Positions 1-64,000 of a DNA stretch of 64,000 bases are shown here, in pieces. Location: the NCBI RefSeq assembly GCF_036588685.1, contig NC_086378.1, positions 17,670,001 to 17,734,000 on the forward strand. Reading direction: 5' to 3'. A model generated the notes under the pieces. The model saw only the letters and a list, made by a program, of their open reading frames with translations, was not told where the DNA came from and did not search any database. How positions within the stretch are numbered: position 1 is the first letter of the stretch; the number at the start of each line of letters is the position of its first letter. Both the position numbers and the translations under genes were made by a program. This stretch comes from Mytilus trossulus. Its lineage: Eukaryota.

Positions 1-87
1 CTGCTCAAATTTTTATGAACACTATGAACAGCTAAGCACTATTGTTTTTTGCTTTATTAATAGTAAGCTAGACATGTCATATTTTAC

Positions 88-189
88 CTTTTTTACGTAA
101 TAAATATAAACTTTTTATTTCTCCAAGTTGCAGGACACCTAATATTACTACCAAGGCAACCAATATTTGAATCAGAATAGTTGGACCTT
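88..189 (-). CDS. Ig-superfamily gene, transmembrane exon (EGPTILIQILVALVVILGVLQLGEIKSLYLLRKK)
   Basis: ttttttag acceptor and G|gtaaaa donor; 102 nt, phase 1-1, matching the upstream Ig and stalk exons; hydrophobic stretch followed by basic RKK. Confidence 0.65.
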
Positions 190-1984
190 CTAAAAAAGTA
201 TCAGTAAATATGGATGTGAAGTTTATAAATAAGCGATACGCCCAAAAAAAAAACCTATCTAACATGAAGAAGAATTTTGTAATAAAATCATTTGTTTAGG
301 AAGTCTAAATGAATTTCTTATTTCATCTGACCACGTTGAAGTGAGTTGAAGATGAAACTTTGCTTATAAGATATTATTAACTTTTCATAATTTCTTTTGG
401 CAGAACGTCATATAAGATGCGGGGGCTCAGAGTGTCCTAATCACGAAATCTCGAGCTTAAAATCATCGATCCCGATGTCCTGAAAAAGATCCTGACCCTG
501 ACCCCTATATTATCTCTAGCATGCTCACTTGAAGGATATATGTCTTAGACCATTATTGTTTTTTTCGTGGTTTGTTGACCATTTGACTGTGAACAATTTC
601 TCAATTGCTCGACCATTCCTCGTTCAATGCAATAAATTCTGTCAATTGAAGATTTTGAATATGTAAAATATATGAGACATTATCTTTTTTGTCAATAAGG
701 TCAATCATTCCTATAAGAAGTAGCATGACAAATTTGACCTTGTAGGCATTTAATGACTTACTTTGAAATGCAGGATTTTTTTTAAAGACATCTTTGTAAA
801 AAACGTGGCATTGTTTCATTTGGTTGCTAACGACAAATACTCTCTGTTTATACTGTTAGCGGCCTTTATCTAAAAATGGTTCATTGACAGGTACTAAGGG
901 TAGACAGACTTTACTGATTAACATTCCGTATCAACTTTACAAATAATGTACGATGGTCTTGAAGAATAGATTTTGTGTACTGACGTTGTTTTTCATCTGG
1001 ATAACGTGTTATGGTATTCTTTTTTTGTTTGTTGTATATATGAATATTAGTTTTATTGTTTACAGTCTGTTTTTTGATGATATTCATTTGACGTTGCTGC
1101 TCTGTAATTATACATCGCGTCATTTTATTGTGCTGTGGTAAATTTTTGTATTCTTGTCTTTCGTTTTCCTTAATGTGGTTTGTCTATTTGACTTTTTGAA
1201 TGTCACAATATATACCCGTCTACGTCCTGAATTACTCATATATTACGGATTACGGTTTAACGTTTTTTTTACTAGTGCAGATATTTGTTTCACATTCACA
1301 ATCCAGCATATATACTAGTATTTGTACATGTTCATTGTCTCTAAATATTATGAATATTCCGTTCAAACACACCTTGTTTATCTCGACAATTTCTTCAACA
1401 ATTGTTTTTAGAGTTTATATCTTGTGTTTGTAGATGTGTGTGGCTTTGTTTATTACAATACAAATATTGAGAAACCGGCCAAACTAATATGTTCCGCATA
1501 TGTGAATATTTTCTAAATTTCTGTGATATTTTTTTATCTTGTATGCAACAGTTTATATTAAAACTTATAAACATTAAATTTAACTATTTGAAGTGTATAT
1601 TGTGTGTTGTTGTATAAATGATGTATCATAGACGAATGCACGTCATTATATTCTTTCTAAGCGCTTCTGACTTTCCGTAGTGTTCTGTATCGCTTTCAAC
1701 TACGTCACATAGTAACATGTGTTATGACGACGTTATCGGGGTTCCAATCGGGGGATAAAAAAATTGGTATATACCCCGGCAGTTTTTTGCATATATACCG
1801 ACATCTGTGTGTTGTTATCCAATCATAAAACTCGACATATTGGTATCCGTAATATAAGAAAATGTCTACAATAATTACAAGACAGGAATATAACAGTTGT
1901 CATCTATCCGTTTGATGTGTTTGAGCTTTAGATTGTACGTACTACATTGGGAACATATTATCTATCCACAGTTGAATGGACATT

Positions 1985-2115
1985 CCGTGACGGTGAGTCA
2001 ACTCATGGCGTCAGTAAAATTTACGGAGGGATGATTTCAATTTCATTTTGCAGCAACTCTCTATCAAGAAATTTGTTATAGGAAATACAATCGCTAGAAT
2101 ATTCGTATCAATTGG
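1985..2115 (-). mobile_element. Degenerate Penelope-like RT C-terminal fragment
   Basis: Reverse complement aligns by eye with 53550-53715 (caattgatacga...tcttgatagag...aattttac..acgccat). Confidence 0.5.
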
Positions 2116-2885
2116 CCGGTTTTTCAAACCACGTGCAGCTGCTTTAAGAATGTCGCAGGAAAAATGGGACACCATATAAAGTCGACTTGGGATGAGGAAT
2201 AAGTCACCATAAACCCATAAATTTGTCGTGGTAATGCGTGTGCATTTAATGAGTCGTCTAATTTATAAATACTTTATTATATAATCTGCAAGTATACAAA
2301 TTGTAAACAAGTTTACAATTATGTTCCAATTCATATGAACAATATATTTGACTGAAATATTTGCATGCAACGGAGCTTTATTCTGACCTTTACTTATATG
2401 CCAAAATGCGACTTTCAAGCCATACTGAATTCTATATATGAAATACTAAAACAACTTTACTTTATTGTATATAATATCAAACTACCAAACCGACATATAG
2501 CAAAATGGTGAATTCCTATGACATACAAACAGTTTTTGTGTCTCTAGATTCTATTATTTAACTCATAAATAAAAACAACACTATTTTAGAATTGGAGAAT
2601 TTTGTCATGGCTTTAAATTTTCAACAAAATCATAACAATTAGTTTTTCAAAAGGCCAAAGAATAAATCATTCAATGACAATATATTTAATGTTTTTCCTT
2701 GATTCAGTAAAGGGCAACCAGTACTGAAGAGGTGACAACTGGGCTTCCAGCACCACAATACGATAAATTCCACCAAAGTTAACAAAATTTGTTAACATCG
2801 CCAGATAAATTTATACAAATTAAAGCCAATGACAAATAATTCTCAACATTAAATTAAAATAGCAATTCAATTAAATGGTTACGAA

Positions 2886-3045
2886 AAATCAACGCAACAA
2901 ATCAACTAAATATTAACGTTAAATCAACGTAACAAATCAACTAAAACTTAACGTTAAAATAACGTAACAAATCAACTAAATATAAACGTTAAATCAACGT
3001 TACAAATCAACTAAATATTAACGTTAAATCAACGTAACAAATCAA
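2886..3045. repeat. 35-bp minisatellite, about 4.5 copies
   Basis: Unit aaatcaacgtaacaaatcaactaaatattaacgtt starting at 2886, 2921, 2956, 2991, 3026. Confidence 0.9.
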
Positions 3046-3285
3046 TTAACTGTTCAGTATATAAGTAACTACATAAATGTTCAAATTAAATACTTCAAAT
3101 AAGACACTAAACAAAATGCATTTTTTTTTAAATGTTTGGTTAAACAAATCAACAAGTAATCCAACACTTTTTGTAAATTGAACCAATGAATGCATTCTCA
3201 AATTAAATTCAGTATTATAACTCATCAGAATACAAAGTTCTTGATGAATTATCAATAAATAAATAAATTGCAGTTTAAATTGTAT

Positions 3286-3807
3286 TTAAAAAAAATAATT
3301 TCCCAAAAATGAAAGATGAACACCATCAGCATCAAATAAGGCTTGATGTTTGTCTTCAAAATCCAAATGTTTAATAGTTTTACAACCTATTTTACTGATG
3401 TACGATCTTATTCCCCTATTTATTCGACGTCTAGATTTTTCAATCTTATCATTATTTAAAGCACCCTTCCAAATAAGACGAGCCAAATAAAAGACCATAT
3501 AATTAATGTATTCGGCATCGTGCATTTTAAATAATAAAAAGTAAATGTGAAACGACAAGGCACCATTACAACAATTAACTAAATCATTTCCACCGCAATG
3601 AATAATTGTAATTGATGGGACTCCTCTCCAACTTAAGGTGGCATCAATCGTTCTGTCCACATTAAACCATTTTATTCCGGACAAACCAAGCCACATAATG
3701 TTTTATCCCTTTTTGTCAGAGCCTAAATTAGTTCCAGTTGGTCTGTTTTCAGTATGGTCAGAAGCCCTTTTTATAATGGAGGAGCCAATAATCCATATGC
3801 CTCTCAT
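3286..3807 (-). pseudogene. SGNH/GDSL hydrolase ORF of the Ngaro-like element (one in-frame stop)
   Basis: MRGIWIIGSSII (block I), HCGGNDL (block III), DGVHLS (block V); starts just after the YR stop. Confidence 0.8.
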
Positions 3808-3826
3808 TGCTGAAAATTATAATTAA

Positions 3827-4680
3827 TTTATACGAATGTATCGTTTGAATGAAGATGATCTCCATCCACCCCTGTTTTTTATTTCTTCTTCAGATTTTCC
3901 ATCTAAAAATGAATGCGTTGCTGCACCTATTCTAAATGAATGGGTATTGAATCTCTTAACATCATAATCAAAAAATTGTAATGTTTTTGTAAGAATTGAA
4001 TGAAATTAATATCTAGTTATTGACTTCCCATTTTAATGACAAAAGTAAGGACCGTGTTGCGTTGGTCTTGCTGAATCGTAATTTGATATAGCACTCATTA
4101 GGCTACTGTTTGATTTTAAAGTTAATGTAGTTTTCAAACCTCTTTGGTCTGTTTTTGAAAAGCGAATAGTAACATAGATAACATTTTTGTTAAAATCCAT
4201 TGTAACATCATCTTTTTGCAAATCATATCCCATGTCATTGACAGATCTTATAGTAATCTCCACAACTCTGAGAAATGCTCCAAATGCTAATAAAAATGCG
4301 GCCCAAAATAAATAGCTTTCATAATTAGAAAAACAAACTCTTAATAATGCATAAGGCATTTTTGTCATCATTTCAGCTGTTATAGGTTGTCTGATGTCAG
4401 GACGTAAATACAATTTGTCAAACCCAGTTAATATTGTTTTAATTAACAAGGATTGTGTAATATCTTCCAAATTTTCGGCTTTTTGTTTAAAACACAAACC
4501 AGAAATGTAAGACAAGCAAGTTGATGACGCATAATTATCTTTGGACAAATAAGCTATGTATTTCATCATGTAGTCCAGACTAGGTGGCCACATAATTGGT
4601 AATTTGCGTTCTAAAAGAAATTTGTGGAAAGACTTTTCAGCCTGTTCATAAACCTTTTTCGTGCTATTTGAAAAAGCCAC
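3827..4680 (-). pseudogene. Tyrosine recombinase of the DIRS/Ngaro element (interrupted near 4033)
   Basis: LAFGAFLRV, SKTDQ, then THSFRIGAAT and GWRSSSFKRYIR beyond the stop (R...HxxR...W...Y tetrad). Confidence 0.9.
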
Positions 4681-4700
4681 ATTAAAGAGTTTTGACGCTT

Positions 4701-5700
4701 CTAAATCAAGAGATCCCAGAATTCCTGTGGTACTGGTGTAGGTTCTACTTCTGCTGCTGGGGCCGCCTTTTTGAATTTTTCTAACTGTCCACGATATAAA
4801 GAACCAGGTATTGTATTGGTTACTGACGACAAATGTATAGCTTTGAATTGAAAATTATATTTTAATGTCCTCAAAACAATTGTTCTCACAATTGACATTA
4901 CTCGTTCAGATTTTGATGTTTTTGAATTTAGAAATGACACTACGGCAGGATTATCACAATGGAAAATAATATTTTTATTCGTAAAATCCCCCCTCCCCCC
5001 ATAAAAAGATTGCTAAAGCTATAGGAATTATTTCCAAATAAGTGATATCAGAGAGAATGTCTTTTCCCAGTTGCTTGGATATTTTAAACATGCCCATGAA
5101 CCATTAAAAAAAGCTCCACAATCTAATTGTTTTCCACCTGTGCTATCGGTGAACAATTCCAAATCAGGACTATTAACCCAATTAAATCCTGAATGTATGT
5201 ATACCCATTAAATGTTGTCAAAAAGATTAGCAAACTAATAAATCTTATTTTATGCCATTTGAAACTCTAATAAAATGGTGTGGCTTTTTTGCTTGGCTTA
5301 ATGAACTATATAAACGTCTGCTAAATGCCCTTCCTGATAGCAAGGCTTTTGATCAAAATGCTTAGCAAACAGTTATAGATTGCATGTGCTCAAGCGTAAC
5401 CTTCTTTTGACTTGAAAAGAAATCAATTAATTCCAACAACTTCGAAATTTTGTCTAAGAAAATTTTTATCATCATATTCTGTAAATCAATTATTAAACCA
5501 AGGTATTCAATAATGGTTGTTGGACCTTTGGTTTTTTCATTTACAATAGGTACTATTAAATTATCAAATTCCTTTGAATATCTTGGGCCCGTGTAATTTA
5601 ATTTAAACCCTTGTTTAAAACCATCTAATAATAACGAAACTTCAAAAAGATTTGTATAATCCGTTCACATATTTTCCAATATGTCAACTTTAATGGGCGA
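4701..5700 (-). pseudogene. Degenerate, partly deleted RT/RNase H of the Ngaro-like element
   Basis: RNase H motifs ELFTDS, ITYLEI, FHCDN..VV..LN and the C-terminal KFKKAAP in shifting frames. Confidence 0.75.
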
Positions 5701-5899
5701 GAAGCCTAATTGTCATATGTCAAACTGAAATTTCTCTTAATCTGACATTTGAATGAAGAAAAGTTTCGATAATAATTATTTTTGGGTTTAGTTATTTCAA
5801 GAATTTTGCTGAATAAGTCTGTTGCCATTTGGAACTTTTGATTCAAAAGTTCTATTACCATTACCCATCGCCCAAGGCTTGTTATAATCTAAACCTATT

Positions 5900-6731
5900 C
5901 TTTTTCTACATCTTATGGATGGGTTATTCAAAGAGCATTTCAAATATGTATGACTGAACCAACAACCAATACGAGAACAAACTCCTTTAAATTAAAGTCA
6001 TAGCATTTGTTACTACGTGGCTGTTGCGTAGTATGCGTATTAGTTGAAGCAATAGCCATTATTTGAAGCCATAATTGGGAATCAATTATATTCCAATTTT
6101 TTGAAGGGTTTCTTGCAACTCTTAATCTAAATTGCTGATCAAACATGTACCACTTTTCAATAGTACTATCAGCTGCTGCACCCCTTATTATTACTATGTA
6201 ACCAAACAGTTGACTAGCTTTCATTGGATGTCTCTGAATCAAAACTTGTAAATAAGCTAACAAAGCGTCTGTCCAGGTCTCAATATTAATGATTGTTTTC
6301 TTTTTTGAAAGATTTGTTTGAGTAATCAATCTACCATCTTCTTTTAAACCTAGATAACTTTGCCTATCAAATTGACTACTGAAATTGCTTGTATGCATAA
6401 TAGATAAGTCAATATATTGAAATTGCCAATTTTTTTCTTTAACTGTTTGGCTAATGAAAATGTCAGTTTCATTTATATTTGACAACATATTAGGTTCATC
6501 AAATACTATAGTATCATCAACCTCACCTATTGGCTGGGGTACAGGTGCTGCAACTTGAATGTCATTGTCAAGGTTAGGCTGAACAGGATTAGGCGTGTTC
6601 AAATCTTGTACAACTTCAACATGTTCGTCATTGCGTCGACGTCTTTCATTTTCAATCAATTAAGGCCCTCTCCTTCTTAAATTGCGCGCTGGCGCAGCTT
6701 GGTTATTTGCTGGTCTACGACGTCTTGGCAT
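5900..6731 (-). pseudogene. Gag-like ORF of the Ngaro-like element
   Basis: MPRRRR start at 6731, in-frame TAA at 6662-6660, W..AL..Y and W..FD..FR motifs, frameshifted CYDFN..GVC...C...H knuckle. Confidence 0.75.
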
Positions 6732-8802
6732 CCTATATTTAAATGAAATTTGACAATTACAATGGCATCCTATATTTAAACTAACATTGAAAATTACAAT
6801 GGCATATCCAATAAATAAACATCGACAATTAAAATTATCAATATGCATTCAAAGAAAATTTTAATCTTATATTTGAATGATTCAGTGAATAATTTGTTTA
6901 AACACGTGTGAATAGTTAAAGTAATGTTAACTATAAAATAAAACTATTTTGTTTTGTGTAAATTCTTGCCGATTTAAAACGCAACTGTTTAGCTGTAGAT
7001 TACATACTTGTATAACGTGCCGTTTGAATATGTAACATTACACTGAGAAACTCAAAATATAATGGCCGACACAGATTAGCAAACTTACGTGAAATTTGAA
7101 ATAAACTAATTCAATGAACTTGCAAAATAACTATAAATGTTAAGAGTATCATACTCACAAAGCAGTAATAAACACAAGGCGAGATTGATATACTAAAATA
7201 ATATCATAGTTAGCGAAAGACATACATGTAGATACGAAAATGATTCAATGAAAAAAAAAATCAAAATAATAAAATAAGTGTATACCTATTCATTTAAAAC
7301 GTATTTAGAACGTATGTTTAATTCGTTCACTAGAAATCATTGTAATTAAATAAAACAAAATTAAATATTTAAACCAAAATGACAATTTAAATTCACATAG
7401 CATAACATAAATTCAAAAGTACTTATCTTCAATGTATGTTTTATCCTTTTTTATCCTTGCACACGTCCACAGTTTGTTAAAGAATGAAATAACATTACCG
7501 AAACAACTGGTTTTATATTGAAATTCCCGCCTATAAATGCACGAGATAATTGCGTATCGCTTATGAACAGAAAAATTTGTATTACACAAGCGGTTTTAGT
7601 GTCGCTTGCAACAATCAAAACATAAAAAGGAGACAAATCCAAGTCTTATCAATTCAATAAATAAATTTAACTCATATTGATTAAATTTCATTAATTGAAA
7701 CATTTTTAACATAGCTAAAAGAATAAATACATTTACAAGTACCTGCAGCGGTGATATTAGTCTGCCGCCTCCCCGATTGTAATAATGACCATTGACTACA
7801 TGTAACTCGAAAAGTGAAATTGTATTAATATATATATGGTTATATTAGTATTGCCGCACTTTGAGCTCATGCATAACTCATGCTATTTGAATATAAATAT
7901 ATATATCATTTAAATAATAATAAAGAACCGCTTTAACTTTCTATTGTTCTAATTTTGATATTGAGTACGAAAAGCAAAGCAAACCGTATAAAGCTATAGT
8001 TCATTTCAAAATACGCAGCGCAAAACTATTGTCGTCAATCGTCAAGAAACATGATGATATGAAATATGAATACGATATGAATGGAAAACATATAACACTG
8101 AAAACACAATTAATATGAAATGCTTAATAATGAACCAAAATGGATAAATATATCCGGTGACATACACCCCCTCCTAAAAAAAGTTTCGTCTCGAAACTAT
8201 ATCGAAACCAATATATCAAACCTTTTTATGACACTTTTGAAATCTGGACAACCTATCGGGGATAAAAAAAACAAAAACAAAACACTTGGTATATACCCCT
8301 GCAGTTTTTTGCATATATACCGACATCTCTGTGTTGTTATACAATCATAAAACTCGACAAATTGGTATCCGTTATATATATGAAAATGTCTACACTAATA
8401 ACAAGACAGGAATATGACAGTTTTCATCTATCCGTTTGATGTGTTTGAGCTTTAGATTTTGCCATTTGATTATGGACTTTTTGTTTTGAATTTCACTTGG
8501 AGTTTGTAATTTTTTTCAAGATTTCGAAATGTGGTATTCTTGTTGTTTAACTTCTTTGGAATGTGATGACGAATATAGCACGCAGAGCAGAAGATTCCTT
8601 ATAGTGTATCTTACTTTGTATCACTTTTGCTGTCCACATTGTTCGGCCCTTTTCAAAGTTAGTCATTAGTCCTCGATTTACGAAATAGAACAGTCATTTT
8701 ATTTACACCGTTTCATATCTATTACAGGAAAAATATTTGATGATAATTTGCAGGTGTCCGCCAATATAGGTCTGAGATGAAATAAAATAATTTAATGAAT
8801 AC

Positions 8803-9012
8803 CTGGATTTGTACGGGGCGTTTTGGGTGTGGTAAACACTGTCTCTATATTTGTACTGGATGAATTTGGAATGGTAAAAACTCTCTCTGTTTTAAAACTG
8901 GATATATTAGGTGGTGTAAAACTTGTCCCTGTCTTTGTACTGGATATATTTGGTGTGGTAAAAACTGTCTCTATTGTTGTCATTATCGTTGAGTCATTTG
9001 TAGTGCTAAAAT
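8803..9012 (-). CDS. Ig-superfamily gene, mucin-like Thr/Ser/Pro stalk exon with 4 x 14-aa repeats
   Basis: 210 nt, phase 1-1; TVFTTPNISSTKTG/TSFTPPNISSFKTE/RVFTIPNSSSTNIE/TVFTTPKTPRTNPG; splice sites weaker than the other exons. Confidence 0.6.
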
Positions 9013-9758
9013 CTCTTAATGAAACTTCATGATTGATGAATTCTTACGTGTTATTTTAGAATATCTTATCGCATCTTTAGAATTTAAGTCAAATGACCTA
9101 TGAGATAATAGTATGTAGTAATTCGATAGGAATCTTTTCCGTAACATTACAATCAAAAAAAGGGAATTCAATTTCCATTCATGAGACAAAATCAATACAC
9201 GCACTGCAACATATACGATCTTTGAGAAGTTGTAACATTTTTCTTTTTTTTTTCTTTTTTTTGACCACGATTTTTTAATTTAGGTTTATTGTCTTTTTCA
9301 TTTAAAACCTACAAGGCTACATACTTGTAAATATTCCATAATTTACATAAACATAATTTAAGTTTTGTCTCATTCTGATTACTATTTTAAGACTTTGAAA
9401 ACTGATTGTATTGCGGTTAATTTTGTACCTTTTTGTATGTGTAGAAAGATGATAATGTTAAATGTGTGTCCATTTAATCTGTACAGTGCCATATGGATAT
9501 AGTTATCTCTCCAGAGCTCATTTAATGTCACATTACAGAACAGTGATGACGTTTGTGTATATATGCATATCACATATTTGTATGTTAATTGAGCTGTTCA
9601 TAATAGATTTTGGTTAATAAAATCTATTGTATGCTTCAAATATGTAGTTAAAATTGATAATGGAAATATGGATTGTGTCAAAGAGACAACTACCCGACCA
9701 TAGAGCTCTCTCAGTTAATACCGCATTATTTATATAGATCTCTATGTTTTTAACTCAC

Positions 9759-10037
9759 CTATTTGAATGTGTATAGAGTTGTTCATGTTGAATGTTTGTC
9801 CTTTAAAACTGTTTTGTGCTACACATATGTAGCGATCTGTTTTAATAACATTACTAATGACATGTATAGCACCAGTCCCTAATGGCACATTGGTATCGGA
9901 TTCTTTGTACCACGTATAACCAGTGTTAATTACAACAGGATTTCCATCTGATGTACACGTCAGAGATATGGGTCCTGCGCCTTCAGTAAATATTGGAATA
10001 TTAGGAGACTTTGTAACTTGAACATTTCTTACACTAT
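9759..10037 (-). CDS. Ig-superfamily gene, third Ig domain exon
   Basis: tttttcacag acceptor, gtgagt donor, 279 nt open; ISLTCTSDGNP...YTWYK...DRYICVAQN. Confidence 0.85.
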
Positions 10038-11185
10038 CTGTGAAAAAGTGAGAAAAAATTTGTCATAGAAATACTGTTGAATGTGATTTCCTAGTAAACA
10101 GCTATTTGCCCCGCTTCTATGATATATATTGGGTTGGTTGGAGAATTATTAAGTTGTATGTTTCTTTCAACACTATATGATAAAAAATTTGATACTTGTA
10201 CATTTCTGACAATATCTGTTTAATTTCAAAAACTATCACCTAGTCATCAATAATCATACTTTATCAAAAATAAACTTTTATACATATATAAAAAGGTGTG
10301 GTATGATTGCAAATGAAACAACTATCCACAAAAGACAAAAATAACACAAACATGAACAACTATAGGTCACCGTACGGCCTCCAACAATAAGCAAAGCTTA
10401 ACCACATAGTCAGCTATAAAAGGCCCCGATGAGACAATGTAAAACAATTCAAACGAGAAAACTAACGGCCTTATTTATGTAAAAAAAAAATGAACGAAAA
10501 ACAAACATGTAACACATAAACAAACGACAACCACTGATTTACAGGCTCTTGTACATGTTCATTTAAGCCGGTAGTCAAGCTTTCGCGATTAATTTGTACA
10601 GCAAGCCTGCACCGGAACATTCCCTATTAAACTTTGTTAAAAGTCTGATAATATTCTGTTTATAGTGACTGGGAATTCAAACTGAAGTTAAAATTTGTAA
10701 AATCAATTATTCAATCACGACAACAATCAAGTTTACAGACGATTTTTTCGGGATTTTCCCCCTTTAAACCCGATTTAAATCCAATTGGGTTTCGCATGAT
10801 TATAGAAATGATCGAATCTGTAACGACAACGTCCCGATTCTGATATGGGCTTTACTAATGGTTGAAAGCCGTTATATTACATATCAATTTCAATGTCCGT
10901 GTCAACTGGTTTCTTGTAGAGAGTTGTCCCATTTTCATTCATACAACATCTCTTTATTTTTCTTTATCTAAAAGCTTGCATTTCATAGTAGTGTATATGT
11001 TTGGGGTTCTCATGTTTTATTTTATCAGAAACGATTATTCACCTGTGATTTATCATTTCATGTTGCAAGATTTGAATATTAATTAAGTTACTTTTCTTCA
11101 TCTTGTGGCTTATTCAGTCTGTACTTCTACTAATCTTTTGGCACAATTTAACCCTGCATCGAAACATTTGATTTTACCAACTTAC

Positions 11186-11533
11186 AATGGACATTAATTG
11201 GGTTAGTCTGTTGGTACAACTCCTGTGGTACGTCTTGATAAGTAACTTGACATCTGACTATAGCATTATTATCTAGCTGTTCCATCTTCAGTGTCAGCTG
11301 ACTGGTACCGTTGAATGTACAGTTTGCTGGAATCTCTGTCGCTGTTATGTTTTGTGATTCGTATGATGTTTCCTCTATAGTAGTACCATTGGAGATACGC
11401 CTGTATCTCACCCATCTAAATTTACCTTGCGGTTTACCAACATTACCAGTGCATGTGAAGACTACATTATTGCCCTCTTCTACCCCAGTTGATGGTATAT
11501 GTACTGGTTCACTGTCTGGTTGTTCTGGATAAC
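11186..11533 (-). CDS. Ig-superfamily gene, second Ig (C2-like) domain exon
   Basis: cag acceptor, gtaagt donor, 348 nt; VVFTCTGNVGKPQGKFRW...DNNAIVRCQV. Confidence 0.88.
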
Positions 11534-13009
11534 CTGGTATTAATATTCGTATAGTTTTGTTATATATAAAGCTGTATAATGGTATGAGTATTATCATTAT
11601 TAAAGGTCATTTGGATGCATATAATTTCTTACATCCCGTTCATTTGAACTTTGGTGGATATTTGTCTCATTGGCAATCATTGCTAAGCCCCTAATTTTTA
11701 TATACGAGTAACTTAATTCTTAAAACCCACGTGCTTAAAATAGTTATCAAAGGTACCAGGATTATAATTTCGTACGCCAGACGCGCGTTTCGTCTACATA
11801 TGACTCATCATTAACGCTCATATCAAAATATTTATGAAGCCAAACAAGTACAGAGTTGCAGAAATGATAAATAAATCAAATTCTTAGTCTTCAGGAACCA
11901 CATTGTATCAGAATTACAAAATTATTTTTACTCGTGTTTTTAAAATTTCGTGTTTAAAAACATAACTTAAATGAAAAGTGTATTTAGTTAAGACTTTGAA
12001 TGAGTTTAAAGAAAAGGATAAGTACACTAATTTTTCCTCCATTACCATTGCAATTATTTTTCCTTTTTCTTTCTTTCTCTGTGACATTACGAATGGCAAG
12101 CCCAAAATTCGCCATTCAAACGCCATATTAAAACAAGCATGTTTCGGCAAGAAATTTGTAGAAAGAAAAATGAACCAAAAACTACATTCAAAAGATTGTA
12201 ATATTATACTCAATTTTAATGTGTATGGAGGATTGGGAAGATTTATTTTGTAAATTCGAGTTAAATAAAGTACGATTTGTAGAATCAATGGTAAACAACA
12301 CTGGTATAAGACATATTTTCATGAATCAGATTGGCCTTTGGGATAAAAATAAACTTGATCGAATATTTAATGATCAGTTTAAGTTCCTCATGATTGCAGT
12401 TTTGTAATTGACTTATCCATACGTTTACATGCCAGCTGATCTTCGAAAAATTTTAAAGAGAAAAATGCCACATTGAAATTGCTTTCATATGCATATTATC
12501 AATGTAGTAATGTGAAATTGGGATACATGTTTGGATTTATTTGAAAAAAGGAGGGCCATGACACGAAAAAAAGTTATGCAACCCAGTTATCAAGACACTA
12601 TTTTTCTACTTTCTGTTTTCTGTTTTCCACTAGGTCGCAACACTTCAGGTAAAACTGTTATCCCTCAAAAGATGCCAAACTTTTAAAAAAAAATTAAATG
12701 TATGTTTTTATTCAGCAAAAAACTTTGCATCAAATAGAAGAAAAAAATGCGTCAATATTTTTTTTCTCGAATACATCTGTTTTCAATTCATTTCACTCCA
12801 TGTTTTAACATGCACTGGAAACTAGGGTTGATATACAAAACTGGTTTATATAACTGTTATGACATGTCTTTAAAAATAAATCATTTATTTTGTTTCATTA
12901 AGTAGTCATATTTTTTGATAAGTTAAAACCATAAATCAGTATTACAATAATCTACTTATACAGCAGCTTTTAAATGTTAGCTGCTATCTGTTTTTCTATT
13001 TATACATAC

Positions 13010-13423
13010 CTTTAACACTTAAATTCGCAACACCATAATTTGCAGTTGAACTTCCACCAGAACCTGCATATGCTACTTGACACATGTACTCCTTCTCATC
13101 TTCACATTCTATCTGAGAAAACTGTATTGAAGCTGAGTCCGTAGATGAAGATGTTGGGTTGGTAAGTGCCACTCTGTTCGTTTAATAATTGCCATCAGGT
13201 GTTAGGGTTGCATTTATTGGAACAAAAGGAGTGTAAAATGTGGCTATATTTTTAAACTGACCATTTATTTTGGCCTGAATACTTGCACCTGTAACAAATT
13301 CCCCTGTCACAGTTATGTAAGAACAAACCAACTGTAATTTATTCTGTCCAAGTATTCCTTCTAAAGGTGTTGCCAATATTTGAACACTTATTAGTTTCAA
13401 TTACACTGGTTATCTAATATATT
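13010..13423 (-). pseudogene. Ig-superfamily gene, N-terminal V-type Ig exon with three in-frame TAA stops
   Basis: ttttag acceptor, gtatgt donor, 414 nt; LQLVCSY...NRVALTNP...SIQFSQIECEDEKEYMCQV; TAA at 13412-13410, 13403-13401 and 13184-13182. Confidence 0.8.
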
Positions 13424-14684
13424 CTAAAATCAAATTTCAGACATGAGAGACTACCACGATACTGTTCTAGAAGTTGGAGATATTATGGACATAATTGCGC
13501 AAATCGTGATACAAGCATGAAATTTGGTATAACGGTTAACAAAATGATACTTATAAGAAATCAGCTGCTGGCCAGAAAAAAACCAATTTTTCAAAATGGC
13601 CAATACACCTTTTGGAAATGGCGTCATTACAAATTGGCAATACTTCGTTAATCCTTTGAAAGGTGTGTTATATGTAAAACTCAATGTTCGATTTGCTAAA
13701 AAGTAAATGACAGTTCCTAAATTACGACTAGACAATATATTAATGAAACTAAAGGTGACTTCCGGTTTAAAAATGCCGACAAAATGGTCAAAAATTTAAA
13801 TTTTTATACTTTCAAGCAAATTCACATGGGATATAAACATGATAAATCCTTGAAAAATGTGTTACAGGTATATTCCAATGTAAGTTATGATAAAACGTTA
13901 AAAACAATTCCTAAGTACGACAAAACAAAAAAATAAATTAAGAAAAATAGTGATTTCCGGTTCCAAAATAGAGGCAGATACGGAGAAAATATTTTTATAA
14001 TTTCAATCAACTTAGGGTAGATCACCAGTATATATTTTTTGAGACAGAATTTTTTTATAATTTGCCAAAATGAAGATTTTACTATGCTCTTTTCAAAAAT
14101 ATAATAAAAAGTATGGGTCACCGTGCTATTTTTCAAGCAATGAGTCGTTGAAAATTGCCAAAATTTGGTTAGTTTGTTCATGAAAAAACACATTATTGTG
14201 CATAAAAAAAATTCTATGAGATAGAATTTTGAAATAAATTGTTAGAAGAAAGGTTTCATAATATGTTTTAAGAAAATAAAAAGAAAACATGGTTTCACCG
14301 AACTTGTTTTCTTGCTACAAGTGAAAATAAAAAAATTCCCTATAAGACCAGTATAAATTTTGTACTAAAAGAGTTATCTCCCCTTAAATGGTTCATTTGA
14401 AAAAAATGATTTGAAAACCAGAAAAAATGATATTTGTTAAAACATTTTGTATAATACTATTAATCAATAAGTTTTCTTCAAATAGAAAAAAACAGTCTAG
14501 CTATTGAATTGCAATTATGTTTCTTAATTTGCAGATTTAGGCAAATAACTAGACCGATTTTGTACTGTGATTGTACAATCCAAGATGGCGGTATACCATC
14601 AATCTTCCTTAACAAGTGAAAACACTCTTTGTTAAGTTTAAATGTCTAGTTTGGTTAGAAAGATATGTTGTTTATCTTATAATT

Positions 14685-15345
14685 ACCCGACAATAGCCAA
14701 TAAAAAAATCCGTACAAGGAAGGACAGAACAGTAGCATTTCCAGTTACCATCACAGCTGGATTTTTCGCCTCCGCATTTCAAAAGTTCCCGACAGGAGGA
14801 TGCAACTTTAACGGCAGCCGAAGAAGTCCTTTTTGGTTTCCAACTGTCATCGATTGTTTTCTTTCATCCTACCCCAGTGTTCAGGAATTGGTACATGTAC
14901 CTGTCAAATACATAAATCAGGCTGAGCTCAAACCTGTCCTCCTTGATATGCTTCTCTTTGGATGTGCTCCGGAAAAAAACCTCTTGAAGGCGGAACTATA
15001 TCACAATGCCGCTGCTTCCTGGGTAACAATTTACATCATGCCTCGTTAACAGCAAATGTTGATGTTGTTCTGTCAAACATGATGCAAACAAATGCTTCTA
15101 TGATGTCCATGTATGTGTCGTCTTTATACTTTAGCAAAGAAAAAAAACGTCACATACATCTTGAAATACTTCCCATGTCATTCAAACTGACCTATTCCCT
15201 TTCCCATGAAAATCCGACAAAGTTTCACTTCCACTAAATGCATGAACGAAAGGAAGAGTAGCTACACGAGGACCAAACGCATTTGATATGTCACGTACAG
15301 GAAGCCATCAAAAGTCTTCATTCTTGCCAAAACCTATCCACAGGT
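14685..15345 (-). pseudogene. Decayed transposon-associated ORF with a HAFTGCD-like motif and C-terminal CXC (tesmin-like) domain
   Basis: Minus strand reads LWIGFGK...LPFVHAFSGSETLSDFHGKG...PPS...EHIQREAYQ...LLKCG...C...KC.C..LPCT, with stops. Confidence 0.6.
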
Positions 15346-16016
15346 TGTTCTACCATATGTCTGTAGTGCTGCAATTCTTAATACTACTCACGGTTATAGC
15401 CTGAATAAATATTAAGTTGCAAACGATATTTTTTTGAATGTCAAATATAAAACGAATTTATTAGAGGATTCATCCCGAACCTTCTTCTACAGAGGAAGGT
15501 TTTGCAATTTAGATTTTTTTTTCAACTGCTTAAACAGATTTCTTAAAACATTAGAAACATTTTTCATATATAAATAGGAAGATGTGGTGTTAGTGCCAAA
15601 CTAGACAACTCTCCAAATAACAATTTAAAAAGTAAACCATTATAGTATACCCGTAAGTCACCTTGAGTATACCTTTCGTCTTATCATACACAACAAATAT
15701 ATATATATATATATAAAACGTGTGATTGGACCAAAAATTATATGTTAATAGTAAATCTAGTATATCCGATCAGTTTAAAAAAATGCACGATTTTAGGCCA
15801 AATTGTCCTTAAATCATATTCATCTCAAACTTAATCACTTATTAACACCTTCTACTAGGAACTAGCTTCGACAGCTTCAGGGAAAATTCAAAAATATGAC
15901 TTTAGTTGTTAATCAAGTTTAGATTTAAAGTCGACGAGGACTTCAATTTCAGAGGGTTTCTTCTATATCGGGAGTAACCCCACTTTTACTAAAATATATT
16001 TTTTTGAAAGACTCAC

Positions 16017-16065
16017 CTATGAGTGAAAAAAGCACAATCACGACATGTATAGTTTTGATACTCAT
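16017..16065 (-). CDS. Ig-superfamily gene, signal-peptide exon (MSIKTIHVVIVLFSLI)
   Basis: ATG plus 16 mostly hydrophobic codons, phase-1 G|gtgagt donor. Confidence 0.7.
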
Positions 16066-16838
16066 TCTATTATCCAGTAAGAGGAAGAAAACAACTGTGA
16101 GATTTACCTGGATAGATACAATTACTGTATATATATTGTTACTTATATGCTACACACTAAAACTTTTATTAGTTAGGAACTGAAATGTGCAAAATTTGTC
16201 TACAGTTCTAACTGATTTGTTATCAGATTTTTTTTGTGACAATATTGTCTTTTCAAGCTCACATGCCAGTGGTATACAGGTCAAGTGAGTAGCCATTTTT
16301 ATAGATTGGCATCTGATTTCGTCGTCCGTAGTCTGTTTAATTAAAATAGTTATCAAATGTACCATGCTTATAAATGAATACGCCAGACGCGCGTGTCGTC
16401 TACATAAGACTCATCGGTGACATTCAGATCAAACAAGTTAGAAAGCTACACAAGTACAATGTTAAAGAGCTTTCATGACCCAAAAGTCAAAAATAAGTAT
16501 TGCCAAATACTGCTATGGTAATATATGACTAGGATAAGAAAGATCCTAAGTTTTCGAATAAGTCATAGTTTTACAAATAAATTTATACATCTAAAAAAGA
16601 AGATGTGGTATGATTGCCAATGAGACAACTATCCACAAAAGACCAAAATGATACAAACATTAACAATTGTAGGTCACCGTACGGCCTTCAACAATTAGCA
16701 AAGCCAATACCGCATATAGTCAGCTATAAAAAGCCCCGATAAGACAATGTAAAACAATTTAAGCGAGAAAACTAACGGCCTTATTTATGTAAAAAAAGTG
16801 AAGGAAAAACAAATATGTAACACATAAACAAACGACAA

Positions 16839-16945
16839 CCACTGAATTACAGGCTCTTGACTTGGGACAGGCACATACATAAATAATGTGGCGGGGTTAA
16901 ACATGTTAGTGGGATCCCAACCCTCCCCCTAACCTGGGACAGTGG
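16839..16945 (-). ncRNA. Twister ribozyme, type P5 (subfamily 1; one P4 mismatch)
   Basis: Same core as 30245-30350, except the P4 3' strand is CAAG instead of CAGG. Confidence 0.65.
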
Positions 16946-17178
16946 TTTAACAGTACAACATAATAACGAACTATTAAAATCAGTTGAAAAAGGCTTAACT
17001 CATCAGATAGACAAAAAATAAAAGTGGACGTGGCCGGGTACTTATACATCCCGACACAAAAAGACACAATGAACAGATCTGAGAGTACTCGCAGTTATCT
17101 GACAGCTAGTTCAAAGCCATTAACAACTAATTAAAAAATCATGCCTCTAAGACAAAGCAACCAATCCGTACACATCCA

Positions 17179-18412
17179 GATTCAATATTTTATTAAAGTC
17201 TCACTACTTGCAATACATATATATATAGTACATACAGAGTATATACACAATATAAAACAGATAATACACAAATATAAATTACAAGTACCATTCTATTAAG
17301 AATCATGAGAGACTATAAAACCATTTCTATATAAAACTAGTTAAAATACATACGATTATTAAAATCATTTCATTTTAAGAATATAAAAAGGTATTTCTTC
17401 TACTTAAAATATCAAAGCAGGTTTTGGCAACCATATCATAACAATTAATGTTTTTAAATAAATAAACAAATTTATCATCATCAGACAAATCATTAAAATC
17501 TACATTATATTTCATAGCTTCGCTATATAAACAAAAGCGCAAATCTGCATATAAAGGACATGATAGTATTACATGTTTTTCGTCTTCTATGTTATCATTA
17601 CACATAAAACACATCGTCTACATTTTTATTTTCATACCGCCCTGTTTCAATTCTCAACGGAGCTACTCCGCATCTAAATTTGGCAAAAGCACTCCTATAT
17701 CTATAAGATAATGTTTTAGATAAATATAATTCACTACCATAACTGTCTTTAATCAATTTATAAGTCCGCAATTTTTTACCAACATCTTGTGTTAATATTC
17801 TATTTTGCCAATTTTCTATATACTTATCAAGTAAAAATTTTTCTATCTGCATAATATTTTGTTTACACAGTACATTATTTAAATCAGTATACAAATCTAA
17901 ATTACATTCTTTAAACTTAGACATAATCCTAAAACACCAATTTCTTCTCTTATTAAGAGCATTTCTATAACACCATTTAAAAATTCTATAATTTTATCTA
18001 TCTGTGCACATTATGTTACATCTAGCCCAGTGTCGAAAAACACAAGTCCACTGCTTAACACTTGGAGGTCTCCAGCCCATATCCCCTTGAATTGCATCGT
18101 TTGGGGTATATTTACCCACACCCATAAAAGACCTGATAGCTCTGTTCTGGACAGCATTTATACATGAAAAATCTCTGGTGCCCCAAATGGCTGCACCATA
18201 ACTTATTACTGGCCAGACCAGGCTATCAAATAATTTAGTAAATGTACTGTACTGGAAACCTCCATGGGCCTTACTCTTTACAATAATCAAATTTAATGCC
18301 CTGTTCGCTGATTTGGCTACAGCTTTAGCCATTACATCATAATTTAAAAATTCAGTTAATAGTAAACCCAGATATTGATAGCTTTGTACAATACACATCT
18401 GCGTATCATTAA
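17179..18412 (-). mobile_element. 5'-truncated non-LTR retrotransposon (RTE-X or L2/Crack-like) 3' fragment
   Basis: YLGL, YGAAIWG, LRTYK, LRIETGRY and a C..C...EDEKHVILSCP.Y..LR knuckle; AATAAA near the 3' end; one stop and one frameshift. Confidence 0.8.
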
Positions 18413-18569
18413 ACATACATACAATGGATTTAGAGTAAAAACGTCATAAACAGCCAGAGAAAAACATGACCTTGTGCAATGCCAAGTTACAGGTATCGAC
18501 AGATTGTAGATCCATGAAAATGTATATGTATATAACATACTAGTACATATGTATATGTATATGTATATA

Positions 18570-19192
18570 TCATACAACAGTTGTTGGCATGACACGGGTT
18601 ATGTTCTTCTCATATATGTTATGATGGTATGATACTAAACCCCTAACAGGAAGGATTGTGCCTGATGTTCATATGATGAAATCATCATCTTTCAGTCAGT
18701 TTAATTGAAGTCTGGAGCTGGCATGTCAGTTAACTGCTAGTAGTCTGTTGTTATTTATGTATTATTGTCATTTTTTTGGTTACATCTTCTGACATCAGAC
18801 TCGGACTTCTCTTGAACTGAATTTTAATGTGCGTATTGTTATGCATTTACTTTTCTACATTGGTTAGAGGTATAGGGGGAGGGTTGAGATCTCACAAACA
18901 TGTTTAACCCCACCGCAATTTTGCGCCTGTCCCAAGTCAGGAGCCTCTGGCCTTTGCAAGTCTTGTATTATTTTAATTTTGGTTTCTTGTGTACAATTTG
19001 GAAATTAGTATGGCGTTCATTATCACAGAACAAGTATATATTTGTTTAGGGGCCAGCTGAAGGACGCCTCCGGGTGCGGGAATTTTTCGCTACATTGAAG
19101 ACCTAGGCCTGTTGGTGACCTTCTACTGTTTTTTTTTAATTGGTCGGGTTGTTGTCTCTTTGACACATTCCCCATTTCCATTCTCAATTTTA
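18570..19192 (+). mobile_element. Twister-bearing dispersed repeat, subfamily 2
   Basis: Related copies at about 28580-28972, 47945-48090 and 58078-58315 (inverted); fixed end ...ccattctcaatttt. Confidence 0.8.
18862..18952 (+). ncRNA. Twister ribozyme, type P5 (subfamily 2)
   Basis: GGGG-GA-GGG ... T^AA-CCC-CACC-[GCA attt TGC]-G-CCTG-TCCC-AAGT-CAGG, closed by GGTTAGAGGT/GCCTCTGGCC; predicted cut 18905/18906. Confidence 0.8.
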
Positions 19193-19199
19193 GTAATAT

Positions 19200-20020
19200 T
19201 TATTTAGCTTTTAATCTACTTATAACAAAGGCAATATTTATACCAATAAAAACAATATTAAATGATCTTATCACAGTGTTGAATAGGTAACCTTTAAGAA
19301 TAAGTTTATTAAGAGGAGCAACAAGTTCACATGGATCATTTCTAAATTTCCGGGCACGGTTAACAACATTTCCGTAAAAATAAGGATGTGCTATCCCGTT
19401 TGAAATAAGTTTTCTACAGGTAGAACCAAACTTCAAAACCAAATCTTTATATCTAAGGAAAAATTTAGTAAAGGTTTTAAGTAATTTATGGTAACGATAT
19501 CCCTGGTTTAATAATTTACCAGTGATACATAGGTTGCGTTCGTTAAAATCAAAAACGTCACAACAGACACGGGCATAGCGAACAATTTGTGAAATATAAA
19601 CACCGTAAGATGGTGCCAAAGGAACATCACCATCTAAAAATGGAAAATTAACAATAGGGAACGAAAAATCATCTCTTTTGTCGTAAATTTTAGTGTGTAG
19701 TTTCCCGTTTAAAACAGAAATATCTAAATCCAGGAAAGGACAGTTATTACCGAATACATTTGATTTATTTAAAGTAAGTTCCTTGGGGTAAATTGCAGCA
19801 GTATATTGAGAAAATTCTTGATAATTTAACGAAAAAGTATCATCAAGATAACGGTCAGTGTTGTTAAATTTATCAATTAAATGCAATTTCGACGGGTCTT
19901 TACTGAGTTTAGTCATAATCTGTGATTCGTAACAGTACAAAAACAAGTCTACTATTAAAGGGGCACAATTAGTGCCCATGGGGATACCTACAACCTGCCG
20001 ATAAATTTTGTTGTCGAAAC
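19200..20020 (-). mobile_element. Penelope-like element RT, 5'-truncated
   Basis: VGIPMGTNCAP..DLFLY, RYLDD, FLDL, YDKRDDF.F.IVNFPFL, YGVYISQ..RYAR; open for 259 aa. Confidence 0.85.
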
Positions 20021-20029
20021 CATATGATT

Positions 20030-20325
20030 GAAATTCATGTCAACACCGAAGTGTTGACTACCGGGCTGGTGATACTATTGGGAAGAGACGTTCACCAGAA
20101 GTAACATCAACCCAGTGTGAATAGTTATCAACTATACCAGTCTAATAATTCAAACCAGACGTCTTGCCTACATAAAACTTATCGGTCACGCTCAGTTAAA
20201 AAAAAGTTAGAAAGGCAAACAAGAACAAAGTTGGAAAGCACTGACACCCAAAATTTTCAAAAAGTTATGCCAAATGTTTTTATATGCCTGGGAGAAGAAA
20301 ATCCATAGTATTTCGAACAATTCAT
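20030..20325 (-). mobile_element. Degenerate hammerhead/pseudoknot repeat unit (retrozyme or pLTR-like) upstream of the RT fragment
   Basis: Contains gactaccgggctggtgatac...caccag...acccagtg and a decayed hammerhead; relatives at about 11737, 16343, 27235, 38140, 48960, 57930 and 63355. Confidence 0.6.
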
Positions 20326-20838
20326 TTAAAAATAAAAATATTTATCAAAATTAAAAAAAAAATCTAACATAAACACTTTACAGGGCATATGCTAGATATT
20401 GTGTAGCTTTGTTTTGTGATTATTTTAGTCTTGATGCCATCTTATTAATTATCAAGTTGACCTTCGATGACATTCATGGTCATATGAGCGATATATCACA
20501 GATGTACAAATAAATAGAAAGCAAACTCGTGCAATTTGATTTTTCTAGATTTGATTAATTTCATACTAAAGATTAAACATATCTGAGTGTGAATCATCGT
20601 TTTTACCTGTGTAAGAACGATGTCTTTTTCTGGATCGAATTATTCAATCAAAAGCTATATCTTTGTTTTACTTTCAATGTCGGCATTCTTTTCCATTAAA
20701 TAACCGAACAAGCATAAAACATATGTTATCCATCCATCTTTAGCTAAGAGGTAAACTTGAACTTCCATGAATACGGGTTTAATGAGGTCGAACTATTCAC
20801 TCACAAATGTATAATTCATCATCAATGTTAAATAGCTA

Positions 20839-21409
20839 AAGGAGTAGGTCCAGTAAGAGCCCTTTTTGTCCTCAAAATATGGCAGTTTTACAAAATTGAT
20901 AAAATGTTAACTTTTAGTTTTTTATTGAACAGTAGAGTACTTCTGCTACATAAATATGGGCTATTTTTGACTAAACAAATGAACATATATCGGGGACTGG
21001 CACCTTAAAGTCATGCTAAATTACTGAGTTCTTAAAAATTCAAGCATTTTAGTTAAATTTTAGACGGTTTTCGTGTAAAACGAAAGTGGCCGCAGACGTG
21101 TTCATCCTTAATATTGAAATGGAAGTTGTATTTTATGATAATACATAACATATATAAAGGTTGAGGATGAACACGGATGCGGCCACTTTCATTTTTGACA
21201 AAAACCATCCGAAAAGTGACATTTTTCGGCATATTTGGTTGATTTTTCATATTTGAGCTTGAATCAGATCTTTTTTAATGACTAAATCATTTCAAATCTT
21301 TCTAACTAATGATTCAAATGACACATAAGTGTTTAAAAAATGGTCAAAGTTTTTTGTCAGATGAACCTGAAATTGAGGCCAAAATCGGTCCTTACCGGAC
21401 CTACTCCTT
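20839..21409. mobile_element. MITE with terminal inverted repeats
   Basis: AAGGAGTAGGTCCAGTAAG ... CTTACCGGACCTACTCCTT (18/19 match); no coding signature. Confidence 0.8.
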
Positions 21410-21898
21410 TGTCAAAATTGAACCATACTGGATGCTTAAAACGAATAATTGTTCCATTATTTTCCTTTCATTTATGATTGAACCAAAATAAATAATCATA
21501 CTTTAAAAAAATAATCATAGTTTAGATAAATAATTATACTGCCTTTCTCAATTTTTTAAGATAACTCATCATAATTTTGATTTGTATTGATTTGTAGCTA
21601 GTGCCCCTTTGAAATAGAACAATATTGTATAAGTTATGTTTTGTGTATTTCTTTAAATCGAATATAGAAACAGACAAAAATGAAATACGCTATTAAACAT
21701 TTCCATTCCTAATTTCATATTTTAATTACGTTCATGAAGTTAAGCACCTTTGGTTCTCACATTTTGTTTTGGTATTATCGTTTTTCGATGAAGGTAATCT
21801 AGTTAGGCGTTTAAACGCATCAAAATTATAAAGCGTTTTTTCCTTCGAAAGTTAATAAATACACATAACATCAATGATAGAGAAGATCTTAATTACAA

Positions 21899-22634
21899 CT
21901 AGACTACCGTGATATCGCGGGTCCGTGACTGAATTCAAGTATATTACTATGCGCAAGCCTTATTTTAGTATTAGTATTGTCATCTGATAAAGTCATGCCG
22001 ATTTTAAGATACACAGTTTTCTATGCTTTCAAGCCTTTCTGTTTGAACCCGTCGAACTGGAACTTATCAATTATTGGTAATATTTATTATTTGGAAACGG
22101 GTATTTTTTAATCAACAGATTTGTCCTATATTAGTTATAAATAAAGTTGAATTTTTTGATTCGCTGTTTAACGTCATACCCGCTGACAAATTGAAAACTG
22201 TACCTATACGCCTCATTTTAGTCCAGATTTTTAGTATTCGTATTGTTTACCTCTTCAAAAGTCTTACTGATTAAAATACGACAATAGGGAACAATTTGAC
22301 AATTTAGTAGTGTCAACCCTGTGATTATGACCCGTGTATATAGCATATTAATCCTGAATACACCGTTTGGTGGTGCGCCTGTCAGATGCGGAACGTACAG
22401 ATAAGGTAGTAGGTAACAGGTGAATATACTATTGGTATCGGTATCGGACTCGAACCGGAACTTCTTAATTATTGGCAATATTAATTACGTGGAAAACAAA
22501 AGGACCTGGAGTGATGTAATTTTTAATCTACACCTTTATACTATATAAGTTGTATATAAAGTTGAATTCTTTGATTCGTCGATTTTACTTGATGACGGCT
22601 GACAAATTGGACCTCGTCTTTTTAGTAATATAGA
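21899..22634 (-). mobile_element. Non-autonomous Helitron (736 bp)
   Basis: Minus strand reads A|TCTATA ... CCGCGATATCACGG hairpin-tagt-CTAG|T: 5' TC, 3' hairpin plus CTAG, inserted in AT without TSD. Confidence 0.8.
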
Positions 22635-24169
22635 TACAATTGCAGGACAAGATTCTAAGTTAAGACATGCATTCTTGGTTTGAAAGCAAGAATGTTACTG
22701 TTTAGCAATCATGTATAAAGGAAAACAACCTTTTGTTTGAAATTTGCATTACATTTTGTTTGTGGAATATATGCTTATGATGTAATATCAATAATACATA
22801 TATTTTTGTTGTTTAAAATACATGTGCATATAGTTTAAAATTTTTATTTTCGTAATAAAAATTGAAATGCTTGCTTTAAGTGTCTTGAGAGGGTGTGGAC
22901 TAACCCGGGAACAATGTGGTATTTTATCAACATATATTTTTGCATACAAATTGAAATGAAAATATAAAATTACCAAAAGAACATCTGGCTTTAACGTCCT
23001 AAGCCCTCGGTAAATCTCGTTTTATTTTATTTGGGCACAAAGAGTGCTTCAGCTATCTACGACGATGTTATTTTCGTTGCTAGTCAAGTAGTATTTTGTC
23101 AATAGATAAATATTTTTTTTCTATGTAGAATCCTTTAAATATTAAACATAGGAATAAATTCATTAAACCTAAATTTCTATCATCCACTATTCTGGAAAAC
23201 TGTATATGATAAGTGCAAAGGGGGAAACACTTTAACTAACTGCTCGAAACCAAAAAGAAACAGTTCCTATAAAAAAGAAGATGTGGTATGTTTGCCAATG
23301 AGACAACTATCCACAAGAGACCAAAATGACACAGACATTTAAAACAACTGTAGGTCACAATACGGCCTTAAACAATGAGCAAATTCTATACCGCAAAGAC
23401 AGATATAAAAGGCCCCGATATGACAATGTAAAACAATTCAAACGAGAAACACGTTATTTGTAAAAAAAAAAAAATAACAAAAAACAAAAATGTAATACAT
23501 AAACAAACGACAACCACTGAATTACATGATCCTGACTTGGGACAGGCACATACAGAAATAATGTGGCAGGGTTAAACATGTTAGCGAGATCTCATTCCTC
23601 CCTCTAACCTGGAACAGTGGTATAACAATACAACATAAGAACAATAAAAATTAGTTGAAAAAGGCTTTACATGTGTAAAATGTACTTGTATCATTGCTTA
23701 TGTTAATCTTAACATGCACAATAAACAGCTGAAAGTACATTAGAAGCATGATTTTTATCAATGCAAACTATCTTTCCTGGTTCTTTATGACAAACGCGGT
23801 GATTGGTTGTTTCCGTCAGGATTCAAAGAGAAAACTAGCGGCCTGGTTTATGCCAATGAAACAATAAACTAGAAACGGAATCAATAAGATTATTCATTAT
23901 TCTTGTTTCTTATATAAATGAGAATCGATTGTTTCCTATATGAAACTACTGGATATTTCTTAACAAACATTTATTCATATTTTTATTTGTAAATTTTGAT
24001 CTAAATATCGATCATGGTGTTATGGCACCTCGATTTTTGCAAAAATGAATTGATTCATGTGTCACTATATTTTTATTACAGATTAAGAATAATGCAGTTG
24101 CAGACTATCAAAAGTTGTTATTATTTATTGGTTTTTTTGGTGTTTTTTTTAATAATTTCTAATAAATTA

Positions 24170-24512
24170 GCGTTTCAAAAATGATATCGGATATGTTCCT
24201 AATGTCGTTACTACAATCCTCTTCCCTTTTAATCACGAGTGTAACCTATCAATTTAGACTCATTATGGGCTTGTAATATCATGAGCAACAGGACGGATAC
24301 CACATGTGAAGCGAGATCTACTTACAATTCCAGAGCAACTGAGATCAATCTCAGTTTTTGATGGGGTTTGTGTTGCATATTCGTTAGTTTTCTATGTTGT
24401 GTCTTGTGTACTATTATTTGTCTGTTTGTCTTTTTTCTTTTTTAGCCGTGTCGTTGTACGGTTTTTTTCTATCTATGAGTTTAACTGTCCCTCTGGTATC
24501 TTTCGTCCTTTC
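24170..24512 (+). mobile_element. Isolated 3' tail of the Penelope-like element
   Basis: Homologous to 53720-54063 (gatatcggatatgttcct ... ggtatctttcgtcc), without RT. Confidence 0.8.
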
Positions 24513-26298
24513 ATAATAAAAGTCGATGTGACAATATAAGAAACATTAAAATACATACAGTCTGATTTAAGACAGAACAATGAAAAACACCCTATATAAC
24601 TGACACCAAGCAACGATAACCAATAAAAACATGCTGTCTGTATAATGAAGTTGGATTGAATATTTTTTGTATGAACTAAACCCATCATTAACCTTGAACA
24701 ACGGTGTACCTGCAAAACTACAGCATAATTAACTGTAAATATCAATTTGAAGCGGCGCATATTATCAAATAGGCACGACGTTAAGTGTAAAACGGTCCTC
24801 TCATTGACAGTTGTGTCATTGGCAATCATACTTCATTTTACCATTTTCATGTTTAAACAGAAAAATTGAAGCAGGACCCTGTTTAATGCAATTATTAAAG
24901 GGGTACTAGCTTCAAATTAATGTTTACCGATTTGACTCAATCTAATATTTGATTTATAACAATGTAAAACTCTTATCCAAATTATAAAAAGTAAACAATA
25001 AAAAACAGTTTACAGAAATTTGGGCCGAGAATATGTAGCTGCGGTTCGTGTGTATTTTAGTCAAGACGCCATATAGATAACTATCGAGTTGGCTTCCAAA
25101 AACCTCCGATGACCATACAAGTAATATAAACATAAATGAAGATATATATGCAAATAGATAAATCAAACTCACATGAATACGACTGTAATTAGTTGGAATT
25201 ATATATTTGCAAGTGAATAATACATAATTAATGGTTTTTTTTGCTTATTTTGAACAGAATGAAACATACTGGCAACTAAAAAAGAATTATTATTTCTCTA
25301 TTTTACTTTCATTTATGATTCAACAAAAACAATCATCGTTTAGAACTGATATATATCTCTATAAAGCCAGTGCACCTTTAGAATACCTAATATTGATAGG
25401 ATGCAGTTTAAACATATTCATTTATAATGCATACGATACTAGTTATGACGACTTATATCTTTCCTTTTCTACTTTTGCTAGTGCTGCCTTGTAGCGGCAT
25501 TAGATTTTCCTTTTTAGAAATCTTCTAGTGTGTTTTATGTGCAAGATATGTTGCTCTCTATAACACGATTTGTAATGAGACAAAACTTTTTCATAAGCAC
25601 ATAATTTTCTATTATGTCTTAATTTATCAAAACTCATATTCAAAGACATTACAACGATGTTAAGATGATGAACTTAAAGGTGGATCATCGGTATATATTT
25701 CCGTTAATCCTTTGTTTTTATAATTTGCTGAAAAGAAAGTTTTGCAATGCTTTGCTTTGGTCTTTAGAACAAAAATGTTGGTCAGCGTTCAATTTTTAAA
25801 GCTACAGGTCATGCAAATGTCCAAAATTTGAATACAATGTTTATGAAAAACACAGTTGTGGGCATAAAAAAGAAAACTATAAGATCGAGTGTTGAATTTG
25901 ATAATGAGAAAAAAATTAATATAATATGATTCAAGTAAACAAAACGAAAACTGGTGTTATCGAATTCTTTATACCCCCAGTCAAAAATGAAAATGTCGCT
26001 TTTAATCAATCCAGAATTTAAAGTTAATTACTCTAAGAGTTGTCTCCCCTACAATTACTAAGTTGAAACATTAATTCTAAAACATGAATATTTGGTTTTG
26101 GCTAATGCAATGAATGATCTATCTTTCATTTTACAAATCAGCAGTTTCACACATAAATTGCAAATATATAGTATTTAAACAAAGCACTCAACAAAACAAA
26201 TTTAAAATGTGCAGGAAATAGCAAGTGAAAAAAATAAATATATAAGACTTTTTGACGACGTATGAACTTTTCTGCTAACAAATTACAATATTTTGCAA

Positions 26299-26576
26299 TT
26301 AAAAATGTTTAATCTTCATTGCGATAGATTTCATGCTACTGAATGAATTTGTCCATGGATACCAGAACATACTAGTTGTACTTGCATCATAAGGTCCAAC
26401 AATGTACCTTCCATTTGGGTTGACCTTGGTGCACCACCGCAATGGCAAACCCTGATACCACCATCCACCATTCGTATGGTCAGTACACTTTGCTGTGGGC
26501 ATGTCGTCATTGTCACGATCTTTGGTTGAAAATCGTTTATCGGTCAAATACTTTTCACTGCCCAACATTGCATCCC
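26299..26576 (-). CDS. FReD gene 1, exon 5 (fibrinogen domain C-terminus)
   Basis: GDAM...FSTKDRDND...C...GGWWY...C..VNPNG.Y...MKIKHF stop; aag acceptor, phase 1. Confidence 0.92.
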
Positions 26577-29043
26577 CTTAAATTCAAATTAAAAGAAAAA
26601 AAGTAATTAATGTCGGAACTCATAACCTCAGATTTTTTGCTAGAAAAAAAAGTAGAAGACACTCAAATTTAGGAAATTGATATTATATGTAAAAGGTCAA
26701 ATTTTATTTTGACAGAAATGAAAACACTTAGAAAACCTCAGATCAAAACATCTTTAAGATTCAGCGATATGAACTCAACAAAAAACTGAGAATTAATTAA
26801 AGTAACTCAAGTTTAGCTAGCCAAAGTGGTTCAAGGGTATTTTGCTTCAACTTTTGTTAATAATTCCCGCCATCTTACCAACAAGTCTGCAGCTACTGTG
26901 AATGATAAAGGAAACAGGAAAGTATCGGTGTTCGAAGGTCATAAATATATTGTTTTCCGGGTTACAAACTCAAACCGAGAGAAACACATCAACTATGAGA
27001 AGAAAACACACAAGCAACAGGAAAACTAAAGTGCAACACAAAAAAGAAATCTTTAACATACACAGAAACGAGTTTTGCTACCAACTGTTATAATCTTTAA
27101 AAAAAAAGTATTTTAATCTCCTATATTCTTGTATCAAAAAGTTACTATGTAGAACATGGGTCACGCATTGATTTAACGAGGATCATTTGCACATATTTCC
27201 TTTGAAAAAATAACCATTTTATACATTATTGATGTTTATCAAATAACCTCATCATAGAAGCCAGGATTAAAATTTTGTATTTGTGTCAGACGGGCGTCTC
27301 GTTTTAAAAAAAAAAACACGCATCAGTGACGATTGAATTGACAGCAATTAAAAAGGCTGAAAAGTTTTGCCTAATACAGCTAAGGTATCTATTCATGAGG
27401 AAGAAAAGCCTCATTCTTTCAAAAATTCAAAATTGTTTACACTGTTAATATCTAATTATGACCATATCAATGATATTTCATGTCAAGACAGACGTGCTGA
27501 CTTCTGGACTGTTCATAACCTTGGGAAATTAAAACTTCAGTAGTGGCATCCAACACATAACAATTAAGTTCATAGGATTTATTAACTTTTTTTTACAAAT
27601 ACACGTCATTCCAAAAATAGACATGCATTTAACATAACCAGTCCAATCCATAGTAATGAATAGAATTTATTAAGTACAATAGTTCAATCATTCTTAAACA
27701 AATATATGTATTCATTGTTAAGTACATTTTAATTTTCTAGCAGCTACAGATATGATTTCGTTGTTTTTTCTTAATACTACTATCCATAGAGTTATCAATG
27801 AATGAGCAGATAAATATGACATGAAGTTACCACGATTGCCATCAACTAGTTCATGTAGGCCGTACGCATTAATTTATCGGTAAAAAAATGTAAGATTCTG
27901 TTATTACATGAATGAACAAATACAACAGACACAAAACAGTAAGTCATTTCAATTATACCATTATTATAAACTATGGGTAATATTCGGAAACAAACTATTT
28001 ATGTCATGGATGGATACCCTATCCCTTTGTTTTTTCTATTATATGATAGACCACAATGTCCTACGCATACCAATATTACATCAACATTAGTAAATTTTTG
28101 CCGCTGATCAGTCTTTCTCCATTACATAAACTTAATATAAACAAAATCTTCTTCTAAGTATTATTTTACTTATTTGTAATTTTCATTGGAAGCAGCAGAA
28201 AGATTGAGAAAAATACAATATGGACCTGTTTAAAAATTGGTTATCACCGTTAGTCGTTCAAATAAACTGTTTTGGTGTGCCCCATTGGTCATGGAATAGA
28301 TTAAGCGTGATATTCAATCAACATTGAATTAAAAGTACACATATTAGTTTTGTCTGAATATATAAGCAATCTTTATGAAACTAATGAGGCCACTTATTAG
28401 CAAATATGTCGCACTGAATCATGTAAACAACACATATTGTTGCAATCAGAGTAATTGTATTTTCGGTACCAGGGTCCTGGGTCAAAAACTTTACTCAGTA
28501 TTCGGAACAACCAATTGTTGCTCGAAAAACATAAACAATAATTTTCAAGACATGATGCACATTTAAATATATAATGATGGAATGAACTCGGACTTGGATT
28601 TAACAGAGCTTTACTGTGCGTATTGCTGTGTGTTTGTTTTTATACATTGGCTACACATATAGGAGTGGTTTGAGATCTCACAAAACATGTTTAACCCGGT
28701 GATATTTTTTTTTTTTTTTTTGCGAATGTCCAAAGTCAGAAGCTATTGTAAGTCTTGTTTGATATCTAATTTTACGCCATTTCTAAATTTATTATGACTT
28801 CGATTATCACTGAAATAGTACATATTTTTGTTTATGTCCTAGCTTAAGCACGCCTCAGGATACGGAATTTTCTCGCTGTGTTAAAGACCCTTTGGTGAAT
28901 TTTTGCTGTTTTTCTGCTTTTTGGTCGAGTTGTTGTCTCTTAGACACATTCCCTATTTCCATTTTTAATTTTAGGAATACATTTTTTGGTCAAGCATCCT
29001 TATAGTGTCCAAACTGTATTGTATGACTTTAATGTACGCTTAC

Positions 29044-29208
29044 CAGCATTCCCAGTGTACCCATCTAACGTTATTTCATAACCTTTAGACTCATCTGCCA
29101 GTTTGAATATCTTGTACTGAGCATAACGCCATTCTCCAGACCAATCTTGTACGTCGAATCTCAAACTATACGACTTTCCATTTAAGATGTTAAAGATGTT
29201 GTCGTTAC
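29044..29208 (-). CDS. FReD gene 1, exon 4
   Basis: 165 nt, AG/GT bounded; GNDNIFNILNGKSYSLRFDVQDWSGEWRYAQYKIFKLADESKGYEITLDGYTGNA. Confidence 0.92.
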
Positions 29209-29911
29209 CTTCAAAAATAAAGAGAGTCTTTTCAAGATTTTTGTTTTGCTTATTTCAAGGAATCATTTTGTCTTCTTACACTGTGAAATTGAATATAATC
29301 AATGAGAAAAAATAGTAATCAACTTATTTTTCATGCCCACATCTGTCAGCCAGAAGGTGAGATGAAACTTTATTCATACTTGTGTTTTACTTATTTTCTC
29401 TCAGTGCTTTAAACTGTAATATTTTGAATCTTAGGATAACATTCGGATTGCCTTTAAAAGTAATGATAATTTCTTTATTGTCCAAGAATTTAACTGTTGA
29501 TGTAACACGTCTTCTGATTGGCTTACGTCGTTTTGTTTATGAGCCCTAAGACATGATTTTGTGATGTGCCGTGACGTCATCAACATTTGTTCATGATTTA
29601 CTCTGGTATAAAATCGAATACGAATTAAATTATACGAAAGGATTGTGATATTTTTATGTGCCTATTCGAGATAACACAAAAAATATTGTGCACACTTTAA
29701 ATAACCCGTTTTACCATTACGTTGTGCTCGATTCATATCTTGCTAAGCAAAGTCTGTTCACCAAAGAGCTTACGTGATGATATTTTCATTATGATGGTTC
29801 CAACAATCAAATTAAATTCAACCCGGTTTCGTTTTTTCTTATCGATTTATGAATTTTGAACAGCGGTATACTACTGATGCCTTTATTTTTCATGCAAAAT
29901 TCAACCAATTA

Positions 29912-30073
<162 letters not shown>

Positions 30074-30244
30074 CTATAACATATATGTAGAATCGTTGCA
30101 TATTTTTCAAAATTATTTAAAGTAACCATTTTATATAAAGGAACCATTTTATATAAAAGATTCCACTTGTATGTTTTGTCTATCTGATGAGTTAAGCCTT
30201 TTTCAACTGATTTTTATAGCTTGTTCTTATGTTGTACTGTTATA

Positions 30245-30350
30245 CCACTGTCCCAGGTTAGGGGAGGGTTGGGATCCCGTTAACACGTTTAACCCCGCCA
30301 CATTATTTATGTATGTGCCTGTCCCAAGTCAGGAGCCTGTAATTCAGTGG
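30245..30350 (+). ncRNA. Twister ribozyme, type P5 (subfamily 1, core intact)
   Basis: CCACTG..AGGTT a GGG-GA-GGG ... T^AA-CCC-CGCC-[ACAT..ATGT]-G-CCTG-TCCC-AAGT-CAGG-AGCCT..CAGTGG; predicted cut 30290/30291. Confidence 0.8.
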
Positions 30351-32493
30351 TTGTCGTTTGTTAATGTGTAACATATTTGTTTTCGTTCATTTTTTTTACT
30401 TAAATAAGGCCGTTAGTTTTATCGTTTGAATTGTCTTACATTGTCTTATCGGGGCCTTTTATAGCTGACTATGCGGTATGTGCTTTGTTCATTGTTGAAG
30501 GCCGTACGGTGGCCTATAGTAGTTAATGTTTGTGTCATTTTTGTCTTTTGTGGATAGTTGTCTCATTGGCAATCATACCACATCTTCTTTTTTAAATTGT
30601 ATCAAATTTGTGTGCACACTGACGTTTTTGTGAAAACATTTAACAACAACTTTTGAGTTATTTCTCATTCAAAACACTGGAAAAGAAGTATTTTTATAGT
30701 TTAAGTTGTTACATCGCAGTACATGTTCGTAATATTTTAATCCATCGAAACAATATTATTTCCACTTTGCACGTGTTACTTTTTTAAATGACATTTTTAA
30801 TTTATGGACAAAGTATAAGAAAAGAGCAACTTTTTTTACTAAGTTCAAGCAAATGTGTCGAACTATTAAAAAACTATAAAGTGCGACTGACTTTTACAAA
30901 GCTATTTCAATATAAAATTACAAAAGTACTTAAAGTGGCTGGGGCGTCTTAATTAAAACTGACAGAATGTTTTGATAACTTGTCAAAATGAAGCTTTATC
31001 ATGCTTTTTTTCAAAACTGTATTAAAAAGTATGGGTCATAGGACTTTTTTTCACGGTATAGGTTGCGCAAAATTGTCAGATTTTGTATAGATTATTCATG
31101 TAAAATCAAATTGTGTGTGATAAAACGAAAACGTACTATAAGAACTTTAAGATGAAATGTGAGAATATTGCTCTTATAACATGCTTTCAGACAAGCAAAA
31201 GAAAAGATGGGGTCCCTGAATTTGTTTTCTGGCTTCATATCGAAATATCTGCTTATCTAAAATCCAAGATGAAGGAAGACACCCGAGCCTCCTTAAGTCA
31301 GAGGAAAATTCAAAACGGAATGTCCGTAATCAAATGGCAAAATCAAAAGCTCAAACACATCAAACGAATAGAAAACAACTGTCATATTCCTGACATGGAA
31401 ATTATAACTGTAAAATGATTGATTAAATAGAGAAACAAGAGATCGAAGCTATGAGCGCAAATCACGGCCGTCGCTTTTTCAATTGACTGAGTCAGACTTG
31501 GTGAACATTCTTTTGTAACGTTGAATGATCACATCGTACTTTTTCGAGATATTTAAACTGTGGGGTCGACAAAAAATCTAAACCATAATCAAATAACATG
31601 AATACATGTATAAGCAGACGACTAAACCTTGAGTTTTTTAATGATGAATACTTAAACATTATGTTTTTCATTTAATGCACATGCTCAAATAACACAATAT
31701 TCGCATACCAGTACCAAAATACAGAAATACTGAGTTTATATGTTGTGTTGACTATCATATCATTTATGTGTGCGTGTATCTATGGTGATTGTTCTTGTGT
31801 GTGTTTGTGCTGTTTTTGGTCAAGTTGTGTAGTCTTTCAGAGATATTTTAGATATTGTCATCAAGCGGGGAGATTGCCTATTCGTTATTCAAAGTTTTAA
31901 CTCACCATGTTGTCCTTAAAATGTCATGCAACAAGTCAGGAGTATGACAGTTGTGATCCAATAGTTCGTTTCAATAAGTATTCTCTTGTTTCTTTTACGT
32001 TTTTTCTCACTTAAGAGTCCCTATTGTTCATTGTTTTCCTATTATAGTTGATGTGTTTTAGTTTGTTCAGTAAAGTTTATGCAGGTGCATGAGAAGAAAG
32101 GTATTCTACATTAAATTCAACACACAAAATTTATCATCTGCTAGTTATTTGTTTTATTTGATATATTCATTTAGAATCTTAGGCGACAACCCCCCCCCCC
32201 CCCCCCCCCCATTCTAAAATGTCAGCAACAAGTACGATGCGATAACTCAGCTTTTCATAGCGTACACCTCATTTGACCCAGTTCGTTGCTATAATCTGTA
32301 CTCGTCAAGAAATTGTCTCGTCCAAACTGTTTGAAAATGATTAAAATTCATTCCAGACAAAGGAAACATCTAACCATCTAGCAATACCTTATTGAATTCA
32401 AAAGTAAATTTAGATTTGTACTTTCACAAGTTATGATTCAAATAATTTCTGAGTATTTGAAACTCCGGTACTTAAATATAGACTTAGAAATAC

Positions 32494-32612
32494 CGTCCAT
32501 CCGTCTGCTACCATATCACAATAAACATATATATAGCTGTTGTTGACAAACATCCTGTATACCCCGTTGGTGCTTCCTTGAGGATTTTCGGAGCAGTCAG
32601 TCGGTCCATGAC
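32494..32612 (-). CDS. FReD gene 1, exon 2 (start of the fibrinogen domain)
   Basis: 119 nt; PTDCSE....NGVYRM......VYCDMVADGWT; phases fit exons 1 and 3. Confidence 0.9.
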
Positions 32613-33190
32613 CTATAATTTAAAAAATAAGATTCCTGCGTATAGAGAATATTGTGTATTTAGCATCAGTATGGCTCCTCAAACCGTGCTGTATATCGTG
32701 ATTATGAGAGCCAGGACAACAGTTTTCCGAACAATTCTTAAAAAAACCAGATATAAAATCCGTATAATGAGGATCCCGCTAACATATTTAACCCCGCCAC
32801 ATTATTTATGTATGTGCCTGTCCCAAGTCAGGAGCCTGTAAATTCAGTGGTTGTCGTTTGTTTATGTGTAACATATTTTTTCTCGTTCACTTTTTTACAA
32901 AAATAAGGCCGTTAGTGTTCTTGTTTGAATTGTTTTACAATTTCTTATAGGTGCCTTGTTTTTCTGATTATGTGGTATGGTTTTTGCTCATTGTTGAAGG
33001 CCGTACGATGACCTATAATTGTTAATGTCTGTGTTATTTTGGTCTTTTGTGGATAGTTGTCTCATAAGCAATCATACCACATCTTTTTTTTATATTATAA
33101 AGAAATTGTGTACCCGTTTGATATTAAGACTGAATTAAATTTCTCAATAAATCATTTACAGGTATGTTAAATGTATTAAGTCTTACTTAC

Positions 33191-33497
33191 TTATTATAGC
33201 GATTATTCCAGTTTGTAATTTTTCTGTTTTTGGTTTGCTGTCAGAATCCATTTTACATAATTTTGTGATACGATCATAGCTTGCGATCACGCAATCTCTG
33301 GTGTTTTTACACATAATGGTGCATTCTATAACAGAGTCTGAGTTGGTTGTTATTGTTGAATGACTTGAAACAATGATTATTTCCGCTTGTATTTTGAATT
33401 TCATATGATTCTTATTATCAGATAATCCATTGCAAATTGGGTTTATTACAATTACATAATAGATAATTGTGTTGAGAAATAAGTAGCCCTTATCCAT
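33191..33497 (-). CDS. FReD gene 1, exon 1: signal peptide plus PAN/Apple-like domain
   Basis: Hydrophobic N-terminus; SVIECTIMC.....C..ASYD....LC cysteine pattern; gtaagt donor; the five exons sum to 966 nt (321 aa plus stop). Confidence 0.8.
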
Positions 33498-34988
33498 CAG
33501 TGCTCAAAACTGACTTCTAAATATGTATCGGTTCATAACACTATCTTATAGTTAAGACAGAATCATATATTAAAACGTCGAAGGGATTGATGCAAAGTAT
33601 CAGTGACGGTGTAATACCTATATATAGTTTCCAATATTTTCAGATTGGAAGTAGAAAGTATCGATTTCATCTAAATTATTGCATATTTTTTAATAGGCCC
33701 TTCTTAAAGATGTTTTTTACATAGTTGTTTTATTCTTATTTATTTGGTTTTCACAATACTTCATTATTGGCGAGTTAATATATAAATTTTTTTAGTATGA
33801 TTGATAATGAGACAGCTGTTGACCATAGACGTACAAGATATCAACAATGTGTGTTTTTACTTTCCTGCAACAAAGATATGTAGAATTGTTTTGTCCTTAC
33901 GTCCATTAGAAACAGGTCCGAAATGACAAATTAAAAAATATCTGAAGGAACAATGTATGTACAAAACAATTAACGAAAAACGAAAATGTTAAACAGTAAC
34001 TAATGACAACAATTGTAATACAAGCTTCTGACAAGTGTTAGGCACATACAGAATGTGGCGTGATCACACACGTTTGCAACCCTTCTACTATCATGGGATA
34101 GTAGCTTAACTTCACAACATAAGAACAAACTATACAACAAAAAACATGATATAAACGGCTTAATTATTTTAACAGATCGATACAAAGATCAAAAACACAA
34201 AAAACATATTACAAGTTTGAGATTGCTCGCAGTAACTAGTAGATAGTTCAAAGCCATTAAGTTCTTTTCCTCCAGTTAAAACGAACATAAAGCATTTCTT
34301 TTTTATACAAGACATAAACAACATATTTTCTAAAAGATGTAGTTTTTGCAGCATCCGGTCGTTACATAATACATTCGGAACGTAATAACAACATGTGAAC
34401 GTGTTACGCAAAAACACGTTCTTATCACATTCTCTAAACTAGAAGTAAGACGACCAACAGCCTGCGCAATCTACAAAGTATAGTAAGAAAAATAGGAACA
34501 ATTCACAACTACATGTAAATGAATTAAAAAAAAAATACTGTAACTTGGGACAGTGTATTTGTGAATCTATTGAAATGTACAATTCATCAAGAAAAATCTT
34601 ATACGTGTGAAAGACAGTACCTGTACAACAAAACTGTTTTTGAAGAAAAGAAAGTAAAAGTAAACAGATCTCAACAGCAATAGAATTAAGCGAATACACT
34701 GATTGAATGCAAACTGTCGAATGATTTAAGTTCCCGCTGTCGTTGTTCCCCTCTTATATTTAATGCGTTGTCCTCGATTTTGGTTTGTTGCCCCGATTTT
34801 GTATTTTGTCCATGAATATATGAGTTTTGAACAGAGTTTTGAACAGTGGTATACTACTGTTGCCTTTATTTAGTATACACGGGTGAATCCATCCGTGCAA
34901 TTTACTACGCATTACGGTATTCGTTTAGCATTAAAACGAAAAGAAATTTATATAACTTCTTTTACAAAAATGATGTATATGAGACTAC

Positions 34989-35153
34989 TGTGGGGACGAT
35001 ATCTGATAATATAACTCTGATAAAATACACAACAGCTTTGTAGTTTGACGTTTACTAGTTACTAACCAAATATATGGAGACGTCGCCGTGTGACGTCGCC
35101 CTTAGATACAATGTGACTTCCGATACGTTGCCGGTCCCGCGGTCTTCTCGACA
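34989..35153 (-). repeat. 3' LTR
   Basis: Identical to 37006-37170; preceded on the minus strand by taggccccgagaa. Confidence 0.95.
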
Positions 35154-35404
35154 TTCTCGGGGCCTAAAAAAAAATTACTTTACGTAGAAAAGAAAATTGA
35201 AATACAATATATAAATTACATTAAGATTAAAGTCTCTCAAATGAAAAAATCACTGTTCTTTGAATTTCACAGATGAACTAACGTAGTTCATAAAACAAAA
35301 TCGCATAACTTTAATAGTTCATCATAATTGCGTAACACATTTCTAAACAAATATGCTCGGTCATACTTTACTCCGAAAGTCCATAAAAATATTTAATGTT
35401 CTAT

Positions 35405-36799
35405 TTAATCGTTGTTGTGTTTCCATGGTAACTTTGTATAATCTTCGTCGTCGCGAAACTCTATATAGCTCTCTTTTCCGTGTACTCCTGGAGATTCTAT
35501 TCCTGTAGCTTCAATCTTCCTAAACGCTTCTAAGTCGTGTTCTTCTGTTTTATGTGAAATAAGAACATTGAAAATGCTTGACGCTGTTGATAAGTGTGGT
35601 TTTTCTAACGGTCCAGAAAGTAAGTACCCTAATTTCGATTTGACTGCGGTGGGTCCGTTTCCGCGTACAACTTTATCTTCAATTATTTCCCAATAAAAAT
35701 CGGCTCCAATTAATAGTGAAATTTCGAATGAATCCTGTTGCGTAACTGGATGTGCGAGCTTTAGTCCTTGCAAATAGTTATTATTCCTGTCAATGTAACG
35801 AATGTGGTTCTGTAACGGCGTAGCTATCATTTGAACGATTAATGCATATATAGGTATTTTATGTCCAGTTTCAGTTTCAACATAAACTGTGGCTTTATCG
35901 AGTCGCCTAGCATTAGTGTTGGTTTCTCCAAATGATGAGAGTTGAATCTTTTCGGCTCCTTCTCTCTGCAGGTTTAATTTTCGCGCAAGACTCTCCGTTA
36001 CAAAAGACCTTTGAGCGCCTTCATCAAACAAAATATTCGTATCTGTGCAATTATGATCTGACCAAACGGGGGCCACAGCAGTTTTCAACAATACTTTTGA
36101 GTGAGTTTGTGCTGACGAGTGTAATACTGTTGAGTCTTCTTGTATCTCGGTATCCTTCACAAGATTAACTACAGTCGGTGTAGATGTCGTACTTTCGTTC
36201 GTACAACTGTGAGCGGAATCTTTCGTGTCAGTGAAACGGTTTTCACTTCTCTGGTCGGGGTTCGCGGTTTGTCCAACTTCATTACATAAACTAGTGTGGT
36301 GTCGTTTACCACAGTTACGACATGAGCTTTTCGTTTTGCATTCCTTTATGTGATGTGTACCGAGGCAGTTGAAGCATAAATTGTTACGTTTAACAATAGC
36401 GATGCGTTCATCTAAATCGCGTACTTTCTGGCAGTTGGCAGGCGAATGAATGTCTTTGCAGAAAATGCACGGCTTTTCTGTTAAATGCTGATTCATATTT
36501 CTAGTACTTGCGTTGTGTTTTCTTTGTGTGTTAGCACCGGCGAAAAGGGTAGTATACGAAATATCACTTTCCGTCTGTGTAACTTGTCCGGCTTCCATGA
36601 TTTGTATCTCTTTATGTATACTTTTTCGAAGATCTGGTAATAACCAATTTGTCGTACCATGCTCCCGAGCGAGATGCTTTCTGATTTCTCCGGGTAGTTT
36701 GTTGATTATAATCGGAACTAATAAATTACCGTATGAGTCCTGTGTCTGTCCTAGCGATTCAAGTCCTCTAACTAAACTCTCCATTTTGTCATAAAACAT
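35405..36799 (-). CDS. BEL/Pao Gag C-terminal half, three Zn knuckles and aspartic protease, truncated before RT
   Basis: CIFCKDIH...C, CFNCLGTH...C, CRNCGKRHHTSLC; LFDEGAQRSF; ISLLIGAD; S.LGYLLSGP. Confidence 0.9.
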   Translation of the reverse strand: MFYDKMESLVRGLESLGQTQDSYGNLLVPIIINKLPGEIRKHLAREHGTTNWLLPDLRKSIHKEIQIMEAGQVTQTESDISYTTLFAGANTQRKHNASTRNMNQHLTEKPCIFCKDIHSPANCQKVRDLDERIAIVKRNNLCFNCLGTHHIKECKTKSSCRNCGKRHHTSLCNEVGQTANPDQRSENRFTDTKDSAHSCTNESTTSTPTVVNLVKDTEIQEDSTVLHSSAQTHSKVLLKTAVAPVWSDHNCTDTNILFDEGAQRSFVTESLARKLNLQREGAEKIQLSSFGETNTNARRLDKATVYVETETGHKIPIYALIVQMIATPLQNHIRYIDRNNNYLQGLKLAHPVTQQDSFEISLLIGADFYWEIIEDKVVRGNGPTAVKSKLGYLLSGPLEKPHLSTASSIFNVLISHKTEEHDLEAFRKIEATGIESPGVHGKESYIEFRDDEDYTKLPWKHNND

Positions 36800-36987
36800 G
36801 ATGCGTTCTCATTTTTTTCATTCAGTGTGTCGAGTAACTTCTTCTTCTGTTGTAGATTTTCGTATGTGGCTAACAACTCCTCTCGGTCGAATTCAGAACT
36901 TTCTTTTGCGTCGGCAAATTTTCGTAAAAGTCTGGTAACGGCACTACGATTGGCCGTTCTTCTTGATTTCAGCTTTGGTAGCTCCAT
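36772..36987 (-). CDS. BEL/Pao Gag N-terminal fragment, out of frame with the rest because of an internal deletion
   Basis: ATG 1 nt after the PBS; LKSRRTANRSAVTRLL helical Gag start. Confidence 0.7.
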   Translation of the reverse strand: MELPKLKSRRTANRSAVTRLLRKFADAKESSEFDREELLATYENLQQKKKLLDTLNEKNENASCFMTKWRV

Positions 36988-36988
36988 T

Positions 36989-37001
36989 AGTCACGGCACC
37001 A
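36989..37001 (-). promoter_or_regulatory. Primer-binding site complementary to the tRNA-His 3' end
   Basis: TGGTGCCGTGACT, 4 nt inside the 5' LTR, complements ...AGTCACGGCA-CCA of animal tRNA-His. Confidence 0.8.
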
Positions 37002-37005
37002 TAAA

Positions 37006-37170
37006 TGTGGGGACGATATCTGATAATATAACTCTGATAAAATACACAACAGCTTTGTAGTTTGACGTTTACTAGTTACTAACCAAATATATGGAGACGT
37101 CGCCGTGTGACGTCGCCCTTAGATACAATGTGACTTCCGATACGTTGCCGGTCCCGCGGTCTTCTCGACA
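37006..37170 (-). repeat. 5' LTR
   Basis: Identical to 34989-35153; followed by the PBS. Confidence 0.95.
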
Positions 37171-40100
37171 ACTACTAATCAGTCAGTTTGTAAGACATAT
37201 ATCTTATGTTTATATCTTTATATCAGGGATGAACTGTAATAATTTTTTTACAGGAAAACAAAGAACAAAGATAAATATAGACCAACAGTTAGTAATGTCG
37301 CTACACTAAGTCCATTGGTGGTTGGATGTGTCTGATTGACATTTATGTCTGAGATAAAGATGCCTGTTTTTAGTTTTTTTAGTACTGTACGATATGTGCC
37401 TAGTGTTTTTGTTTTTTTTGAATGTATAAATATCCTGTTACGTCCGGTTTATATTTCGTTAGATATGTTTCTGTTCTACATCGATTTGACTAGTTTTGTC
37501 CTTTTCAACTGATTTTTATAGTTTGTTTCTATACCAGGATAGGTAGAAAACAAACTAGTTCCACCCGAACCCATCATGTCTATGTCTGCCTATTATCAGG
37601 ACCAATTAATTCAGCGATTGTCGTTTGTTGCTTTATATCATTTTGTTGTTCGTTCTTTATATTGTACATCAATTGGGGCGGATTTTTTTGTTTGTTCATA
37701 TATTTATTCATTTCGTGGCTTTTAAATATTTTTTACTAAATGTATAGGTTTTGCTCATTGTTGAAGGCCGTACGGTGACCATATAGTTTTCCGTGTATAT
37801 AATGAGAATATAATGAAACTTAAAATGCAAACTAGTCGTAGAAATAACACAAGAATGCGTAGCAACAGAAAAAAATAATTAATCAATCCGGTAAAAATCC
37901 ATCTGCCACCTTCACGCAACCACAGAATATGAAATGGTAGTTCCCCGATTTTGAGTTTAAAACTAGCATTTTTTTTCATCGGCCATGCAGCAACTTCCAC
38001 TTTTTCGATGACCAAGACAAAACACCAATTGTTTGAGAAAAAGTTTCATCAAAGAGTTTGATTGGCACCATTCAATCATTGGTTTTATAGAATGCTAAGT
38101 TATGCTCCAGTTAACCCGTTACCACAATCATTTACAAAATTTAGAAGTATTTGAAATACTAAGGCTTTTCTACCTCAGGAATAGATAACCTTAGCTGTAT
38201 TTTGAAAAACTTTCAGGAATTTTGGTCCTCAAACCTCTTCAAATTCGTATTTGGCCTTTTTAACTTTTTTCAATGAAGCGTCTCTGATGAGTTTTTTTGT
38301 AGACACAACGCGGGTCTGGCATATATACAAAATTTAGTCCTGGTATCTATGATGGGTTTATTTGCCTGGAGCAACACAGACCCAGACACAGTTTTTGTCA
38401 AGTATCTATAATATCTATAACAGTTGAAATACATTGTTTATTCCTAGAATAATACCGCCTCCATAACATTCAACTCCCACGAAAATGTATGGTTGATGCT
38501 TTAGACATTTGACAATTCTGATTGATCAATAGTATAAATTTAAGATCTTTGGAATTAATATTTGAAGTGCATACTTTACTTATTAAGTGTATACAATTTT
38601 CAGACATGCTTAGTTGTTACAAGGTGATTTAATAAATATCAACGTTGTACGATTTTGTTACACCTCTAATGGTGAAAATATTAACCTCTTTGAAAAATGT
38701 ACTATGAATCATTTCGAAATGTTTTTATGCTTTACATTATGTATTTCCTTGTTTACAAAAGTGCAGACTTTACAATTTTAATTTATTATGGAAATTTTGT
38801 GAAATCATAGGAAAGTTGAGATGTATTATGCATACAGGACACGTTTCAATCAATCGTATGTGTACTCAATAGACTTGATTTTGTACTTTTAGAATAAGCT
38901 AAGGTTTGCATTTACATTAAACACATTAGTTTCGTACGATTAATTTAACTAGCTCTGACTGTTGATATAAAAACATGGAACTTCCGGGTTAAATAAGGAC
39001 ATATATAATTTCAATTTATGTTTTTTTTTCTTTTTCAATTAATCTTTAAATCTTATTAAAATTAAAAGTATTTCCGTTGCGAAAAATGTAATTGCATGTT
39101 ATGTAACAAAAGCCAAAATATTTGATGTTGTTTTAATCAACACGAATGCACAGAAGTCACGTCAATAAGCTATAATCATCTACATGCACATGTGACGTAA
39201 TTTTTCAAAAAATAAATCAACTAATATTGATAAAAAGATATGCATCTAAGGACATGTTGTACGATTGCCAATAAGCCATCTATTACCCGCTGATCAAATG
39301 ACGGGGTTGTAAGTTATAAGTTCAAGTAACAGGTAACATAAAAAAAAAAAATCGAAGCCAAATAATTCAAAACCTAAAGTTCCTAATCAAATGACATAAA
39401 TAAAAAAAAAAACTTAAGCACATCAACGATAAACAACAACTATCGAAATCATGACTTTGTACAGGAATTTTCCTAAGTAAAAAACGGTTGACAAAATCTG
39501 TTTTCATAGCCAGCTAAGTCTCTCACATGTATGACCGTCGCATCAAATTATATTATATCAACAACGGTCAGTGAACAAAACAATAGGACAAATTCGGTAA
39601 AATTGTCAAAAATATATGAACAGCAGATAACAACATGTTATCATATAAATCACTATAAAAACAAACAAAGATTTAAACAAACATTTTCCATGGCACAATA
39701 ACACAATGACGGCATAGGCAGAGCCACGTCATTTGTAACAAAGAAACACAAAAAGGGATATAGACATATCATATAAGCAAAAATTAAGACAACTTTACAA
39801 ACAGTATCATCGAAAAATAACAAAATGACGGGAAGTTTCAGCACAGAGCCACGTCATATGTACAACACAAACGCAAAAAAAATAATATTCATAAAGCTTA
39901 TTATCGCCATTTTGTTCATTTTACCTTTGATCGTTTTTTTGTGATAATTTTTCATGTTATGCTACACTCTTGAGATGGAAAATTATCGCTAGAAACTATG
40001 TAGGCACGTGGCGTTGCTAACGAAATTGATAATATAAATTATCGGTCGTCCCACTGTCTATATCACCCTGTTCAGCTCTTAATATTATACCGTATCATGT

Positions 40101-40274
40101 CTGTGTGACGTCAAATACATTGACCCGGCCTTAATGACTTTGACCCGGACATATCATCGACGTCATAATGTTTGAACAAACGTTAATAATTTTGACCCGA
40201 ACTTATCAAGTCATCTTTTGTGTGCTGGTAAAACAAAGAAAACACTTCTGAATCACGCAAATATAGCCTGATAA

Positions 40275-40441
40275 ACCGATTATCAGATTATCTGCATACT
40301 GATATTGTAAAATATCAGCTGCTTGACATCATATGAAGGCTTTTTGATCTCGTTCGCTTCGCTCACTCGACAAAAAGCTTCATATCATGTCTCGCAGCTG
40401 ATATTTTACGATATCAACATGCCGATAACCTGATCATCGGT
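40275..40441. repeat. Imperfect palindrome of about 165 bp (foldback, MITE-like)
   Basis: Arms accgattatcagattatc...aaaatatcagctgc..gacat.atatgaag..ttttt and their complement around gttcgcttcgctcac. Confidence 0.85.
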
Positions 40442-41149
40442 ACATACAAGACAAGAATTCAAAAAGTATCACAGAACAATAACACATAAAACATATTATA
40501 CTATACAGTAAGGTTTAAAAATCCCCCAGATGATAAAAATAAAAATGATTAAAAAGATAAAAAGTATTTTATTTTCATTTGATTTATTCTAAAATGACCG
40601 AACCAAAAACTTACACGACAGACATCGACCAACGATAAACGCTGAAGTGAGACAGCTTACTTTGGACAGGCCCATAAAAGACTGTGGCGGGGTTTAACAT
40701 GTTTTAGTGCTTTATAAAATTTAGAATGGAAATGGGGGATGGGAACCCTTCTTTAACCTGGGAAAGTGGTGACACAACAGTACATATGACCAAACTGTGT
40801 AAATCCATCAGAAATGGCTTACCTGATTACAAGTAGTTTAGTTTTGAAGCAAACAAAAAAGCAATTTAAGAAAGATCAAAGGACACGACAACCGATCTCG
40901 TTGTAAATAAAAGCTATTTCGAATGCAACATAATAAACAAGTAAAATTAAATAAGACACGAAATTGTGCCTGCCAAAAATCATCCCTTCATTTTTTTGTA
41001 GATTATTTTAATATTTGTGAAAGATTGGTTTAGTGACTATGATAAGGAACAGTTCAAGCTTAGTTTATAATGAAATAACATGTTCTTGAAGATAGACGAG
41101 AAGTCTCGTTTTCCATGTTAAACTTGTGTTTACTTTTAGCAATGGTTGT

Positions 41150-42000
41150 CCAAGAGGACTGTAAGGCAATACGTACGATTTCGTCATAATCTGCATTATT
41201 CCAAGATAGCTACAACGCCACCTAAGCAAGTCATACAAAAAAGGTTATTTCGTGAAGTTTAAGGATACTGCTAACTTCTTTTCTTCATTTTAAAAAGTTA
41301 TGGTATGAAGTCAGCCTCCTAAGTAACAATTAATCAAGAACAGAAGTCGGTGCGAATGGAAATGCCGATTATTTGTTGTAAAAAGCACGTTCTCAAAATG
41401 TAGCAATTATGTTATTGATAATAACAATCCTGCATTTTGATAATTCCATTTCAGAGGATTTTGAATTAATCAGAGTGATTTCTATATTTTTGCAAGATTA
41501 AAGAGTCTTAGATTGTATATACTCTGAAATAATTAAAGGTATCAATATCGGATTCACGCCACCTCTAGAATGTGTAGTACACAATAACTGTGGATTCCGA
41601 TACATTAATGTTGATTACTTAGAAAGAGGTTGTGTGGGCACTTGTAAGACTCAGTATTAAAACGTTGGTTGTAAGGACGGACACCCAATACAACGCAGGG
41701 AGATCCAATTCCTCATAATAGGTTTATATTTCAAATTAACATATTAAAGACCTGTATATCCTCTTTTTGTTTTAACTGTCATTGAGGTATATGATAAGTA
41801 TTCAAGTAAATTGTCAATACCTAATGCATTTATCTAGCACTTTATATAATTTGATTAACAAATAAAATTGATGTAGCTCGTATTTCCTTATCTGCATGGA
41901 CAACAGAATTTTTGTCAAAGAGGTAGAACAAGTGTTTTTGCAACATTTGGGTCTTTAACGATTGGAATTGGATGGGTTTTCATATACTCATTCATTTCTT
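41150..42000 (-). mobile_element. Highly degenerate Penelope-like RT
   Basis: Remnant motifs DK..VVHADK, DLPALYW, PYNQRF, KC.T.PLSK and QQIIGI in the expected order. Confidence 0.55.
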
Positions 42001-43154
42001 CTAATTCTTATTTTTATTTACGACCACACAATCCTAATATTTTTCCTTATTTCTTATTGTGCTTACAAATAAAGCAGACAAACAGATGTAGGCAGTCTAA
42101 AGCTGTACAAAACATGACTTTGTAAATATTATCAGTCCAAAATATGCACTAATGAAAGTAATAATCAACACAATGATAAGACGACTATTAATGTGAAGAA
42201 ATTCGGCAGTGTTTACATTCAAATTGTCACTTTTGTTCGGTGGTAAAAAATGTAACGTTCAATCACCATATAAGCAATGTGAAGTGGTAATCCAAGGATC
42301 AACATTTTGCAAAGTTGCAAGTAGAACAGCTTTTGCAGCAATGTTATTGTGTATCACATGCAGTTATAGTGATTTGTTAAACTAGTTGACCATATTATTG
42401 CGTGTATCCGAATCAATTAGAGAAACGTAAGAATTATCTTGACGACAAGAATCCAGTTTTGATTTAAAACTCTGCAGTTTAAGCTTAACGTCCAAACGTT
42501 TTTTTTTTTTTTTATTGTTTTACATTTATCATGTTTGAATCTTTGAAAAATGGTATCTGGTTGTAATATGTCTTATCGACAAGAATGCTTCATCTAGCCT
42601 TTTCAATAGTCGTCTGGCGCGAAAAGGGCGAGTACTCAGTTTTAGAATTTAATATTTTTGGAGACGGTCAATTTCTGGAGTTTCATGCGTTACCATAACG
42701 ATTTTTTCCTTTAGCCGTCGACGACAGAACTATTGCTGCATTCTTTGACAATAAGGTATGATTAACAAGGCAGTATTATCAATGTACCATCGTCGTATCA
42801 TTATATGTTAGTAATGTAAGATACCTGAATTAATTGTAAATTTGGCAAGGACAATATATCACTTCCCCTGAAAACATGATTTTGAAAATTATCACTTATC
42901 GGCATCTCCGGGCGGCAAACCAGATCAATTTTTTGATGATCTCTACTCCAGAATTCTGATTGTTATTAATTGCTACATATTACCGTTATCTTTTTAAATC
43001 AATGTTTGTTTACATTATCAACAAATGTGAGTAACAGTCTAGGTCGTGTTGTCGATCGAAGTGTATATCTTGTTCGAAGCCATTATTTGTTTCTGGTACA
43101 GGTTGGCAGTTGTTAATCAACAATAAAGTTGTTGCAACTAAAACACTATCTTCA

Positions 43155-43174
43155 GTGTGTGTGTGTGTGTGTGT
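43155..43174. repeat. (GT)n microsatellite
   Basis: About 10 GT units. Confidence 0.9.
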
Positions 43175-46100
43175 TTGCAGTCTTTCTAATTAGTAATTGT
43201 TTATCAAAAAAAGTTTTTAAATACATTTGGAATACAAGATTGTCATGTTATTGTTATTTTCCTGTTTTAAAAATAGATATTTTGTATGTCTATATTTAAC
43301 GATTAACATGCCACTTTTTAGTACATATTTGTTAAATGGAATATATATTACTGTTTTGGATTTATTGTTAAAGATAATTATTTATGTTCTAAAGTTCAAT
43401 ATTTGCATTGTTGCTTATCATTTATAACCTTTGTCGAAAGACTTAATAGTTTTATATAAGTTGTTTGAAAAAATATTGCTGTATATGGTTGTTGGCATGA
43501 GTGAAATTGACTGCTATGTTATTCTACTACTGTTGAATGACGTTCAATCCGACTAGTGGAAGCTGTGCTCTGCCGGATGCTTTCTTTATTATTAGAGTTA
43601 TTCAATGCTACATTTCTCTAATTTTGGTGTACATAATGAAAAATGTACTATTGAATAAATTATATAGTTTTCTTTTTTTTTAATTTCAAAAGTGCTGTTA
43701 AATTCGGCATCCATCGTATTTTAATTGATCAGTTGTCAAATTAGACCAATCTGTGGTCTGCATCCTCTGCATAATTGATTCTTTTACATACATGTCGGAC
43801 CCCACTCCCTTATTTCTTTAATGGCTTTTAGATATTTGGTGGACAGGGGGAATTGATTCCCAGTTCCCTCCCCAAATTCTTACTTCACTCCATATTCTGT
43901 TCCTCAGTACTGCCTGAAGCTTTTATTCATCAGATTTTCATTTATAGTTCTCTTATTACATAGTTCCTATAATTCTGTCCACAACCTTATCAGTGTCACA
44001 ATGACTCGCACCCATTACAAACCCATCATTTGGCGACAAATTATATTATACTACCTGATTTGTTTCCTAAAGGCAAAAATTACTAGTCAGTTTTGTTTGC
44101 TTTAATAATGGCCATTTTTTTCCACACATCTCGTTTTTAACTCCCATGCATATTTTTTACTATCAATTATATGCCTTAACGCACACAAAACAAACTATCT
44201 TTTTTACAAAACCACAAATATTACATAGGAAATACATATTAAGGTTTTTTTTATTAAAGTTTACTTTGTGAGCCCAACGTGAGGAATCAATTATAAAACA
44301 TGGGTAAGCAAAAGAAATATCTAGATGTTTTGAAAATGGACTATAATTGATGATTTATCCCCTACACGACTTGTCTCTCCTGGGATTTAAACACATTGAA
44401 ATTGGAGATTGAATTGTCTCCCTTTGATAACAGTTAGTACCAAAGAACGATTATTTGTTTATTTATTTTTTATTGATTAACAATAGTTAAAAAGGATAAT
44501 ACTTTCAATTTCAAGGTCTCACAAAGACTTTTTCACCTATTATTCTAATTTTACATTAAAAACCAAAATTTTGATAAAAAGACTACAGTTCATTGACTTA
44601 CTTTTATTCAAATTACTTGTGAATACAGAACCGTTTGCTAAAAGTTTAAATAACTTGCGATAACGTAGTTCTTGACTGAATTATTTGCCAGATGCACTAA
44701 GATATTCCAACGGCAAACCCGAGCAGAACGAATGGTTTTGAGAAATATACACAATATAAATAGAAGTATTACTGTCCAAAAAATAAATATATCAGTCCAC
44801 CAGCAGAGCCATCGACCTAACGGTAGTAATAACGTTAACGTTACAAAGTATATTGGTCCACCAGCAGAGGTATCGACCGAGCGGTAGTAGTAACATAAAC
44901 CGTACAATTGAGCTACACCAGATTCGCATTTTATCAATCAGTTACGAAGACCTAGGATAATATTGGGAAACTTTATCTTTTCGCAACGAGATGATAACGA
45001 ATAAAATAAGGGATAAAATGTTCAGTCTATAATAATCATTGTGTCTTTTTCATGATTTTTTTTACACTTCAGTAGAACTGAAAAGCAATATATTTGTTCG
45101 TTTTGAATTTGTCTCTATTGCATTATGCTGTATTTGCAATTATAATTTACCATATAATCAATTAGGGATGTCTTAACTACAAAATAAAATTTGATCAATG
45201 AGTTCGACTGGTTCCGTTCTGAGATGAATAAGTATTGTTAGTATATAATTCAATCAAGATTTGTAATTTGATGTAGATTCAGTTTGTTGTGGGGTCAAAA
45301 ATTATAATGATTTCTCGGGAGTCACGAAATGGATGCGTGAATATACAAATATGTATGTCGTCCTAGCCGATGAATACTCAGATGTTGAAGAAGTTAATAA
45401 ACATCCAAAGACTTTATCTGTGCCAGAATTAGACAACACTTAGTTTACCTTTTGGCCTTCTACATTTTAAGATTTGAATACCACTGATAAAAATCTATTA
45501 AACGAATTTTTGATTTTCATAAATAACATTCACTATCTTACATGTTTTAAAGGCATTCGAGAAAAGGGATTTTTCATTGAAATAGTATTCACGGACGGTT
45601 AATGATATTTTTTAGTAATCAAAGGGCACCACGTACAATTTCGTTCCACAAACATAGAGCAAATAAAAAATTCTTGAAAATAACACAGCTATTTGCATAT
45701 CATTTTCAATCGTAAAATCATAAATCATATCGACCTGCGCAGAGGGGAAACACAAAAAAAAACTATAACTGTTCAAAACGCAAAATAAAATTTAGGTAAC
45801 ACGGGAAAGTGCTTTTTTTTATCATTGTTTATATTGATTTATTTTATAATATACACAATTAACAATTCATCGAACAATACAAGTAGGAAAATTATTAATG
45901 CAAGCATTGCTTCCTTGTTCGTCATGACACAAGCAACGATTGGTTGTTTTCGTCAGGAATGGAAGAGAAAACAAGCGTCCTGGTTTATGTTTTTTAATTA
46001 AATGAAACAAAAACGAAATCAATGAGAGTAGTTAACATTCTTGTGTCTTATATAATATAGCATAGATTGTTTCTTATATGAATGAAACTACTACATATTT

Positions 46101-47439
46101 CTAAACAAAGATTTATTTATAGTTATGTCTATAACTTTTGATCTACATACCTACCATGTTGTTATGGCACCTTTATATTCGCATCATTAAATTGATTCAT
46201 GTTCAGTTTTTTTTCAGGTTATGAATAATGCAGGTGTATTGAAGATATGGTTGTTATCATTCAATGCTACCCAGGTTGATACTCTATCGTTATATAAATG
46301 AAATGGTGTATTTTCATTGTGTTTTATTTGATATTTCCGAATACAGCGATATCCTACTGTTGCCTTTATTACAGCATTACTAATTTTATGATTAAGTATA
46401 GATTAAAACAATGTGCATTCTATTACACCATTCTGGTACAAAATTGACATTTTTCTTATACCTTTCAGTGTCGTGTTTTCAGTGCTCTCCCACCAGCCAA
46501 TTAAAGGAATATCTAGTTATTACACAATTAAAAATATAAGTAGATTTAACTTTGCACCTTCAAAAACGGACGCAGTGTTTAAACTATTAATTATACAACT
46601 ATATTGCAGTTAGACCTAGACTGATCTAACATTTTCCGGTTTCATACTGAACTAAAAAGAGCACACTATTTATATGTTTTTCGTTCATTTTTTACATAAA
46701 TAAGGCCGTTAGTTTTCTCGTTTGACTTGTTTTACATTGTCTTATCGGGGCCTTTCATAGCTGGCTACGCGGTATGGGCTTAGCTCATTGTTGAATGCCG
46801 TACGGTGACATATAGTTGTTAATGTCTGTGTCATTTTAGTCTTTGGTGGATAGTTGTCTCATTGACAATCAATCACATCTTCTTTTTTATAGTTTCGCTC
46901 GGTTTTGTTCGCATCATTAACACCTCATTATCGTTTGTATTCAAATTAGCTCGATTTTTTCAATACAAAATGGTTGCAAAATAACTGTTGGTGTACGTAC
47001 GTAAACATTTTTGACGAGAAATTAACCATCAGAATGGCTTTATAATGACGTTCTGTTGTATAATAAAAACAAACCCACTTATCCAAAATCAGGACACACC
47101 AGCATATAACATTACCAACTCACTTACAGCGGAACTTTAACATTTAACTACTATAATATATAAAGTAAACAATTGTCCTGGGTGATCTTATATGGGTAAT
47201 TTTCAGAATATGTCGAATTGTGAAACTGAAAAATTTATTAAAAACTACTTCTTCAAACAACCCTCAACATAGGCAAATCAACACACACAGTACTTTAAAA
47301 ACAACATAGTAAAAGATGCAATCTTAATGATGTCACACAAGAATATCTTGAAACATTTTTTGATCGGTGATACAATATTTTGTCTATCCTGTTACCATTT
47401 TCAAAAGAAATTTTGGTTATTAAGAAAAAGAAGAACCTT

Positions 47440-47760
47440 TGATAACTAATTAGATAAGGTAAGTCCTCCGATTTGGTGTTCAATGTAATGTTTATTGAAG
47501 CCATAAAGAACTTGTGATTTGCTAAAATATCATCCTTGTCAAATGATATGTATTTGTATGTGGGATTACCTGAGTACTCCGTTATACCCAATTCTTTCTG
47601 AAGACATTCGTAGTAATACCATTTACATACAAAGACAATATAATTTGAAGCTTTTGTCCGCAGGAACAACAACATATCATGAAGAGTTGATAGACATTTC
47701 ATGGCCTCTTTGTCTCTTTGTTATAAACACGCTATTGTAGCTAGCTTCTTCCTATTTGGT
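47440..47760 (-). mobile_element. Penelope-like RT N-terminal fragment
   Basis: KCLSTLHD/VVPADKASN.IVFVCK.YY..CL.KELGI...GNPTY...DLPYL, with a frameshift. Confidence 0.7.
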
Positions 47761-49916
47761 CTATTAAAAGGTAATATAGAAGAAGTTTTGAGTTATCTTT
47801 CGTTCAATAGTATTAAAACAAATAATGCACATATAATTTTTCTTCTAACTAGAGGTTAATGTTGAATTATTCTTTGATTTTTAATATCGACACTGCTATG
47901 AACTTACAAGAATAACAGTGGTCATATATACACACACACACACAATTTGTTTAGGCGCCAGCTGAAGGACGCCTCCGGGTGCGGGAATTTCTCGCAACAT
48001 GGAAGACCTGTTGGTGACCTTCTGCTGGTGTTTTTTCTATGGTCGGGTTGATGTCTCTTTGACACATTCCACGTTTCCATTCTCAATTTTAATTAAATAA
48101 AGATAAATGCTAAGATGATTTTTTTTATTTTCATATATAGCAAAATCAAATTCTTTACAAGACTGAAATAAACCAATTTGCAACCAGTATGTAACTGTTC
48201 TATCTTAACGATTTGAGCAATAATACTTATTGATAACACAGTATACATGAAATAAGGGCTTCTTTACTCATAATATTCCCAATCATTATTTGAAGAAGTC
48301 GTGTACTGGTTATTTTTGTGATGATAATAGTACTTTTTGCGTGTATTATTATTGGTTTTCTAATGTCAATAATCGTGTTTCAATCCGTGCATTGTTGTTG
48401 TACATAGGTTTTGGTATAATTTTTGGACAACCCCGAATTAAATTTCGCAACTGTTAATTCTCTGCATCTTAAATAGATGTACATTGTCCCTGGCCAAGAA
48501 ATAACGTATTGACTTTGCTTTTTTGTTTACCATTGAGACCTGAAGATTTCTTGATTGTTGCCTCTGTTTAACTTATAACATCAACTTAATAGTTAAAGGA
48601 GACGAGATAAATAGAAAAATCTGTATTGTTCACGCAATTCATTTTTTTTCTCAGTCAGATTTCTCTAATTACTACTTCACTTAGATATGAACTAGTATTA
48701 GATTTTCATTGTTATTAATAAATGTTATATCAAATTGTCAAATTTGATTTTGAATTCTCTCCAATTCCATCTTTTATTTGAGAAATTGTTTAGATATTTT
48801 AATGTGTCGTCACTTTGTGCGTTGATGGCTTTGGCTATCTGGACTGTGGATCTTTATTTGCTGGTTTATGTTGTTCTATGTAATGTATCCGTTTTTATTC
48901 TGTAGTAAGTCACTACTTCGGTTTTATCATGTTTATCTATAGAATTTACGGTAAGTATAAGTATGAATTATTTTAAATAATAACGATGTTCTTATCCCAG
49001 GCAGAAAGTCCTAGCCGTATTGTGCACAATTTTTTCAATTGTGTACTTGTTTTTGCTTTCGCACGTTTTTCATTTGAGCGTCACTGGTAATTTTTTTTAG
49101 AGAAATTTAGGTTTTTGACGTACGTTTGTCTCCCTTTTCCCATTAAGATCAAATCTCTTTAAAATAGAGTATTCCACGAGCGAGAGTTAAGTACACTTGT
49201 CTTATATCTGAACATACGTAAACAAAAAGCAAACTTTGCTCGCAGGGTACACAGGTATATTTAGAATGATATACAGTTAACAATGATACTGTTTTCGTAA
49301 AGAGTTTCTTTTCAACTAATTTGTGAATATAGCGTACCAGAGAGTATACGGGAAAATGAGTTTTGAACATACTTAGTCTAAAAAGGACCTTGTACAAGTT
49401 CAGTAATTTAGGTAAATATATACATGTAGGTTGTACATAGTGTCTTTATAATAATTAGGCATATTAAAATACCTGGATTATTTGATCGATTTGGGTGTTA
49501 TTTTATTTGATTGCCATTAACATGAGTAAGGACTTTTGTTAATATTGGTAAGATTACCAAACATAATTTTTTGTCTTATTGATAACTCAGCTTTTATTGA
49601 CTTTTCAATGAATGATATGTGTCGCGTGTGCCACAATCTTACAAAAAAACCTTTTACCTGGAAAATTCGTTATGGCAAGTGAAAAAAAAAACATATGGCG
49701 GTGTGTTAAATTTGCCATGTTTAGAATCCCTTGAAGGATGCAGATTCAAGAGGGCCAACAGGTGTGTTACAAACGGACGGACCTACGGACCGACAGCGCA
49801 ATGGAAGATTACATTGTGTTACTATTACCATTCGAAGCATCCCTGATGAAAGGTTATAACTCTGGAAAAGAGAAGGGTATTGTAGATAATCCAGACTACA
49901 ACAATCTTTGTTAAAT

Positions 49917-50145
49917 GAGGGCCCTCATGGGGTTTTTGATTATGTGATTACTTGGTCGTTTTTTTAATGATTATTTGATTATTAAGCCTAATATTTCATG
50001 ATTATTTGATTACCTAGGACTGTATTTTTAGTTTATGATTATTTGATTACTAAGGATAAGCAAATATTTAATGATTATGTGATTATATTGGCAAAAAAAA
50101 TGGTGATTATGTGATTATTACTAGGACCCCCCCATGAGGGGCCTC
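49917..50145. mobile_element. Small MITE with internal tandem gattat(t/g)tgatta repeats
   Basis: Ends GAGGGCCCTCATGGGG / CCCCATGAGGGGCCTC; about six internal repeats of roughly 30 bp. Confidence 0.7.
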
Positions 50146-52145
50146 TTAAATAGTAAAACCGTGGTTCTAAAGTGGTAGATAAGTAACTGGGGCGGATACA
50201 AAAATTTCAAAAAGAGGGATCCAGATACAAAAAAAATGTCTCTTTTATCGCAATATTCACGTTTTTTTTTTGTTTTTAAAAAAAAAAAAAAAATCCAATC
50301 GTAGATCCCCACCACTGAGTAAATTATTTGTAACTGTTTATCCGTTGTACTTGGTAAGCTTACGGTGACCTATAGTTGTAAATGTTTGTGTCAGTTTGGT
50401 CTTTTGTGGATAGTTGTCTCATTTGCAATCATTCCACATCTTCTTTTTTTTATATTGCATTGTCTGCAAGCAAACTACCGAAAGTGATGCGCAAGATTTC
50501 ATAATTGATGACCCTAACCTTTGCCTTTTTAGTTGTTTATTACCATTTTTATTATTTATACATTTAAAAAAAAAATTAAATTTCTTTTCTGATTCATAAT
50601 TTTTTTTTAAATGTATAAATAATATATTATTATTGTTCAGTACACAACTCGTTTTCTAGACAGTTATTGTGTTTCGAGTACTATAATCACGAGACAAACG
50701 TTTAGTTATTAAACTTGTTTGTTTTAAATTAAACTTGATGAACAAAAATGTTTTCGAAGTGAAAAATTTGACGATAGTTACCAATAATTAGACTGATACG
50801 GCCAAATCGAACCGAAAAGTCTTAAACATGTTAAATGACTGAGAAACAAAAAAAATAATGTTTAGATTTTTCAGTTTTTACAGTTCAACTTTCAAATCAC
50901 AATCCGTTCTGTAATGTATATCAGTTTAGTCTGTTTAAACTCACTCATCTCTTACCACTCACGAGTTGGTATGAAAAAAAGAAAAGGAATCGTCCTTTCT
51001 TAATTTACCTCAAGGACTGTAATTTGAAAAATAATTTGAAAAGGTTTTTAAACATTGACAATTTTATCTTGTAAGAACGAAATAAAAACAAATCTTGCAT
51101 GGCATTATTCTCCAACCATAGAAACATCTTGTTTTTCATCAATATCATTTATAAATTCAGCCCTTCTCTTTGCAAGTCCAACACATAATTCAACAATACA
51201 CGAGAGTTTACCTTTACACTTATCAACCCTTCGAACTATAATTTTATCGACTTTTCAACATGTCGACTTGTCAAAGAGGGACAAAAGATACCAACGGGAC
51301 AGTCAACCTTCTAACCTTAGCACTTATCAACTTTGAAGACCTTTCTAAGGTCAACTTGTTAACCTTTCTAGTGTAAACCTGTCGACCTCTTACTCTGTCA
51401 ACTTATGTACAAACATCACTTAGCCGATTTACTTCTTAGTGTAAACCGATGGAACTACAGTACCGTTTATCTTAATTGACCCGATCCTATGAGGTATAGT
51501 CAGATAGTTGAACTGCTTTTGTCAGTTCGATAGAACGCCGATCACGCATACCTATTTGTATTCTGGTATAGTAAGGTCGATGATTTCCTCAGTCCCGAGA
51601 AGACGGAAGACGGATAAAAAGGAATGGAAAATATTGACATTCAAATACCTAAAACGTTTAAATTATTTTCCTATAAATGTTGATTTTTTATCTATTTTTT
51701 GGTAAACATTTTACCTTCGTTCGGCTTAATAAATGTTCATTGTTTTTAATAAGGACGCAACTAATTTATTTCAGGGGAGGGGGTGCATGGATAAACTTTT
51801 AAGGCGATTTCGATTGACCCTATTTTGTCCAGGCCCCTCCCAAATAGATACAATTGTTATGAAAAAAGCTAACGTTTAACGCATAAATATAGAATAACCA
51901 TATATTGTCTCAAAATATCAATGCTTAGAAACAGCCTCGCTTTGTGCCCGTTTCTAAGCCTTGTACAACTAAAATTGATACTTCAAGACAATTTATGGTT
52001 ATTTTGTATTTAATTTTTAATGAAGTCATTTTTTTTGGGGGGGGGGGGGAAGGGAGGTGACTTTTTCGTTGAATTTGTTTTATCAAAATTATCTAATGGG
52101 CAGAAATATCTTCATTTTAAATTTCCAGACCCACACCCCGCCCCG

Positions 52146-52179
<34 letters not shown>

Positions 52180-52784
52180 AATGGTCCGTGCCTGTTACAT
52201 GAATTTATTTCAGAAATAAAACAATATTATAACTATCCGACTGAAATTTTAAATACAGAAACCGGCGAAGGGAGACAATCACAATTTATTTTATGTCTTA
52301 AAAGTCCGATTAATTGTAAGCCTAAGTTTCTTGCGTTAACGTACGTAAGTTACGTTTAAAACATAAAATTCTCTGTTGGGACGAAACGCAAGTCTAGCGT
52401 ATAACATTTTAAACCTGGTACCTTTTGTTAGCTATTTTTCACGTGTTTCTCTGGCCTATATGTTCTCTCCTTTCTTTTTAATTGTAGACCTGTCATGTAA
52501 AGTTACCATTTTTATGTTATATCCAACATTGCCAAAATTGCGTGGGGTTAGGCATGTCACACAACCACTTTAATCTACCTTTTTTATTCTGAAAATGTCC
52601 TGTCCCAAATCAGGAAAATGCCCATTGTTATATCAGAGTTCGTTTCTGTATATGTGTGTTACATTTTAAAGTTGTGTTGAATGTTTGCAAAAGTATGAAT
52701 TACTCTTTATAATAAGGATGTTCTTATTCTGGGCGGAAAATCCTAGCTGTTTTTATGCACATTTTTTTTTTATCTTTCTGCCTA

Positions 52785-54063
52785 ATCTAGAAGTGGCGTG
52801 AAAAAGATGTGGATACTTAAAAATTCCAAGGATCTTTTAGAGTACATACAATCTAGCTCTTTTTCATCTTGTAACAGTATTTAATCATTTGACTTATCTA
52901 CTCTTTACACAAGTATTCCACATTCCAAACTAAAGGACAAATTGAAAGAGTTGGTATTACTTTGCCTCATAAAAAAGATTGGCCATAGAAGTTACAAGTA
53001 TCTTGTCTTAGGGAGGGATAAATCCTACTTTGTAAAGAATCGCTCTGATTCAAACAAAATATTCTCTGACACCGATATTATCAAGATACTTTATTTCTTG
53101 ATTGACAACATATTTGTTACGTTCGGAAGACGTGTTTTTCAACAGACTGTCGACATCCCAATGGGAATAAACTGTGCCCCTCAATTTGCCGACTTGTTTC
53201 TTTATTATTATGAGGCTGACTTCATGCAAACTCTTCCTCGGAAGAAAGATAAAAAGTTAGCAATATCCTTTAACTATACTTTCCGCTATATAGATGACAT
53301 TCTTTCACTAAACAATTCAAAATTTGGTGACTATGTGGAACGCATATATCCAATCGAATTGGAGATAAAGGATACTACAGAACAGTTAAGTCGGCTTCAT
53401 ATCTTGACTTGCATCTAGAAATTGAAAATGAGGGTTGGTTGAAAACAAAACTTTACGACAAAAGAGATGATTTCAGCTTTTCAATTGTGAACTTTCCATT
53501 TCTAAGTAGCAACATTCCAGCAGCACCTGCATGCGGGGTATATATCTCCCAATTGATACGATATTCCCGTGCTTGCATTTCCTATCATGATTGCCTTGAT
53601 AGAGGGTTACAGCTCACAAGTAAACTATTAAACCAAGAGTTCCAAATGGTGAAGTTGTTATCATCCCTTCGTTAATTTTACGGACGCCATCACGAGTTGG
53701 TTGACCGTTATGGAATAACCGTTTCACAAATGATATCGGATATGTTCCTTACGTCGTAACTACAATCCCCTTCCCTTTTATGAATGTGACCTACCGAATT
53801 AGACTATTTAGCGGATTTGTAATCACATAAGCAACACGAAGGGTGCCACATGTGGAGCAGGATCTGCTTACCCTTCTGGAGCATCTGAGATCACCCTAGT
53901 TTTTGGTTGGGTTCGTGTTGTTTACTCTATAGTTTTCTATTTTGTGGCATGTGTGCTATTGTTTTTCTGTTTGTCTTTTTCATTTTTGGCCATGGCGTTA
54001 AAAGTCAGTTTGTTTAAGATTTATGAGTTTGACTGTCCCTTTGGTATCTTTCGTCCCTCTTTT
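52785..54063 (+). mobile_element. Penelope-like element: RT (frameshift near 53380, stops) plus structured 3' tail
   Basis: MWILKNS, FDLSTLYTSIPH, PMG.NCAP..ADLFLY, FRYIDD, YDKRDDF, GVYISQLIRYSR. Confidence 0.88.
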
Positions 54064-54330
54064 GGAGCTCTATGCTCTTCATTTTTTTTTACTTGTTTTG
54101 GCTCTTGAACTTTACATCTAAGCGTCACATTTTAATGTTGTGTTTCCGTTGTGTTCCAGTTCTCCTCTTATATTTGATGAGTTTCCCTCTGTTCTAGTTT
54201 GTAACCCGCATTTGTTTTTTTTCTCAATCGATTTAAATTGCGAACAGCGGTATACAACGTTTGTCTCTATTAACATTGGTATTACTTAGTTTTTCCAATT
54301 GAAATGTCTGTTCATGCAAACCAGGTTTAA

Positions 54331-54583
54331 AATATTGAAAACAACACTTTAATAATTTCTTGCGTCCGAAGCGCTTTTCTGGATATACCTTCATCAGGAA
54401 CGCTCAAAGCCAAACATTTGAAATCCGAAGATGTATAAGTACCGAAACTGTTGAAGAGCTGTATGTCAAAAAATACCTAAAATAATTAGCCAAATTCATC
54501 TTAAGCCAACTTTGCCTGAGGGAGTTAAAACCTTAGTTTCTTAATAATCTATAAATTTATAAACGGACAATTTTAGTAAAGTT
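54331..54583 (-). repeat. Solo partial copy of the 350-bp hammerhead repeat
   Basis: Near-identical to the first 250 bp of the 58751 unit; hammerhead core at 54362-54403. Confidence 0.9.
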
Positions 54584-55769
54584 AAAACTTATAATATCTT
54601 TATCGTAGCATGCCTTGTACATTAATTATTGCCGCAGTAATTTTTACCTCAAAGTTTGTGATTAGGTTTCCATCGCCTATTTTAATATTTTCAGGTGTTG
54701 GTTAACCTATAGCTAAGGGATGAATTGGTTTTAGCTCTAACTCTTCTCTTAAGTCACGTAGGATTACTGTGCATTTGGAACATGTGTACTTTCTGCTTGT
54801 AGTTGTTAGCGTGTAAAGCCAGTATATGGACAATTCTGTTTATATGTTATGAGTCCAAGAATTATAAATATTACAAATAGTCATGAACTTATTGGACGGA
54901 ATTGAGAACATAGCAGTGCAATTAACTTTTTTTTATATCTTGTAACGTGACATTGTCAATTTTGCGTTTACCATTCAGGCTCTCATCATGCTGTAGTTTG
55001 CGTTTCTTCATTATTTGGGTCACCTTGTACTGATGTATCTTCAAAATTTTATATTTGATCTTTGTGTCTGCAAGTTTCTGGTCTTTAATTTGAGTTTTAG
55101 ACACGTACTGATTTTTGCAACAATTCCCCCTACCCCACCCCCTAAAAAATGTAAAACTAACATTATAAATTTTTAGTTCCTGCTTCAGAAAAATTACAAA
55201 ACCAAGACGCAACTATTTGTACACGTCTGCATTTAAGAGAGTTCGAGTGCTGCCATTGATCAATAATGATGTTGTTTGAATCGGCGTTACTTTAATATTC
55301 CAGTACATGACGCATCATTATAATCACAAGTGTTGGTTTAATCTGCAAAGGGTGGAGAGCAAAGGCTGTGATGGTTACCCTTGGCTAGCGAAGATGAGAA
55401 AAGTTACTCTTTGTAAATATACACACGGAAAAAGTATTGCCTGGATTTTTTAAAACTTGAAAAATCAGTCTCTTGTTTTGGAAGGAATATGATAAAATAT
55501 TTGTAAAATAATATTGAAAGTAGTTCAAATTCGGGCTACGATTGGGCCACGGAAGATACACCGAATTCCATTGGAACAATGGATCTCCCCCACGACAATA
55601 ATTTCCAACTTTGGCGAGCTCTGCACTATATTGGATACGGGCATCTGTGTTTCTGTTCTTAGGCAAAGGTCACCGAAATGGTATTATCGCACGATAACCA
55701 GTAGCGATGAGCCGATCTCGAACAGTTCTTGTTTAAAGGCTCCTGTATGGTCATCATTCTCCTTTTAGT

Positions 55770-56270
55770 AGATATAGGAAGATGTGGTGTGAGTGCCAAT
55801 GAGACAACTCTCCTTCCAAATAACAATTTAAAAATTAAACCATTATGGGTTAAAGTACGACCTTCAACACGGAGCCTTGGCTCACACCGAACAACAAGCT
55901 ATAAAGGGCCCCAAAATTACTAGTGTAAAACCATTCAAACGGGAAAACCAACGGTCTTATCTATATAAACAAAACGAGAAACTAGAAACACGTATATATT
56001 ACATAAACAAACGACAACTACTGTACATCAGATTCCTGACTTAGGACAGGTGCAAACATTTGCAGCGGGATTAAACGTTTTAATGGATCCAAACCTTCTC
56101 CCTTTTTCTGAAACAATAGCATAACATCACAACATAGAAAAACATACGATAAAATATCAATTGGCAGACTTAACTCAATCTAAAAACGTATGATTACACA
56201 ATGAACGAATAAATTTGATCTGCGATATCTGAATACAAATGCACAGTTAATTAAATATTAGAGACAAACA
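55770..56270 (-). mobile_element. Twister-bearing dispersed repeat, subfamily 3
   Basis: Same layout as subfamily 1 but divergent; short terminal copy at about 15572-15645. Confidence 0.8.
56018..56119 (-). ncRNA. Twister ribozyme, type P5 (subfamily 3)
   Basis: TCAGA..GGGA-GA-AGG ... T^AA-TCC-CGCT-[GCAAA tg TTTGC]-A-CCTG-TCCT-AAGT-CAGG-aa-TCTGA; predicted cut 56073/56072. Confidence 0.82.
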
Positions 56271-57289
56271 TTTTTAGGTTTGTATTGTTTGCAATGGGTT
56301 TTCTTCTGACCAACCTTCATTATTCTTTATTTTCCCTAGCAGATGTTATAGGGGGTCTTCTTGACCTCGGAAGGTCTTTCACATCGTTTCTTGCCTGATT
56401 TTATTTTCAAAACGACTTATAGAGGAATGGTGATAACCAACAATACGTGCTATGATCACAGCGACATACCTACTTCCCTCATGCTGTATATCTGCGATCT
56501 TGCTGCAGTTATGAGTTGTGGATGATCAATTACAAGGTGTCAATATTATAAATTTATCAACTTGGTTATTTTAAGTGTTGAAAACAATGAGGATAAAAAA
56601 ATCTTTTTTTAGTGTGTACATGTACAGTAGCTGTATGTGCAGATAAGAACTGATAGAGTCGATATTTATTGATTAAACTCGGGTGATAATAAAATAATTT
56701 TTTTAATTTGAATTTCAATTTGGTGTTTTTCCATGTGTATATATACTTTATGTTATCTGCCTTTGTGTGGACATGAAATATAATTGATATGTAATTTTTC
56801 TTGTAGTTTACTGTTGCTAAAGTATTGTAATCTTTAAAATACGATGGTTTTTTAACACATGTTAAAAATTACCTGAGCATAACTTTTCTAAACTTAACTT
56901 TTCGGTAATAATGCTCTTCAACTATGTTTTGATTTTTATATTCAGCTTTTTAAATTTTAGTTCCACTGGTACATCTTATGTAGACAAAACGGCTCAATAA
57001 TTATAAGACTGGATTCTCTGATGAGTTTGTTTTTTTAATACACAAGAACAAAATGTACAGTTAATATGAATAAAATAATAAACTACAAAAATATGATAGG
57101 CTTTAAAAATATCCAAATACAAAAAAACATGCGTCTCAGCTCACAAGTTACATTTAAGAAGTATACAATTGACTCTCGTTATCTCGAAGTATGTCTGGCC
57201 ACAAAAGAATTTCGAGATACCAGTAGTTCAACTGGTCCTTTTGAAAAGGTTTTTGGAGTCATTTGCCGACAATTTACAGAATTCTGCAA

Positions 57290-57564
57290 TCAAGAATGTT
57301 TAATCTTCATTGTGACAGATTTCATACCTTCGTTTGAAAATGTCCATGGATACCAGTAGACACTTTCTTCTTCAATTCCACCATTGTACTTTCCATTTGG
57401 ATTGACAAAGGTGCACCGATAATTAGTCCATGCTTCTTTAGCATACCACCATCCAGCTTTCATATAGTAAGTGCATTGCCCACCGGACCAGTTGTCATTA
57501 TCACGATCTTTGGTTGAAAATGGTTGACCGGATAATTGAGAGAAGATGTCCATCACGGCATCCC
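57290..57564 (-). CDS. FReD gene 2, last exon
   Basis: GDAV...FSTKDRDND...C...AGWWY...C..VNPNGKY...MKIKHS stop; same intron position as gene 1. Confidence 0.92.
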
Positions 57565-58750
57565 CTAAGTTTTATTAAATAGAATAAAAATATTAGTCTT
57601 GGAACTTTAATCTTGGTTTTGCAGAGTATCTGGTAGAATGATAAAACTATAGTAGACACTAACAGATGGCAAAATAATAAACAAAAACAGACAATCAGAT
57701 TTTGGTTAAAGTGAAAAAGAATAAAAGCAAGAAAAAAGTTATCCAGACATAAGATTCAGTGTAACAAAATCAATCTAAAATTACGAATGAGTAAATGGAA
57801 TTTGAAAGAATATGAAGTTTTTTTCCATAGATCAATCAGCTGTATTAATTATTCTAGTAGATAACTTCTAGAACTAGAAATGTTTGCAGGGTCATAATCC
57901 GTCTCCTTAACAATCAAACATATCCGTAATTTTATCTTGACTCATCAATGCTTCCCTTCCTTTCACTTTGTATTTTATTTGGCTTTTTTTACATTTTTGA
58001 TTCGAGTATCACTGATGTGTACTTCGAACACAAAGTTATACGGAAATTCTGGTATATATGATGAGATTGTATAAATCTAATAAAATTGAGAATGGATATG
58101 GGGAAAATGTCAAAGAGGCAACAGTTCAGTGAACATTGACGTCATACTAAACTCCAAAACATATAACTGAACTCAAACGAAGAAAAACTACAAGAGTAAC
58201 AAAGACAAGAAGCTCTTGACTTGGGAAAGGCGCAAAAATCCCGTGGGGTTAAACATGTTTTGGAGATCTCCCCCCCCCCAGTAAACCTCTAGCAAATGTA
58301 CAATAAAGAAACCCATATCAATAGAGGTTTCCTGAACTGGTATGTATCAGGTGCAATTGGTATGTAACACAACCTTGCATGCTGTTATTGAGGTGTCGTT
58401 TAAAATATGTTATTATTGTATTCATCAATATGAAATTTAAAAAATCGAATTGCATATTTGTGATAAAAACCTTAATCTTTTATTTATTTACGATTTCACT
58501 GCTTCTAGAACACTTTGTTTGTGTTTTATACAATAATATTTATTGTATGCACAAGGAGAATGAACCAAACAGTCCTTACTGGTATTGAGTTGTTTGGACT
58601 TTTAGATTCTGAATATAGGTTTTGCGTTTCTGTATATCTTGGTGATTTTTTTTTTTTTTTTTGTGTATTTTCAGAAAATAAAATAGAATAAAGAATTTGT
58701 TCTGATATTTGAATAGAATTTGGAATAATAAGAAAATATATATTCATAAT

Positions 58751-60177
58751 ATATTAAAAACAACACGTTTAAAATTTCTTGCGTCCGAAGCGCTTTTCTT
58801 GATTTACCTTCATCAGGAACGCTCAAAGCCAAGCATTTGAAATCCGAAGATGTATAAGTACCGAAACCGTTGAAGAGCTGTATGTCAAAAAATACATAAA
58901 ATAAATAGACAATTTCATCTAAAGCCAACTTTGCCTGAGAGAGTTGAAACCTTAGTTTCTTAATAATTTATAAATTTATAAACGGACAATTTTAGTAAAG
59001 TTTGTTAAATCATGGCAGTACCGAAATACTGACTACCGAGCTGATGATACCCTCGGGGACTGATAGTCCACCAGCAGAGGTATCGACCCAGTGATGTAAA
59101 ATATTAAAAACAACACGTTAAAAATTTCTTGCGTCCGAAGCGCTTTTCTGGATTTACCTTCATCAGGAACGCTCAAAGCCAAACATTTGAAATCCGAAGA
59201 TGTATAAGTACCGAAACCGTTGAAGAGCTGTATGTCAAAAAATACCTAAAATAAATAGCCAATTTCATCTAAAGCCAACTTTGCCTGAGAGAGTTGAAAC
59301 CTTAGTTTCTTAATAATTTATAAATTTATAAACGGACAATTTTAGTAAAGTTTGTTAAAGCATGTCAGTACCGAAATACTGACTACCGAGCTGATGATAC
59401 CCTCGGGGACTGATAGTCCACCAGCAGAGGTATCCATCCAGTGATGTAAAATATTAAAAACAACACGTTAAAAATTTCTTGCGTCCGAAGCGCTTTCCTG
59501 GATTTACCTTCATCAGGAACGCTCAAAGCCAAACATTTGAAATCCGAAGATGTATAAGTACCGAAACCGTTGAAGAGCTGTATGTCAAAAAATACCTCAA
59601 ATAAATAGCCAATTTCATCTAAAGCCAACTTTGCCTGAGGGAGTTGAAACCTTAGTTTCTTAATAATTTATAAATTTATAAACGGACAATTTTAGTAAAG
59701 TTTGTTAAATCATGTCAGTACCGAAATACTGACTACCGAGCTGATGATACCCTCGGGGACTGATAGTCCACCAGCAGAGTTATCGACCCAGTGATGTAAA
59801 ATATCAAAAACAACACGTTAAAAATTTCTTGCGTCCGAAGCGCTTTTCTGGATTTACCTTCATCAGGAACGCTCAAAGCCAAGCATTTGAAATCCGAAGA
59901 TGTATAAGTACCGAAACCGTTGAAGAGCTGTATGTCAAAAAATACCTAAAATAAATAGCCAATTTCATCTAAAGCCAACTTTGCCTGAGAGAGTTTAAAC
60001 CTTAGTTTCTTAATAATTTATAAATTTATAAACGGACAATTTTAGTAAAGTTTGTTAAATTATGTCAGTACCGAAATACTGACTACCGAGCTGATGATAC
60101 CCTCGGGGACTGATAGTCCACCAGCAGAGGTATCGACCCAGTGATGTAAAATATTAAAAACAACACGTTAAAAATTT
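58751..60177 (-). repeat. Tandem array of 4 x 350 bp (plus about 27 bp), retrozyme-like
   Basis: Units start at 58751, 59101, 59451, 59801 and 60151; only a few substitutions between units. Confidence 0.95.
59131..59172 (-). ncRNA. Type I hammerhead ribozyme variant (also 59831-59872 and 54362-54403; mutated at 58781 and 59481)
   Basis: GCGUUC-CUGAUGA-A-GG-UAAAU-CC-A-GAAA-A-GCGC-U-UC^-GGACGC: 6-bp stem I, palindromic AAGCGCUU stem III. Confidence 0.75.
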
Positions 60178-61309
60178 ACTTTCGTAGTCGATTCTTAATT
60201 ACTTAGATGATATAATCTACCAAGGATACGTGAAAATGGCAAAATTACGTTCAAAATCGTGTTGGTTTCTCTTTAAAATCAATTGTTATTAACATATTCA
60301 TCTTTTCTATCATTGAAGCAACATTTTGTCTAAAACGCAACACATTGTTAAAATATCCTTTTCCTTATATTTTGTAACTGGACATTTCGGTTTATGTAAT
60401 CATTATAAAAAATGATGCTTATATAACTTATAGAACGAACATTTAACTTCAAAGAGGGTATAGATTTAAAAAAAAAAAATATTCTGATCCCCATTGTGAT
60501 GAAGAAAAAAATTCTGTGGAAACAGAGGACAAAACAAATATTATGAACACAAATTTCCCCCTTTCCTTATAGAGTTACATTTTGAAATAAATCACATGTT
60601 TGGTACAGGGAACAGTATATATGGGTGCTGGGAACGGTATATCAAAATATGTTCCTGTATGGTAGCAGTGAAATATGATATAACATTTCTGACTTAAACC
60701 ATATCACAACCAACCCCCTCGCTTTTTGAAGTTAAATGTATAATGAATATACGTATTATGACACTGACGAAAACCATTTCTAGAGTCAAAATATTTATCA
60801 GTACATTATGAGTGAATATAGAAGCGAGTAAATTTGTATACTGTACGAGCTGGAGAGTAGTATATATATAATTACAAGGTTTAATGTTAACCAATATCCA
60901 TCCATCAATCCTTTTGTCGTACTGCGATGCTAGAAAAACTGTTTACATCACTGCGTTTGTTTTAACTGATTACGCCAATAACATGACGCTATATTTGCAC
61001 TAATTTAATTTGAAAATGTCTTTCGATTTTTTTATTGTTCTACGTTAAATACTTTTAGTTTTTTTTACTTTTGTTAATAAATTTAATTCCTTCTTAAAAT
61101 ATATCTTATGTGTTTATATTTTCCAAAAACCTATCAAAAATATAAACTAAACTGAATCGTTTTATACCATTATAAAGTTATTACAAAAAAAATTACAAAG
61201 TTTTCTTGTTATTTACTTTTTACTGTCAACCTTTCGTGCCAACGGTTGTTTGAAAGCATAATCGAATACACGCAATATTGTGTATTAGAAAAATATGTTT
61301 ATTTCCGAT

Positions 61310-61560
61310 TCAAAGATCCTAAAAGTGAATCAACATTAATGTAAAAAATGCCATCCTTAATGGCCAGAAAACAGAATTGTACCCATATCCCATATGAATA
61401 AGTTTGTTTAAAGGTTTAGTTAGATTTTGAGGAAAATACCGACATTTTTGTGCTTTGGAAATGATATTACCATTAAAGATTGGATGTGAAATACCTGAAC
61501 GTATAAGATGTCTCCATGCTGATTTATATTTACGAATGATACAAATTATATGGAATTTTA
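61310..61560 (-). mobile_element. Penelope-like RT extreme C-terminal fragment
   Basis: RHLIRSGISHPIFNGNI...PLNKLI..GY matches the end of the 19200-19979 ORF. Confidence 0.7.
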
Positions 61561-62419
61561 TATAACTAAAAAACAACAACAATGAGATACAGGCAGTCGT
61601 TCTAAGCAGCTGTTTAAGTGTGTCCTATTTGCCACGGAATAACTTTAACGTGGCGTATCATCTCAAAACACGACCTGGTATTGCCTGAACGATTATAAAC
61701 AATCTCGCAATACCTGGTTTATTGGTTAATCAAAATGTAACTTCAGGAATAATGTTTTCTTAATGCGATTTTAAGTCAATAACTTAAAAAAGAGCATTAT
61801 TGAAGACCTCATGAGTATAGGACCATCGGTTTAATAGTAAAATCTGATTTTGTCTTTTTATAAAGCTAAAATAGGGGTATGCCTCTTACAAGAAGGTCAA
61901 ATCTCCTCGGTCAAAATGTACAGAAGTTGCACCTTAATGACCCAAACATTTACCACAAATCAAGTCAAAGGTCAAGGTCAACATATAAATCTGAGTTAAG
62001 ATTACAAGCAATATACAAAACTTTGAACATGACCTTGACCTTTGACGTTAATCTCAATTTCATCCAAATGGACCATGGACTCTATGCCAAACGACTAAAT
62101 GCCCATGTGGCTTTTACTGTAGGAATCTATTCAACATATCACCTATGTTAAATTTTCAAAGGGAAATAACTCCAATAAGATGTCATCCAATAACATCAGT
62201 TAAATTTAACCAAAACAGTTTGTTGAAAAGATAACAAGAAAAAGGGAACACGTGGAGATAACTCCTATAAGAAAAGGTGTTTAGTTACACAGGTTGTGTT
62301 TTGACGTTCCCATCACTGTATATCAACCGAGCCAAAAATCCTATCGATATGTTGTAAAACAAAAAGCAGCTGAAGAAAAATTTTTTAAATGTGAAAAAAA
62401 CTATCAGAACAAAAGTAAA

Positions 62420-62780
62420 AGGTCTTTCCACGAAAAGTGGAAAGACCTAATAATCAAAACAAGTTTAGAAAAGATCCTCTCACAGAAAAGTGGAAAGACT
62501 TACTAAATAAAACAGAGGCAAAATGTATGCACGAAATTTGGAAAGACTTAAACATCAGAAGAAGCAAGAGGTAACATCGAAAAGTTGAAAGACCTAATAA
62601 TAATAAATTGAAGAAATACAGTAAGGTTTCTCCTTTTGGAAAAGGAATGACCTTTATGATAATAATAATCGGAAGAAATACAGTAAGGTCTTTCTCTTTT
62701 GGAACAGGGAAGACCTTAATAATAATTATCAGAAGAAATATAGTTAGGACTTTCCCTTTTGGAAAACTAATAACCTTCAA
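62420..62780. repeat. Array of about 7 degenerate palindromic units, 50-60 bp period
   Basis: aggtctttccac-gaaaa-gtggaaagacct and variants separated by aataat...agaagaaata linkers. Confidence 0.7.
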
Positions 62781-62867
62781 CATAAAAATTAAAAACAATT
62801 GTGTCCCTTATACGCTTCAGTAATATTTGGTCCAACAAATATGGCATGCTCTTCCTTGTAAGCTTAC

Positions 62868-63032
62868 CAGCTGTTCCTCTATACCCAGCTAATGTTAATC
62901 TATAATTGTCAGATTCGTCTGCTATTTTGAATGTCTCGTACTGAGCATAGCTCCGCTCTCCAGAACCCCTCTCTAAGTCAAATCTCAAACTATACGACTT
63001 TCCATTCAAGATATTAAAGATGTTGTCGTTAC
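62868..63032 (-). CDS. FReD gene 2, penultimate exon
   Basis: 165 nt, AG/GT bounded; GNDNIFNILNGKSYSLRFDLERGSGERSYAQYETFKIADESDNYRLTLAGYRGTA. Confidence 0.92.
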
Positions 63033-63978
63033 CTTTAGAAATAAAACAAATTGTCTTTTCAAGGTTGAGTTTTTGTACTTTTTTACTAATAATATAATGA
63101 TGTCATTGCACAGAAATCTGTTAAAGTTTAAGTGAATTTTCTTAACAACCAATTGTTTCTTACACGAAATATCTTTCCATATTTTATAACGACATACTTG
63201 TCGTAATAATGATTTATCATTTTTTTCTCTGCTATCCTGACCGATTTCTGTAAGTAAAGTATAAATATCTTAAGATTGAATAAATTATCTGTTTGATGTC
63301 AACATCTTCTTTTTTCTATTAACATAATATAAAGAAATAAATTTATTATAGGAACTAGGATTACAATTTGATTTTTGCGCCATACGCGCGTTTTATCTAT
63401 AAAAGTTTTATCAGTGACGCTCGAATCAAATTATCTTCAAATGGCAAAAATAAAGTACGCAGTTAATGAGCATTGTGGACCAGAAATTCCTTAGAGATTT
63501 GCTCAATACAGCTAATGTAATATACTCCTTAGACAGAAAATGTATAATTCTGACCATCAATGATAGTTCATGTCTACACATAGTGCGACGATGTTAGATA
63601 CTTAATCTAAACTTGTTTATGCAAATTCTGACCTGTGTTATAATTATAAGTTATTGTGTATTTATTTAGTTCAGAGTCTTAGATATAAATTCATTTTGAA
63701 TTAAAATATATTAACACAAATACGTTGTTATTGATTTGCAGATTTCGAAAACAATATGTCATTTCCCCAAAGATCACGTGATTTGGCTTCAATTGTAATG
63801 GTTCACACAATAACATTACTCCGATTTCATAAATTCACAGGAAAAAAGATTTATCAGAGACTATTTCGTTGTTTTTAGGTTCTAGTTCTTTCACGTCCTT
63901 AATTTAACCCGTCATTTTGAATCTGGTTTTAAAATGCGAAAACACAAATATCAATATGTTAGTTATACTCAAATTCAC

Positions 63979-64000
63979 CTAGCCAGTATTCTCCAGAAAC
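63979..64000 (-). CDS. FReD gene 2, end of the preceding exon (runs off the window)
   Basis: VSGEYWLG followed by a gtgaat donor, as in gene 1 exon 3. Confidence 0.85.

Follow-up and report, generated by a model that had tools for sequence, protein, structure and literature searches.

Can a twister ribozyme work if its stem P1 is missing and two short palindromes stand in its place, and what would such palindromes do? The question arises at positions 18884-18906 of the window, i.e., the whole stretch of 64,000 nucleotides of Mytilus trossulus DNA that was analysed. An earlier note on this DNA had claimed that no ordinary P1 lies between the T1 strand and the cleavage UAA, and that the interval is filled by two self-complementary words which stay palindromic while they change. 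We here describe the motif as a type-P5 twister whose P1 is replaced by a linker of two palindromes. As to the function of this linker, we see an even chance that pairing with a second copy takes the place of P1 and likely favours cutting.

Results

Layout of the motif

The linker (18884-18906) reads TT-GAGATCTC-AC-AAACATGTTT-A and follows the T1 strand (GA-GGG, 18879-18883); at its 3' side it leads into the predicted cleavage loop U/AA (18905-18907), the stroke marking the predicted cut. The parts follow each other in the permuted order P5a, P2a, GA, T1 strand, linker, N/AA, P2b, T2, P3, P4, L4, P5b, and the pairing of P5 is kept although its sequence varies from family to family. The element and its parts are as follows:

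18576..19192, + strand: 3' end of a family A Naiad Penelope-like element, 5'-truncated (617 bp; boundaries common to other genomic copies; next to an AT/(TA)-rich run)
18611..18675, + strand: SECIS-like hairpin (Rfam SECIS_1 28.4 bits, gathering score 35; L228, L237 and L255 give 29-33 bits at the corresponding place)
18862..18870, + strand: 5' strand of P5, where the permutation opens (partner 18944-18952)
18875..18878, + strand: P2 5' strand GGGG (partner 18908-18911)
18879..18883, + strand: GA, with G at the general-base position of twisters, and T1 strand GGG; same as the L1 'GAGGG' in Table 1 of PMC8501958; T1 covaries
18885..18894, + strand: palindrome 1, TGAGATCTCA, predicted intermolecular duplex (self-duplex -14.0 kcal/mol versus hairpin 0.0; covariation over 21 distinct 8-mers)
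18897..18904, + strand: palindrome 2, AACATGTT, ending one base 5' of the scissile N, where P1 would be expected to end (self-duplex -6.4 kcal/mol; so anchored in 30 of 31 linkers)
18905..18907, + strand: predicted cleavage site U/AA, the cut separating 18905 from 18906 (assigned from homology with L1 of twisters; upstream repeats begin at -2 to +43)
18908..18925, + strand: P2 3' strand CCCC, T2 strand AC (GC in most family copies) and P3 hairpin
18926..18941, + strand: P4 stem and L4 loop (U-CCC-AA-GU) holding the partners of T1 and T2 (weak Rfam twister-P1 matches over the same half in L228 and L257)
18944..18952, + strand: P5 3' strand (partner 18862..18870)

Host element

Longer copies of the 617-bp repeat are immediately preceded, in the same orientation, by an RT ORF, and reads diverge past 19192; the order within the element is ORF stop, SECIS, twister, 286 nt and element end. 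The full ORF of L211 (275-3300) comprises 1,008 codons if TGA is read as Sec. Its RT is 98% identical, and a motif search revealed a GIY-YIG-type motif (IIY..YVG) at the N-terminus, ahead of the RT in the same ORF. In-frame TGA codons are found at Cys-type positions, four in L211 and two to six in other full ORFs. The CxC and DKA motifs, given as Naiad marks in the accessible part of PMC8557442, are present, as are the pLTR or tandem arrangement and the 5' truncation known from Naiads. The 5' ends are 99% identical in the window's own genome, and the motif of one family in this genome is identical to the published Naiad_Mgal consensus 3' end. Pfam gave no RT match for the C-terminal RT fragments, no relative of the Naiad RT was found on viral contigs, and Rfam at gathering score found no canonical hammerhead in the window. 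Judged by these sequence features, the host of the motif is a selenoprotein-coding Naiad Penelope-like retrotransposon with the predicted twister in its 3' UTR. Beyond what the earlier note had proposed, the motif is, by the order of its predicted parts, a type-P5 permutation in a Naiad 3' UTR.

Naiads have been described without canonical hammerheads, and the word 'twister' is absent from the accessible text and supplement of that study, which lists selenoprotein Naiads for clams and spiders only, mussel Naiads not being among them (PMC8557442). In this genome, we observed selenoprotein-coding Naiad families with four to five TGA codons at Cys-type sites and a SECIS (L211:275-3300; window 18611-18675).

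The twister core

A first descriptor, which made no demand on the linker, was used to scan the sequence downstream of the Naiad RT in 80 metagenome loci. It found the fold on the sense strand in 18 and on the antisense strand in 2 of them, while one sense match (L238) looks spurious. A stricter descriptor gave 3 matches in a resampled genome sample of 1.56 Mb. With an HMM built from 26 seeds, 16 of them from metagenome Naiad-RT loci, a sense match was obtained at most 1.3 kb downstream in 33 of the 41 loci with at least 600 nt of downstream sequence, and 2 more at about 1.31 kb. No twister was found in six metagenome loci with long downstream sequence (L238, L256, L267, L279, L282, L288).

The cleavage loop N/AA is U/AA in the window copy and holds AA in the 43 of 47 loci that could be parsed, where parts were cut by anchors only and AA was required by the parser. 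Among these 43 loci the general-base GA follows P2 in 42, L271 having AA instead. P4 with its closing G-C and L4 with U...AA are present as well. Three helices covary: P2 (44 Watson-Crick pairs out of 60 versus 34.4 permuted, reached in 0 of 10,000 permutations), T1 (21 of 24 versus 15.3; 36 of 10,000) and P4 (21 of 24 versus 14.5; 33 of 10,000). T1 occurs as GGG/CCC, AGG/CCU, GGU/ACC, AGA/UCU and GGA/UCC, and published consensus ends, read by eye, show UCG/CGA and GUG/CAC. For T2 in a fixed register the covariation is not significant (900 of 10,000 permutations); with the P2 register chosen per sequence, 11 of 12 positions are paired over 6 combinations (663 of 20,000 permutations). P2 has 4 bp in the window copy and in 20 of the 43 loci, and 3 bp plus a bulged base in the remaining 23.

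The Rfam twister models did not match the window copy, either at gathering score or at E<=10, and the twister-P1 model gave 21-23 bits in L228 and L257 versus a gathering score of 67.2, so that the motif stays below the score that Rfam demands of a member. Since it fails both the P1 and the Rfam test, we class it as a twister variant and not as a canonical member. The covarying stems around the conserved positions very probably represent a functional twister in the active families.

A self-inhibited monomer was considered separately. In the minimum-energy fold of the window copy the T1 strand pairs across the cut. However, this is not general, as the first scissile adenines were paired in 17 of 43 folds, which were calculated without pseudoknots and are unable to rank the active state.

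The linker

For the analysis of the linker, 33 distinct sequences of 19-24 nt were collected from 46 loci (this genome and metagenome contigs), and 31 corrected linkers served for positional counts. In the register of P1, the best run in the 31 linkers comprises 0-4 pairs, largely G.U, and the duplex between the 5' and the 3' half of the linker has -4.0 to +0.6 kcal/mol. On these pairings and energies no canonical P1 can form, and in this respect the earlier reading holds: there is no ordinary P1 and no stable duplex in its place.

As a measure of chance, palindromes of at least 4 bp in both halves occur in 175 of the 63,979 21-mers of the window. Palindrome 1 has at least 4 Watson-Crick bp in 31 of 33 distinct linkers (2,000 shuffles: mean 1.3, maximum 6) and comprises 21 distinct 8-mers, in which, from the centre outward, 20, 21, 21 and 20 out of 21 positions form Watson-Crick pairs; this pairing was equalled in 0 of 20,000 left-right permutations. 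The self-complementary words do stay palindromic while they change, as claimed before. Their central pair is CG in 6, GC in 5, AU in 5, UA in 4 and GU in 1 of the words, and on an RT tree of 35 loci, which is rough and includes frameshifted translations, it changed no fewer than 11 times, and no tip was left unpaired. Within family C, the palindrome 1 words TGGTACCA, TGGATCCA and TGGGCCCA are found in 2, 5 and 3 of the 10 entries listed (from 20 loci), each of them multi-copy, and another single clade comprises GCTATAGC, GCTGTAGC and GCTGCAGC. In each of the 31 linkers, palindrome 1 is centred on linker position 5.5-7.5.

Palindrome 2 ends at N-2 in 30 of 31 linkers if at least 3 pairs are asked for, and in 25 if at least 4 are (means after shuffling, 7.7 and 3.0); it is missing from one linker, L264. 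The centre of palindrome 2 is AU, UA, CG, a tandem U.G (5 linkers, the A.C mirror image occurring in none) or 1-2 unpaired bases (9 of 31), the last form being compatible with a tiny hairpin as well. As a duplex, palindrome 2 has little stability, with about -3.5 to -12 kcal/mol. The self-duplex of the linker reaches -12 to -23 kcal/mol versus 0 to -2.6 for its hairpin.

Since the two central bases of palindrome 1 are unable to pair within one strand, the fact that they covary speaks for a duplex formed by two copies, and since G.U occurs on the sense strand only, pairing as RNA is favoured over pairing as DNA. Two-copy pairing is supported as the simplest account of palindromes with a covarying, G.U-tolerant centre. 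We therefore regard pairing between copies as likely, via palindrome 1 most likely and via palindrome 2 probably.

Other copies and neighbours

With nhmmer, 10 copies of the motif were found in the window, 9 of them nearly whole. Besides the copy described above, they include:

16850..16936, - strand: family B copy, GGGATCCC / AACATGTT
23525..23611, - strand: family B-like copy, GAGATCTC / AACATGTT
28661..28742, + strand: family A-like copy, decayed
30256..30340, + strand: family B copy, GGGATCCC; palindrome 2 with one A.C mismatch
32771..32839, + strand: family B copy, truncated within the linker
52534..52620, + strand: family D-like copy, decayed
56026..56110, - strand: family C copy, TGGATCCA / AACGTT, T1 = AGG/CCU
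58210..58279, - strand: family A-like copy, decayed

All words quoted in the earlier note were recovered in the window: GGGATCCC/AACATGTT at 16918-16897 (-), GAGATCTC/AAACATGTTT at 18886-18907 (+) and TGGATCCA/AAACGTTT at 56091-56071 (-). A rough extrapolation from 92 matches in 1.5 Mb gives about 80,000 copies of the motif in the 1.3-Gb genome.

The copy at 18576..19192 is a single truncated end without a same-family partner beside it. Its nearest neighbour lies on the other strand and belongs to another family, so the window copy is probably inert unless paired in trans.

Several further repeats surround these copies. An RT fragment of another Naiad family (19200-20039, -; 70% identity to family A) lies tail-to-tail with the studied element at a distance of 8 bases, and the Naiad end is inserted into or beside the broken C-terminal part of another RT-type element (17375-18443, -; weak zf-RVT match). 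More Naiad-like RT fragments were observed at 53074-53735 (+) and 61439-61540 (-). The region 58747-60185 holds 4.1 copies of a 350-bp hammerhead retrozyme like the Mytilus retrozyme, and on the minus strand each of these units bears a motif resembling the 5' beginning of Naiads published from molluscs and hemichordates. Elsewhere, a tandem array (L106:2978-6191) is built of 42-bp units that stem from the motif's P4/L4/P5b half.

Tandem partners and a possible cleavage footprint

Is a partner at hand in full-length elements? For family A, the analysis covered 35 of the best 40 full-length 5' ends, leaving aside the last four and an inner tandem copy, and 34 of the 35 were mappable. A complete second twister lies directly upstream in 21 of the 34; in the others the upstream repeat starts near the cut (5), at +223 (1), at the junction (3) or inside the body (4). 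Head-to-tail units of 4.02 kb are present. The idea that pairing takes place between two transcripts or repeat units thus gains support from tandem copies as possible partners, next to the covarying central pair and the tolerance of G.U.

Relative to the predicted cut, the short upstream repeats start at -2, +8, +21, +35 and +43 (5 of 6; -200 to +120). Ordinary truncated ends fall into the interval -5 to +45 in 2 of 9 or 4 of 16 cases versus 5 of 6 for upstream repeats (Fisher 0.035 and 0.023), with the reservation that the interval was set after three starts had been seen, that the second batch alone gave 2 of 3, and that numbers are small and copies not all independent. The clustered starts fit cutting in the upstream repeat, while RT stalling on the structure could produce them instead.

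Ordinary truncated copies in six families show no pile-up of 5' starts at the cut. Similarly, the RNA run X24 placed 8,259 reads in both orientations on the element end, with no pile-up of ends at the cut. The hammerhead retrozyme unit, used as control in X24, had no pile-up listed at its cut site either; this site is about 40 nt from the edge, which makes for a weak control, and the blank in the RNA reads therefore says little. Most copies span the cut site, so most templates were uncut or rejoined. PMC11167929 reports the same absence of an end signal for a PLE hammerhead that depends on protein for its cleavage, this cleavage being dispensable for insertion in vitro; the hammerhead of Poseidon_Ac is not needed for in vitro insertion.

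Range across animals

Of 54 Naiad consensus sequences published, 51 were read by eye over their last ~480 letters, and the double-palindrome twister fold was recognized in 8 of these 51 3' ends, from a ctenophore, cnidarians and bivalves. The ctenophore Naiad_Mley has the palindromes GACGCGTC and AATCGATT and UCG/CGA as T1, while T1 is GUG/CAC in the cnidarian Naiad-4_Chem (GGGCCC/CACGTG) and Naiad-1_Movir (GGGTACCC/CACATGTG); the bivalve Naiads are Mgal, Bpla, Mphi, Scon and Mmer. Across the three phyla, the catalytic G, the two As, the U..AA of L4 and the G-C closing pair are kept while the stems vary.

A second structured motif was observed in Naiad 3' UTRs, which reads GGGTG-palindrome-CAG..GCTYAC..palindrome-CACCTG within an outer stem and whose palindromes change as well. 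It lies directly after the Naiad RT in L261:1522, L262:1074 and L278:1183, occurs in this genome in L298, L309, L324, L340 and other loci, and is found in the published 3' ends of Naiad_CGi, Sglo, Olur, Tgra, Pmar, both Skow, both Pfla and Naiad-1/2_Chem. It matched no Rfam ribozyme and is possibly another, putative, self-cleaving RNA. In addition, published Naiad 3' ends of Acropora, nematodes, octopus and an acanthocephalan contain hammerhead-like cores by eye, some with short palindromes. Thus, the 3' slot of Naiads seems to be occupied by different ribozymes.

Discussion

How the palindromes could act

If two copies pair, each palindrome would join its counterpart (palindrome 1 with 1', palindrome 2 with 2'), giving two side-by-side helices of about 8-10 bp that join two cores. 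Engineered paranemic RNA motifs likewise consist of two side-by-side helices of about 8 bp. The duplex of palindrome 2 would abut N/A as P1 does. The partner would usually be the other twister of the same tandem or pLTR transcript, or another RNA of the same family, and the differing palindrome words would make pairing family-specific. Cutting in the upstream repeat would create the 5' end of some template RNAs, whereas slow or conditional cutting would leave most templates whole. A ribozyme in the 3' UTR depends on such restraint, as the start of copying lies about 286 nt downstream of the cut.

Palindrome pairing may thus control when the predicted ribozyme cuts. How far this goes is a matter of degree. 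That pairing raises cleavage seems to us as plausible as its opposite, and if pairing is granted, the chances that it gates cleavage are about evenly balanced. The most far-reaching version, which we put forward tentatively, is a natural dimer-gated twister found from ctenophores to bivalves: two side-by-side palindromic helices would replace P1 in trans, the words would form a family-specific self-recognition code, and the RNA would cut only with a second copy of the same family, in the pLTR or in another transcript, while an as yet unclassified double-palindrome RNA would take the same slot in oyster and hemichordate Naiads.

The strongest alternative, which we consider somewhat unlikely, is that the monomer cuts without P1 and that the palindromes pair copies for another step of retrotransposition, for example by holding together two RNAs or two cut 5' products, be it for an RT that acts as a dimer, for template switching, for the formation of tandems or for circularisation. 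Twisters can do without P1, and an imperfect P1 does not reduce their cleavage (PMC5408937, PMC11662667). The earlier note was right to state that twisters tolerate a minimal P1, and for this very reason pairing need not gate cleavage and a monomer may cut. Both palindromes remain on the 5' product of the cut, and for one PLE protein a dimer is predicted (PMC11167929). The unrelated second Naiad 3' motif also has two changing palindromes, which suggests a need independent of the scaffold and makes it plausible that pairing may serve copying or circularisation instead. However, the fixed distance of palindrome 2 to the scissile base and the narrow placement of palindrome 1 are tighter than a free dimer signal requires. 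Furthermore, a fast monomer would sever the ORF from the start of copying, yet most copies span the site.

An action of the palindromes as DNA, either as cruciforms or as sites for a protein that binds DNA as a dimer, e.g., the endonuclease of the element, with their place in the twister being incidental, is improbable. Most words are indeed perfect DNA palindromes of 8-10 bp, and several resemble common recognition sites. In contrast to a protein site, however, the sequence varies freely over the 21 words, a cruciform would not select the central pair, the G.U centres are confined to the sense strand, and the element ends are about 160-310 nt away. It is quite improbable that each word forms a small intramolecular hairpin which replaces P1 in a monomer: although palindrome 2 words of odd length (AACCAGGTT, AACCTGGTT, AGTCAGACT) can close a 3-nt loop, the central bases of palindrome 1 would be a free loop, yet they are complementary in 21 of 21 words, and linker hairpins are near 0 kcal/mol. 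Finally, a catalytically silent twister-like fold, kept for RT or protein binding or for dimerisation only, would agree with RNA reads lacking an end pile-up, with most copies deriving from uncut RNA and with Rfam scores far below gathering, but it is very improbable given that the catalytic positions listed above are kept in three phyla while stems vary and that upstream-repeat starts cluster near the cut.

Significance

Naiads are among the most abundant retroelements in many invertebrates and were described without the ribozyme of other Penelope-like elements. This description fed the idea that such ribozymes are mere parasites of PLEs. A predicted twister in that slot in three phyla argues for a ribozyme and a palindrome pairing signal as part of the Penelope-like life cycle. 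If control by palindrome pairing holds true, it would represent an RNA switch that senses its own copy number with orthogonal words, which would be useful for synthetic biology.

Comparison with known systems

The host agrees with the Naiads of PMC8557442 (accessible part), including the selenoprotein Naiads of clams and spiders, in its N-terminal GIY-YIG, CxC, DKA, C-terminal RT, pLTR or tandem arrangement, TGA at Cys sites and a SECIS after the stop. The motif itself resembles the type-P5 twister as far as described in the accessible parts of PMC5408937 and PMC10085705: the termini lie in P5, and P2, P3, P4, L4, T1, T2, GA and N/AA come in the expected order. It differs in that the P1 hairpin is replaced by a linker of 19-24 nt with two covarying palindromes, that P2 is a bulged 3-bp stem in about half of the loci, and that the Rfam score is below gathering. 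Natural twisters of type P1, bivalve ones included, are listed in the supplement of PMC11662667, and some of the present sequences may have been listed before, there or in the original type-P5 lists. In the openly accessible literature that was searched, we found no natural dimeric twister and no report of a double-palindrome twister of Naiads.

The core of the Naiad motif is, in permuted form, almost letter for letter that of the Schistosoma twisters in Table 1 of PMC8501958. The Schistosoma mansoni T-variant twisters of Perere-3 are likewise borne by a retrotransposon, have a poor or absent P1 and show genomic starts near the cut. However, they are of type P1, lie at the 5' end of a LINE and gain P1 from the target-site duplication, whereas the present motif is of type P5, lies in the 3' UTR or pLTR of a Penelope-like element and bears conserved palindromes; the words 'dimer' and 'palindrom' are absent from the accessible text of PMC8501958.

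The parallel named in the earlier note, i.e., Penelope-associated hammerheads that use palindromic stems to cleave as dimers, has its precedent in PLE hammerheads with a palindromic stem III that act as dimers (PMC6765202, accessible part). Like these and the dimeric minimal hammerheads of amphibian retrozymes (PMC7229834, accessible part), our motif lies in the pLTR of a tandem element and has a palindrome next to the core in place of a stable stem, and for those hammerheads a dimer was proposed or shown. The dimeric PLE hammerheads, as described there, belong to another ribozyme class and have one short palindromic stem-loop, in contrast to the two separate palindromes of 6-10 bp found here. 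A hammerhead core is ruled out by the twister-type core, and what the two systems share is the logic of the dimer only.

What the first reader, a model, noticed from the sequence alone, without database searches (positions are those of the whole stretch)
30245..30350. Circularly permuted (type-P5) twister ribozyme in the most abundant dispersed repeat
Seen: the repeat contains T^AA-CCC-CGCC-hairpin-G-CCTG-TCCC-AAGT-CAGG, preceded by GGG-GA-GGG and closed by AGGTT/AGCCT and CCACTG/CAGTGG. Established: this is the twister core (UAA cleavage loop, P2, P3, P4 with loop UCCC-AAG, catalytic G of GA, pseudoknots T1 and T2) known from rice and Schistosoma twisters. Here the GA-GGG half lies 5', so the molecule opens at P5. 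Inference: a high-copy non-coding element family in this genome carries a self-cleaving twister. At least 6 recognisable copies (16839, 18862, 23514, 30245, 32771 truncated, 56018) plus decayed ones occur in 64 kb. I do not know of a description of this in bivalves, but could not search.
Basis: partly seen in the sequence, partly recalled or inferred. Interest (0 to 1): 0.92.

Follow-up and report, generated by a model that had tools for sequence, protein, structure and literature searches.

The report
Twister ribozyme fold in Naiad retroelements
The abundant repeat is the tail end of a Naiad-type Penelope-like retrotransposon. It carries a rearranged twister self-cleaving RNA fold, kept by compensating base changes in many related elements, although this element group was described as lacking a ribozyme.

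Summary
The motif is at 30245-30350 as described, and five further copies are in the window. Rfam's twister models align to it end to end but score only 14-22 bits (cut-off 37.6). The helix next to the cut site (P1) is not canonical, and both optional hairpins, P3 and P5, are present.

Covariation supports the fold. In 29 distinct relatives from marine metagenome contigs, 91% of pair cells are paired and 25 of 28 pairs change on both sides. This includes both pseudoknots, which were not in my search model.

The repeat is not a stand-alone non-coding family. It is the 5'-truncated tail of a retroelement of about 3 kb or more with an N-terminal GIY-YIG nuclease, a DKA motif and a reverse transcriptase. 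That is the Naiad architecture, with probable selenocysteine codons and a SECIS-like hairpin. The twister lies in the 3'UTR on the coding strand.

Naiads were published as lacking hammerheads. No paper in the searched library holds both Naiad and twister. P1 is replaced by two conserved loop-less palindromes, as in the dimeric hammerheads of other Penelope-like elements.

The scan had already noted this fold on other pieces of this genome.

The parts
30245..30350 (+). Family-A copy of the twister-like motif (the finding). 5' half: P5 strand 30254-57, P2' plus GA 30261-65, T1 GGG 30266-68. P1-replacing segment 30269-89 with palindrome GGGATCCC 30271-78. Cut between U30290 and A30291. P2 30293-96, T2 GC 30297-98, P3 30299-303 with 30313-17, P4 30318-21 with 30330-33, L4 TCCCAAGT 30322-29, P5 strand 30336-39. 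The G run is one base shorter than in the family.
   Evidence: (125.4 bits with R1)
30162..30609 (+). The whole 5'-truncated family-A tail that holds the motif. It has a sharp 3' end (...CTTCTTTTTT) followed by AT-rich target sequence.
16839..16945 (-). Family-A motif with the intact GGGG-GA-GGG. It lies in tail copy 16579-17028.
   Evidence: Rfam Twister-P5, positions 1-58, 14.3 bits; 130 bits
23514..23620 (-). Decayed family-A motif: P2 has mismatches and T1 reads GGA. It lies in tail copy 23270-23667.
32747..32850 (+). Family-A tail truncated inside the ribozyme. The 5' half (P2', GA, T1) is missing, so this copy cannot fold. Copy 32771-33096.
18858..18956 (+). Family-B motif: P5 GAGG/CCTC, P3 CGCA/TGCG, T2 A-U, palindromes TGAGATCTCA and AAACATGTTT. 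It is within 2-3% of about 40 other genomic copies.
56018..56125 (-). Family-C motif: P2 TCCC/GGGA, T1 AGG with CCT, P5 TCAGA/TCTGA. Best Rfam score in the window.
   Evidence: (Twister-P5, 21.8 bits, E 0.0095)
58200..58298 (-). Decayed B-like motif.
   Evidence: (41.8 bits)
19635..19964 (-). Fragment of the reverse-transcriptase ORF of the same element kind (92% identical to the family-A query over residues 2-111).
   Evidence: G000:C6:17689635-17689964, converted to window coordinates

Best explanation
The motif is a twister-class RNA in the type-P5 circular permutation, with P3 present. It sits on the coding strand in the 3'UTR of Naiad-type Penelope-like retroelements, about 300-450 nt after the stop codon and about 320-370 nt before the 3' end. 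The window's abundant 450-bp repeat is the 5'-truncated tail of such elements.

Shown: the fold and its two pseudoknots are kept by selection across several families in this genome and in related elements from other samples. The catalytic-core letters (U^AA, GA, CCAAG) stay fixed while the helices change.

Inferred:
- Master copies self-cleave between U and A (30290/30291 in this copy).
- The ribozyme does the job that hammerheads are thought to do in the pseudo-LTRs of other Penelope-like elements. That job is cutting tandem or read-through transcripts to unit length, possibly as a dimer, because the usual P1 is replaced by loop-less palindromes.
For: Core match:
- Rfam Twister-P5 aligns over positions 1-58 of 58 to two copies.
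- Twister-P1 aligns to the UAA-P2-GC-P3-P4 half.

Covariation in this genome:
- 91.3% of pair cells are paired, against 32-53% when partners are slid.
- 18 of 28 pairs change on both sides; 0 of 500 shuffles reach this.

Covariation in 29 distinct sequences from metagenome contigs:
- 91.4% of cells are paired (63% shuffled, 38-46% slid).
- 25 of 28 pairs and 242 cells change on both sides (shuffled 78 cells).
- The first T2 pair occurs as C-G 12, A-U 8, G-U 5.
- T1 occurs as GGG/CCC, AGG/CCU, GGA/UCC, AGA/UCU and GGU/ACC.
- GA is present in 32 of 34 sequences.

Linkage to the element:
- All 34 matches in 80 metagenome loci lie on the reverse-transcriptase strand.
- 30 of 49 loci with at least 500 nt of room have the motif 69-993 nt downstream of the reverse-transcriptase match.
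- The motif is the best-conserved stretch of the 3'UTR between families A and B: 73-83% identity against 20-67% elsewhere.

The minimum-energy fold reproduces P2-P5.
Against: - No Rfam twister model reaches its gathering score (best 21.8 against 37.6). In a 68-kb search the twister models give nothing at E 0.1 or better.
- There is no canonical P1 next to the cut site.
- T2 uses G-U in family A.
- The A-rich junction before P2' is reduced to one A in family A.
- Folding energy is no better than shuffles (z -0.20).
- None of 25 unselected tail copies begins at the predicted cut site. Cut RNA is therefore not the usual template.
- No RNA data could be obtained.
- About a third of related reverse-transcriptase loci with room show no motif.
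Confidence: 0.72

Rival explanations
1. The RNA keeps the twister fold but no longer cuts. It serves as a structured 3'UTR module, for example a handle that the element's reverse transcriptase or a dimerisation partner recognises.
For: P1 is missing and is replaced by palindromes. Rfam scores are sub-threshold. Copies keep the sequence on both sides of the cut site, and none of 25 starts at it. Family D has a weakened T1 but is still amplified.
Against: The letters that matter only for catalysis (GA, U^AA, the CCAAG loop) stay fixed while helices vary freely. A pure structural handle would not need them. Twisters without P1 still cut, if slowly (PMC8501958). Natural twisters tolerate many imperfections (PMC11662667).
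Confidence: 0.2
2. One reading: a stand-alone high-copy non-coding (SINE-like) element family that carries its own twister.
For: Most copies are short and non-coding. Family D copies all start about 8 nt before P2', which may mark a true short non-autonomous derivative.
Against: Families A and B have a sharp 3' end and ragged 5' ends. Both run upstream into reverse-transcriptase ORFs and, further up, a GIY-YIG ORF.
Confidence: 0.05
3. Chance resemblance in a GC-rich patch of a decaying repeat.
For: Weak Rfam E-values (0.5-0.8 for two copies) and an unremarkable folding energy.
Against: Compensatory changes occur in 25 of 28 pairs, pseudoknots included, in sequences from other samples. Strand and position are fixed relative to the reverse transcriptase.
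Confidence: 0.02

Closest known systems
Type-P5 twister ribozyme (Rfam RF02684; Roth et al. 2014 class)
   Same: Same order of parts (P2'-GA-GGG, then UAA-P2-GC, then the P4 hairpin with a UCCCAAG loop), the same two pseudoknots, and the same predicted U^A cut.
   Different: There is no P1 hairpin; two palindromes take its place. P3 is present as well as P5. T2 is G-U, A-U or C-G rather than C-G. The score is below Rfam's cut-off.
Twister variants at the 5' end of Perere-3 (RTE) retrotransposons of Schistosoma mansoni (Liu et al. 2021, PMC8501958)
   Same: A twister embedded in a retrotransposon on the sense strand, with a weak or absent P1. The letters after GAGGG are UUGG in both.
   Different: Those are type P1, at the extreme 5' end of a LINE, and cleavage defines the 5' end of the RNA. 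Here the motif is type P5, in the 3'UTR of a Penelope-like element, and copy ends do not pile up at the cut site.
Hammerhead ribozymes in the pseudo-LTRs of Penelope-like elements (Cervera and de la Pena 2014; reviewed in PMC6765202)
   Same: The same kind of host element and the same place near its 3' end. A palindromic, loop-less helix lies directly 5' of the cut site, which in the hammerheads is taken to mean action as dimers. The elements occur in tandem.
   Different: A different ribozyme class. No hammerhead is found here.
Naiad selenoprotein retroelements of clams (Craig et al. 2021, PMC8557442)
   Same: N-terminal GIY-YIG, KR-rich block, CxC, GxKY, DKA, in-frame TGA at conserved cysteines, SECIS in the 3'UTR, 5' truncation, AT-rich target and very high copy number.
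   Different: That paper reports no canonical ribozyme in Naiads. Here a TGA also replaces the first Cys of CxC, a position it does not list.

Membership tests
Twister ribozyme class | U^AA cleavage loop directly followed by P2 | tested here: met
   TAA then CCCC at 30290-96. UAA in 27 of 34 relatives; most of the others read CAA or UCA.
Twister ribozyme class | P2 helix between the two halves | tested here: met
   GGGG/CCCC, GGGA/UCCC, GGGC/GCCC and GUGU/ACAC. All 4 pairs change on both sides. One pair is often mismatched in one lineage.
Twister ribozyme class | P4 hairpin with a loop of the UCCCAAG type | tested here: met
   GTCCCAAGT in families A and B. The loop is GU-N-CC-AAG-(U/G)-C across most relatives. 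P4 is 98% paired.
Twister ribozyme class | Pseudoknot T1 (three bases after GA pair with three bases of the P4 loop) | tested here: met
   Five Watson-Crick combinations. 84% of cells paired and 2 of 3 pairs change on both sides. T1 was not part of the search model.
Twister ribozyme class | Pseudoknot T2 (two bases after P2 pair with the end of the P4 loop) | tested here: met
   First pair C-G 12, A-U 8, G-U 5; second pair C-G 23. Family A uses G-U where the Rfam consensus has G-C.
Twister ribozyme class | Conserved GA (catalytic guanine) between P2' and T1 | tested here: met
   GA in 32 of 34 relatives. The copy at 30245 has lost one G of the run.
Twister ribozyme class | P1 helix closing the cut site against the strand after T1 | tested here: not met
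   Rfam skips the region as a local end. It holds two loop-less palindromes instead. P1 is reported to be dispensable at reduced rate (PMC8501958).
Twister ribozyme class | Rfam gathering score for RF02684, RF03160 or the type-P3 model | tested here: not met
   Best score 21.8 bits against 37.6. Nothing at gathering threshold in the window or in the genome scan.
Twister ribozyme class | Site-specific self-cleavage | not testable with these tools
No wet assay was possible.
Naiad clade of Penelope-like elements (Craig et al. 2021) | GIY-YIG nuclease N-terminal to the reverse transcriptase | tested here: met
   CGIQYVGQTGR...EH ORF upstream on the same strand in L053 (family A), L082, L085, L090, L096, L111 and L120. 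Pfam GIY-YIG is just under its cut-off for L096 (E 4e-4, 21.1 against 22.6 bits). The commonest 2-3 kb copies are truncated and lack it.
Naiad clade of Penelope-like elements (Craig et al. 2021) | Diagnostic linker: KR-rich block, CxC, GxKF/Y, and DKA instead of DKG | tested here: met
   RNNRSHGKR..., (TGA)-N-C aligned to C-S-C of P0091, GPKY, and PADKAASNVVVV.
Naiad clade of Penelope-like elements (Craig et al. 2021) | Heavy 5' truncation, tandem copies, AT-rich (TA)n target | tested here: met
   Ragged 5' ends and a sharp 3' end followed by ATAT. Tandem tails in L046 and a tandem next copy in L082.
Naiad clade of Penelope-like elements (Craig et al. 2021) | Placement of the reverse transcriptase inside the Naiad clade on a tree with published Naiads | not tested
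   No published Naiad protein sequences were at hand.

The most novel reading that the evidence does not exclude
Naiads did not lose the ribozyme of Penelope-like elements. They swapped the hammerhead for a twister that, like the minimal hammerheads, works only as a dimer. The two loop-less palindromes that replace P1 pair between two RNAs or two tandem units. Cleavage, and perhaps template switching, would then be tied to the tandem insertions typical of these elements.
Probability: 0.3. Interest if true: 0.85.

Novelty: new variant of a known kind. Interest (0 to 1): 0.72.

Why it matters
Naiads dominate bivalve genomes. Their success without a hammerhead was used to argue that ribozymes may be mere passengers of Penelope-like elements (PMC8557442).

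If Naiads carry a twister in the same place, a self-cleaving RNA becomes a shared and independently replaced part of these elements. That points to a real role in their life cycle and gives two ribozyme classes to compare.

It also shows that the Rfam twister models miss a family with roughly 10^5 copies in one genome. In addition, it offers a natural twister with a palindromic stand-in for P1, on which to test dimer-dependent cleavage.

Tried and rejected
- Rfam at gathering threshold on the window and Rfam Twister-P5 over the genome: no hit.
- Hammerhead: a CTGATGAG box upstream of the motif has no GAAA partner and no Rfam hit. Rejected.
- SINE or MITE reading: rejected once the 5' ends proved ragged and ran into ORFs.
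- RTE-type 5' processing, as in Schistosoma: rejected, because the motif lies in the 3'UTR and 0 of 25 unselected copies start at the cut site.
- Pfam on the first 2-3 kb copies found no nuclease. It appeared only in longer copies and in relatives.
- A second model built from the relatives (R2) added only 3 loci. The most distant reverse-transcriptase loci may lack the motif or carry a form I cannot see.
Families C and D could therefore not be sampled beyond the copies already held.
- The supplements of PMC11662667 are not held, so I could not see which bivalve candidates that study listed.
- Complex prediction, structure prediction and the representative-protein search were not needed.

Full report
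**1. The observation**

From 5' to 3' they read:
- an outer stem, CCACTG;
- a P5 strand, CAGG;
- a G run followed by A and GGG;
- 21 bases without an obvious hairpin;
- T^AA, CCCC and GC;
- a hairpin, CACAT...ATGTG;
- CCTG-TCCCAAGT-CAGG;
- the P5 partner CCTG and the outer partner CAGTGG.

A 19-base core pattern with up to three mismatches occurs six times in the window and never in 100 shuffles, at exactly the six places listed.

**2. What Rfam says**

At gathering thresholds nothing in the window matches any of 4227 families. A genome-wide look with Twister-P5 also finds nothing, although only 79 of about 26,700 candidates were scored.

With permissive thresholds on short stretches:
- Twister-P1 aligns to the UAA-P2-GC-P3-P4 half of this copy (17.1 bits, E 0.5).
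- Twister-P5 aligns over all 58 model positions to 16856-16929 (14.3 bits, E 0.81).
- Twister-P5 also aligns over all 58 positions to 56035-56102 (21.8 bits, E 0.0095).

The cut-off is 37.6 bits. In both Twister-P5 alignments the P1 hairpin is skipped as a local end and P3 is charged as an insertion. The conserved single-stranded letters (GA, GGG, UAA, GC, GUCCCAAG) match. By the curated test this is not a member; by anatomy it is a twister core in the P5-open order.

**3. Families and covariation inside the genome**

Aligning the copies shows three families.
- Family A (16839, 23514, 30245, 32771) reads GGGG-GA-GGG in its intact members.
- Family B (18858) changes P5 to GAGG/CCTC, P3 to CGCA/TGCG, and the first T2 base to A, opposite the loop U.
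- Family C (56018) changes P2 to UCCC/GGGA, T1 to AGG opposite CCU, and P5 to UCAGA/UCUGA.

I built a covariance model from five copies using only the nested helices (R1).
- In the 1.3-Gb assembly it gave about 359,000 first-look candidates. This is a rough figure. The 150 scored candidates all exceeded 120 bits.
- It found 11 matches in the window.
- It found 63 matches in the window plus the loci fetched by then.

On those 63 matches (35 distinct), 91.3% of pair cells are standard pairs, against 32-53% when partners are slid by 1-3 columns. 18 of 28 pairs change on both sides, which 0 of 500 shuffles reach. The alignment was fitted to the nested helices and so leans towards them. T1 and T2 were not in the model.

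**4. What the repeat is**

The 450-bp unit has a sharp 3' end (...CTTCTTTTTT, then ATAT) but ragged 5' ends.

Longer copies run upstream for 2 kb and more at about 95% identity. They carry an ORF with reverse-transcriptase motifs: LPKLHKK, FDFSTLYTTLPH, GIPMGTNCAPL and YRYLDDIF. Pfam RVT_1 is weak, at E 0.0015.

Upstream of the reverse-transcriptase domain lie GPKY and PADKAASNVVVV. Further up, in L053 (family A) and in relatives, lies an ORF with CGIQYVGQTGR...EH, the YIG half of a GIY-YIG nuclease. Pfam GIY-YIG scores E 4e-4 for L096, just under its cut-off.

Craig et al. 2021 (PMC8557442) define Naiads by these features:
- an N-terminal GIY-YIG nuclease;
- a KR-rich block, CxC and GxKF/Y;
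- DKA in place of DKG;
- heavy 5' truncation and tandem copies;
- (TA)n targets;
- no canonical hammerhead.

All of those I could test are met.

Family B is the tail of a second such element. It has an intact 415-residue ORF stretch, and the nuclease ORF of a second copy begins about 550 nt after its tail.

The twister lies on the coding strand, about 330-370 nt after the stop codon and 320-370 nt before the 3' end.

**5. Relatives from elsewhere**

A protein search found over 3000 relatives of the reverse transcriptase. An alignment of ten of them pulled 80 loci from metagenome contigs. These loci have 35-80% protein identity to the query, and many of their record names say marine metagenome.

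R1 found 34 matches in them, every one on the reverse-transcriptase strand.
- Thirty lie 69-993 nt after the end of the reverse-transcriptase match.
- Two lie about 2.2 kb upstream of it (L117, L137), as a pseudo-LTR would; L096 also has a weak, cut-off match at its 5' end besides its downstream one.
- Of 49 loci with at least 500 nt of room, 30 have the downstream motif.

On these 29 distinct sequences:
- 91.4% of cells are paired (63% in shuffles, 38-46% slid);
- 25 of 28 pairs and 242 cells change on both sides (78 cells in shuffles);
- the covariation score is 0.69, against 0.20 shuffled and 0.11 slid.

The pseudoknots, absent from the model, covary:
- T1 appears as GGG/CCC, AGG/CCU, GGA/UCC, AGA/UCU and GGU/ACC.
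- The first T2 pair appears as C-G, A-U and G-U.

GA is present in 32 of 34 sequences, and most have UAA.

Fixed catalytic letters with free helices is what selection for a working twister predicts. Between families A and B the motif is the best-conserved part of the 3'UTR.

A second model built from the relatives added only three loci. Rfam's twister models see none of these sequences at E 0.1 in a 68-kb search. That may be why they have gone unnoticed.

**6. What is odd**

The 20-25 bases between T1 and the cut site do not form the usual P1 hairpin. They hold two perfect palindromes with no loop.
- The first is 8-10 bases long and has about twenty different sequences across lineages.
- The second abuts or includes the cut site.

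42 of 51 distinct segments have a perfect palindrome of 8 or more bases (10% of shuffles). 33 of 51 have two palindromes of 6 or more bases (6% of shuffles).

A plain hairpin would not need its central four bases to be self-complementary. Pairing between two RNAs would need it, and so would a DNA-level palindrome.

The hammerheads of other Penelope-like elements have just such a palindromic, very short stem III directly 5' of their cut site. They are thought to cut as dimers, helped by the tandem layout (PMC6765202).

Predicted dimers of four of the present RNAs lie 9-18 kcal/mol below two monomers. This only shows that a dimer is plausible.

**7. Does it cut, and what for?**

I could not test cleavage.

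Two indirect points weigh against efficient cutting of the RNA that gets copied:
- Copies keep both sides of the cut site.
- None of 25 unselected tails (15 of family A, 10 of family B) starts at it.

The same is true of hammerheads in Penelope-like elements.

Twisters lacking P1 still cut, slowly (PMC8501958). A large screen found natural twisters tolerant of imperfections (PMC11662667).

My reading, at about 0.7, is that master copies self-cleave. The likely role is the one proposed for the hammerheads: cutting tandem or read-through transcripts to unit length, perhaps as dimers. The main rival, at about 0.2, is a conserved but inactive fold used as a 3'UTR handle.

**8. What is known**

- Twisters in retrotransposons are known from the 5' end of Perere-3 (RTE) in Schistosoma (PMC8501958), and were mentioned for RTEs in PMC7761336.
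- Bivalves appear in a list of groups with predicted twisters (PMC11662667). Its supplements are not held.
- Naiads were reported to lack canonical hammerheads, and the authors drew the inference that ribozymes may be dispensable passengers.
- No paper in the searchable library holds both 'Naiad' and 'twister', and none of the 17 papers holding 'Penelope-like' and 'twister' is, by title or abstract, about such a link (only some were opened).
- Earlier notes of this scan on other pieces of this genome reached the same reading. I took the Naiad lead from them and tested it here.

**9. Verdict**

The twister reading is supported by strong covariation but fails Rfam's cut-off and lacks P1. The 'non-coding repeat' reading is wrong. 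The link to Naiads appears to be unpublished. Cleavage is the open experiment.

Noticed in passing
L034, L037, L047, L050, L054 (family-A copies); L031:7979-8045; L089:3095-3159; L105:3207-3269: The host ORF has in-frame TGA codons at conserved cysteines. One replaces the first Cys of the CxC motif in 5 of 5 copies. Another lies 8 residues after DKA, and a further stop lies before the YIG motif. A SECIS-like hairpin lies between the stop codon and the twister (23-31 bits, cut-off 35). This fits the clam selenoprotein Naiads of Craig et al. 2021, but the CxC position is not among those they list.
   Followed up: partly
window 30269-30289 and the same segment in all families; L085-L147: Two loop-less perfect palindromes replace P1. 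Their sequence changes freely while their symmetry is kept (42 of 51 segments against 10% of shuffles). This suggests RNA dimerisation or a DNA-level palindrome.
   Followed up: partly
L040:2658-2768; genome places listed: A fourth family (D) has a weakened T1 (loop TACTAAGT). About 39 near-identical copies all begin 7-8 nt before P2', at the first base of the P5 strand. This may be a short non-autonomous derivative that starts with the ribozyme.
   Followed up: partly
L046:2450-2556 and 2931-3037; G000:C12:5701860 and 5702249; L082: Tails occur in head-to-tail tandem, 389-481 nt apart. In L082 the nuclease ORF of a second full copy begins about 550 nt after the tail of the first. Two cuts in such arrays would release unit-length RNAs, as in retrozymes.
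   Followed up: no
window 19635-19964 (-): A reverse-transcriptase fragment of the same element kind lies about 700 nt from the family-B tail at 18858 but on the opposite strand. It is therefore a separate, or inverted, insertion.
   Followed up: no
P0114: One close relative of the reverse transcriptase is filed in a public database under a bacterial symbiont bin (Candidatus Thiodiazotropha endolucinida). This is probably host clam DNA binned by mistake.
   Followed up: no

Follow-up and report, generated by a model that had tools for sequence, protein, structure and literature searches.

A decaying retrozyme array in a mussel FReD intron, likely written by a Naiad reverse transcriptase priming beside a shared hairpin

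How does a small non-coding tandem repeat with a hammerhead ribozyme in each unit come to lie in the intron of a host gene, which enzyme writes it there, and does it matter to the gene? These questions are raised by a 350-bp array in the last intron of a FReD gene of Mytilus trossulus, within a stretch of 64,000 nucleotides (NC_086378.1, positions 17,670,001 to 17,734,000) that is called the window here and whose own numbering is used below. Retrozymes, their circles and a suspected link to Penelope-like elements (PLEs) are already in print (PMC7229834, PMC8557442, bioRxiv 10.64898/2026.07.22.740005), and the papers that define animal retrozymes leave open both the copying enzyme and the way in which a circle without a 3' end is primed. 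A Naiad partner, a hairpin or a start site for retrozymes was not found in the literature searched, the supplements of PMC7229834 and of the bioRxiv preprint lying outside its scope.

The array (58747..60178, minus strand, which is also its RNA sense) belongs to what we call retrozyme family A and consists of ~341 nt, three full 350-nt monomers and a 3' tail of 36-40 nt, its 5' edge in the RNA sense lying near 60178. TRF gives a period of 350 bp, 4.1 copies and 97% matches at 58747-60185, and pairwise comparison of the four units, in the register of an earlier note on this DNA, gives 7-10 differences over 350 positions (97-98% alike). Hammerheads, all on the minus strand, are found in unit 4 (59831..59872, type I and family-type, predicted cut 59837/59836), unit 3 (59481..59522, predicted cut 59487/6, with an A-to-G change in the GAAA box and with the cleavage site and helix III palindrome intact), unit 2 (59131..59172, family-type, predicted cut 59137/59136) and unit 1 (58781..58822, predicted cut 58787/6, with an intact core and one broken helix II pair). 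The earlier note held that only units 2 and 4 have an unmutated core; this stands for these two units and for the mutant unit 3, but the core of unit 1 is also intact. Naiad-type hairpins lie on the same strand at 60085..60142 and 59035..59092 (family-type copies), 59735..59792 (one stem change) and 59385..59442 (two changes). The 3' tail (58747..58786, minus strand) stops at the fixed end of the family, a U-run before the would-be next hairpin at which reverse transcription presumably started. No match was obtained when the whole window was searched against Rfam at the gathering threshold. A separate 5'-truncated family A insertion (54328..54583, minus strand) has an intact hammerhead and the same 3' end as the array; it lies in the array's orientation ~2.7 kb downstream of the FReD2 stop.

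The array has sequence properties by which retrozymes are recognized: the 350-bp period falls within the 150-450 bp range of their tandem repeats, each unit carries a type I core (two family-type, two with point changes), and the sequence is low in GC (36%), non-coding, with no stop-free stretch above 98 codons within the array, and dispersed in many copies. Its host is the last intron of FReD gene 2 (57565..62867, minus strand, 5303 nt, GT-AG, phase 1), which separates a penultimate exon (62868..63032, minus strand) from the last coding exon with the stop (57290..57564, minus strand). Judged by homology this intron is real: its GT donor (62867) and AG acceptor (57565) correspond in position to those of a paralogue (29033/26577), the last three exons join in frame over 179 codons to the stop with no internal stop, and each of them, including the two just named, matches Pfam Fibrinogen_C. 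The paralogous FReD gene 1 (26305-32619, minus strand) has the same exon layout and a last exon that is only 46% identical, and a degenerate 46-62-bp tandem repeat lies in the same FReD2 intron near the donor (62429-62778). The earlier description of four 350-bp units with minus-strand type I hammerheads, sense in the last FReD2 intron, was thus confirmed by TRF, unit comparison and intron homology, and its reading as a sense-oriented non-LTR retrozyme array is supported by the tandem units, the hammerheads and the dispersed family.

The exact 36-nt family A hammerhead occurs 651 times in the 1.30-Gb genome compared with no occurrence of a reversed control, so that the motif is not a matter of chance; leaving helix II free raises the count to 1,215. 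Two sister families, of which one has 11,014 exact motifs and the other 3,628, are called B and C here; they are 68-71% identical to family A overall and 79-91% identical within one 58-nt hairpin. Family A arrays elsewhere reach 13 units; as a separate observation, a family B motif recurs every ~355 bp over 26 kb near a chromosome start (G000 C1:269292-295169) in a satellite-like manner. The non-LTR retrozymes described from Mytilus galloprovincialis resemble family A in their ~350-nt tandem units with 36% GC, one type I hammerhead per unit, many dispersed arrays, and a 2-bp helix III with a palindromic tetraloop (PMC7229834). The published Rtz375 (PMC4918200, Additional file 11), as far as that record goes, has the same hairpin after its tail, judged by eye, and a hammerhead of the family B type, unlike the window array with its reduced helix II. 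Family A may be one of the two mussel families of PMC7229834, whose available text mentions neither the fixed 3' end nor a Naiad link; sequence comparison makes family A a sister family to the published mussel retrozyme, set apart by its atypical helix II.

The insertion in the window is an ageing one. Four array-specific variants are common to all its units and about five more are private to each, whereas units of young family A arrays elsewhere are 0-2 differences apart, which fits a single template followed by decay; by this comparison, a dispersed family of retrozymes inserted here once, and the copy has been decaying since. A contig (C15) that resembles the array region at 96-97% over more than 14 kb, and is probably the other haplotype to judge from that identity, carries the identical insertion and 3' junction with an 857-bp deletion, which leaves two hammerheads, both family-type and 350 nt apart; the helix II change of unit 1 is not present there. 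It also carries the separate insertion at 54328-54583. Between the orthologous last units there are 8 differences in 350 positions, a divergence similar to that of the flanks, and the insertion is therefore older than the split between the two copies. Contigs of the DNA runs, compared with the two array flanks, gave no joint or loose end indicating an empty site.

The ends of the copies bear most directly on how such arrays are written. Family A copies end ~37-41 nt past the cleavage site and, measured relative to the first paired base of the hairpin, 34 of 41 ends in a similarity-selected sample lie 1-12 nt before it and 40 of 41 within -12..+8, the +8 allowing for chance matches in AT-rich flanks. 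In a second sample, taken by exact hammerhead and genome order, the counts were 36 of 40 and 38 of 40, giving 70/81 ends at 1-12 nt before the hairpin for both samples together; the rows are not all independent, as L083 and L103 have common flanks and L021 is the window insertion itself. Similarly, copies of family C (14/15) and terminal copies of family B (9/11) end before the hairpin. The 5' starts of the second sample, by comparison, spread over the whole monomer, with 2/40 near the cleavage site against 4.0 expected. A pile-up of starts at the cleavage site was considered and set aside rather than refuted: it was seen in the first sample, where 9 of 40 arrays, the window array included, start within 20 nt of the site (binomial P 3.5e-4), that sample being selected for copies of at least 350 nt and four of those nine extending 3-10 nt upstream of the site, and it is absent from the second. 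Target-site duplications, which exceed 4 bp in those animal retrozymes that have them, were no commoner than chance allows (3/41 at ≥7 nt; shuffled mean 0.7, maximum 3). A cleaved monomer primed only ~40 nt past its 5' terminus could not give rise to such copies, and we infer that the template was continuous across the cleavage site.

The way to a partner lay outside the array, in a broken reverse transcriptase (RT) fragment (52885..53672, plus strand) that is 85% identical to a young intact family of Naiad PLEs; together with a piece at 47298-47720 (minus strand), the window thus holds broken fragments of both Naiad families of this study. The young family has 24,184 first-look candidates with open frames of up to ~1000 aa. 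The order GIY-YIG, CxC, DKA and RT was seen in two loci (L116 and L148), and Pfam places GIY-YIG before RVT_1 in the partner elements, three of the four matches being below the cut-off. The partner elements thus have the N-terminal GIY-YIG, CxC, DKA and C-terminal RT of Naiads and agree with the published description of these PLEs in the 3.4-4.3-kb units, partial tandems and 5' truncation as well (PMC8557442). L116 (C58:63500-73400) contains two full 3370-bp Naiad units in tandem, each with a 1000-codon open frame.

These Naiads share with the retrozymes both a hairpin and an end point. Of 12 Naiad family 1 loci, 3 are 5'-complete and begin with the retrozyme hairpin, and a version with an inserted stem opens 11 of 17 loci of family 2, the two families being 51-58% identical in protein. 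Naiad copies finish at the corresponding place: 1-6 nt before the would-be hairpin start in 11 of 12 family 1 loci; in family 2, ends were fetched for 9 of the 17 loci, and 7 of these stop at this point as well. Retrozyme A and Naiad 1 are 81% identical over the 58-nt hairpin, compared with 50% over the 38 nt before it and 55% after it, so that their similarity is confined to the hairpin. This differs from the SINE type of parasitism, in which the 3' terminal sequence resembles that of the autonomous element, since here the last 38 nt are the dissimilar part and the hairpin downstream the similar one. BLAST found no match between the family A monomer and the 3' UTRs of Naiad 1, or between the family A hammerhead and the UTRs of that family. 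Across eight representatives, 95% of the cells of the hairpin are paired and 8 of 23 pairs are changed on both sides, while none of 500 shuffles scored as high and slid controls reached at most 50% pairing; the structure was derived from these same related sequences, which inflates both controls, and the result is strong rather than a probability. A metagenome scan with the hairpin core gave 80 loci, of which 8 passed a strict full-hairpin filter and 13 were inspected, and three further Naiad-like metagenome contigs have the hairpin at their start or tandem junction. The PLEs compared for the hairpin in this genome were the two Naiad families, and another PLE, such as one of the hammerhead-bearing clades, may have the same hairpin. 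The hairpin may also serve as an internal promoter or share sequence with one. Elsewhere in the window, a 61-bp tandem repeat (44788-44907) has 19 nt in common with the hairpin, and in a decayed family B piece (20019-20203, minus strand) the hairpin runs straight into a Naiad-like RT fragment, possibly a chimera. A 467-codon open frame at 35408-36808 (minus strand) contains motifs reminiscent of cysteine-histidine knuckles and may be the gag of an LTR retrotransposon.

Given that retrozyme copies end just before the Naiad-shared hairpin, the array was likely written into the FReD2 intron by a Naiad RT primed at the U-run that precedes it. By analogy with a lizard Poseidon element, the Naiad protein would bind the hairpin, nick AT-rich DNA and prime internally at the U-run. 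The RT would then copy through the ribozyme site on a ligated circle or an uncut multimer, two templates that fit the genome data alike, with repeated passes giving tandem units and premature stops giving 5' truncation. In the lizard system, the RT starts internally, cuts AT-rich DNA and requires RNA downstream of the start, while hammerhead cleavage is dispensable (PMC11167929). The retrozyme resembles that element, PAc Poseidon, in its fixed genomic end downstream of the hammerhead site, its AT-rich targets and the need for RNA downstream of the start, the last of these being a proposal in the case of the retrozyme. PAc Poseidon, however, is autonomous, belongs to another clade and starts in an AC-rich stem-loop ~85-92 nt past the cut site, unlike the proposed start of family A at 37-41 nt, in a U-run before a hairpin. 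A Penelope-like RT as mobilizer, as the earlier note had it, is therefore supported as likely and is here narrowed to Naiad by the hairpin and the end point held in common.

A more specific proposal, which we rate slightly above an even chance, is that mussel retrozyme circles parasitize hammerhead-less Naiads by means of a recognition hairpin placed downstream of the priming site and hence outside the copied end. Circularization by the ribozyme would put this hairpin behind every priming site, so that a single 350-nt unit could be copied round and round. The retrozyme is non-coding and carries a hammerhead, in contrast to Naiads, which are reported without one, and the suggestion that retrozymes exploit PLEs is as far as the consulted text of PMC8557442 goes. 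Xenopus retrozymes resemble PLE termini and have likewise been proposed as PLE hijackers (bioRxiv 10.64898/2026.07.22.740005). That study concerns vertebrates, with Neptune and Poseidon as widespread clades and Naiad only in a coral; the available text of the preprint gives no cis-element or priming site and ascribes tandems to unequal crossover.

The family A hammerhead itself is unusual. Its 6-bp helix I and 2-bp helix III closed by a palindromic tetraloop fall within the canonical definition of type I, which asks for 6 bp in helix I and for 1-2 bp and a palindromic loop in helix III (PMC4209133), whereas the 4-bp helix II closed by G10.1-C11.1 is present in families B and C and lacking in family A, in which helix II consists of an A.A mismatch and two G-C pairs. 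It could accordingly be argued that this hammerhead, whose 2-bp helix II has an A.A at its base, is a dead relic and that the family spreads as uncut read-through multimers with no circles. The departure from canonical motifs (PMC4209133) would fit such a relic, as would the A before GAAA, which is kept in 98 of the first 100 listed copies, the rarity of family A (the fewest exact motifs of the three families) and the in vitro independence of the PLE from hammerhead cleavage (PMC11167929). The relic reading is opposed, however, by two subfamilies that differ at 0/44 hammerhead positions against 12/207 elsewhere, a comparison that is partly circular as the second subfamily was found by exact motif, and by a ~73%-identical relative that keeps the helix II layout and in which helices I and III are changed yet paired. 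Relatives of family A at ~73-80% identity, which share its atypical helix II and carry the hairpin, were seen in metagenome-record contigs (L188:107-242, L223, L176, L241). Helix III, an 8-nt palindrome, has a duplex energy of -10.1 kcal/mol; the hammerhead conformer of one unit, by contrast, is weak (-2.2 vs -8.2 for the minimum free energy fold), and together these values make dimeric cleavage likely. The circular monomer of family A (-69.1 kcal/mol) is no more stable than 40 mononucleotide shuffles (mean -71.1, sd 4.6). On balance, the hammerhead of family A probably retains activity, at a slow rate and in dimeric form, and we consider a dead relic unlikely.

A model favoured in the Xenopus preprint (10.64898/2026.07.22.740005) would instead make retrozymes deletion derivatives of Naiads that keep the 5' end as an internal promoter; single units would arise by insertion of linear RNAs whose 3' end is defined, and arrays would grow by unequal crossover. 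The position of the hairpin at the Naiad 5' end fits this model, as do the short length of most unbiased copies (fewer than two units), the 857 bp lost from the haplotype-like copy and the exact 4-unit and 3-unit higher-order repeats inside two arrays (L027, C1:75.605-75.609 Mb; L038, C40:1.443-1.446 Mb), which are local duplications or assembly artefacts. An origin of the latter from 3- or 4-mer circles was rejected as the repeats exclude the first unit and the tail; not spanning the array ends, they indicate that some tandem growth is local, and from such repeats and the deletion we take some later growth and shrinkage of arrays to be local. The compensatory pairing, however, points to an RNA structure, and the arrays open with 5'-truncated partial units at scattered phases with a fixed 3' end. 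Retrozymes and Naiads also differ in their copied 3' ends, so that the only common feature at the insertion end lies downstream of it. Deletion derivatives are thus quite unlikely in our estimation, and copying by a Naiad RT primed beside the hairpin remains the preferred account.

What does the array do to its host? The cleavage sites lie 1.2-2.3 kb from the FReD2 acceptor, and polymerase moves at 1-4 kb/min. The rate measured for a mussel retrozyme is ~0.1/min (PMC7229834), or a half-life of ~7 min if applicable to family A, so that most transcripts would reach the last exon uncut. This rate and the published circular RNAs may come from another family than A, since the hammerhead of Rtz375 is of the family B type. 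Splicing was retained in earlier work in which a slower hammerhead cut the intron (PMC2995048), and severing of the pre-mRNA, which the earlier note raised as a possibility before the last exon, is for these reasons unlikely to affect FReD2 output. A specific 700-nt product was also predicted there from the family-type units 2 and 4, and would hold only for monomeric cleavage and only on the window haplotype: in a dimeric hammerhead the core of one unit cleaves the neighbour's site (PMC4209133), the site of unit 3 is intact and could be cut in this way, and the C15 sites are 350 nt apart, so the 700-nt RNA is not a specific prediction; both hairpins within that piece are mutated. Host transcription could instead free monomers or circles from the intron slowly, probably via dimeric hammerheads and with little effect on FReD splicing.

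An intronic ribozyme does modulate CPEB3 mRNA, with a half-life of 2-3 min and a distance of 9.9 kb to the following exon (PMC10919898), and Xenopus retrozymes are depleted in introns, yet ~43% of their copies are intronic and eight of nine predicted Xenopus dimers gave no in vitro cleavage (bioRxiv 10.64898/2026.07.22.740005). Within genomic copies, hammerheads change at least as often as the other positions (singleton changes per nt, 0.64 vs 0.48), and the FReD2 frame is open. Even with a sense-oriented array in the last intron and two family-type units, it is therefore improbable that FReD transcription yields a multimer cut mainly at units 4 and 2 into a 700-nt RNA, with the pre-mRNA severed enough to cut FReD2 output, given the slow published rate, the near acceptor, the weak single-unit fold and the palindromic helix III that favours dimers. 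In itself the locus seems unremarkable, an ageing insertion like hundreds of others, with nothing to suggest that it controls FReD.

For the questions left open in the defining papers, the data point to Naiad as the partner, to an element of 58 nt and to a start site placed within a few bases, and they suggest a reason for which Naiads require their own 5' end again downstream. If the parasitism of Naiads by retrozyme circles is real, no cis-element of Naiad transposition would have been defined before this hairpin, which would also be a portable signal by which a circular RNA is copied through target priming. Family A, whose motif is a candidate for a natural hammerhead of unusual helix II layout, would then use a natural hammerhead without the G10.1-C11.1 pair.
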